A stretch of 50,406 nucleotides of DNA from an uncultured Verrucomicrobiae bacterium. GTDB taxonomy: Bacteria > Verrucomicrobiota > Verrucomicrobiia > Opitutales > Opitutaceae. Below are positions 1 to 50,406 of this stretch, one piece after another. Made by a program: the position numbers and the translations under genes. The stretch is taken from NCBI GenBank assembly GCA_963722225.1, contig CAVRNM010000068.1, positions 1 to 50,406 of the forward strand. The letters are read 5' to 3'. Position 1 is the stretch's first letter. Each line of letters opens with the position of its first letter. The notes beneath the pieces were generated by a model, which did no database searches, had not been told where the DNA came from, and saw only the letters and a program-made list of their open reading frames with translations.

Positions 1-1
1 T

Positions 2-1417
2 GCGCGCCGCTTCGACTCATGGTATTCTTGCACTTGCCGATGGCGCTTTGACCTCAGCCAGCACCGCCGCTATTCGCTCTCGCCCGAGACCGTCTCCTAT
101 CTGCAGGAGCTCAAGCGGCCGGTGCACATTGTCGTCACGCTGACCCCGGACTCCGACAATGCCGCCGCGGCTCAGGCCTACCAGGACGTGCAGAACCTGC
201 TCCGCGAATACGTCTATATCACCGCGACCAATCATGATTCCGCGGCCGATCGCGACGGCCGCATCCAGGTGGATTACCTCGATGTCTACAAGAACCGGCG
301 CGAAGCCGAGGCGCTCGGGGTCGACCAGCCCGACGTGATCCTGTTTCTCTGCCCCCCTGACAGCCGCCGCACCGTGCGGCTCGTCGAGCTCTATGAATAC
401 GAGCATGCCCGCCCGGTCTCGTTCAAGGGCGAACAGACGATCACCGCCGCCCTCCTCGATGTCTCGAAACCGGAAAAGAGCAAGATCCGCTTCCTGACCG
501 GTCACGGCGAGATGAGTACGGACGACGTTAGTCCGGTGCGCGGACTTTCGGGGCTCCGCGAGGAGCTCCGCCTGCGCAATTTTGACGTTGAAACCCTCGA
601 TCTCTCCATCACCCGCCGCGTGCCGGAAGGCGTGGATCTCATCCTCATCAGTTCGCCGACGGGACGCTTCCAGCCCTTCGAAGAGGAATTGCTGCGGCAG
701 TACCTCACCACCCGCGCCGGCCGGATCATTCTGACGCTCGATTACGGGCGGGAATGCGGCTTGGGCAACCTGTTCTCCGATTGGGGCGTGCGCGCCGACG
801 ACGACGAGATCATCGACACCAATCCCGAATTCTTCGCCGACAATGGCGACCTGGTGATCCGCCGCCTCGGCCTCGATGGCAGCCATCCCATCACCAAATC
901 CTTGGTCGACTATAGTTTTGCGTTGCGCATCAGCCCGCCCCGCTCGGTCCGGCCCGATCCCGACCGGCCGCCGGATCGCGCCCTCAAAGTCTCCATCCTG
1001 GCCTCATCCTCCGCCAGTTCCTGGGGCGAATTCAGCTACCGCGTGCAACGACCGCCCGTCTTCGACGCCGGAGCTGATCTGCGGGGCCCGCTGGGCGTGG
1101 TCGTGGCCTCGGAACGGGTCAGCCCCGGTTCCCTGCCCCTCAGCGTGCCGGGAGGGCGCCTGGTGGTGATCGGAACGGGGGACATATTCTCCAACCGCCG
1201 TCTCGCTGACTCCGGGTGCCAGACGCTCGCGCTCAATGCCATCAACTGGGCCGTGGATCGCGACACCCAGCTTCATTTTCCTCCGCGCCCGATCGAACAT
1301 TTCCAGCTGTCCCTTTCCCAGGAACAGCTCGCCAAACTCCGGCTGGGGCTGCTCTTTGCCTTGCCCAGTGCGGTCGGTCTGCTCGGTCTGCTGGTCTTTT
1401 GGACGCGCCGCCGCTGA
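2..1417 (+). CDS. GldG-like ABC-transporter auxiliary component (ABC_transp_aux family); 5' end runs off the window
   Basis: The frame of ORF 122..1417 stays open back to base 2 (..RFDLSQHRRYSLSPETVSYLQELKRPVHIVVTL..), which is typical of a GldG N-terminal region. It has FLTGHGE and GTGDIFSN motifs and a C-terminal TM helix (LLFALPSAVGLLGLLVFW). A DUF4340-type gene follows, as is usual for gldG loci. Confidence 0.65.
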   Translation, partial: ARRFDSWYSCTCRWRFDLSQHRRYSLSPETVSYLQELKRPVHIVVTLTPDSDNAAAAQAYQDVQNLLREYVYITATNHDSAADRDGRIQVDYLDVYKNRREAEALGVDQPDVILFLCPPDSRRTVRLVELYEYEHARPVSFKGEQTITAALLDVSKPEKSKIRFLTGHGEMSTDDVSPVRGLSGLREELRLRNFDVETLDLSITRRVPEGVDLILISSPTGRFQPFEEELLRQYLTTRAGRIILTLDYGRECGLGNLFSDWGVRADDDEIIDTNPEFFADNGDLVIRRLGLDGSHPITKSLVDYSFALRISPPRSVRPDPDRPPDRALKVSILASSSASSWGEFSYRVQRPPVFDAGADLRGPLGVVVASERVSPGSLPLSVPGGRLVVIGTGDIFSNRRLADSGCQTLALNAINWAVDRDTQLHFPPRPIEHFQLSLSQEQLAKLRLGLLFALPSAVGLLGLLVFWTRRR

Positions 1418-1424
1418 AAAAGAA

Positions 1425-1563
1425 ACTTAAAGGCTGAAGGGCTGATCGACTGAACGCTGCCACCGCCCAACCCACGCCGACCCGCCCGGCATCCACCTTT
1501 GCCCTGACCGTCAACTTCACGAATCGCGCCGCTTCTCCCCGTTTCCGTCCTTCAGCCTTAAGT
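1425..1563. repeat. 15/16-bp inverted repeat pair bracketing the gldG/DUF4340 intergenic region
   Basis: ACTTAAAGGCTGAAGG at 1425-1440 pairs with CCTTCAGCCTTAAGT at 1549-1563 (reverse complement ACTTAAGGCTGAAGG). The spacer is ~108 nt. Confidence 0.6.
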
Positions 1564-1589
1564 CTCTTAGGTTTTCCGCCCTTTTTGTC

Positions 1590-3641
1590 ATGCGCACCAA
1601 AGTCACGCTCGTGCTGCTCTTGCTGAATGTCGTTCTCTTTTTCTCCATCTTCACCTTCGTGCACCGGTGGCGGACCGACGCGTTGTGGGAAGCAAGCCGG
1701 ACCCGCGTGCTCGGTCCGGAGGCCGCCACGATCCAGTCGCTGGAGATCGCCGGCAGCCGCTTCGCCGCACCCATCCGGATCGAAAAAAGACCGGAGGGCT
1801 GGATGATCACCAGACCCACCGAGTGGCCCGCCAACCCGCACGCCGTCAGCCGGATTCTCAGTGAGTTGATGCTGCTCGATCACTTTACCAGCTTCCTCGT
1901 CAAGGACCTTTCAAAGAGCGGCCTTTCGCTGGCCGACTACGGCCTCGACAAGCCCCAGATCACCCTCACCTTCACCGCCGGCGTGGACAATGGCCCCACC
2001 GGGACGGTGACCCCCGTCCCCCTCAAGGCCGTTACGCTGCGCGTCGGGGATAAGACCAAGGTGGGCAACCGCCTCTACGTCCTGTCGCCCGACGGCCAGC
2101 GCATTCACGTCGTGAGCCGCAGCCTGGCCGACAGCCTTGCCCTGACCATGGATCAGCTCCAAGCCGACACCATCTTCAACATCCCGCTCTTCGAAGTGCG
2201 TTCTTTTAATCTCCAGACCGGCGCGCCCGCCAACCTGCGGAGCCGCCTGCGCCGCGATGGGTCGCGCTGGTTGTTTGAAGCGCCCATCCTCGCCCGGGCG
2301 GACCGAATTCAAGTGGAACTCGCCATCAACGCCCTGAACGCGCTTCACACCCGGTCTTTTCTCGACGCCGCAGCGGTGCCCGCGCCCGACCGGACCGGCC
2401 TCAACAACCCCTCGTTCCGTCTCACGCTCGAGGGCAACGGCCGCCGTGAGACCCTGTTGCTGGGCAGTCCGGTGCCGGCCAGTGAAGCCGCCGCCGGCAA
2501 GTCGTCGACGGATGAGCCCCCCCCCGAACCGGCCACGGAGTACTATGCAAAGATGGACGACCGGGCGCCGGTCTTCACCGTCCTGTTCCCCGACCGGCTC
2601 TTTGGCACCCTGCGCAACTCTCAGGAGGAACTGCGGGACAAACACCCGCTCGACTTTGATCCGCGTGCGCTCACCTCGCTCACGCTGGTCGCGCCCAACC
2701 GGCCGGAACTGACCCTCCAGCGGCTGGGGAGCCCCGGACAGCCGCAGCCAACCGATCCGTGGCAGGTCGTCACCCACGCGGCCAACCAGGCGCCCCAAAC
2801 GCTGTCCGCCGAGCTTCCGCTGGTCCAGCGGTTCATCGAGAAACTCAGTTCGCTCCAGGCGCTCAAGTTCCTCCGCGACGCTCCCCAGAACATCGAGCTG
2901 GAGAACTGGGGTTTCAACCGCCCCGAACGTGAAATCACGCTCAACTTCTCCACCAAGGGCGCCTTTGCCGAGGGCGGCTCCACTGCCCTGTCGTCTTCGG
3001 TCACCCTGCTGATCGGCGTCGCCACCGAACGCGACGGTCTCGCCTATGCCAAGCTCGCCAACGAGCCCTTCGTGTACCTCGTCGACCCCGACATCCTGCG
3101 GGAATCGCCGGTGACCGTGAACTATTATCGGAACCGCTTGCTGCGCGAACTCCCCGCCGGCGCCCGGATCACCGGCCTCTCCCTCACGGATGCGACGGCC
3201 CGGACCGAGATCTTTGCCCGTCAACTGGCCGGCGGTGAAACGTGGGCTCAGGCCCTGGCCAAGGAAGCGGAACCGAGGCGGACGGCGCTGCTGGGCCTCC
3301 TGGACCAGCTGGGCAATCTGCGGGCCAAGGATTTCGTCCTCGACTCGTTCCCGCCGACGGTGGAGATCGGCGGAGAAATGCGCCCCTGGAAGTATGCCCT
3401 CGAAGCGACGCTCTCCCTCGTCGGCGGCACGGGAGGCCAGACCGACGCGATCAAATTGTTTTTCACCGAACGCACCGGCGGAGGCACCCAGTTTGCCGGC
3501 TCGCCCGGCTTCAACGTGGTTTTTGAGGCCGACCAAAAGCTGCTCGACGCGCTCTTCAACCTGACGCACGGCCCGCAGGAACCGGTGCCTGCTTCACCCG
3601 CGGCAGCCGCCGTTGAGGCCGCCAAGCCGGCCGGGCAGTGA
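1590..3641 (+). CDS. DUF4340-like protein (GldG-associated), N-terminal membrane anchor
   Basis: 683-aa ORF with an N-terminal TM helix (VTLVLLLLNVVLFFSIFTFV) and a repetitive beta-rich body. It sits immediately downstream of the gldG-like gene, the canonical DUF4340 context. The family call rests on context and architecture, not on a search. Confidence 0.55.
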   Translation: MRTKVTLVLLLLNVVLFFSIFTFVHRWRTDALWEASRTRVLGPEAATIQSLEIAGSRFAAPIRIEKRPEGWMITRPTEWPANPHAVSRILSELMLLDHFTSFLVKDLSKSGLSLADYGLDKPQITLTFTAGVDNGPTGTVTPVPLKAVTLRVGDKTKVGNRLYVLSPDGQRIHVVSRSLADSLALTMDQLQADTIFNIPLFEVRSFNLQTGAPANLRSRLRRDGSRWLFEAPILARADRIQVELAINALNALHTRSFLDAAAVPAPDRTGLNNPSFRLTLEGNGRRETLLLGSPVPASEAAAGKSSTDEPPPEPATEYYAKMDDRAPVFTVLFPDRLFGTLRNSQEELRDKHPLDFDPRALTSLTLVAPNRPELTLQRLGSPGQPQPTDPWQVVTHAANQAPQTLSAELPLVQRFIEKLSSLQALKFLRDAPQNIELENWGFNRPEREITLNFSTKGAFAEGGSTALSSSVTLLIGVATERDGLAYAKLANEPFVYLVDPDILRESPVTVNYYRNRLLRELPAGARITGLSLTDATARTEIFARQLAGGETWAQALAKEAEPRRTALLGLLDQLGNLRAKDFVLDSFPPTVEIGGEMRPWKYALEATLSLVGGTGGQTDAIKLFFTERTGGGTQFAGSPGFNVVFEADQKLLDALFNLTHGPQEPVPASPAAAAVEAAKPAGQ

Positions 3642-3741
3642 CCGGGAGGAAAATGCCGGAGCGACAACCCGCGCCGCCAGCCAAGGGAGGAATGGATCCA
3701 CTGATCACCACGCGGGAATCCCCACCGCCAAAGCCGCGCCC

Positions 3742-6540
3742 ATGAGCCTGCAACGGTCCCTTTGGTTTGCCCTGCGCTGGTGCGCCGCCGGAGCGCTGCT
3801 GGTCGCCCGCTGGGTGGTCTGGCTGGTGCTGATCGCGGGCCTCGGGCTGCAGGTCTGGGTTGTCACGCGCGGCGAGATGGAGCTGCCCGATTTCGCCCTG
3901 CGCGCTTTTGAACGCCGTCTGGCGGCCTCGGAGATCACGGCGCGTTTTGGCCGCGCGATCTTTGATCCGACCGGACGGGTGGTGATCGAGCACGTCCAGC
4001 TTTTTGGTCCCGACCGATCGGTGCCGCTGGTCACGATCCGCGCCGCATACGCCCGCCTGGAGTTCCTGCCGCTGCTGGTCGGCGAGATTCGCATGCACGA
4101 GATCCGCCTCACCGGCGTCGACCTGCGGGTGCCCGCCATGTTGTCTCCCTCCGGCACCGATGAAGCGGTGGTGAGCGACCTCGATGGCGTGTTCCAGGCG
4201 CAGCGCTCCGACTACCACATCGCCGTCTGCACCTTCCGCGTCGCCGGGGTGGCGGTCACCAGCCAGGGGCGATTCCACCTTCCGGCGGGGATCAAATCCC
4301 GGCCCGGTTCAATGCAGCTGCTTGACCTGATGTTCGAACGCTACCTCAGGGCGGGCCGCAAACTCATCGCGCTCCGGCCCCAAATCGAGGCCTTGGAGGA
4401 ACCGCGCCTGCAGTTGACGCTCACCGCGTCGGCGGATGCCGGAGCCCTCGTTGAGGCCGAGCTCCTGGTCGACTCCTCCCATTCCGAAGCGTCCGGCAAG
4501 CTGTTGTCGGGCCGGGCGCGAACGGTGTTCCCGTTGTTGGGCGGCGCGCCGGTGGCCACCGCGGTGACGATCGATGCGGAACAGGTGGCTTGGAAACAAC
4601 AGGCCCAGGTGGCGCGGCTGCATGTCGTTCTTTCGGGCTTGCTCGTCCCCGATCATTTTGTGTTCACGCCGCAGACGGTGCGGCTGACCGCGGCCGGAGG
4701 CAGTGTCCTGGGCGTCCCCTTTGCCGCCCCGGCGGCTGAACTTACGGTGGCGGAGTGGCCCCGCGTCCAGGGCAACGTCGTGCTGTCGGCCGCGGGATCG
4801 CCTCTGGCGGCGCGCGCCGACGTGGAGACCCGGCGGGGCGAAGGGAGAATCGACCTCTCCTCGTCGCTGGCGCCGGAATTGCTGCGCCTCGCGGCCGCCC
4901 GCTTCGGGCTGAAGGCGGCCCGATGGGTGACTTTAAGCGAGCCGGCGTCGCTCCGGGCCCGGATTGATCTCGCGGCGGGTTGGAAACCGGAGCGCGCCGA
5001 AGGCGATATCTCCGTCCGCCACGCCATCGCCCACGGCGTCGCGATCGACGCCGCGGGCGGACACATTGTCTACGCCGGCCACGGCCTCGACGTGACGGAC
5101 CTCACGTTGTTCCAGGGAGACAACGCGGCCTACGGGTCCTATGCGATGGACACGGCCACCAACGAGTACCGTTTTCTACTTCACGGCCATCTGCGGCCGC
5201 TCGACATCTCGGGCTGGTTCACCGGGTGGTGGCCGCGTTTCTGGCGCGGCTTCGACTTCGCGGCGGTGCCGCCGGCGGCGGACGTTGACGTGGCCGGTCG
5301 ATGGGGGACGGCGCAGGAATCCGTCGTCTTCTGCCAAGCCGATGCGGCTCAGCCGGGCATCCGCGGGGTTCCATTTGACCGAGTGCGGACCACCCTTTTC
5401 TTCCGCCCCGACTACTTTGAAGTGTCGGAGTTCAAGGCCGAGCGCGCGGGCCATTCCGGCCAAGGCTCGTTCACCGTCGCCGTCGATTCCGCAAATTCGA
5501 CGTACCGCACGCTGGATTTCAACGCCGCGTCCGACCTCGATGTGGCTGAGTGCGCGCGGCTCTATGGTCCGGCCGGCATCGCGCTGGCTGCGCCGTATCA
5601 GTTTGCCGAACCTCCCGCCGTGCGCGTGGCCGGTCATTTCGACGGCCCCGGCGCCCCGGGCGGACCCCGCACGCAAATGCATTTCACCGTGGCGGCCAAC
5701 AACCGCGGGACGTTGCACGGTTTCCCCCTGGACTCGCTGAAGTTCTCCGCGAACTACCACGACGGCGATCTGGACCTGCAGGACATCGAGGCGGGGTTCG
5801 CCGGCGGCGCCGCCACGGGCTGGGCGCGGATCGAGGGGCCGCGCGACACGCGGGCGGTCGCCTTTGACGCCAAGCTGGGCGGGGCCGACCTGGCCCGCGT
5901 CATTACCCTCATTGATGACCTTCAATCCCCCGGAAAACCGGCGGGCTCCGACCGGCCCGGAGAGCATTTGCTGCGCCGCGCCTCGAACAGCCACCTCGAC
6001 GGCCGGCTGGCCGCCTCCGGCCGGCTCGGAGAACCGTTCAGTTTGCATGGCGACGGCCAGATGACGGTCACCGGCCAGGAACTAGGCGAGATTCATCTCT
6101 TCGGACTGCTCTCCGAGCTGTTGAGCAAGACCCTGCTCAACTTCACCTCGCTGCGCCTCGACAGCGCCCAGGCGAGTTTCCGGATCGACGGCAACAAGCT
6201 GGTCTTTCCGCAGGTCAAGTTGCAGGGCCCGCGCGCTTCGATTGACGCCAAGGGCGAGTATTTGCTCGAAACCAAAACCCTCGACTTCAACGCCCGCATC
6301 TACCCCCTGCAGGAAAGCAAGTTCGTCGTGGCCGACGCGCTGGGCGCCTTGCTCACGCCGCTGTCCAACGTGCTTGAGTTGAAGCTCACCGGGCCGCTGG
6401 GAAAGCCGTCGTGGGCCTTCGCCTTCGGGCCGACCAGCCTCCTGCGCGCCCTCACCCGCCCGCTCAACACCGGGCCGCTCGCCCCAAGCGGAATGCCATC
6501 GCCCACACCGCCCCTGGCCCCGCCGGGAAAATCTCCGTAG
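3742..6540 (+). CDS. AsmA/YhdP-like large membrane-anchored protein
   Basis: I prefer the ATG at 3742 (MSLQRSLWFALRW..) because the ORF-track start at 3613 overlaps the upstream gene. It has an N-terminal TM segment, a long beta-rich body, and a C-terminus (LRLDSAQASFRIDGNKLVFPQVKLQGPRASIDAKGEY..LELKLTGPLGKPSW) resembling AsmA-like C-terminal domains. Confidence 0.5.
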   Translation: MSLQRSLWFALRWCAAGALLVARWVVWLVLIAGLGLQVWVVTRGEMELPDFALRAFERRLAASEITARFGRAIFDPTGRVVIEHVQLFGPDRSVPLVTIRAAYARLEFLPLLVGEIRMHEIRLTGVDLRVPAMLSPSGTDEAVVSDLDGVFQAQRSDYHIAVCTFRVAGVAVTSQGRFHLPAGIKSRPGSMQLLDLMFERYLRAGRKLIALRPQIEALEEPRLQLTLTASADAGALVEAELLVDSSHSEASGKLLSGRARTVFPLLGGAPVATAVTIDAEQVAWKQQAQVARLHVVLSGLLVPDHFVFTPQTVRLTAAGGSVLGVPFAAPAAELTVAEWPRVQGNVVLSAAGSPLAARADVETRRGEGRIDLSSSLAPELLRLAAARFGLKAARWVTLSEPASLRARIDLAAGWKPERAEGDISVRHAIAHGVAIDAAGGHIVYAGHGLDVTDLTLFQGDNAAYGSYAMDTATNEYRFLLHGHLRPLDISGWFTGWWPRFWRGFDFAAVPPAADVDVAGRWGTAQESVVFCQADAAQPGIRGVPFDRVRTTLFFRPDYFEVSEFKAERAGHSGQGSFTVAVDSANSTYRTLDFNAASDLDVAECARLYGPAGIALAAPYQFAEPPAVRVAGHFDGPGAPGGPRTQMHFTVAANNRGTLHGFPLDSLKFSANYHDGDLDLQDIEAGFAGGAATGWARIEGPRDTRAVAFDAKLGGADLARVITLIDDLQSPGKPAGSDRPGEHLLRRASNSHLDGRLAASGRLGEPFSLHGDGQMTVTGQELGEIHLFGLLSELLSKTLLNFTSLRLDSAQASFRIDGNKLVFPQVKLQGPRASIDAKGEYLLETKTLDFNARIYPLQESKFVVADALGALLTPLSNVLELKLTGPLGKPSWAFAFGPTSLLRALTRPLNTGPLAPSGMPSPTPPLAPPGKSP

Positions 6541-6638
6541 CTCCGCCGCTCTCCAGCCATCAATTCCGGGTCGGTTCTTCCCGGCGAAAAATCCTTTGCC
6601 CCGGCCTCGGCCCCACGCCTAGCTTCCAGGTCACCGCC

Positions 6639-9600
6639 ATGACCCGCTCCTCCTCCCCTGCCGCTCACGACTGGCTGAACGGCGCCTCAGTGCTCGGCAG
6701 CAGTGCGCTGGTCCTGATCGGACTGTTTGTGCTGGCGGGTCAGGAGCCGTGGATCAATGCCGTCCTGCCACTTCCAGCCGGCGATGCGCCGATGCGCCTG
6801 GACACCGCGCTGAGCGTCTGCCTGCTGGGTGTTTCGCTACTGGCCCTGGAATCGAGGACCGGCCGTTTCGCCTGGCTGGCCGTGGTGCCAGCCGGGATCG
6901 GTCTCCTCACGCTGGCCCGGCTCGCCGGCGGCCCGAATCTGCGTCTGGATGAGTTGACCGCTCCGCTGCAGAATGCGATCGACTCCGCTCAGCCCGGCCG
7001 GATGCCGGGGCTCACCGCGCTCGCGCTCCTGGCCGCCGGCATCTGCGTCTTGCTGTTCAAATTTCCCCAGCTGGCGCGATGGCGGGCCCTGGTCATTGCC
7101 CTCGGCGCATCGCTGACCATTTCGATCGGACTGGCGCCATTGGTCGGTCGGATGCTCGGACTTTCCGAAGCGTCGGTCCTGCGACCCAGTCCGCTGGCGG
7201 CCGGGTGCTGCGCGCTTGCCGGAGCCCTTCTCCTGAGCTGCCACTGGCGGCGCGAGCTTGACCGTGCCGACGGCGTGCCGGGCTGGCTTTCCGTGCCGGT
7301 CGTGGCAGTCGGCGCCACCCTGACGCTGCTCTTCGCCGCCGCCTTGCGCGATCGCGAAGCGGGGTTTGTCCGGTCGACCACCCAGCTGGCCATCAACAAT
7401 GTCGCCACGGTTCTGAATCTCGAGCTGGACAATGAGGCCCAGGCTCTTGTGCGCATGGCCGCGCGCTGGATGCGGGCCGACCAGGTTACGGACGCCTGGC
7501 GCGACCAGGACGGCGCGGCCTATCGCGAGAATTTCCCGGCGCTGCGCTCGCTGACCTGGATCGGTGAATCCGGGCGGTCCACCTGGATCTTTCCCCGCGC
7601 CGGCAATGAATACCTCCTCGGCTATGATCACCGGGCCGATCCACTGCATCGGAAGCTCATCCAGCAGATGCAGGAGACGGGCCGGCCGGCATTCTCCGGC
7701 CTGACCCAGCTGCCGCTCGGCAGTCCGGGTTTCCTGATGTGCGCGCCGCTGCCCGCACCCGACGGTTCAATCCGCCAGGCGCTTCTGGGCGAATTCTCCT
7801 ACCCGGCCATGATCGAAGCGGTCCAAGGCCGCCTCCGCCTGCCGGCTCTCTATGCCCTCACGATCGATGCCGACGGCCAGCGGGTATCCGAAAAGTTTCC
7901 CGCCGGCCCCGTCCGCCAGGACCTGCGCGAGGAGTCGACCTTCAATCTGTTTAACCAGCGGATTCGCATCAGCCTTTCCCCGGCCGCCGCCACCCTGGAA
8001 CAGGGACGGCGCTACTTTCCCGAGCTGTTCACCACGCTCGGCCTCGGGTTGAGTCTGGTGCTCGGCGCCGTGGCCCACCTGGCCCGGATCGGGGGAATGC
8101 GCCGTCGCGCCGCCGAACAGGCCAACGCCCGGCTGCTGGCGGAAAACGAGGACCGGCGGCGGGCTGAACAGGCCCTGCGGGCCAGTCAGGCGGCGACGCG
8201 CAAGCTCTCGCTCGTCGCCAGCAGCACGGACAACCTGGTCGCCATCACCGACGCCGCCGGCCGGCTCGAGTGGGTCAACGAGAGCGTCGTGCGGCTCTTC
8301 GATTTCAGCCTCGCGGAAATCGTCGGCCGCGCGCTCACCGCCTTGCTGGCCGGACCTGACGCCGATCCAGCGACCGCTTCCCGACTGCACGACGCCCTTC
8401 AGCGCGGAGTTTCGTTCAACGCCGACCTCAGTTGCCAGACGCGCGCCGGCCGGAACTGCCATCTTCACCTCGATCTGCAACCCGTGCGCGGCGAGGCCGG
8501 AGAGGTCGAGAACTTCATCGCGATCATGGTCGACATCACGGCCCGGGTGGAGACGGAACAGCATCTCCGCCGGGCCAAGGAAGAGGCCGACGCCGCGTCC
8601 CGCGCCAAATCGGAGTTTCTGGCGTCGATGAGCCACGAGATCCGCACGCCGATGAACGGCGTGATCGGGATGACCAGCCTGCTCCTGGAAACCCCGCTCA
8701 CGGCCGACCAGCGCGAATGCGTGAACACCATCCGGACCAGCGGCGATTCGCTGCTGTCCATCATCAACGACATCCTCGACTTCTCGAAGATCGAATCCGG
8801 CCGGATGGACCTGGAGCAGCACCCGTTCGAGCTGGCGATCTGCCTGGAAGAGGCTTTGGACCTTTTCGCCGTTCCGGCGGCGGTCAAACGGATCGATCTG
8901 GCGTACTTCGTCCACGGCAATGTGCCGGTGTGGATCCTCGGCGACGCCGCCCGCCTGCGCCAGATCATCGTCAACCTTGTCAACAACGCCATCAAGTTCA
9001 CCCCGAAGGGTTGCGTGTCCGTTGAGGTCAGCCGGACGAGCGCACCCGTCCTGGAGAAGCGGGAAACGCCGTTGCCGGCGCCGTTTCCGGGTTCACGCGC
9101 TCCCATTCCGGCCGGCGACCCCTTTTGGTTGGCGATTGCGGTGCGCGACAGCGGGGTGGGCATCCCGACGGAAAAACGACACCGGCTGTTCCGGCCGTTC
9201 TCGCAGGTGGACTCGTCGACCACCCGGAAATACGGCGGCACCGGGCTCGGGCTCGCCATCAGCCGGCGACTGTGCGAACTTATGGGCGGAACGATCGGAG
9301 TGGAAAGCCAGCCGGGGCAGGGCTCGGTCTTCACCGTGGTGATTCCAACCCAGCCGGCCTTTCCGCCGGGGGAACCGGCGCGCGAAGAACTTCCGCCCTC
9401 GCTGCGCGGCCGCCTGGTGTGGGCGGTGGACGACCACGACGTAAACCGGCATTTTCTGACTTCGACGCTGACCGCGGCCGGGCTCTCGTGCGTGGTGATG
9501 GAGTCGGCCCACATGGCCCGGGTGCAGGTGGGGAGCGGCGAGCCGCCCACCCTGCTGATCATCGACCAGTTCCTTCCCGACGGTGAGGGTCGGCGTCTGG

Positions 9601-10211
9601 CCCAGGAACTTCGCGCGGCCTGGCAGAAGCCGCAGCTTCCCGTGCTCTTGCTGCTGCCGGCCGGCGAGCCCATGCCACGCACCTGGCTGGAGGAACTGGC
9701 TCCGGCGGCGCATCTGCTCAAACCGCTGAAGGCTGCGCCATTGCTGCTGACCATCCGTTCGCTGTTCAGCCCTCCCGTCGTCCGGCCCGATCCGGCCGCC
9801 AACGCCCAGCGGTTGTTGAGCGATGAGATTCCGCTCAAGATCCTGCTCGTCGAGGACAACCCCGTAAACCGCAACGTCGCCCTGAGCCTTCTCGCCCGGC
9901 TGGGTTACAAGGCGGATTCGGTGGTCAACGGCGCCGAGGCCGTCAGCGCCTGTGATGAAGGCAGCTACGATCTGGTCATGATGGACCTGCAGATGCCGGT
10001 CATGGACGGCCTGGAGGCGACGCGCGAGATTCGCCGGCGCCTCGCCGCTGATCGTCAGCCCAGCATCGTTGCCGTCACGGCCAACGCCCTCGTTGGAGAC
10101 CGCGAGATGTGCCTCGCGGCCGGCATGAACGACTATGTCACCAAGCCGCTGAAGCTCGATGGTCTGGCCGCCGCCATCCGGCGCAATTCCCCGCCCAAGG
10201 TGGCGCGCTGA
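6639..10211 (+). CDS. Hybrid sensor histidine kinase / response regulator (multi-TM N-terminus, extracytoplasmic sensor, PAS, HisKA, HATPase_c, two receiver domains)
   Basis: The likely start is the ATG at 6639 (MTRSSSPAAHDW); the track start at 6411 overlaps the previous gene. H-box SHEIRTPMNGVIGM. N/G boxes NLVNNAIKFT and GGTGLGLAISR. The terminal receiver reads KILLVEDNPVNR..DLVMMDLQMPVMDG..TKPL. Confidence 0.85.
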   Translation: MTRSSSPAAHDWLNGASVLGSSALVLIGLFVLAGQEPWINAVLPLPAGDAPMRLDTALSVCLLGVSLLALESRTGRFAWLAVVPAGIGLLTLARLAGGPNLRLDELTAPLQNAIDSAQPGRMPGLTALALLAAGICVLLFKFPQLARWRALVIALGASLTISIGLAPLVGRMLGLSEASVLRPSPLAAGCCALAGALLLSCHWRRELDRADGVPGWLSVPVVAVGATLTLLFAAALRDREAGFVRSTTQLAINNVATVLNLELDNEAQALVRMAARWMRADQVTDAWRDQDGAAYRENFPALRSLTWIGESGRSTWIFPRAGNEYLLGYDHRADPLHRKLIQQMQETGRPAFSGLTQLPLGSPGFLMCAPLPAPDGSIRQALLGEFSYPAMIEAVQGRLRLPALYALTIDADGQRVSEKFPAGPVRQDLREESTFNLFNQRIRISLSPAAATLEQGRRYFPELFTTLGLGLSLVLGAVAHLARIGGMRRRAAEQANARLLAENEDRRRAEQALRASQAATRKLSLVASSTDNLVAITDAAGRLEWVNESVVRLFDFSLAEIVGRALTALLAGPDADPATASRLHDALQRGVSFNADLSCQTRAGRNCHLHLDLQPVRGEAGEVENFIAIMVDITARVETEQHLRRAKEEADAASRAKSEFLASMSHEIRTPMNGVIGMTSLLLETPLTADQRECVNTIRTSGDSLLSIINDILDFSKIESGRMDLEQHPFELAICLEEALDLFAVPAAVKRIDLAYFVHGNVPVWILGDAARLRQIIVNLVNNAIKFTPKGCVSVEVSRTSAPVLEKRETPLPAPFPGSRAPIPAGDPFWLAIAVRDSGVGIPTEKRHRLFRPFSQVDSSTTRKYGGTGLGLAISRRLCELMGGTIGVESQPGQGSVFTVVIPTQPAFPPGEPAREELPPSLRGRLVWAVDDHDVNRHFLTSTLTAAGLSCVVMESAHMARVQVGSGEPPTLLIIDQFLPDGEGRRLAQELRAAWQKPQLPVLLLLPAGEPMPRTWLEELAPAAHLLKPLKAAPLLLTIRSLFSPPVVRPDPAANAQRLLSDEIPLKILLVEDNPVNRNVALSLLARLGYKADSVVNGAEAVSACDEGSYDLVMMDLQMPVMDGLEATREIRRRLAADRQPSIVAVTANALVGDREMCLAAGMNDYVTKPLKLDGLAAAIRRNSPPKVAR

Positions 10212-10246
10212 CATTGCGGCACGGCTCCTCGAGCAGTCCTGCGTGT

Positions 10247-19540: not shown

Positions 19541-20366
19541 ACCTCTCCCCGCCGCCCAGGAAGGACGGTTCGCCTTTATCGGCGCCGGGCGCATGGCCTC
19601 CGCCATGGTCGGGGGATTGCTGACCACCAAGGCGGCCCGGCCCGCCGAGATCGCCTGCATCGGCGGCGATGATGACACCGCGCAGATTCTCGCCGGGCGC
19701 ACGGGCATTGCGGCGGCGCCCGATCTGGCCTCGCTTCTGGCCTCGGCCGACACCGTCGTGCTCGCCTGCAAGCCGCAGCAACTCGCCGGGCTGGATCCGC
19801 GCCTGGCCGGCCTCACCGCCGGCCGGTTGGTGATTTCAATTCTCGCCGGCAAGCGGCTGGCGCGCCTGGCCGGGACGTTTCCCGGGGCCAGGAACCTGGT
19901 GCGCGCCATGCCCAACACCCCGGGCCAGATCGGCGCCGGCATCACGGGCTGGGCTTCGCTCAGTCCGCTGAGCGCTTCCGATCGCGGCATCGTGGAGACC
20001 GTGCTCGGCGCCTTGGGGGAAATGGTGGCGCTCAACGAGGCCGACCTCGATGCCGTCACCGCTCTCAGCGGCAGCGGGCCGGCTTTCCTGTTCGAATTCG
20101 TCGCGGCACTCCGCGAAGGCGGCGTGGCCGCCGGACTGCCGCGCGACGTCGCCGCCAAACTGGCCCAGGCGACGGTGCTTGGCTCCGCCCGCCTCCTGGC
20201 GGAAACCAGGATCGAACCGGAAGCGCTGCGCGACCAGGTGACCTCCCCGCACGGCACGACCTTCGCCGGCCTGCAATGCCTGGCGGCGCGCGGCTTTCGC
20301 GACACCCTCAAGGATACCATCCTCGCCGCCAAGGCCCGTTCCGAGGAGCTCTCGCAGGATGCCTGA
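19533..20366 (+). CDS. proC: Pyrroline-5-carboxylate reductase
   Basis: FAFIGAGRMASAMVGG..MPNTPGQIGAGITG..SGSGPAFLFEFVAAL..VTSPHGTT. A GTG at 19533 overlapping the upstream stop is proposed as the start. The start is uncertain because the track ATG at 19482 overlaps 59 nt of the upstream gene. Confidence 0.85.
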   Translation: MSEPLPAAQEGRFAFIGAGRMASAMVGGLLTTKAARPAEIACIGGDDDTAQILAGRTGIAAAPDLASLLASADTVVLACKPQQLAGLDPRLAGLTAGRLVISILAGKRLARLAGTFPGARNLVRAMPNTPGQIGAGITGWASLSPLSASDRGIVETVLGALGEMVALNEADLDAVTALSGSGPAFLFEFVAALREGGVAAGLPRDVAAKLAQATVLGSARLLAETRIEPEALRDQVTSPHGTTFAGLQCLAARGFRDTLKDTILAAKARSEELSQDA

Positions 20367-20496
20367 CCAGGGAAGGGATGGCTTTTCTCCGTCTTCGGAG
20401 CCGCGCGCGCCAGCCCGGATGTTTCACACTTTACTCGATAGCCTGCATGCAGACTGTAGACGACCCGCGGACCGAGCACACTGGCCGGAACATCCG

Positions 20497-20688
20497 GGCT
20501 AAGCCGGATCGATGCAGTCGGGGCGATTTCATACTCGTGGTTCGACGCACAGTTCGGTCGGGCGTTGTAGGGCGGGGTCGCCGCACCCCGCCACTTTCGG
20601 CAAAACGGCGGGATGGCGGATGTCGCGCCTTGTGGCGCTCGGTACGGCGATCCCGCCCTGCATCCGACTGCATGGGTTCGGCTAAGCC
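20497..20688. repeat. Composite REP/MITE-like element (family 1 palindrome nested between ~25-bp imperfect terminal inverted repeats)
   Basis: GGCTAAGCCGGATCGATGCAGTCGG (20497-20521) pairs with CCGACTGCATGGGTTCGGCTAAGCC (20664-20688). The core TGTAGGGCGGGGTCGCC..GCGATCCCGCCCTGCA lies at 20566-20662. Confidence 0.7.
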
Positions 20689-20790
20689 CGCATATCCTTT
20701 GACAATCGCCAGCACAGGAACCATCAGCAGAAAAATGATCGTGGCGATGGCAAAGACTATGAAATATGCGGGCTAGCGAGTGGCCCCGCC

Positions 20791-21858
20791 ATGAACATCG
20801 CCCCGATGCCTGCTCCAGACTCCTTCACCTCGAAACCCATCCTGGTCACCGGCGGCGCCGGCTTCATCGGCAGCGCGCTCGTGTGGGCGCTCAACCAGCG
20901 CGGCCGGACCGACATTGTCGTCACCGACTTCCTCGAACCCGCCAAGCGTTGGAACGGCGTGGTGGCCCTGGACTCCGGCCGCGACAGCAAGCGCCGCAAC
21001 CTGGCGCCCCTGAGATTCAAGGACTACGTTGAGGCCGATGTCTTCCGCGCGCGGATTCAGTCGGCTCCGCAGGCCTTCGGCGAGTTCGGCTCGGTCTTCC
21101 ACCTCGGCGCCTGTTCCGCCACCACCGAGTGCAACGAGTCCTACCTGCGGGATAACAATTTCGGCTATACGCGGGATCTCGCCGAATGGTCGCTCGCCCA
21201 GGGGGCGCGCTTTGTCTACGCCTCCTCCGCGGCCACCTATGGCGACGGCACCGCGGGCATGGACGACCAGGACGACAATCTCGCCCGCCTGCATCCCCTC
21301 AACCTGTACGGATGGTCCAAGCAGCAGTTCGATCTGCACGCCCAGAAGGCCGGCTACCTTGGCCGCATCGCGGGCCTGAAGTATTTCAACGTCTACGGGC
21401 CGAACGAGGACCACAAGGGCGACATGCGCTCGCTGGTGCACAAGGCCTGTGAGCAGATTCGGGCGACGGGGAAAGTCGGCTTGTTCAAGAGCTACCGGCC
21501 GGAATTCAAGGACGGCGAACAACAGCGCGATTTTCTCTATGTGAAGGACGCCGTGGAGATGACGCTGCATTTCGCCGAGCGGGCGCCGGCGGCGGGCGGC
21601 CTCTACAATCTCGGTTCGGGCCAGGCGAACACATGGCTGGCGCTGACCTCGGCCATCTTCGCCGCGCTCGGCCGGCCGCCGCGCGTCGAGTTTATCGAGA
21701 TGCCCGAGGTGCTGCGCGACAAATACCAGTATTTCACCCAGGCGGACATCACCAAGCTGCGCGCCACCGGCTACTCCCGGCCGCTCACCCCGCTCGCCGA
21801 CGCCGTGCGGGGTTATGTGCAGAACCACCTCGTGCCGGACCGGCGGCTGGGAGAGTAA
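20791..21858 (+). CDS. hldD: ADP-L-glycero-D-manno-heptose 6-epimerase
   Basis: ILVTGGAGFIGSALV..YASSAATYGDG..NLYGWSKQQFD..GLKYFNVYGPNEDHKGDMRS. These motifs are typical of HldD/RfaD. Confidence 0.85.
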   Translation: MNIAPMPAPDSFTSKPILVTGGAGFIGSALVWALNQRGRTDIVVTDFLEPAKRWNGVVALDSGRDSKRRNLAPLRFKDYVEADVFRARIQSAPQAFGEFGSVFHLGACSATTECNESYLRDNNFGYTRDLAEWSLAQGARFVYASSAATYGDGTAGMDDQDDNLARLHPLNLYGWSKQQFDLHAQKAGYLGRIAGLKYFNVYGPNEDHKGDMRSLVHKACEQIRATGKVGLFKSYRPEFKDGEQQRDFLYVKDAVEMTLHFAERAPAAGGLYNLGSGQANTWLALTSAIFAALGRPPRVEFIEMPEVLRDKYQYFTQADITKLRATGYSRPLTPLADAVRGYVQNHLVPDRRLGE

Positions 21859-22070
21859 GCCGGAACAGCAAAGCCCGGCTAACGGACGGAAGGAGACACG
21901 CTCGATCCCTGCCGGGGCAGGCCGTGCGCAGAGATCTCCTCCGGTCCGGCACGATCACCCAACGGTCTGCGAATCCCCGTTGGGAGGTCCACGGACAAGG
22001 TCCTCTTGCACGGATTCCGCACCACCGGGTTGGCCGCCTCATCGAGAAGCCTACGCTCGCTGATGAAATG

Positions 22071-22097
22071 AAAAAGCCCGCCGTTTCGGGCGGGCTT
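22071..22097 (-). terminator. Intrinsic-terminator-like hairpin with U-run on the minus strand, no obvious upstream ORF
   Basis: The plus strand reads AAAAAGCCCGCC-GTTTCG-GGCGGGCTT. On the minus strand this is an 8-bp GC stem followed by TTTTT. Confidence 0.4.
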
Positions 22098-22208
22098 GTA
22101 GATTAGACTGGAGTTGGACTTATTTCGGGAACCGGCGACGGAGCGCAGCGAGACCAAAAACGACTGGCCGGGCATCGAGTGGTTCGCGCGGAAGAATCCG
22201 ACGGGATT

Positions 22209-22305
22209 ATGTGTGAATTCTCGACAAGAGCACGCGTTGCCCCTACCGATATAATTGAAATAGGCGCAGGCGATCGTGTGAGGGCGATGTCGAGAATTCA
22301 CACAT
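22209..22305. repeat. Perfect 18-bp inverted repeat with 61-nt spacer
   Basis: ATGTGTGAATTCTCGACA at 22209-22226 pairs with TGTCGAGAATTCACACAT at 22288-22305. The right copy overlaps the first codons of the PIN remnant. Confidence 0.8.
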
Positions 22306-22438
22306 GACCCATCGACGGCCGCTGGATTTATTGCATGTGGCCGCTGCGGTCAGCCTAAGCGCGAAGGCATTTCTCACCTGCGACGGACGGCAACTTGCGC
22401 TGGCGCGTGCGGCAGGCCTCCACGCCGACAAGATTTAG
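22304..22438 (+). pseudogene. C-terminal remnant of a PIN-domain (VapC-like) toxin
   Basis: The 44-codon ORF MTHRRPLDLLHVAAAVSLSAKAFLTCDGRQLALARAAGLHADKI matches the conserved PIN C-terminus pattern (D-x-x-H-x-A-x-A .. F-x-T-x-D). The frame is closed by a TGA at 22256-22258, so the N-terminal ~90 aa are missing. Confidence 0.45.
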
Positions 22439-22474
22439 AGCGGTTTAAATTGCACTGTAGCCGAGAACACGAAC

Positions 22475-22539
22475 GTAGCTGCGAGCGTCAGCGAGCGGAT
22501 GGCTCGTCCGCTCGCTGACGCTCGCGGCTACACTTTTTT
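22475..22539 (+). terminator. Strong Rho-independent terminator (25-bp stem, 7-nt loop, T6)
   Basis: GTAGCTGCGAGCGTCAGCGAGCGGA (22475-22499) pairs with TCCGCTCGCTGACGCTCGCGGCTAC (22507-22531) with one mismatch, followed by ACTTTTTT. It lies between the convergent PIN remnant (+) and the cbb3 operon end (-). Confidence 0.6.
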
Positions 22540-22667
22540 GAAACCGCGCTAGGTTCCGCGCATAGGTGAACAAACCGGCCGGCCGGACGAACCACGCGCC
22601 GGCGCGCACGGCCACCGGCTCCGGCCGCGCGACGAACACGTGCCAGCCACGGTCCCGCGCGCCTTCG

Positions 22668-23318
22668 TCAGGGGAGCTTCAGCAGCTCTTCCGGCGCCCA
22701 CGGACCGGTGCGCGTGGCGACCGCCGCCCGGATTTCCTTCACTTTGTCCGGCGAAACAGCCGGCGCGTTGTTGCCCCACTCCGACCGGACGTAAGTCAGG
22801 ACGTCCGCGATCTGCTCGTCCCGCAGTTGCGGGCCGAAGGCCGGCATCGAGCTGCTGAACGCGGCGCTCTTGACCGTGATCGGGCCGCTGAGCCCGTTCA
22901 GGACAATCCGGATGATCCGTTCCTCCGGACCCTGCGCCCATTCGGATCCCGCCAGCGGCGGATAGGCCCCGGGCAGCCCCAAGCCCGTCGTCTGGTGGCA
23001 GGCAATGCAGTTCGCAAACACCCGTTTGCCGATCACCTTCGGGTCCTGGACCGCGGGCGCCGCGCCGCTTTCCAGCATGCCCGGCAGGATCCGCTCGTCG
23101 TAAACCAGCGGATCAAATCCTCCCGAATAACGCCCCAGGTAGATCGCGGAGAAGAGAATCAGCGCGCTCATCAAACCCAGCAGCATAAGCGGCAGCGGCG
23201 AGTAGCCTTCCGTCGGTTCGGGCTTCTCGCGCAGCAGTATCGCGTGGACCTGCTGCAGCTGCTCGTCGGATGCGCCGGCCGGCTCCGGCGGCACGGGGTC
23301 GGAGGGATCGGCGCTCAT
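22668..23318 (-). CDS. Membrane-anchored mono-heme cytochrome c, CcoP-like third subunit of the cbb3 oxidase
   Basis: One TM helix (LPLMLLGLMSALILFSAIYL) and a single CIACH heme motif. An ATGA start/stop overlap with ccoO indicates translational coupling. Confidence 0.65.
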   Translation of the reverse strand: MSADPSDPVPPEPAGASDEQLQQVHAILLREKPEPTEGYSPLPLMLLGLMSALILFSAIYLGRYSGGFDPLVYDERILPGMLESGAAPAVQDPKVIGKRVFANCIACHQTTGLGLPGAYPPLAGSEWAQGPEERIIRIVLNGLSGPITVKSAAFSSSMPAFGPQLRDEQIADVLTYVRSEWGNNAPAVSPDKVKEIRAAVATRTGPWAPEELLKLP

Positions 23319-23974
23319 CGGGCTCCCCCGCCCTTGGGGGGCACGTAGGGTTTCGCCTCGGGAAACTCGTACGTGTCCTTGAGACTCAGGAGATAGGCGA
23401 CAAGCGCGTCGGCGCGGGACGTCGGCACGAGCTCGTAGCCGGGCCGGTCGAGGTCGTGCCGCTTCGCGTATTCAGCCGGCAACTTCAGCGCCTGCGGCGA
23501 CCGCTCGCCCACGATCCGGCGATACTCGAACAAAAACCCGAACGGCGCCATGATCGAACCGGGCGAGGTTAGCCGCGGATCGAACAGATGGAGGTAGTGC
23601 CAGTCGGCCGAGGGCTGGCGCGCCCCGATGTTGCGCAGGTCGGGCCCGGTGCGCATCGTGCCGAGGTAGACCCGCTTGTCATTCACATAGTCCCGCGCCA
23701 CGCTCTGGCGCTCGCCCCAGCCGCGCTCGGTGTCCGCCCCAAAACCCGGCCGGCGCACCTGCTGGGAATGGCAATACAGGCAGCCGAGGTCCTGGTAGAC
23801 CAGCCGGCCGCGCTCCGCCTGGCCGGACAGCTTCTCGGGATAGGTTTTGCCCTCATTCTGGTCGTAGTACGGAGTCAGGCTGCCGTACTGGATCTGGTTG
23901 GTCAGCACGATGCCCGTCCACGAAAATGCAAGCGCGAAGAAAATGCCGAGAAAGATGAGCGGGCCCCGGTTCAT
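23315..23974 (-). CDS. ccoO: cbb3-type cytochrome c oxidase subunit II (mono-heme)
   Basis: Start at MNRGPLIFLGIFF (ATG at 23974, ATGA overlap with the ccoN stop). Motifs: CLYCHSQQVR heme site, GTMRTGPDLRNIG and HLFDPRLTSPGSIMAPF. Confidence 0.85.
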   Translation of the reverse strand: MNRGPLIFLGIFFALAFSWTGIVLTNQIQYGSLTPYYDQNEGKTYPEKLSGQAERGRLVYQDLGCLYCHSQQVRRPGFGADTERGWGERQSVARDYVNDKRVYLGTMRTGPDLRNIGARQPSADWHYLHLFDPRLTSPGSIMAPFGFLFEYRRIVGERSPQALKLPAEYAKRHDLDRPGYELVPTSRADALVAYLLSLKDTYEFPEAKPYVPPKGGGAR

Positions 23975-25470
23975 CGGACAGAGGGGGTTGGCCCGGCCGG
24001 CGGCGGTTGGAAGAGCGTCGGGGCGGTCACCCCGGAGGAACGCCGCCCCACCAGCATCCACACCACGTTAACCGCGAAGGCGACGTGGCCGATGGTGATC
24101 ACGATGCCGGCCACGCTCCGGAGGAACAGCCAGGGAATCGTGTGCTGCGCCACGTCAAGGAAGGCGATGCTCGCATTGTTCATTTCCGTGCCCTGGATCC
24201 AGCCGCCGATCGAGAGTTCCAGCCAATAGAAGGTGATGCCGATCGCGGTCGCCCAGAAATGCGTGCGGATCAGCGTGGCCGACGGCCACTCCTTCAGCAG
24301 GAGCCGCGGCAGGATGTAGTAGACCGAGCCGAACATCACCATGGTGAAAAAGGCGTACATGCCCTGGTGGGCGTGCGCCACGGTGAAGTGGGTGAAATGC
24401 GTGACCTCGTTGAAACCGCGGATCGCCATCGCCGAGCCGGTCAGGCTCACCAGCGTGTAGTTCACCGCCCCAAAGACGACGAAACGCAGCGTCGGGCTGT
24501 AACGGAGGGCGCTGAAACTGCCCACCATCGTCAAATGATGGTTGATCGCGGTGACCACGACCGGAATCACCATCATGAGGCTGGCGGCAATGCCCGCCGA
24601 GATCACCCAGGCGGGGACCGGTCCGCCGATCAGGTGGTGCACGCCCGCCCAGTTGTAGAAGATGGCGAGCGACCAGAAGCCCAGGACCGAGAGGTAATAG
24701 CTGTGGATCGGCTTCCCCAGCACCTTCGGAATGAAATAATAGGCGGCGGCCAACCCGATCGGGGTGAACCAGAGTCCCAGGACGTTGTGGGCGAACCACC
24801 AGTTGACCAGCGCCTGCACCGTGCCCCGGGCCGGCTCGAAGATCAGCATGATCTGCGCCACCGAATAGAGCCAGGGGAACCAGAAGAGCGCGGCAAGCAG
24901 GTACCACTGCGAGACGTAAATATGCTCGGACTTGCGGAACCGGAACGTAATCACCGCCCACACGCCCACCAGCGCATACGCGACGAAGAGCAGCGGCGTC
25001 GCGTACGGGGGGATCTCCAGCCATTCGATCGACGTCGAATCGCCAGCTAGGATGCCAATGACCCCGACCGTCACGCCGAGATTCCAGAAGCACGCGGCGA
25101 CGATGAGCAGGCCTCCATGCCGCAGTTTCGCGCGCGACAACCGGGCCATCAGCCAGAAGGCCACGGCAAACGCCACGTTGGTGCTCCAGCCGTAGATGAC
25201 CGAGTTGAGATGCGCGGTCCGCGCCCGGCCGAACGTGAGCCACTCGTAGCCACCGAGAAAGTCCGGCGTGTGGAGCTTGATGGAGGAGATCAGCGCGAAG
25301 GCGGTGCCGATCAACAGCCACACGAGACCGGAAAGCAGAAAGACGATCACCGGCCATTTCGCGGAGGCGTCAATCTCGCTCAGCTCGGCGCGCGCCACCG
25401 CGTCGGTCGGCGTGGCAGGATGGAGCGAGGCGGCAAGACTGGAGGCGGTGGCCATGGGCAAGGGCGGCAA
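23971..25470 (-). CDS. ccoN: cbb3-type cytochrome c oxidase subunit I
   Basis: 499-aa polytopic heme-copper oxidase with WWFAHNVLG, HHL and FTVAHAHQGMYAFF motifs. An alternative ATG lies 15 nt downstream, at 25455. Confidence 0.9.
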   Translation of the reverse strand: MPPLPMATASSLAASLHPATPTDAVARAELSEIDASAKWPVIVFLLSGLVWLLIGTAFALISSIKLHTPDFLGGYEWLTFGRARTAHLNSVIYGWSTNVAFAVAFWLMARLSRAKLRHGGLLIVAACFWNLGVTVGVIGILAGDSTSIEWLEIPPYATPLLFVAYALVGVWAVITFRFRKSEHIYVSQWYLLAALFWFPWLYSVAQIMLIFEPARGTVQALVNWWFAHNVLGLWFTPIGLAAAYYFIPKVLGKPIHSYYLSVLGFWSLAIFYNWAGVHHLIGGPVPAWVISAGIAASLMMVIPVVVTAINHHLTMVGSFSALRYSPTLRFVVFGAVNYTLVSLTGSAMAIRGFNEVTHFTHFTVAHAHQGMYAFFTMVMFGSVYYILPRLLLKEWPSATLIRTHFWATAIGITFYWLELSIGGWIQGTEMNNASIAFLDVAQHTIPWLFLRSVAGIVITIGHVAFAVNVVWMLVGRRSSGVTAPTLFQPPPAGPTPSVR

Positions 25471-25615
25471 TCAGATCAAAGATGGAAGAACGTAGATGAA
25501 AGAGCCGGATGCGCTGGGTAAAGGATTTGAGCTGCGTTCCTTGAGATTTGGCCTTTGGAATCTGGCGTTTGGGATTTGGTTTCTTGCCGAGGGCTTACCG
25601 CTTCCAGCTTAAAGC
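25471..25615 (-). repeat. CA-rich degenerate CCAAA-type repeat spacer (ccoS/ccoN intergenic)
   Basis: The sense strand reads ..AAACCAAATCCCAAACGCCAGATTCCAAAGGCCAAATCTCAAGG... It shares the exact 20-mer ATCTGGCGTTTGGGATTTGG (25560-25579, plus strand) with the actA/actB spacer. Confidence 0.75.
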
Positions 25616-25831
25616 TCATTGCTTACTGCCTCCGACCTTCGGTTTCCGCCGCTGCGCCGGGAAATGATCGGTCATTTGCCCAACCGGCTCCTCCTGGTCG
25701 AAGATCGACACCGCCCCCCGTTCGAAGTCCCGGAGCTGCCCGTGCCGAGACGACCAATACAGCGCATACACCGCCGTCGCGGTGAGCGCGGCGCCGACGA
25801 GGGCAATCAGCGTGTAGAAAATCCATTCCAT
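25616..25831 (-). CDS. ccoS: CcoS-like cbb3 oxidase maturation protein
   Basis: The ATG at 25831 gives MEWIFYTLIALVGAALTATAVYALYWSSRHGQLRDFERGAVSIFDQEE. This is a single TM helix followed by a G-Q-x-x-D-x-E motif, typical of CcoS/FixS. Confidence 0.65.
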   Translation of the reverse strand: MEWIFYTLIALVGAALTATAVYALYWSSRHGQLRDFERGAVSIFDQEEPVGQMTDHFPAQRRKPKVGGSKQ

Positions 25832-25836
25832 GCGGC

Positions 25837-26199
25837 TTAAGGTTTTCGGGCGGCGTTGACGTCCCGTAATGTCAATTGCATCGCGCGATCGAGCGGGAGC
25901 TGCACGATCCCCTTGTCCCGGTCGATCCACGCATAGGAGGTCGCGACCGCCTGTTCCTTCGCGCGCATCTCGTCGAGGTGCGTCTGCCGGCCCTCCGCGG
26001 TGAACTTCCACTGCTCTTCCGGCGGGATCCTGGCCAGGTCCACCTCCGGCGCCAGGCGGCGCTGCGGAAGGTAGGCGAGGGAAAGGACGAGGACAAAAAT
26101 GGCGAAGCACCCCACCACCGCCAGGAAGGTCGACCAGAAGCTGGTCCGGCTTTCCGCGGTCCCCGACGGCGACGGTGAATTCTGTGACGGTTCGGACAT
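25837..26199 (-). CDS. Small single-TM protein between actF and ccoS (possible ACIII/oxidase accessory subunit)
   Basis: 120-aa ORF with one TM helix (FWSTFLAVVGCFAIFVLVLSLAYL). It sits in the operon 5 nt upstream of ccoS. No family was recognised. Confidence 0.45.
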   Translation of the reverse strand: MSEPSQNSPSPSGTAESRTSFWSTFLAVVGCFAIFVLVLSLAYLPQRRLAPEVDLARIPPEEQWKFTAEGRQTHLDEMRAKEQAVATSYAWIDRDKGIVQLPLDRAMQLTLRDVNAARKP

Positions 26200-26303
26200 G
26201 GGTGATTTTCGATCTACGACTTACGATTTAAGTCTCTTGATTGATGATCTCTGGTTCCTGACATCCTGATTTCCACATAGTCTGACTTCCGCGTTTTGGT
26301 GGG

Positions 26304-27572
26304 TCATTCCGCCGAACCCTCATGGTAACTGAGGCACTCGGCAATCCGCGGGTCGCGGGTCGGCAGGAGCTTCGTGGTGGAGAAACTCCGGAGGTAAGCC
26401 CAGACGCAGATTCCACCCACCCCGGCCAGCGCGGTGAGGTGCCAGGCCAGCAGGGGCGAGAAAAACGGCAGCGGATGCCCGGCCGCGTCCCGGACGGCCG
26501 GCAGCGTGTTGAAGCACAGGTCAATGAAAAGCATCACCAGGATCCACCACGCGATGAAGCGCGCCCGGTGGGGCTCGATTTTGTTGCGATAAGACAGCAG
26601 ATAGCAAAACGGAAAGGCGAAATAGAGGAACAGGAGGGACATCCCGACCCAGTACCAGTCGCCGTACTCGCGCAAATTGAAGTAGAAGGTCTCCTCCGGC
26701 ACGTTGGCGTTCCAGATCAGGAAGTACTGGGAGAAGGCGATGTAGGCCCAGAAAACCGTGAACGTCAGCATCAGCTGGCCGATGGAATGCAGATGATTGC
26801 GATTGAGGATGCCGCGGTAATCGCCCCGGCGGTGCAGCCAAAGCATCAGCAGCACGCCGACGGCGAGGGCGCCCCGCATTCCGGTGGCAAAAAAATACAC
26901 GCCGTAAATGGTGGAAAACCAGTGGTAATCGAGGCTCTTGAACCAGTCGATCGAGGCAAACGTGATCGCGAAACCGCTGAGCGGGAGACCCGCGGCCGCC
27001 CACCGGCGACTGGACCGCGTCCACTTCAGGTCGCCGTCCACGTCCTGCCGGAACGAATTGCGGCGCACCACGTACGCCAGCCAAATCCAAATCCCGAAGA
27101 ACAGCACCAGGCGCAGCGTAAAGAAGCCGACGTTCAAATAGCCGGCCTTCTTGAAATAGAGGATGTCCTCTTCGACCGTCTCGTGCGAACCGGGCAGCAC
27201 TGACCCCGGGTTCATCCACAACCAGATCAGGCCGGGCCGGAGGTACGCCGAGACCGCCAGCAGCGGGAGAAAGAGCAGCCAGAGCCATTTCAGCGCGGCC
27301 AGCCAATGTTCATATTGCCGGCGGATGACGACGCTCCAGCTCGCGTCGAAAATGTGATGGAGGAGCACCAACATGAGCATCCCCACCACAATCAGCGTCC
27401 AGTAGCCGACCGCCATCAACCACGACAGCGCCACCCGGCGCGGGTCGGACACGAAGAAGCCAACCGCGGTCAGCGCGGTTCCGGCCAGTCCGACGCCCAG
27501 CGCGACACCGGCCTTCGCCGCCGGCGCGCCCGCCGTGGCCGCAGAACCAGGGAATGACGGGCTGGCCTTCAT
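26304..27572 (-). CDS. actF: Alternative Complex III subunit ActF (NrfD-like polytopic membrane subunit)
   Basis: 422-aa polytopic membrane protein. Its start overlaps the actE stop (ATGA). Its position after actE matches the canonical actABCDEF order. Confidence 0.7.
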   Translation of the reverse strand: MKASPSFPGSAATAGAPAAKAGVALGVGLAGTALTAVGFFVSDPRRVALSWLMAVGYWTLIVVGMLMLVLLHHIFDASWSVVIRRQYEHWLAALKWLWLLFLPLLAVSAYLRPGLIWLWMNPGSVLPGSHETVEEDILYFKKAGYLNVGFFTLRLVLFFGIWIWLAYVVRRNSFRQDVDGDLKWTRSSRRWAAAGLPLSGFAITFASIDWFKSLDYHWFSTIYGVYFFATGMRGALAVGVLLMLWLHRRGDYRGILNRNHLHSIGQLMLTFTVFWAYIAFSQYFLIWNANVPEETFYFNLREYGDWYWVGMSLLFLYFAFPFCYLLSYRNKIEPHRARFIAWWILVMLFIDLCFNTLPAVRDAAGHPLPFFSPLLAWHLTALAGVGGICVWAYLRSFSTTKLLPTRDPRIAECLSYHEGSAE

Positions 27573-28210
27573 AATCCCAGGTCCGCCTTGTGATCCGCCG
27601 GCACGTCCGAAACCGTGCCCTGGCGGGCGCGCTCCAAGGCGCGCACGTAGGCGATCACCGCCCAGCGGTCCTCGGGGCCAAGCTTGTCAGCGTACGGCGA
27701 CATGGTGTTCTTCCCGTTGGTGATCGTGTTGAAAATCTCCCCCTCGGGCATTTTGCGAATGCGGTCGTCGTGATACGACGCCGTGGTCACCATGCCATAG
27801 CTCTTGGTGATCCCTTGTCCGTCGCCGAGGGCGCCGTGACAGGGGGCGCAATAGATCGTGTAGCGCTCTTTCCCGCGCTGCATGAACTTCTCGTCCAGCG
27901 CGAGCTCCGGCGGAAAGCCGCGGGCGAACTCGCCGCTGGCCGTCTGGCCGCGATAGCGGAAACCGTCCGCGCGCAGAAAATCCGGATCCGGCGCCAGCGT
28001 GCGCCCGCGCGGCACCACCCCGGCCGGCAGCGGCCGGTCGGCGCGCCCGTCGGCGAAAAACCTGGACTCGGCCTGCGGCTTGTATTTCGCCTGCCGGTTC
28101 ATGTCGGGGAACACCTCGATCGGCGGCCGGGTGGAGCGCCGGCCGCGAAAACCGCCGATCGAGATCGTCAGCACCACGAGCAAGGCGGTCACATAATAGA
28201 CGGTGCGCAT
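27569..28210 (-). CDS. actE: Alternative Complex III subunit ActE (mono-heme cytochrome c)
   Basis: N-terminal anchor (MRTVYYVTALLVVLTISIGG) and a single CAPCHG heme motif. Confidence 0.75.
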   Translation of the reverse strand: MRTVYYVTALLVVLTISIGGFRGRRSTRPPIEVFPDMNRQAKYKPQAESRFFADGRADRPLPAGVVPRGRTLAPDPDFLRADGFRYRGQTASGEFARGFPPELALDEKFMQRGKERYTIYCAPCHGALGDGQGITKSYGMVTTASYHDDRIRKMPEGEIFNTITNGKNTMSPYADKLGPEDRWAVIAYVRALERARQGTVSDVPADHKADLGL

Positions 28211-28329
28211 GGCTTATTCCGCGTGTTTCATGCCGCTGTCGGCGCCGTCAGCAACCGTAGGGGCGCAGACTTGCTGCGCCCGCTCGCGGCCGGCGCGACC
28301 AGACCGCGCTCTGTTGGTGCCTACCTGGT

Positions 28330-28863
28330 TCATGCTTCCAGTTCCTCGATCTCCCGGCCGCCCAACTGCTCCAGCAGCGCCCGGGTCTCCGCCGCGTCGT
28401 AGCAGGGGTCGCGCGCCTCGATCACGACGAAGAACCGGTCGTCCATCGCGCGCTGGAAATGCGCCTGCTTCATCACCGCATGATAGTGCATCGGCAGGCG
28501 GTTGAGCAGGAACATGCCGAGGATGGTCGCAAACGCCGTGAACAGGATCGTCAGCTCGTAGGAAATGGGAAAGGCGAACAGCGGACTGAAGAGCGGCTTG
28601 CCCCCGACCATGAGCTTGAAATTCCATGCGCCGGACCACCAGACCAGCCCCATGCCGGTGGCGAAACCAACGATGCCCCCGGCCAGCGAAATGCGCGGAA
28701 CGAGGGAGCGGCGCACGCCCATCGCGCGATCCATGCCATGAATCGGAAACGGCGTGATCACGTCCCAGGATTTGTACCCGGCATCGCGCACCGCCGCCGC
28801 CGCCTGCATGATGTCAGCCGGCGTATCAAACATCGCGATCAGACCGTAGGGTTGCTCGGGCAT
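28330..28863 (-). CDS. actD: Alternative Complex III subunit ActD (DUF3341-type membrane protein)
   Basis: The start is set at MPEQPYGLIAMFDTPADIMQAAAAVRDAGYKSWDV (ATG at 28863). The upstream part of track ORF 28330..29298 translates the CA-rich spacer. Confidence 0.75.
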   Translation of the reverse strand: MPEQPYGLIAMFDTPADIMQAAAAVRDAGYKSWDVITPFPIHGMDRAMGVRRSLVPRISLAGGIVGFATGMGLVWWSGAWNFKLMVGGKPLFSPLFAFPISYELTILFTAFATILGMFLLNRLPMHYHAVMKQAHFQRAMDDRFFVVIEARDPCYDAAETRALLEQLGGREIEELEA

Positions 28864-29033
28864 GGTGGACAATGAGGGAAGAATTAAAAACCGAGATTCA
28901 AGAGTCAGGAGAAATTGGCGTTTGGGCTTTGCGGTTTGTTCCTGGGGATTTGGCTCTTGGGACCTGTTCTTTGAAACTTGGAGTCTGGGATTTGGAGTTT
29001 GGAGTTTGGATTTTGGTGTTTGAGAGGTCTCGC
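28864..29033 (-). repeat. CA-rich degenerate CCAAA-type repeat spacer (actC/actD intergenic)
   Basis: The sense strand reads ..CACCAAAATCCAAACTCCAAACTCCAAATCCCAGACTCCAAGTTTCAAAG..GCCAAATCCCCAGG..AAAGCCCAAACGCCAATTTC... Confidence 0.75.
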
Positions 29034-30458
29034 CTAATGGTGTCCATGGTGCGCATCCGCCTGCGGCGTCACCGCCTTGATCTCGGCCATCGGCATCATC
29101 GGCAGGAAACGGATGAACAGCAGGAACAGCGTCCCAAACACCCCGAACGTGCCGAAGAAGGTGAAGATATCGACCACGGTGGGCGAAAGATAGCCCCAAC
29201 TCGAGGGCAGGAAGTCGCGGGTCAGCGACGTGCAGATGATCACGAAGCGCTCGAACCACATGCCCACGTTGACCAGCAGGGAGAGAATCCAGACCCACGC
29301 GGTGTTCCGGCGCACGCCCTTGAACCAGAAGAACTGCGGCACGATGACGTTGCAGACGATCATCGTCCAGTAGGCCCAGGCGTAGGGTCCGAAGGCGCGG
29401 TTGATGAACGTGAAACCTTCATTGGGATTGGCGCCGTACCACGCAATGAAGAACTCCATCATGTACGCGTAGCCCACCATCGATCCGGTCGCCAACGCGA
29501 TCTTGCACATGTTGTCGATGTGATACTGCGTGATCAGATCCTCGAGCTTGAACACCGCGCGCAGCGGCAGCAAGAGCGTCAGCACCATCCCGAAGCCCGA
29601 ATAGATCGCGCCGGCCACGAAGTAGGGCGGAAAGATCGTGGTGTGCCATCCGGGGATCAGCGAGACGGCAAAGTCGAAGGACACGATCGTATGCACCGAC
29701 AGCACCAGCGGCGTCGCGATCCCGGCGAGGATCAGGTAGGCCATCTCGTAGTTGCTCCAGTGCCGGTTGGATCCCCGCCAGCCCATCGCAAACAGGCCGT
29801 AAAGCCATGCGCGCACGCGCTGGCCTGCCGCCGTGAACCGGTCGCGCAGTAGCCCGAGATCCGGAATCATGCCCACGTACCAGAACAGCACCGACACGGT
29901 GCCGTAGGTGGAGACCGCAAACACGTCCCATTCCAGGGGCGAGCGGAAATTCTGCCAGATCCCATTCGAGTTCGGGAGGGGAAACAGGTACCAGGCGAAC
30001 CACACGCGGCCCACGTGGAAGAGCGGGAAAATTCCCGCGCACACGACGGCGAAAATCGTCATTGCCTCGGCCGCGCGGTTGATGGACGTGCGCCATTTCT
30101 GCCGCAGCAGGCACAGGATCGCGGAAATCAGCGTGCCGGCGTGGCCGATGCCGATCCAGAAGACGAAGTTGACGATCGGCCAGCCCCAGTTGATCGGGCT
30201 GCGGTGCCCCCACACGCCGACGCCCGTGCCGACGAGGTAGATCAACCCGGCGACGGTGAACGAGGCGATGAAGCCCGCCACGCCGAAGCAGATCCACCAC
30301 CAGCGGGGCGTCGGACCTTCAATGATCCCGCAGATCTTGTCCGAGATCCAGGCGAAGCTGCGGTTGTTCTCCACCAGCACTGCCCGCGGCAACGCGGCCG
30401 GCTTCACTTCCTCGAGGATGGCCGGAGCAGCGACGGTGGCCTCTGCCGCTTCAGACAT
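29034..30458 (-). CDS. actC: Alternative Complex III subunit ActC (NrfD/PsrC-like quinol-interacting membrane subunit)
   Basis: 474-aa polytopic protein that is NrfD-like in architecture. It lies downstream of the ActB gene. Confidence 0.8.
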
Positions 30459-30515
30459 TAGACAATCCTCCGGTCAATGGTGTCGCCGCAAGCGCCAGCG
30501 AGTGGAACGTATCAT

Positions 30516-30583
30516 TGTAGGGCGGGATCGCCGTATCCCGCCATGTTTGGCAGCACGGCGGCGTTCGGCGACCCCGCCCTACA
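30516..30583. repeat. REP-like palindrome, family 1 (TGTAGGGCGGG..CCCGCCCTACA), inside the actB/actC intercistronic gap
   Basis: TGTAGGGCGGGATCGCCGTATCCCGCC..GGCGACCCCGCCCTACA. It is made of two internal hairpins and the ends are mutually complementary. Confidence 0.8.
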
Positions 30584-30674
30584 AGGCGGACCAGACCGTT
30601 CGTACAGCGGCGTACGAACATCGCCTCAATTGGGAAAGCGCCTACGTGCGGTCGCAACAGAATCCCTCGGTAGT

Positions 30675-33600
30675 TCACTTGTCGCCCTCCTTGGCCCGAA
30701 CTCCCGGCTCCGCCGCGGTCCGGCCTTCCGCCTGCTGGTTCTTGAGGTTGTACTCCCGCCGGCTGAGCGGCAGGTCGGCGTAATCCGGCATCCGCGGATT
30801 CGGGTTCCGCACCTTGCCGAGATAGGTCGTGCGCGGCCGGACATTGAGATAGCCGAGCACCGAGTAGGTCCGCGGCTGGGCCTTGGCCTTCACCACCGCG
30901 CTGTTTTCGTCCAGCAAGTTGCCGAAGACAATGGCCTCAACCGGGCAGACTTGCTGGCAGGCGGTCTTGATCACGCCGTCGGGCACGTGGACATCGCCCG
31001 GCTGGCCGGCCTGCGCAGCCTTCACCTTCTGCAGGATCTTCGCGTTCTCGATGCGCTGCACACAATAGGTGCATTTCTCCATCACGCCGCGCATTCGCAC
31101 CGTCACCTCCGGATTGCGGACCATCTTGAGCAGTTCCGGCATTTCCTTCTGCGGGCCGAAGGGCCCCAGGTACAGCGAGTCGGTCGCATGCTTGTTCCAG
31201 TCGAAATAGTTGAAACGGCGCACCTTGTACGGACAATTGTTGGCGCAATAGCGGGTGCCGACGCACCGGTTGTAGGCCATCACATTGAGGCCTTCCTCGT
31301 CGTGCACGGTGGCATTCACCGGACAAACCATTTCGCACGGCGCCAGCTCGCATTGCTGGCACGCCATGGGCTCGAGCGAAACCTGCGGATCCTCGGGAAT
31401 CTCCCGGTTGCCGTCGCCGCCAAAAGCTCCCGTGGCGATCCGGCCGTCGGAGTAGTAGCGGTCGATCCGGATCCAATGCATCTCCCGGCCGCGAATGACC
31501 TGATCGCGGCCGACAATCGGGATGTTGTTCTCCGCCTGGCAGGCCACGACGCAAGCCTGGCAGCCAATGCAGGTGTTGAGGTCGATGGACATGCCCCACT
31601 GATGGTAGCCTTCATCGGCCCGACCGAGCTTCGGCGTCTGGTAGAGCGAATTCCCGCGCGGCATCTCGGTCGCCTTCTCCGCGGATGACAACTGCGCGCT
31701 GGCCGGGTCGTAGGGCGGACTGTGCGGCTCGAGGCCGATGGCGGCGACGAACGCCGGGTTGCGCATGAACTCGTCGACATTGGCCTCGCGGATGATCTCC
31801 CGGCCTTCCATCGACCAGTGCTCCTGGGTGTTGGCGAGCGCCTGTTGCTCGCCGGCCAGGACCTCGACGGTCGCTCCCACCGCGGTGTCCAGCGCCGCGC
31901 TCGTCCGCAACGCGTAGGCGCTGAAGCCGGCCCCGTTGCCCACCCGACCCGAGGCAGTGCGGCCGTAGCCGAGCGGAAGAACGATCGTGTAGTTTGCGAG
32001 GCCGGGCTGGATCTGCAGCGGGCCGCGCACCGTGCGGCCGCCCAGCCTCACCAAGCCGACCGGCGCCATCTCCTTGCCGTTGACCCAATTCGCGGCCTCG
32101 CCACGAGCCACGGGCAGCAGGCCGTCCCCGCCGGGAACCACGCCCAGGTCCTTCGCGAGCCGCGGCGAAATGAGAATGGCGTTGTCCCAGGTGAGGCGAG
32201 TGATGGGGTCCGGGCACTCCTGCAGCCAGCCGTTGTTGGCAAAACGCCCGTCATCGACCTTGTGGTCCGCTACAAAACGCACCTCAAGGCTCTCCGACCC
32301 GACCGCCGGCGGCTTCGGCGCGAGGGCGTTGATCGCGCTCGCCGCGTCACCAAGGGGCTCGATCGCACCGATCTCGGGCCAGGCCGTCCCCGCGAGCAGG
32401 CCGTCGTACAAAAACTGCCGGAAAGTCTTCTCCGGATCGCCGCCGGCCCGCCGGGTGATGGTGTGGTAGACCTGCGTGTAGGGATCGGTGGTTGCGTCGC
32501 CGAGAATCCGCGCCAGCAAGGCCAGCTCTCCCATCCCGTCAAACAACGGAAGAATCATCGGCTGCACGGGAACGATGGTGCCGTCGGCGGTGCGGGCATC
32601 GCCCCACGACTCGAGGTAGTGCGTTCCCGCCACATGCACTCCGCCCAACGCCGAAGTCTCGTCGACGTAAGTGCCGTGGCGGATGACCTCGGGCACCGAT
32701 TTCTGCAGCGCCGGCCAGTCGAGGTCCGCCGGCGCATTGTAGGCGGGATTGCCGCCCAGGATGAAAAGGGTCTTCACCGCGCCGGCCTTGATGCGATCCG
32801 CGAGCTGCTGGATCGTCGCCGCGGACGACGGTTCGGCTGCGACGAACGCCACGGTCCGGCCGAGATTGCCCAGCGCCGCGTTCATCAGATAGGCGAGCGC
32901 ATGCACCGCGGCGGGTTGATGCGCGCCCGCCACGACCAGGCCCGCCCCCCGGTGCGCGAGCAGATCAGCGGCGCATCCGGAAATCCATTCCGGTTTGACG
33001 TCGAGCCCCAGGGCGAGCGTCGCGAAGGCGTCCGTCCCCAGCACCCGGCCCGCCAGCGCCGCGGCCAGTGGCAAGACGTGACTGCTGGCGATGCGCAGCC
33101 GGTGGTCGGCCATTGCGCCGGTGGTCGTGAAGGCGCTTTCCGCCACGTAAAGGCGGTTCATCCGGCCGGCCTCGTCCGGCGACTCCACGCGTCGCCCCCG
33201 GGCAAACTCGCGCGCATGGGCCAGCGCCGCGGGCTCAGCCTGGAGAAAATCGCTGTCGAGACTTACGATGCGCCGCGCCGCGGCAAAGCGGTAGACCGGC
33301 TTCAAATCGCGGCCAAAGACAACGCGCGCCGCCCCAACCGGCGGTTCGTCGGTTACGGGTTCGAATTCCGCCCAGATGATCCCGGGAAATTTGTCCTTCA
33401 GCCGGGCGGCCAGAGCGGCCCGGGTCAGCGAACTCGAGGCCTCGGCCAGGAAGGCCAGGCCGGCGCCCTGGTTCGCCGCGTATTTCCCGCCGACCGACGC
33501 CAGCAGATCATTGACGGCGGCTGCGGACATTTCCGTCCCGTCCTTCTGGTGCGCCGTGGCACGGTCGGGATCGTACAGGTCGAGGAGCGACGCCTGGGCA

Positions 33601-34019
33601 ATGAGGCTGGTCGTTCCGCCATGCGGGGCGTAGGAGGGGTTTCCTTCCAGCTTGGTCGGCCGGCCCTGATAGGTCTCCGCCACCAGCGGCACCGCCGCGC
33701 GCCGCAGCGGCATCGCGGTGGCGAAATACAGCGGCAGGCCATCCTTCACGTCCTCAACGGACTTGCCGTACGGCAACACGTACGCTTCGGGACGCCGGCA
33801 CCCGGCGAGACCGATGCCGCCCAGGGCGAACGAGGCGGCCATCAGTTTGAAAAACTGGCGGCGGTCGACGCCATCGAGCTGCGCCGCCCCCGCGGGGAAC
33901 TCGCGGTCCAGATATTCCCGGAACCCGGGCGTGGCGGCCAGTTCGTCAAGACTGCGCCAGTAGCGCGGGCCGCTGAGTTCGCGGACCGTGGGGGCGGGAT
34001 GCTGGACCTGGCGTTTCAT
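30675..34019 (-). CDS. actB: Alternative Complex III subunit ActB (Tat-exported molybdopterin-oxidoreductase-like domain fused to 4Fe-4S ferredoxin-like domain)
   Basis: Tat motif DRRQFFKLMAASFALGG. A long MopB-like body is followed by FeS motifs CIGCQACVVACQAENN, CQQCELAPCEMVCP and CTYCVQR. Confidence 0.9.
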   Translation of the reverse strand: MKRQVQHPAPTVRELSGPRYWRSLDELAATPGFREYLDREFPAGAAQLDGVDRRQFFKLMAASFALGGIGLAGCRRPEAYVLPYGKSVEDVKDGLPLYFATAMPLRRAAVPLVAETYQGRPTKLEGNPSYAPHGGTTSLIAQASLLDLYDPDRATAHQKDGTEMSAAAVNDLLASVGGKYAANQGAGLAFLAEASSSLTRAALAARLKDKFPGIIWAEFEPVTDEPPVGAARVVFGRDLKPVYRFAAARRIVSLDSDFLQAEPAALAHAREFARGRRVESPDEAGRMNRLYVAESAFTTTGAMADHRLRIASSHVLPLAAALAGRVLGTDAFATLALGLDVKPEWISGCAADLLAHRGAGLVVAGAHQPAAVHALAYLMNAALGNLGRTVAFVAAEPSSAATIQQLADRIKAGAVKTLFILGGNPAYNAPADLDWPALQKSVPEVIRHGTYVDETSALGGVHVAGTHYLESWGDARTADGTIVPVQPMILPLFDGMGELALLARILGDATTDPYTQVYHTITRRAGGDPEKTFRQFLYDGLLAGTAWPEIGAIEPLGDAASAINALAPKPPAVGSESLEVRFVADHKVDDGRFANNGWLQECPDPITRLTWDNAILISPRLAKDLGVVPGGDGLLPVARGEAANWVNGKEMAPVGLVRLGGRTVRGPLQIQPGLANYTIVLPLGYGRTASGRVGNGAGFSAYALRTSAALDTAVGATVEVLAGEQQALANTQEHWSMEGREIIREANVDEFMRNPAFVAAIGLEPHSPPYDPASAQLSSAEKATEMPRGNSLYQTPKLGRADEGYHQWGMSIDLNTCIGCQACVVACQAENNIPIVGRDQVIRGREMHWIRIDRYYSDGRIATGAFGGDGNREIPEDPQVSLEPMACQQCELAPCEMVCPVNATVHDEEGLNVMAYNRCVGTRYCANNCPYKVRRFNYFDWNKHATDSLYLGPFGPQKEMPELLKMVRNPEVTVRMRGVMEKCTYCVQRIENAKILQKVKAAQAGQPGDVHVPDGVIKTACQQVCPVEAIVFGNLLDENSAVVKAKAQPRTYSVLGYLNVRPRTTYLGKVRNPNPRMPDYADLPLSRREYNLKNQQAEGRTAAEPGVRAKEGDK

Positions 34020-34873
<854 letters not shown>

Positions 34874-35283
34874 GGGCCAGGGCGTCTCCGGAGATAAACC
34901 GCCGCGGCGGTCAGGGCGAATCCGCGCGGCGGGGCACAGCACGCGGCTCAGGTCGGAGGACGAACGGCCCGGACCAACCCCGGGGAACCTCCCGCCGGGG
35001 GGTCCCGGAACGGGCCAGCCCGCGCGACGCGAGGCCGGCGGCACCAACCAGACCGGCTAATCTGGCGAGGAATGATTTGCGCGAACAGTGCGGGCTCACG
35101 GGTTCGTCAGGTCAACGGGATCAAGGGTGGAAAGAGAAGAAGCGTAATGGCTTCCGGGATGTAAACCATATTTTGCCCGGATGCCAGACGGGACGCGGAA
35201 TCATTAGCCGACGATGCGCATCCATTGCCAATGCTAATCACAAACGTAATGACAAGATATGCGGACCGGGTGCCGGCCCGCCG

Positions 35284-35837
35284 TCAGCCGACGAGCTTCC
35301 GGTCGATCTTGATCACCACCTTGAAGACCCCGGAGTTAACCCCGTCCTGGACTCTCGGTCGATGGGCATCCGATGGATGGAAGATCGCAAAGCTCCCGGG
35401 AGCCATCCGCAGGGCTGTCGCCGGCCGGGCCGGGGGCAAAGCGCGGGGAGGCAGGGCGGAGGGGCGGGGAAACGGGGAATCGGGCCACGGCCTTCGGGCG
35501 GGAGAAAGGCCGGGGACCGGTAGAAAAGGACGTCCTTCTCTCCGTCGTACCCGCCGTCCGGATCCAATTCGGACGCCAGCCACCAATCGATCATCTCGCC
35601 GCCCGAGAAGCAGGATTGGAGATCGACGTAGCGCCGGTGGCTCTCGAACCGGCCTTGGGCGCGCGGCGCCGTCTCGTAACCGTGGACATTCGCGTAGATC
35701 TCCTCGCCCTGCAGCTCCTGGATGCCAGGCGGCGTCGCGGCGGTCGCCTGTCCCAGCCAGTCAAAGGCCAGCTTCCACGCCGGGGTGGCCAGCAAATGAG
35801 CATACGCATCGCAACCAGAGAGATGACCGTAGAGCAC
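35284..35837 (-). pseudogene. YhcH/YjgK/YiaL (DUF386) family protein with apparent frameshift
   Basis: The N-terminal part MLYGHLSGCDAYAHLL..IYANVHGYET..FESHRRYVDLQ..GGEMI is in one frame. The C-terminal family signature LRMAPGSFAIFHPSDAHRPRV..VFKVVIKIDRKLVG is in another (ORF 35284..35586). The 554-nt length is not a multiple of 3. The junction lies in a GC/Pro-rich stretch at ~35400-35530. Confidence 0.55.
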
Positions 35838-36020
35838 GGAGAAAGGAGCCAGGAATCAGGGGGCTGGCACCGGACGCCAGGGGACGGATGACCGGGAGCC
35901 AGCTGTCAGATGACAGAACCCTGACCGATGTCCAGTCGTCCGCGCTGCCGGAAAGGCCTGCCCGAGCTCATGGAGCTGACCAACGCCTCGCAAACGACGA
36001 TAGCCGCCACCAAATGGTGC

Positions 36021-36085
36021 GTAGGGCCGGCGCCGTTTCGACAGGCTCAAGGCCCCGAGCGTGCCGAGGCGCTTGTCGCCGGGCC
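36021..36085. repeat. REP-like element, family 3 (CCGTTTCGACAGGCTCAAGGCCCCGAGCG core)
   Basis: GTAGGGCCGGCGCCGTTTCGACAGGCTCAAGGCCCCGAGCGTGCCGAGGCGCTTGTCGCCGGGCC. A second copy lies at 39923-39988. Confidence 0.7.
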
Positions 36086-36170
36086 AATTATCGACGGGAT
36101 GAGGGTCCGCCGACGAGCGGCGACTCTACGCCTCCTGCACCAGGCCGACTCCGCGGCGGCGGGTTTCCCA

Positions 36171-38072
36171 TCAGATCGCATAGTCATCCGGCGACGAGCG
36201 TTCGTTCGGGGACCTGGGCACATCGGACGCCTGCTCCTGCTTCTTGTTGTAAAACAGTCGCACGTCGGCCCGGCGAGTGTGCAACAGCTCGGTGGCACGC
36301 TTCAACGCCCGCTTCGTGCTCATCGTGAGATTGGTTTCCGCGGGAAACACATTCTCGGGGCCGATCTGCGCCAGCGCACCGCTGTTCTTCAGGACGCTCA
36401 TCACATCCGCGTTGCAGCCGCTGATGAGCATGTGGCGGCCGCTGCCCTGCAGATAATCATGCAGATTTTCCATGGCCATGACCGTCGAGGCATCGAGGTG
36501 GCGGGCATTCTTCATGCGCAGGATGAAGACCCGGATGTGGGCGTCCTCCGACAGGCGCCGGATCTCCTCCTGGAACAGGTCGGCGGCGCCGAAGTACAGC
36601 TCGCCCTCGACGTGGATGATCGAGATCTGCGGATTGGCCCGCGCGGAAGGATCCTGCAACTCCGCAAGCTGGCCGCTCTCGTTGAAGGCATATTCGACGA
36701 GCGAGGGCGTGCTGGTTTTCTGCAGGAACAGCACCAGCGCCACCCCAATGCCCACATAGATGGCCGTCTCAAGCTTGAAGAAAAGCGCGGCGCCAAGCGT
36801 TACGGCGAACACCACGGCATCGGACCGCGTCGACCGCAGGGACACCCGGATCTGCGCTTTGTTGACCAGGCGAAGGCCCACGCGCATCAGGTGGGCGGCC
36901 AGGGCGGCAACCGGGATGTAATTGAAGACCGGCGTGACCAGGAACAGGATCACCAACACCACCAGGCTGCTGAGCATCGAGGAGAGCTGCGACGTGGCGG
37001 CGCTCTGGTAATTCACCGCCGACCGCGTGAAGGAGGAGGAACCCGGAGTCACCCCGAAGAGCCCGCACGCCATGTTTCCGACGCCCATGCCCAGGAGTTC
37101 CTGGTTGGGTTCGAGCGCCTGGCCGCTCTTGGCCGCCAGCGATTTGGTGATCGCGGTGGCCTCCAGCATCCCAATGATGGCGATCGCGATCACGGTGCTG
37201 GACAGCTGCGACAACACGGCCCACTGCGTCGCGAGCGAGGGCAGCCACTCCAGCTGGGGAATCACCGCCATGAGCGCCCCCTCGTCCTGCACCAGCTTGA
37301 AAGGCACCACCGTGAGCCCGAAAATGTGGTCGCGGACAACCAGATACGCGAAGAACCTGGCGGCCAGACCCAGGACAGCGAGGCCGATGAGTGCCTCCGG
37401 CCAGGACCGGCGCCAACGCTTGATTCCCTCGAAAATCGCCAGGGTCAACAACCCGATGCCGATGGCCCACCAGGAGAAGGCGTCGTCGCGGACCGCCTGG
37501 GCCACCTTCGTCAGGACCGTCACGAAGCTTTCGCCGGCCGGCACATGGAATCCCATGAAATTGGGACCCTGGCTCGTGATGAGAAGCACGCCGATTGCCG
37601 TGGTGTACCCAATGACGACCGAGCGCGAAATGAACTTGGTCACCTCGCCGAAATTAAACAGGCCGGCGAGAAATTGCGTGAGGCCGATCAAAAAAGCCAT
37701 GTAGGCCGCCAGCGCCAGCGGGTGGAGGCCGAGGTTGGCGTTGCCCGTGATCGTGGCCGCGGTGATCAGGCAGACCGACGTCGTCGGGCCAAACACGTGA
37801 TAGTGCGAGGAGAAGAACAGCGCGCTAAAGAAACCGCCGACCACGACCGAAATGATCACGGGCATTGGCGGCAGGCCCAGGATCAGGGCAAAGCCAATGG
37901 CCTGGGGGACCGACACCAGCGTCAGCGTCGCCCCGGCGACCAGGTCCGCGCGAAGCCGTTTCCAGCTGTAGTTCCGGAACTCCCCGACCAAGGGGAAGCT
38001 CACCCGGAACATCTTGGCCCGCAGCGCCTGGGCGTCCGTTATGGTTTCTCTGACAGTTTCCGCGACACTCAT
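36171..38072 (-). CDS. SulP-family anion transporter with C-terminal STAS domain
   Basis: 633-aa ORF. N-terminal LRADLVAGATLTLVSVPQAIGFALILGLPP, a polytopic body, and a C-terminal STAS-like region (IIHVEGELYFGAADLFQEEI..VFILRMKNARHLDAST). Confidence 0.9.
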   Translation of the reverse strand: MSVAETVRETITDAQALRAKMFRVSFPLVGEFRNYSWKRLRADLVAGATLTLVSVPQAIGFALILGLPPMPVIISVVVGGFFSALFFSSHYHVFGPTTSVCLITAATITGNANLGLHPLALAAYMAFLIGLTQFLAGLFNFGEVTKFISRSVVIGYTTAIGVLLITSQGPNFMGFHVPAGESFVTVLTKVAQAVRDDAFSWWAIGIGLLTLAIFEGIKRWRRSWPEALIGLAVLGLAARFFAYLVVRDHIFGLTVVPFKLVQDEGALMAVIPQLEWLPSLATQWAVLSQLSSTVIAIAIIGMLEATAITKSLAAKSGQALEPNQELLGMGVGNMACGLFGVTPGSSSFTRSAVNYQSAATSQLSSMLSSLVVLVILFLVTPVFNYIPVAALAAHLMRVGLRLVNKAQIRVSLRSTRSDAVVFAVTLGAALFFKLETAIYVGIGVALVLFLQKTSTPSLVEYAFNESGQLAELQDPSARANPQISIIHVEGELYFGAADLFQEEIRRLSEDAHIRVFILRMKNARHLDASTVMAMENLHDYLQGSGRHMLISGCNADVMSVLKNSGALAQIGPENVFPAETNLTMSTKRALKRATELLHTRRADVRLFYNKKQEQASDVPRSPNERSSPDDYAI

Positions 38073-38088
38073 GCAGGCAACGGCAATT

Positions 38089-39003
38089 CTACGCCTGCAA
38101 TCCGATTTTCTCCAGAATCCGCTGCAGATCGTTGTTGCCGGCGTATTCGATAATGATGCGGCCGCGCTTGGGCGTGTGCTGGAGGGAGACGCGCGCGCCG
38201 AGGTGCGTCGTCAGTCGTTTCTGGATGTCCGTCACCGCGGCGGCCTCGGCCGGCGGCACCGCGCGGCCTTTGCCCGGGCCGGCGGGAGCAGCCGGATGGC
38301 TTTGCGCGATCTTCTCCAGCACGCGCACACTCAGGCCCTCCTCGATCACCCGCCGGGCGAGGATCGCGCGCCGCGCCGGCTCCTCCAGCCCGAGCAACAC
38401 CTTGGCATGGCCCGGACTGAGCAGGCCCTTCGCCAGATAACCCTGGATCTCGGCGTCGAGCAAGAGCAGCCGGAGGGAATTGGCCACCGAGGCCCGGCCC
38501 CGGCCCACCCGCTCGGACGTCTGCTCCTGGGTAAGATCGAAATCCCGGATCAAACTCGCATAGCCGTACGCCTCTTCAATCGGATTCAGCCCCTCGCGCT
38601 GCAGGTTCTCAATCAACGTGAGCGCGGCGGAGGAGGCGTTGCTGGCCTCCAGGAGGCGCGCCGGAATGGTCTTGAGCTTCAATGACTGGAAGGCGCGCCA
38701 GCGACGTTCGCCGGCGATCAGCTGGAATTTCTCGCCCACCTTGCGTACCACGATCGGCTGGAGCAGCCCCTCCGCCCGGATGCTTTCGGCGAGCTCCTTC
38801 AGTTGCTCGGGATGGATGTCCTTGCGCGGCTGATACGGACTCGGCTCCACCAGGTGCACCGGCACTTCCTGGAAACCCGGCGCCGCCGGGGCGGCGGCGG
38901 CCGGACTGGCCGCCGCCTTCGCTTCGATTTTCGGCGCCCCGGGGGTGCCGCTGGCGATCAAGGCTCCGAGGCCGCGTCCAAGTCTGGATTTCGGTAATGC
39001 CAT
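38089..39003 (-). CDS. parB: Chromosome-partitioning protein ParB
   Basis: GRGLGALI, QPRKDIHPEQLKELAESIRAEGLLQPIVVR, ERRWRA and ENLQREGLNPIEEA are canonical ParB/Spo0J boxes. No parA is adjacent in this window. Confidence 0.9.
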   Translation of the reverse strand: MALPKSRLGRGLGALIASGTPGAPKIEAKAAASPAAAAPAAPGFQEVPVHLVEPSPYQPRKDIHPEQLKELAESIRAEGLLQPIVVRKVGEKFQLIAGERRWRAFQSLKLKTIPARLLEASNASSAALTLIENLQREGLNPIEEAYGYASLIRDFDLTQEQTSERVGRGRASVANSLRLLLLDAEIQGYLAKGLLSPGHAKVLLGLEEPARRAILARRVIEEGLSVRVLEKIAQSHPAAPAGPGKGRAVPPAEAAAVTDIQKRLTTHLGARVSLQHTPKRGRIIIEYAGNNDLQRILEKIGLQA

Positions 39004-39011
39004 GGGGGTGG

Positions 39012-39602
39012 TTATTTCTGCTGCGGAATAAACAGCGTCTGCCCGGCCTGCAGCCGGGTCGGATCGGCAATCTTGTTGGCGTTGATGATGTCCTGCATCC
39101 GGGCATTCGTCTTGTGCGCGATGCTGGAAAGCGTGTCGCCCCGCTGCACCGTGTAACTGACGCCTTCCTTGGGATAGTCGTCGGTGAACGTGGGCGTGCT
39201 CACCGCGGGCCGGAGGGCGGCGCCCTTGGCCAGCGCATTGATCGCCGCCTGGGTCTCGTTCGCCAGCTTCTCCATCTGTCCGCTCACCACCTGGAGGGTC
39301 TCGCGGCGCTGGTCCCGCATCGCCGCCTGCAGGGTCTTCTGGAGATCCGCCAGGGCTTCATTCATCTGGGCGAGCGTGACGTAGGTCTGGCTCGACTTTG
39401 ACTGCAGGTCGTTGTTCGCCCGCTCGAGCTGTTCGACGCGGAGACTAAGTTCGTTCACCCGCTGGGTGAGCAGGCGGACGTCCTCATGGAGGCTGGCGAC
39501 CTCGAATGCCGGCGAATTGTTCTGCGCCGGCAGCCTAAGGGAGGTGAGAATGACCGCGGCGACCAACCCGGCAACACAGCGAAAACAAGTGTGATGCGGC
39601 AT
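39012..39602 (-). CDS. Membrane-anchored coiled-coil protein with C-terminal LysM domain
   Basis: N-terminal hydrophobic anchor, a heptad-rich middle (LTQRVNELSLRVEQLERANNDLQSK) and a LysM motif YTVQRGDTLSSIAHKTNARMQDIINANKI..LQAGQTLFIP. It ends 8 nt upstream of parB. Confidence 0.75.
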   Translation of the reverse strand: MPHHTCFRCVAGLVAAVILTSLRLPAQNNSPAFEVASLHEDVRLLTQRVNELSLRVEQLERANNDLQSKSSQTYVTLAQMNEALADLQKTLQAAMRDQRRETLQVVSGQMEKLANETQAAINALAKGAALRPAVSTPTFTDDYPKEGVSYTVQRGDTLSSIAHKTNARMQDIINANKIADPTRLQAGQTLFIPQQK

Positions 39603-39666
39603 ATGTGCGCCAGCATTGGAAGAAACGTCGGCAAAAACAAGCGAAAGCCGGGAGGGTCTCCGGCCC

Positions 39667-39823
39667 GGCGCATCTTCTGATAATCGGTGATTCCGAAGGT
39701 AGCGCAGCCATCCTTGGCTGCATCGGTTGCAGGCTGGAAGCCTGCGCTACGAAACGCGACCGCTCGTTCATCACCGATGGCGCCGGCTTGCTGCCTGCTC
39801 TCCCGTCAATCGGGCGATGCGCC
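39667..39823. repeat. 157-bp REP/MITE-like element, family 2 (terminal GGCGCATC / GATGCGCC, internal hairpins)
   Basis: GGCGCATCTTCTGATAATCGGTGATTCCGAAGGTAGCGCAGCCATCCTTGGCTGC..GCAGGCTGGAAGCCTGC..CAATCGGGCGATGCGCC. It matches 46966-47122 in the same orientation and 46099-46264 inverted. Confidence 0.8.
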
Positions 39824-39922
39824 CATCCCGGCCCGGCGGAACGGAGGCGCGTTTTAATTGTCGCCCCGCCCGGGGTGGTGCGCGTTGTTCCGGACGCGCT
39901 CAACCGGGACTATGCATTCGAG

Positions 39923-39988
39923 TATAGGGCCGTCGCCGTTTCGACAGGCTCAAGGCCCCGAGCGTGTCGAGGGGCTGGTCGACGGGCC
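39923..39988. repeat. REP-like element, family 3, second copy
   Basis: TATAGGGCCGTCGCCGTTTCGACAGGCTCAAGGCCCCGAGCGTGTCGAGGGGCTGGTCGACGGGCC. It is a direct-orientation match to 36021-36085. Confidence 0.7.
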
Positions 39989-40132
39989 GCTTGCCGGGCG
40001 CCAACGGTCCGGCCACAAGGGCCGACCCTACCTTCAGTGAAGGGGCGCGGATGTTTCCCTGCATATTCATGGCCCAACTGCATCAATCCGGCTCAGAGCG
40101 TCCGGCGGATAAGCGGCTCCACCTCAGCCACG

Positions 40133-41194
40133 TTATTCCCACCTCGTGGAATATCCCGCCTGCGCGCCGCCAACATCCCGCAGGAAAGGCTGATTCGAGA
40201 CCAGCGGCGTCATCGGCACCGACGGCAGGCGCGTGCCGGGAGGAACCGTGAAGCCGCGCAGAAATTCAGCCGCCGGCAACATGCGCCCCCCGGAGCGCTG
40301 CAGCTGGCGCAGGCGGAGGACTCCGGCACCAGTCGCGACCAGCAACCCGTCAGCGTCGGCGCCCAGCACCTCGCCGGCCGGCCGCCCCGAGGAACCCGGG
40401 TCGCTCCCGCCGGCCCGGTCCGCCAGCCCGAGCTTCACCGTCAAGCCGCCAATCTCCACGGTGCAACCAGGCCAGGGATAAAGACCGTTGATCCGCGCGC
40501 CGAGCACGTTCGCGGACGCGGCGAAATCCAGCCGCCCGTCATCCTTCACGAGGCGCCGGCAGTAGGTCGCCCGCGCCTCGTCCTGGGCCATGAACGTCAG
40601 CCTCCCGTCCCGGAGCCGGGGCAGCGCGCGGGCCAGCAGCGGCCCGCACGCCGCCGCGAGCCGGCCTTCGACTTCGCGCGCCGTGTCGAGCGGCGCGATG
40701 GGCACGCGCGCCTGATCGGCGACCGGCCCGGCATCCAGCTTCCGCACGACGCGCATCAGCGTGATTCCTGTTTCCGATTCGCCCTGCGCGATCGCCGTCT
40801 GGATGGGCGAGGCGCCGCGGTACCGGGGCAGCATCGACGCGTGCAGATTGAGCGTGCCGAGGCGCGGCGTGGCGATGAAGTCGTCCTTGAGGATCTGACC
40901 ATACGCTAGCACCAACGCCACGTCGGCCTGTTGGGCCGCCAGCCAGTCGCGTTCGTCCGGCGACAATTTCTCCGGTTGCCGGACAAGCACGCCGCGCGCC
41001 ACCGCCCATTGTTTGATCGGGCCGGCCCCGGTCTTCTGACCGCGGCCGGCCGGCCGGTCGGGCTGGGTGCACACCGCCACGAGGGACGCCAGCGCGCCGC
41101 CCTCCCCTGCCAGCCAGTCGAGGAGCGGCAGGGCGATGGGATCCGATCCCATGAAAACCACTTTGAGCGGCGCGGTTGCCTGGTTCTGGTTCAT
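40133..41194 (-). CDS. fmt: Methionyl-tRNA formyltransferase
   Basis: LKVVFMGSDPIALPLLDWL..PDRPAGRGQK..NLHASMLPRYRGASPIQTAI..GITLMRVVRKLDAGPV. Confidence 0.9.
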   Translation of the reverse strand: MNQNQATAPLKVVFMGSDPIALPLLDWLAGEGGALASLVAVCTQPDRPAGRGQKTGAGPIKQWAVARGVLVRQPEKLSPDERDWLAAQQADVALVLAYGQILKDDFIATPRLGTLNLHASMLPRYRGASPIQTAIAQGESETGITLMRVVRKLDAGPVADQARVPIAPLDTAREVEGRLAAACGPLLARALPRLRDGRLTFMAQDEARATYCRRLVKDDGRLDFAASANVLGARINGLYPWPGCTVEIGGLTVKLGLADRAGGSDPGSSGRPAGEVLGADADGLLVATGAGVLRLRQLQRSGGRMLPAAEFLRGFTVPPGTRLPSVPMTPLVSNQPFLRDVGGAQAGYSTRWE

Positions 41195-41425
41195 CTATAC
41201 CGGAAAGAATTCATTCCTGATTCTCCGCCATGCTTCAACGTCGTCCGGGTGAATGAAGAGGGCGACCCGATCAACCGGACCAAGCTTGGTTGAGCGAGGC
41301 TTGGGCAGAAACGTCTCGATTTGAAACCGGATGTTTTCCTTCTCCAGGCGCGGCAAAATGCGCTCCGCCTCGTCCACCGCCAGTCGCCCTTGCGCCAGAA
41401 ATTCCTCGCTCTCGTCGGAACTCAT
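41195..41425 (-). CDS. Small hypothetical protein directly abutting fmt
   Basis: 76-aa ORF whose stop is adjacent to the fmt start (41195/41194). It loosely resembles a DUF2007-type fold, but no firm family is assigned. Confidence 0.45.
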   Translation of the reverse strand: MSSDESEEFLAQGRLAVDEAERILPRLEKENIRFQIETFLPKPRSTKLGPVDRVALFIHPDDVEAWRRIRNEFFPV

Positions 41426-41515
41426 CGGAGGGAAGGCTGCTCACGCCGCATGGTCTCGACCGGCCGCGCCCACTTGACGCGCCACACCCGTTTCAGCCGA
41501 AACGATGCCGTTGGC

Positions 41516-41583
41516 TGTAGGGCGGGATTGCCGAATCCCGCCGATCTGCCGAGAGTGGCGGGGTGCGGCGACCCCGCCCTACA
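41516..41583. repeat. REP-like palindrome, family 1
   Basis: TGTAGGGCGGGATTGCCGAATCCCGCC..GGCGACCCCGCCCTACA. Confidence 0.8.
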
Positions 41584-41871
41584 GCGCCCCACCGAACGGT
41601 GCGGCGAACTACGAGCAAGAATCGCCCCAACTGCAAGGATCCGTCTCAGCGGTGGCCGCGACCATTTCCCGGTCGGGCCTGACGAAGCCGCTGCTCTTAT
41701 AATCGGGATCGGGGACACGGAGGATTGCGGAGGTCATAAAGCGTGAAGGCTGGCGGAGCCGAAGGCAACGTTAGTCGCCATCCGGTCGTGTCCTGATCTG
41801 AGGGCGTAAGTCCTTCAAGTCCCGGCTTGGGCGACGATTTTCCGCCCCGCTAAAAATAACGATCAAGAAAA

Positions 41872-42171
41872 GTGCGTTTGTGGCGATACCCTGACTTGGG
41901 GGTTCCGATGTCCCACGTTCATACTATAGGCGGCTACACCACCGCCGTCGAATACCAGGAGCACTTGCTGCAGATGAAGGCAGCTCGGGAATCCGAACGT
42001 GACGCGAACGACCGGCGCAAGGCTCGCGTTCGGGCGTCTGATTTCAAGGTTGACCCTGATCGTGACCGGGGAGGCCATTCCGAGAGCGAAGCCGATTCCG
42101 AGAAAGAGGCCGGTTCCGAACAAGAATCCGATCCCGGCCCAGACGGTGGTTCCCTTCGCGGGTACGCCTAG
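41872..42171 (+). CDS. Hypothetical small acidic protein (weak call)
   Basis: 99-aa ORF in a locally lower-GC stretch with an acidic Ser/Glu/Asp-rich tail. A competing antisense ORF lies at 41863..42123. No homology was recognised. Confidence 0.25.
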   Translation: MRLWRYPDLGVPMSHVHTIGGYTTAVEYQEHLLQMKAARESERDANDRRKARVRASDFKVDPDRDRGGHSESEADSEKEAGSEQESDPGPDGGSLRGYA

Positions 42172-42219
42172 CAGAGCGCGGAAGGAGTAGGAGCGCGGAG
42201 GGCGAAGCGCGACGCGCTC

Positions 42220-42621
42220 CTAGACTGCGCTTTTCTCCCGGCTCAGCACCGTCATCATCGAGAACGCCTCGGTGGCGAACACGGCATGGGGGAACCCCGG
42301 CGGCAGGTGCAGCAGGTCGCCGGCCCGCAGGGGTGTCTTCTTGCCGGCCAACGTGAATTCGCAGGCGCCGCTGAGGATTTGAATCAGCGCCCGGGCGGGC
42401 GTGCTGTGCTCGGTGATCCGCTGGCAGGCTGCAAAGGCGAAGAGCGTCACGCGCACGCCATCCTGGTCCTGCAGGGCGCGGCTGACGATGCCGGTGTCCG
42501 AGAATTCCGTTGCTTCAGCCAGATTCAGAACGCTGGCCTTGGTTGGATCAAAAAGCGTGGATTGAGCCATGGGAATAAAATGCGGCCTTGCGGTGCTCAC
42601 AATTCTCTCATGCAACTCCAC
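42220..42621 (-). CDS. Cupin-domain protein
   Basis: 133-aa ORF with a cupin-like TEHSTPARALIQILSG..AGDLLHLPPGFPHAVFA. Confidence 0.7.
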   Translation of the reverse strand: MELHERIVSTARPHFIPMAQSTLFDPTKASVLNLAEATEFSDTGIVSRALQDQDGVRVTLFAFAACQRITEHSTPARALIQILSGACEFTLAGKKTPLRAGDLLHLPPGFPHAVFATEAFSMMTVLSREKSAV

Positions 42622-42640
42622 AGGCTGTCCAGTGCCGCGT

Positions 42641-42707
42641 TGTAGGGCGGGGTCGCCTGCCCTGTCGCATTAGACGCCCCGGCGGGATCCGGCGATCCCG
42701 CCCCACA
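42641..42707. repeat. REP-like palindrome, family 1 (more degenerate copy)
   Basis: TGTAGGGCGGGGTCGCCTGCCCTGTCGC..GGCGGGATCCGGCGATCCCGCCCCACA. Confidence 0.7.
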
Positions 42708-42729
42708 TTCGAAGTGGTGTCGTTCCCGC

Positions 42730-44271
42730 TCAGCGACGATCATAGACTAGGGTCTGCTCCACTTTTCCCGGCCCCCTGAACGAATCCATGATGGAATGGA
42801 TGGAGAGTCGGTCCCCCCGGTTTTCGAGCGTCCAGGTTTCCTGGGTCTTCATCTTGAATCCCGGAGGACCAAAAACCAGAGCGATCGTCGAATCCATGGT
42901 GATGGTCGATCCATCGTCGCCCAGCCGGGCGACCGTCGTGCGGGGGGATCTCATGACCACCGATTTCGATTCGGTCCCGTCGAGCGGATACTTCGCCTCG
43001 GTGGTCTCATCGTCGCTGGATTCTCGAACAATGGTCGATTGCACGGTGAGCACATTGCCCTCGTGGGTGACCGCGAGCCGGGCGGGGGAGAAACCCGCGC
43101 CCATCGGACCGAAATGGCTCGCCTCCTCATTGAGCACCCAGATGCCGGTGAAATCCCCTGACGGGAGTGCGACATGGACCGGCGGCAATCCGCACGTCTT
43201 CCGGTAGGCGGCAGTCACTTCGGCGTACTTCGCGTCATTCAATCCGAGCATGCGCGGGGAGCTCATCACGACGGCATATTGCTTCTTGGTCGTGTTCCGC
43301 ACCATCCCCGACCAGATGGCATAGTAGGTCCAGAGCGGCTGTTTTTCCAGGATCTCGGGGGCCGGGGGAGCGCCGACTTCCGCCAGGGCGAGCGGTTTGC
43401 CCTGCGACAGCTTCACGAGGCTGTCATAATACGATTGGGCGAAGTCGTTCCCGTAAACGTCGAGGCCCAGCACATCCACATATTCGATGCCGGGAAAATA
43501 TTTCGCGTGCTCCCGCTCCGGCTTTTCGCTGACGCGATCCATGCTCCAGAGCCAGATCAGGTTCTTCAGCTGGTGGTGATTGACCAGCCGGTCAAAGAGC
43601 TGGCGGTAGAGTGCCGCCGTGGTGTATTGCCCTTCGTAGCGCCCGCCCCACCAGAACCAGTCGCCATTGTTCTCGTGGTAGGGCCGCCAGAGAATGGGGA
43701 CATGGGCGTCCTGCAACTGCTTGAGAAAACCGGCGATGACGTCGACCTGCGCGGCCCAGTGATTGTACAAGGCGGTGCCCGGCGTGAGGACATCCTTGAA
43801 CTGCTCGTCGAGGAGCCGTCCTTGGACGCTCTTGAGCATCTTGGGATCGGCGCCAGGCAGGGGACGGAAGGTGACCGGCTCGTCGGCGGTGGGCGGCACC
43901 GCGTGCCAGCAGAGGCTGATGATCGAGCCCATCTGGTGCTGGCGGATGGCCTCCTTCACGATGTTGGGACGCGCCAACGTGGAGTCCGAGTCACCGGCCG
44001 CGGCGAATCCAAAATCGCAGGTCCAGACCGCCGGATATTTGCCGATGTACTTGGCCGCAAACTTCGAATTCCGGTCGCCTCCCATCGGGGGATTGTGCCG
44101 GCCCGTCAAGGTGTAGTGGCCGGAGATCTCCTGCAGCGTGGCGAGCAGCGCCGCGGCTTCAGGCAATGCATCCGGAGTGACCGGCTTGATGACCGGATCG
44201 GCGCCGAACAGGGCTTGGCCGAAGAGCAGCGGAAGGCAGGCGACCCCTAAGGTTTTGCGGAGTGAGTTCAT
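42730..44271 (-). CDS. GH26-family glycoside hydrolase (beta-mannanase-like) with signal peptide and C-terminal beta-rich domain; intact copy
   Basis: Signal peptide MNSLRKTLGVACLPLLFGQALFG. The GH26-type block ILWRPYHENNGDWFWWGG is present, followed by LIWLWS and LGLDVYGN. The 513-aa frame is uninterrupted. Confidence 0.8.
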   Translation of the reverse strand: MNSLRKTLGVACLPLLFGQALFGADPVIKPVTPDALPEAAALLATLQEISGHYTLTGRHNPPMGGDRNSKFAAKYIGKYPAVWTCDFGFAAAGDSDSTLARPNIVKEAIRQHQMGSIISLCWHAVPPTADEPVTFRPLPGADPKMLKSVQGRLLDEQFKDVLTPGTALYNHWAAQVDVIAGFLKQLQDAHVPILWRPYHENNGDWFWWGGRYEGQYTTAALYRQLFDRLVNHHQLKNLIWLWSMDRVSEKPEREHAKYFPGIEYVDVLGLDVYGNDFAQSYYDSLVKLSQGKPLALAEVGAPPAPEILEKQPLWTYYAIWSGMVRNTTKKQYAVVMSSPRMLGLNDAKYAEVTAAYRKTCGLPPVHVALPSGDFTGIWVLNEEASHFGPMGAGFSPARLAVTHEGNVLTVQSTIVRESSDDETTEAKYPLDGTESKSVVMRSPRTTVARLGDDGSTITMDSTIALVFGPPGFKMKTQETWTLENRGDRLSIHSIMDSFRGPGKVEQTLVYDRR

Positions 44272-44310
44272 GGTGGTTGGATTGAGGACAGAAAGGCGGA
44301 ACCGGGTGAA

Positions 44311-44439
44311 TCAGGGCAGGACGGTGACCGTTTTCCGAAGGGTCAGGTCGGGATCGGGGAACGGATAGTCGTAGGTCGCGGCGGCGCCGGAAATGCCCGC
44401 GCCGAGCACTACCGCGAGAATGACAGGGCGGATCTTCAT
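44311..44439 (-). CDS. 42-aa signal-peptide-like small ORF between GH5 and GH26 (left arm)
   Basis: MKIRPVILAVVLGAGISGAAATYDYPFPDPDLTLRKTVTVLP. It is nucleotide-identical to the mirrored copy at 48787-48915. Coding status is unproven. Confidence 0.3.
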   Translation of the reverse strand: MKIRPVILAVVLGAGISGAAATYDYPFPDPDLTLRKTVTVLP

Positions 44440-44508
44440 GACGGGAGTGATTGCCCAAGACCGAGAAAAAGACGAATCCGCGATTGCATCTCCATGAGTG
44501 GATGCGGG

Positions 44509-45916
44509 CTACTTGATCTCGCCGTGCATCGCCGCCTTGGCGAATTCTCCCGATGGACTGAGCTCGTAATTCCAATTCTTGATCAGGGTCGGCCCCCACG
44601 TCGGATCGAAGCACCACACCGTCCAGCTGATGCCTTTCCCTCGAGATACTTGATGATCTCCGGGCCATAGGTGGCATTGCGGGCGCCCGGACCGGTCGGT
44701 TCTGCCGCGGGCTTTTCGCCGTTCGGCGGCGGTGGCTTCGCGAAACCGCCGAATTCCGTGGCGATGACGGGGTACCTGTCGGCCACGAAGCCGAAATCCA
44801 GTTCCCATTTCGGCGCCCATGGCGGGGGACGTTTATTGGCGTAGGGGTGGACGGAGTACGCAATGCGCTCCGCGGCGATCGGAGCGAGGCGCACGGCGTC
44901 AGGTCGTACGCCCAATCGAACCCCGCCACCACCGGGATCACCTGGGGATTGGTCGCGCGAATCATGGTGATTTCGCTCTCCACGATCTTCTTCCAATCGC
45001 TCCAGGAAACCGGACCCAATTGATCGCGGTAGGTGGTGGGTTCATTGAAGAGTTCGAAGAACGCGACCGTGTCGTGGCCCGCAAATGCCGGGCCATCATC
45101 CGCCAGAAATTGAAGGTTTCCCTCTGGGTCGTGTCGTACATCGGGTCCTGAAAGACCTCCGTCTCGAGATTCCCGATGCTGTGCCAGTCCAGCATGACAT
45201 ACATGTCCAGTTCCGTGCACCAGCCGACGGCTTGGTCGAGCAGCTTGATGTACTCCGCCGGAGTGCGTTCGCGCCAGGCGACGGGATGGACGGGGATGCG
45301 GACGAATTTGGTGCCCATCTCCTTGACCTTGATGAAATGGTCCTTGTTCCAATGTCCCGGCATTTCGAGCTGTCCGGATCCGAGATCGCCAATCCGCGGA
45401 ACAGAACCGTATTCCCCTCCGGATCCACGAACTGTTCCCTTTGACCGGGATCACGGGCATTTTCTTGTTATCAACCGTGTAGGGGCGCTGCCCCGGAGTC
45501 CGATCCCGCCACCGCAAATGAGTCCGTGGCGTATTCGGTTGACTCGGGGTTCGCCTTGCGCGGCTCTTCTTCGTCCGCGTCACTTCATCTTGATCCCGTC
45601 GCCAAAGGCCACGACCTCCACCGAGATTTCTCGTCCGAGACGAGCTGGCATCTGTAATCGATGGGGTTCCCGCAAACTCGATCGAAAAGCTAACGCGGAT
45701 CCGTTCACTTTGCCGCGCTTGATCTCATTGGCGCCCATCGGGGAGTCGACCGTCCGGTCAATTGCTCGCCCGTGACGGCAAAAGTGAAAAAAAGGTCGGG
45801 ACCGGTGCCGGCGTCCGGCAATGGTATCGACGTCTTCCATCTTCCGCTGATTCTCCGGCGAACGCACCCGCGACCGAAGCCACGAGCAGGACCAAGGCAA
45901 GTTTCCACTTTTTCAT
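44509..45916 (-). pseudogene. GH5-family glycoside hydrolase with N-terminal signal peptide and small beta domain; multiply frameshifted (left arm copy)
   Basis: Pieces in different frames:
- MKKWKLALVLLVASVAGAFAG
- ISGRWKT..DLFFTFAVTGEQLTG
- TVDNKKMPVIPVKGN
- FVDPEGNTVLFRGLAISDP
- HFIKVKEMGTKFVRIPVHP..YVMLDWHSIGN
- TVAFFELFNEP (acid/base Glu)
- PVIATEFGG (nucleophile Glu)
- GISWTVWCFDP..GEIK. Confidence 0.75.
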
Positions 45917-46098
45917 GAGTGATGTTAGTCGGGAAGGGAGAAATATCTGGGCCAGCCTTTGCTCAAGTCCACTCCCTAAGCCATCGGACGGGCACGGGGA
46001 GCGTTCATTGCTATTCGCCACAAGAATACGCTGTCCAACCTTTAGGTATCGTGAAGAATTGAGCCGTGCCGCACCTTTCCGCGAATCACCCCTGGAGG

Positions 46099-46264
46099 GG
46101 CGCATCCCCGATTGACGGTGAAGCAGGCAGCAAGCCTGCGCCATCGGCGACTAACGAGCGGTCGCGTTTCGTAGCGCAGGCTTCTAGCCTGCAGCCGATG
46201 CAGCCAGGGATGGCTGCGCTACGTTCGGAATCACCGACAATCGGGAGATGCGCCACCCCAGGAG
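46099..46264. repeat. Family 2 REP/MITE-like element (inverted orientation), left palindrome arm
   Basis: This is the reverse complement of the 46966-47122 element, with the same internal hairpins (GCAGGCTTCTAGCCTGC, GCAGCCAGGGATGGCTGC). Confidence 0.8.
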
Positions 46265-46423
46265 GATGGCGAGAAAAATTGGGAGAAAGTCCCACCGACA
46301 TCACGTTGTTTTGGGTATCGGCGGCTCGGCAACGAGACGCGGGCTGAGACATCCGGGGCACCGAATGGTGGTCCTCCTTTACGTCGCTGAAGGTTGGGAT
46401 AGCTAAACTGTCGTCATACTTCC

Positions 46424-46593
46424 ATGACCCGCCTTAAATTCATCAACCTGACTGCCGCCGCCACCGGCTCTCGCTCATCGCCCGCCCCGGGCTGGCCCAG
46501 TTATCTTCATTCCGCGCCCCCAGACGGGACCCCCGCGCTGGCGCGGGTTCAACCTGACCGAGAGTCAACGGCGGCCCCCGCGGAGGCCGCCCC
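46424..46593 (+). pseudogene. Degenerate mirror copy of the Tat-signal GH5-like N-terminal fragment (left of palindrome centre)
   Basis: MTRLKFINLTAAATGS.. is a decayed version of MTRREFITLTAAATGS.. on the other arm. It carries clustered substitutions (GCG to TTA, CCCGCCCC to TTATCTT) and small indels. Confidence 0.55.
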
Positions 46594-46796
46594 GATCGGC
46601 CATCCCACTGGAAGTCGGATTCCCGATAGGGGCGGCCTCCGCGGGGGCCGCCGTTCATCTCGGTCAGGTTGAACCCGCGCCAGCGCGGGATTTTCGGCTG
46701 GGGGCGCGGAATGGGGGCGGGCTGGGCCAGCCCGGGGCGGGCGATGAGCGAGCCGGTGGCGGCGGCGGTCAGGGTGATGAATTCGCGGCGGGTCAT
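46594..46796 (-). pseudogene. Truncated Tat-signal GH5-like gene fragment ending at the palindrome centre
   Basis: MTRREFITLTAAATGSLIARPGLAQPAPIPRPQPKIPRWRGFNLTEMNGGPRGGRPYRESDFQW. This is a Tat-type signal followed by the RGFNL..DFQW N-terminal block typical of GH5 enzymes. After DFQW the frame runs into the mirrored arm. Confidence 0.6.
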
Positions 46797-46965
46797 GGAA
46801 GTATGACGACAGTTTAGCTATCCCAACCTTTAGCGAGCGTGAAGGGACATCCATTCGGTGCCCCGGATGTCTCAGCCCGCGTCTCGTTCCGAGCCGCCAA
46901 TACCCAAAAACAACGTGATGTCGCTGGTTTTTTCTCCGAATTTTTCCGCGCCATCCTCCTGGGGT

Positions 46966-47122
46966 GGCGCATCTCCCGATTGTCGGTGATTCCGAACGTA
47001 GCGCAGCCATCCCTGGCTGCATCGGCTGCAGGCTAGAAGCCTGCGCTACGAAACGCGACCGCTCGTTCATCGCCGATGGCGCAGGCTTGCTGCCTGCTTC
47101 ACCGTCAATCGGGAGATGCGCC
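46966..47122. repeat. Family 2 REP/MITE-like element, right palindrome arm
   Basis: GGCGCATCTCCCGATTGTCGGTGATTCCGAACGTAGCGCAGCCATCCCTGGCTGC..CAATCGGGAGATGCGCC. Confidence 0.8.
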
Positions 47123-47304
47123 CCTCCAGGGGTGATTCGCGGAAAGGTGCGGCACGGCTCAATTCTTCACGATACCTAAAGGTTGGACAGCGTATTCTTG
47201 TGGCGAATAGTAACGAACGCTCCCCGTGCCCGTCCGATGGCTTAGGGAGTGGACTTGAGCAAAGGCTGGCCCAGAAATATCTCCCTTCCCGATTAACATC
47301 ACTC

Positions 47305-48717
47305 ATGAAAAAGTGGAAACTTGCCTTGGTCGTGCTCGTGGCTTCCGTCGCGGGTGCGTTCGCCGGAGATATCAGCGGAAGATGGAAGACCCCGATGCCA
47401 TCGCCGGACGGTGGCACCGGTCCGACCTGTTTTTCACTTTTGCCGTCACGGGCGAGCAATTGACCGGAACGGTGGAGTCCCCGATGGGTGCCAACGAGAT
47501 CAAGCGCGGCAAAGTGAACGATCGGCGTTCAGCTTTTCGATCGAGTTCAACGGGAATTCATCGACTACAGAGGCCAGGTCGTCTCGGACGGAGAAATCTC
47601 GGTGGAGGTCGTGGGCTTTGGCGACGGGATGAAGATGAAGCTGACGCGGACGAAAGAAGAGCCGCGCAAGGCCGAAACCCCGAGTCAGCCGAGTACGCCA
47701 CGGACTCATACGTGGTGGCGGGATCGGACTCCGGGCAGCGCCCCTCACGGTTGATAACAAGAAAATGCCCCTGATCTCGGTCAAAGGGAACAAGTTCGTG
47801 GATCCGGAGGGGAATACGGTTCTGTTCCGCGGATTGGCGATCTCGGATCCGGACAAGCTCGAAATGCAGGGACATTGGAGCAAGGACCATTTCATCAAGG
47901 TCAAGGAGATGGGCACCAAATTGGTCCGCATCCCCGTCCATCCCGTCGCCTGGCGCGAACGCACTCCGGCGGAGTACATCAAGCTGCTCGACCAAGCCGT
48001 CGGCTGGTGCACGGAACTGGACATGTATGTCATGCTGGACTGGCACAGCATCGGAAATCTTGAGACGGAGGTCTTTCAGGACCCGATGTACGACACGACC
48101 CAGAGGGAAACCTTCAATTTCTGGCGGATGATGGCCCGGCATTTGCGGCCACAACACGGTCGCGTTCTTCGAACTCTTCAATGAACCCACCACCTACCGC
48201 GATCAATTGGGTCCGGTTTCCTGGAGCGATTGGAAGAAGATCGTGGAGAGCGAAATCACCATGATTCGCGCGACCAATCCCCAGGTGATCCCGGTGGTGG
48301 CGGGGTTCGATTGGGCGTACGACCTGACGCCGTGCGCCTTGCTCCGATCGCCGCGGAGCGCATTGCGTACTCCGTCCACCCCTACGCCAATAAACGTCCC
48401 CCGCCATGGGCGCCGAAATGGGAACTGGATTTCGGCTTCGTGGCCGACAGGTACCCCGTCATCGCCACGGAATTCGGCGGTTTCGCAAAGCACCGCCGCC
48501 GAACGGCGAAAAGCCCGCGGCAGAACTGACCGGTCCGGGCGCCCGCAATGCCACCTATGGCCCGGAGATCATCAAGTATCTCGAAGGGAAAGGCATCAGC
48601 TGGACGGTGTGGTGCTTCGATCCGACGTGGGGGCCGACCCTGATCAAGAATTGGAATTACGAGCTCAGTCCATCGGGAGAATTCGCCAAGGCGGCGATGC
48701 ACGGCGAGATCAAGTAG
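47305..48717 (+). pseudogene. GH5-family glycoside hydrolase, multiply frameshifted (right arm copy)
   Basis: MKKWKLALVVLVASVAGAFAGDISGRWKTPMPSPDGGTG / DLFFTFAVTGEQLTGTVESPMGANEIKRGKVN / SFSIEFNGN / IDYRGQVVSDGEISVEVVGFGDGMKMKLTRTKEEP / TVDNKKMPLISVKGNKFVDPEGN..DWHSIGN.. / ..GPVSWSDWKK.. / ..PVIATEFGG / ..GISWTVWCFDP..GEIK. The frame-break positions differ from the left copy. Confidence 0.75.
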
Positions 48718-48786
48718 CCCGCATCCACTCATGGAGATGCAATCGCGGATTCGTCTTTTTCTCGGTCTTGGGCAATCACTCCCGTC

Positions 48787-48915
48787 ATGAAGATCCGCCC
48801 TGTCATTCTCGCGGTAGTGCTCGGCGCGGGCATTTCCGGCGCCGCCGCGACCTACGACTATCCGTTCCCCGATCCCGACCTGACCCTTCGGAAAACGGTC
48901 ACCGTCCTGCCCTGA
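48787..48915 (+). CDS. 42-aa signal-peptide-like small ORF (right arm copy)
   Basis: Its sequence is identical to 44311-44439 in reverse complement. Confidence 0.3.
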   Translation: MKIRPVILAVVLGAGISGAAATYDYPFPDPDLTLRKTVTVLP

Positions 48916-48954
48916 TTCACCCGGTTCCGCCTTTCTGTCCTCAATCCAACCACC

Positions 48955-50406
48955 ATGAACTCACTCCGCAAAACCTTAGGGGTCGCCTGCCTTCCGCTGC
49001 TCTTCGGCCAAGCCCTGTTCGGCGCCGATCCGGTCATCAAGCCGGTCACTCCGGATGCATTGCCTGAAGCCGCGGCGCTGCTCGCCACGCTGCAGGAGAT
49101 CTCCGGCCACTACACCTTGACGGGCCGGCACAATCCCCCGATCGGAGGCGACCGGAATTCGGGGTTTGCGGCCAAGTACATCGGCAAATATCCGGCGGTC
49201 TGGACCTGCGATTTTGGATTCGCCGCGGCCGGTGACTTGGACTCCACGTTGGCGCGTCCCAACATCGTGAAGGAGGCCATCCGCCAGCACCAGATGGGCT
49301 CGATCATCAGCCTCTGCTGGCACGCGGTGCCGCCCACCGCCGACGAGCCGGTCACCTTCCGTCCCCTGCCTGGCGCCGATCCCAAGATGCTCAAGAGCGT
49401 CCAAGGACGGCTCCTCGACGAGCAGTTCAAGGATGTCCTCACGCCGGGCACCGCCTTGTACAATCACTGGGCCGCGCAGGTCGACGTCATCGCCGGTTTT
49501 CTCAGCAGTTGCAGGACGCCCATGTCCCCATTCTCTGGCGGCCCTACCACGAGAACAATGGCGACTGGTTCTGGTGGGGCGGGCGCTACGAAGGGCAATA
49601 CACCACGGCGGCACTCTACCGCCAGCTCTTTGACCGGCTGGTCAATCACCACCAGCTGAAGAACCTGATCTGGCTCTGGAGCATGGATCGCGTCAGCGAA
49701 AAGCCGGAGCGGGAGCACGCGAAATATTTTCCGGCATCGAATATGTGGATGTGCTGGGCCTCGACGTTTACGGGAACGACTTCGCCCAATCGTATTATGA
49801 CAGCCTCGTGAAGCTGTCGCAGGGCAAACCGCTCGCCCTGGCGGAAGTGGCGCTCCCCCGGCCCCCGAGATCCTGGAAAAACAGCCGCTCTGGACCTACT
49901 ATGCCATCTGGTCGGGGATGGTGCGGAACACGACGAAGAAGCAATATGGCGTCGTGATGAGCTCCCCGCGGATGCTCGGATTGAATGATGCGAAGTACGC
50001 AAGCGAATGCTGCCTATCGGAACACGTGCGGATTGCCGCCGGCCCACGTCGCACTCCCCTCAGGGAATTTTACCGGCACCTGGGTGCTCAACGAGGAGGC
50101 GAGCCAATTCGGCCCGATGGGCGCTGGTTTCTCTTTCCCCCGGCTCGTGGTCACCCACCAGGGCAATGTGCTCACCGTGCAATCGACCAGTCCGAGAATC
50201 CAGGGATGATGAGACCACCGAGACGAAATACCTGCTCGACGGCACCGAAACGAAATCGGAGGTCATGAGATTTCCCCGCACCACCGTCGCCCGGCTGGGC
50301 GACGATGGATCCACGATTCGATGGATTCGACACCGCTGTGCCCTTCGGGCCTCCCGGATCCAAGTTGAAGACCCAGGAAACCTGGACGCTGGAGACGAGC
50401 TGATGA
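48955..50406 (+). pseudogene. GH26-family glycoside hydrolase, frameshifted copy; 3' end runs off the window
   Basis: The first 187 aa are nearly identical to the left copy (four substitutions: M/I, K/G, S/L, K/S). The frame breaks at CTCAGCAG where the left copy has CTCAAGCAG, again at GAAGTGGCG where the left has GAAGTCGGCG, and further downstream. Confidence 0.75.

Follow-up and report, generated by a model that had tools for sequence, protein, structure and literature searches.

Near its end, this stretch of DNA from an uncultured Opitutaceae bacterium reads as one long, almost spacerless palindrome around a GH26/GH5 glycan-degradation locus, which raises the question of whether the genome carries an inverted duplication or the contig folds back on itself artificially. 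We performed a computational analysis of the window, that is, the whole stretch of 50,406 nt, which is the entire contig according to NCBI and ENA. Our analysis suggested that the palindrome is very probably a fold-back sequencing or assembly artefact at the 3' end of a metagenomic contig and not a structure of the genome. An earlier note had offered both a real duplication and a chimera and had leaned to the former; the chimera option held up, and the lean did not.

Geometry and gene content of the palindrome

An inverted-repeat search of the window returned 30 colinear pairs over 42824-50393, with paired-coordinate sums of 93217-93227, and when 42808-46610 was aligned globally with the reverse complement of 46612-50406, 3636 positions matched, with 142 substitutions and 42 gap positions. 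The palindrome of about 7.6 kb, described in the earlier note as running from about 42.8 kb to the window end, is therefore present, and the colinearity of its arms, for which sums of 93,220-93,226 had been given, is borne out. The arms occupy 42808-46599 and 46623-50406, are approximately 95% identical and colinear, and enclose a loop of 23 nt around a centre at 46611. No inverted repeat beyond one 87-nt pair was found in the remaining 42.8 kb of the window, so that the palindrome lies far beyond chance.

The loop (46600-46622) is single-copy by comparison with orthologues and with the protein P0125; the short unique spacer proposed earlier thus stands, its size of 35 nt having been approximate. 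On its minus strand the loop continues the Tat-GH5 gene (..ESDFQW[M]A), after which the contig turns back. Weak pairing (13/17) reaches to within 3 nt of the palindrome centre, and the fold-back junction shows 2 nt of microhomology (GG/CC). The reconstructed junction sequence contained no notable natural hairpin, folding no better than shuffled controls (z = -0.5). A restriction-ligation junction was also considered and rejected, as GATC occurs there on one side only and leaves no clear signature.

The mirror anchors of the earlier note were recovered in both arms, namely the GH26 start codons at 44271(-) and 48955(+), a 42-aa ORF at 44311-44439(-) and 48787-48915(+), the GH5 stops at 44509 and 48717 with start codons at 45916 and 47305, the REP-like element, and the Tat-fragment start codons at 46424(+) and 46796(-). 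A mirrored GH26/GH5 locus was accordingly upheld, but the copies are not intact: frameshifts affect the right GH26 and the two GH5 copies. First, the left GH26 mannanase gene (42730-44271, minus strand) is intact, encodes 513 aa, is identical to the gene on the independent contig L001, and matches PF02156 above the gathering threshold over residues 31-330 (E 4.8e-49, 167.8 bits). The ORF of the right copy (48955-50406, plus strand) breaks after 234 aa because of 1-nt deletions, its PF02156 match is that of the 234-aa fragment alone (22 bits), and the contig ends 26 codons short of the stop. Second, the gene GH5#1, whose product has 473 aa in relatives, is broken by 14 one-base deletions in the left copy (44509-45916, minus strand) and by nine in the right copy (47305-48717, plus strand), two of which lie at left-copy sites. 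Fragments of both copies match PF00150 above the gathering threshold (29-47 bits), and the frameshift-corrected protein of 473 aa is 86% identical to intact PF00150 proteins. Third, a REP/MITE-like element of 165 nt lies at 46099-46264 and again at 46966-47130. Next to the centre stands the N-terminus of a second, Tat-signal GH5 gene (GH5#2). Its left copy (46424-46599, plus strand) is degraded and has lost the RR motif, with clustered multi-base substitutions and indels at raw-read quality; its right copy (46598-46796, minus strand) reads MTRREFITLTAAATGS...PKIPRWRGFNLTEM...YRESDFQW and agrees with orthologues. Scans of the window for tRNAs and Rfam families gave no hits.

Two alleles and an uneven error profile

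Identity between the arms is U-shaped: it is about 100% at 43.4-45.4 kb but falls to 81-89% towards the outer end and to 89-94% close to the centre. Among the 63 substitutions between the GH26 arms, 37 fall at third codon positions (10/16/37 over the three positions) and 33 are synonymous. In the outer part of GH26, the right-arm base was also present in relatives at 47 of 57 sites, and none of the 57 was without a counterpart there. The right-arm residues S442F and V466P are common to P0121 and P0122, and right-arm variants in general lean towards the L008/L009 lineage. Most arm substitutions are genuine evolutionary variants, and two real alleles are present. The right arm (46623-50406), an inverted copy with about 19 one-base deletions in coding sequence, consequently represents a second real allele (B) rather than the flipped strand of one molecule, while the left arm (42808-46599) is the authentic locus with allele A, continuous with the unique left flank. 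The codon-position bias and the variants shared with relatives rule out that the right arm is an error-laden copy of the left, and arms from one molecule that differ by sequencing error alone, as a plain fold-back would produce, were not what we found. Allele B most likely comes from a rarer co-occurring strain.

The claim that the arm differences are evolutionary was thus supported by the 37 third-position changes and the 47 sites shared with relatives; the conclusion drawn from it, a real duplication, was not, because real variants between arms do not imply duplication within one genome. In a metagenome, evolutionary-looking arm divergence is no proof of duplication, because a false second arm can absorb the reads of a co-occurring strain. 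The peptide pairs put forward as paralog divergence (of the type TSIPLPDAG/TPMPSPDGG) fared worse, as they fall in the N-terminal third of GH5#1, where changes unique to the left arm are error-like. The 16 left-only substitutions in that third are spread 4/7/5 over the codon positions and accompanied by 1-nt deletions, the right arm agrees with all relatives at each of these sites, and the left-arm changes look like errors.

Errors are confined to the terminal ~5.8 kb. Left of 44641 there were no differences from the short-read contigs; from 44641 to the junction the left arm becomes increasingly error-laden, with error-like changes over 45300-46599. Beyond 44640, GH5#1 and GH26 together hold about 33 one-base deletions (14 in the left arm and about 19 in the right) and no insertions, two of the one-base deletions are common to both arms, and substitutions occur in raw-read-like clusters. 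Quality next to the junction is strongly unequal between the arms.

These properties bear on a genuine, strain-private inverted duplication, which would place GH26-GH5-REP head-to-head in 3.8-kb arms around the 23-nt loop. It would require anciently diverged GH26-GH5 paralogues whose middle 2 kb is kept identical by gene conversion, a genome that tolerates the structure despite the near-absent spacer, and an assembler that stopped at the outer repeat boundary. Arm differences that are largely real variants under purifying selection are in keeping with such an origin, as is an identical core with diverged flanks, which resembles gene conversion. However, the frameshifts are deletion-only and technical in character, whereas the substitutions show selection, a combination that does not fit an old pseudogenised copy, and the unequal quality of the arms beside the junction also speaks against it. 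Taken with the evidence below, we consider a genuine duplication very unlikely.

The conserved gene at the centre and independent assemblies

The palindrome centre cuts GH5#2 after about 66 of its approximately 363 codons. Orthologues have 363 aa (L010), and matches in the window extend to residues 1-61 alone; at the DNA level, homology to L010, L012 and L013 ends at 46605. P0125, encoded on a 10,617-nt contig (NCBI and ENA), equals the right-arm Tat copy over 64 aa after one C is dropped from a C5 run, and in the true frame its final 12 aa can be reconciled with DFQW-MAQWGFNFARLP, which lies past the turn-back point. P0126 has DFQW-MAQWGFNFARLP as the conserved GH5#2 continuation, and L010 has a close match to it. 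The contig of P0125 probably belongs to the same assembly as the palindrome contig. An independent assembly with different sequence after the Tat-GH5 gene had been named earlier as evidence against a duplication, and P0125 provides this in substance. Scans of GTDB and JGI with a conserved 30-mer, aimed at the contig of P0125, returned nothing beyond orthologues at about 77% identity, and a protein search with the corrected GH5#1 for same-species contigs reaching the centre gave 86% at best, or 94% on a 1.4-kb fragment. A genuine duplication would destroy at its centre a conserved gene whose reading frame continues intact in P0125.

The same evidence decides on a hairpin telomere, that is, the covalently closed end of a linear replicon, with a long read running round the turn. 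A palindrome at the contig terminus with a very short loop would suit such an end. Nevertheless, the turn lies inside an enzyme gene that continues in orthologues and P0125, the left flank shares its synteny with ordinary chromosomal DNA in relatives, where that DNA continues past the turn, and arms with different alleles are impossible for one hairpin molecule. We found neither arms that are the two strands of one molecule nor a dedicated terminal turn site, and this extremely improbable reading is effectively refuted by the two alleles.

Independent assemblies showed the locus without the palindrome. Two short-read contigs that come from different runs, L001 and L015, align to 41554-45223. 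They cross 42808-43400, a stretch with 11-19% divergence between the arms, without branching and run on into the left flank. L001 is 99.9% identical over 41554-45223, the sole differences being three deletions and one substitution at 44641-45086. L014 is 100% identical to 36034-39744, so that the same strain was present in its sample. Over the left arm and its flank, the matches of L001, L015 and L014 all lie at 99.9-100% identity. At the nine core sites where the arms differ by substitution, eight contigs from eight samples, two of which run unbranched into the left flank, carried the left-arm base at all nine, and the right-arm base was found in none of these eight independent contigs. Among relatives, the GH5-GH26 cassette occurs once in each of 24 contigs of the P0002 lineage and in L008 and L009. 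The synteny comparison suggested in the earlier note therefore shows the cassette to be single in all relatives examined, and the locus is single-copy in every independent assembly examined. These assemblies are colinear and lack the junction; no independent contig spans the junction region.

These observations speak against a genuine duplication: the second allele is absent from eight contigs, all of them left-type, L001 and L015 do not branch where the divergence of the arms begins, the same strain appears in a sample that shows a single copy, and relatives are single-copy. The unbranched short-read contigs also argue indirectly against a 1:1 ratio of the two copies. Furthermore, the right arm runs to base 50406, the last of the contig, and no unique flank follows it on the distal side. 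Real inverted repeats also give contigs that end at a repeat boundary; but the two arms do not both lie within unique sequence, and the structure was not recovered independently. A palindrome at a contig terminus without a distal flank is what a fold-back chimera presents.

Another possibility is that an artefactual junction attached, as the right arm, a paralogous GH5-GH26 locus that is real but belongs elsewhere in the same genome. Two GH26 paralogues can occur within one Opitutaceae genome, as with P0014 and P0113 on a single 5.16-Mb contig, related lineages have the GH2-GH5-GH26 cassette in two distinct genomic contexts, and the lean of right-arm variants towards L008/L009 would also agree with such a locus. 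In contrast, a paralogue at 1:1 with a 100% identical 2-kb core would be expected to leave right-type bases or graph breaks, and neither appeared in the eight samples. Both the REP element and the start of Tat-GH5#2, missing in relatives with the other context, are mirrored in the right arm, which stops before any flank that would settle the context. A mis-joined paralogue is therefore unlikely. An invertible segment or composite transposon found no supporting evidence, this having been considered without a dedicated search for recombinase or transposase genes.

Origin of the contig end and its genomic setting

Under the fold-back explanation that we prefer, the real genome order would be left flank, GH26, 42-aa ORF, GH5#1, REP-like element and full-length Tat-signal GH5#2, and onward from there. 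The contig path would turn back about 66 codons into GH5#2 via the 23-nt loop and the 2-nt microhomology, a junction of the kind that snap-back or fold-back long reads, or a hairpin in the assembly graph, may produce; long reads were presumably used for this contig. After the turn, the contig would re-traverse the same locus on the opposite strand until its end, and this second pass, the right arm, may have been filled or polished with reads of the rarer, closely related allele in the same community, so that the arms would differ by evolutionary substitutions as well as sequencing errors. We infer this route for allele B. With two alleles in the arms, a simple fold-back read of a single molecule is insufficient, and a second strain or read recruitment during polishing must be invoked. 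One point against the artefact is not fully explained: if allele A does continue through 44.6-46.6 kb, its own reads should have polished the left arm there, which nevertheless stayed poor.

In bacteria, SbcCD processing makes long palindromes with so short a spacer unstable, and this instability, to be expected for a near-spacerless palindrome, is a further point against a genuine duplication. In Salmonella and E. coli, template switching at short inverted repeats does create tandem inverted duplications and long palindromes in vivo, within limits set by SbcCD. The contig end resembles these in its head-to-head copy, short loop and 2-nt microhomology. It differs from them in having no second unique flank, no notable natural junction hairpin and no presence in independent assemblies, and its arms have diverged too far for a recent event but carry technical frameshifts. 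For mammalian cells, Tanaka et al. (2002; PMC124374) are cited in this connection.

Fold-back reads are a documented artefact, known to cause inverted duplications at contig ends. Their share of ONT reads from genomic DNA is about 0.55-0.6%, and assembly graphs can become tangled by them (Heinz, Meyerson & Li, 2026; PMC12870357); palindromes from whole-genome amplification have been treated in the Pacasus preprint (doi 10.1101/173872). The contig end shares with such artefact reads a near-spacerless palindrome at a contig terminus with minimal junction sequence, a low-quality consensus with deletion-type indels only and the missing support from independent assemblies. Unlike them, its arms are different real alleles, for which one template-plus-complement molecule is insufficient and strain mixing is needed.

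If the fold-back explanation is correct, the last 3.8 kb or so of the metagenome contig as deposited consist of CAZyme genes that are frameshifted and falsely duplicated. Counts of GH5/GH26 and estimates of strain heterogeneity for the bin would then come out too high, and the tract could be mistaken for gene amplification. The main value of the present result would thus lie in quality control, by flagging a chimeric contig end; were the palindrome real, it would be an unusual case of a long near-spacerless palindrome persisting in a bacterium.

Apart from the fold-back, the left arm is an ordinary member of the Opitutaceae GH2/GH5/GH26 mannan-degradation cassette. Its GH26 is 88% identical to P0002 and its GH5#1 about 86% to P0146 of that cassette, and the two also agree in their downstream synteny (cupin, formyltransferase, LysM, ParB, SulP). 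Upstream of GH5#1, the REP-like element and Tat-signal GH5#2 stand here where relatives have a GH2 gene. In addition, a third copy of the REP/MITE-like element, 90% identical, lies outside the palindrome at 39667-39831.

Palindrome geometry and its centre

The earlier note described an imperfect palindrome centred at ~46,611; it is real in the sequence, and all of its mirror anchors were recovered. A repeat search of the window found inverted repeats between 42824 and 50393 as 30 colinear pairs, whose coordinates sum to 93217-93227. When 42808-46610 was aligned globally to the reverse-complemented 46612-50406, 3636 positions matched, 142 were substituted and 42 were gaps. Outside the palindrome, the other 42.8 kb held just one inverted repeat, of 87 nt. 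Arm identity in the global alignment was U-shaped: 81-89% at the outer end, ~100% at 43.4-45.4 kb and 89-94% near the centre. Among the mirrored genes, the left GH26 (513 aa) was the sole full ORF; the right GH26 ORF was broken after 234 aa, and GH5#1, lying between a 42-aa ORF and a REP-like element, was fragmented in left and right arms alike. In NCBI and ENA, the contig that encodes the window's proteins is exactly 50,406 nt long; the window thus comprises this contig entirely, and the right arm stops at its end.

The centre interrupts a second gene, the Tat-signal GH5#2. Its right-arm copy, read on the minus strand, is MTRREFITLTAAATGSLIARPGLAQPAPIPRPQPKIPRWRGFNLTEMNGGPRGGRPYRESDFQW, in which a canonical twin-arginine signal leads into the beginning of a GH5 domain. 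GH5#2 orthologues have 363 aa and continue as ...DFEWMRGWGFDFARLPLSYW in the orthologous locus L010 and ...DFETMAQWGFNFARLPLSYW in the homologous protein P0126, and only residues 1-61 have a counterpart in the window. The left copy tracks GH5#2 as far as 46599, the minus strand of a 23-nt single-copy loop (46600-46622) continues it, and the right arm begins at 46623; microhomology at the junction is 2 nt. DNA homology to three orthologous loci ends at 46605. The left copy of the gene start has lost the RR motif and carries clustered multi-base substitutions and indels where the right copy agrees with all orthologues. The reconstructed native junction sequence showed no unusual hairpin (z = -0.5). 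A hairpin telomere is scarcely credible.

Additionally, the same gene was found on another contig, of 10,617 nt, which encodes the 76-aa protein P0125 (NCBI and ENA). After removal of one C from a C5 run, P0125 equals the right-arm copy over 64 residues, and in the true frame its final 12 residues are consistent with the conserved continuation DFQW-MAQWGFNFARLP; thus GH5#2 reads on, in a separate contig, beyond the window's turn-back point. This contig shows a 1-nt deletion error of the window's kind and comes from the window's source databases, suggesting that it belongs to the window's own assembly. We consider the palindrome to be, with high probability, a fold-back chimera formed where the contig ends. 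Its path would turn back within GH5#2 and then run over the locus again, and the additional arm may have come to stand for a rarer related allele of the community. Among ONT genomic reads, ~0.55-0.6% have been documented as fold-backs, and such reads can entangle assembly graphs (PMC12870357).

Two layers of difference between the arms

The differences between the arms comprise technical errors and genuine evolutionary variants. Compared with relatives and the short-read contig L001, all indels in GH5#1 and GH26 were one-base deletions. The left arm had 14 of them, within 44641-45852, and the right arm ~19; two fell at sites common to both arms, and neither arm had an insertion in these genes. 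Left-only substitutions in GH5#1 (n = 16) fell on codon positions 4/7/5. The peptide pairs from which the earlier note argued for a real duplication (TSIPLPDAG vs TPMPSPDGG and others) lie in this error region of GH5#1, and their right-arm version is common to relatives. Deletion-only indels, clusters resembling raw reads and the contrast between a perfect interior and a degraded final ~5.8 kb suggest a long-read-type consensus, poorly supported at the contig end.

Substitutions between the arms in GH26 were at codon position 3 in 37/63 cases and synonymous in 33/63. In outer GH26, the right-arm base was present in at least one relative at 47/57 sites, and at 0/57 were both arm bases absent from relatives; S442F and V466P, for example, are right-arm residues common to the homologous proteins P0121 and P0122. 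Sites polymorphic among relatives showed a third-position bias (6/2/12 in GH5#1, 8/8/21 in GH26). Codon-position bias and variants common to relatives indicate that a second, real allele (B) makes up the right arm; the idea that it is simply the left-arm allele (A) inverted was rejected on these variants. Single-molecule fold-back alone is insufficient for two alleles, and the fold-back reading accounts incompletely for the unpolished left arm at 44.6-46.6 kb. An artefactual junction that mis-joined a real paralogous locus, whereby the palindrome would likewise be false, is unlikely.

Short-read contigs and related loci

Two contigs from different Logan runs, L001 (ERR10755936) and L015 (ERR11523656), each cover window 41554-45223. 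Their only differences from it, one substitution and three 1-nt deletions, are confined to 44641-45086 in the window's left arm. Neither contig branches across 42808-43400, a stretch with 11-19% divergence between the arms, and both carry on into the unique left flank. L014, from the run of L001, was 100% identical to window 36034-39744, so the window's strain was present in that run. The 42-aa ORF retrieved eight contigs, each from a different sample; all eight had the left-arm base at 9/9 core substitution sites between the arms, and the undeleted base at the left-arm deletion sites. From the usual behaviour of de Bruijn assemblers, right-type bases or graph breaks would be expected in short-read contigs if a second copy were present at 1:1 stoichiometry. 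A real strain-private palindrome with gene conversion is very unlikely, and the duplication favoured in the earlier note is unsupported, a fold-back artefact being preferred. The palindrome is useful as a flag for quality control, and it cautions against taking allele-like divergence between the arms of a palindrome in a metagenome contig as proof of a real duplication.

L001 and L015 share endpoints, are both 3673 nt and are 1 SNP apart (GH26 R58Q). Their common break at 45223 falls inside a highly conserved GH5 motif, GWCTELDMYVMLDWH, and is likely a k-mer fork common to related species and unrelated to the palindrome.

GH26 homologues carry the names Opitutaceae or Verrucomicrobiota. The left flank is syntenic with an ~88%-identical relative on at least 24 contigs (cupin, formyltransferase, LysM, ParB, SulP, DUF386, cytochrome c, Fe-S protein), which has one GH5 and one GH26; two further lineages, those of P0121 and P0122, carry a single GH5-GH26 cassette in a different context. 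Upstream of GH5#1 (window 45917-46423 vs 7880-8485 of the relative locus L003), the window lineage has the REP element and GH5#2; in its closest relatives, that place is taken by a 59-aa ORF and a 1205-aa GH2. The cassettes of these close lineages genuinely differ in composition. The 42-aa ORF (44311-44439 and 48787-48915), between GH5#1 and GH26, is among the called genes of eight independent assemblies; the L003 lineage has a GH5-GH26 spacer of just ~115 nt without it. Extra domains of ~130-180 aa, conserved in relatives, lie outside the Pfam catalytic matches at the GH26 C-terminus (42730-43280, residues ~331-513) and the GH5#1 N-terminus (45530-45916, residues ~1-130), and neither had a Pfam match.

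Repeat elements in the window

Three copies of a 165-nt REP/MITE-like element (core ATCGGGAGATGCGCC, terminal inverted repeats ~54 nt long) lie at 39667-39831, 46099-46264 and 46966-47130, the first being 90% identical and outside the palindrome. The syntenic relative L003 is ~385 nt shorter at the site of this first copy, and the core was in 0/14 fetched relative loci, so the element looks like a lineage-specific dispersed or mobile one. A short intergenic family (47-87 nt) with a GC-rich hairpin (TTGTAGGGCGGGGTCGCCGCACCCCGCC...) lies at 20565-20611, 30515-30561 and 41515-41561, with an inverted pair at 20528-20614 / 41535-41621; the end of L001 coincides exactly with one copy. In addition, a 64-nt direct repeat (92% identical; 36022-36085 and 39925-39988) flanks the SulP-ParB-LysM block, and L014 ends at its first copy.
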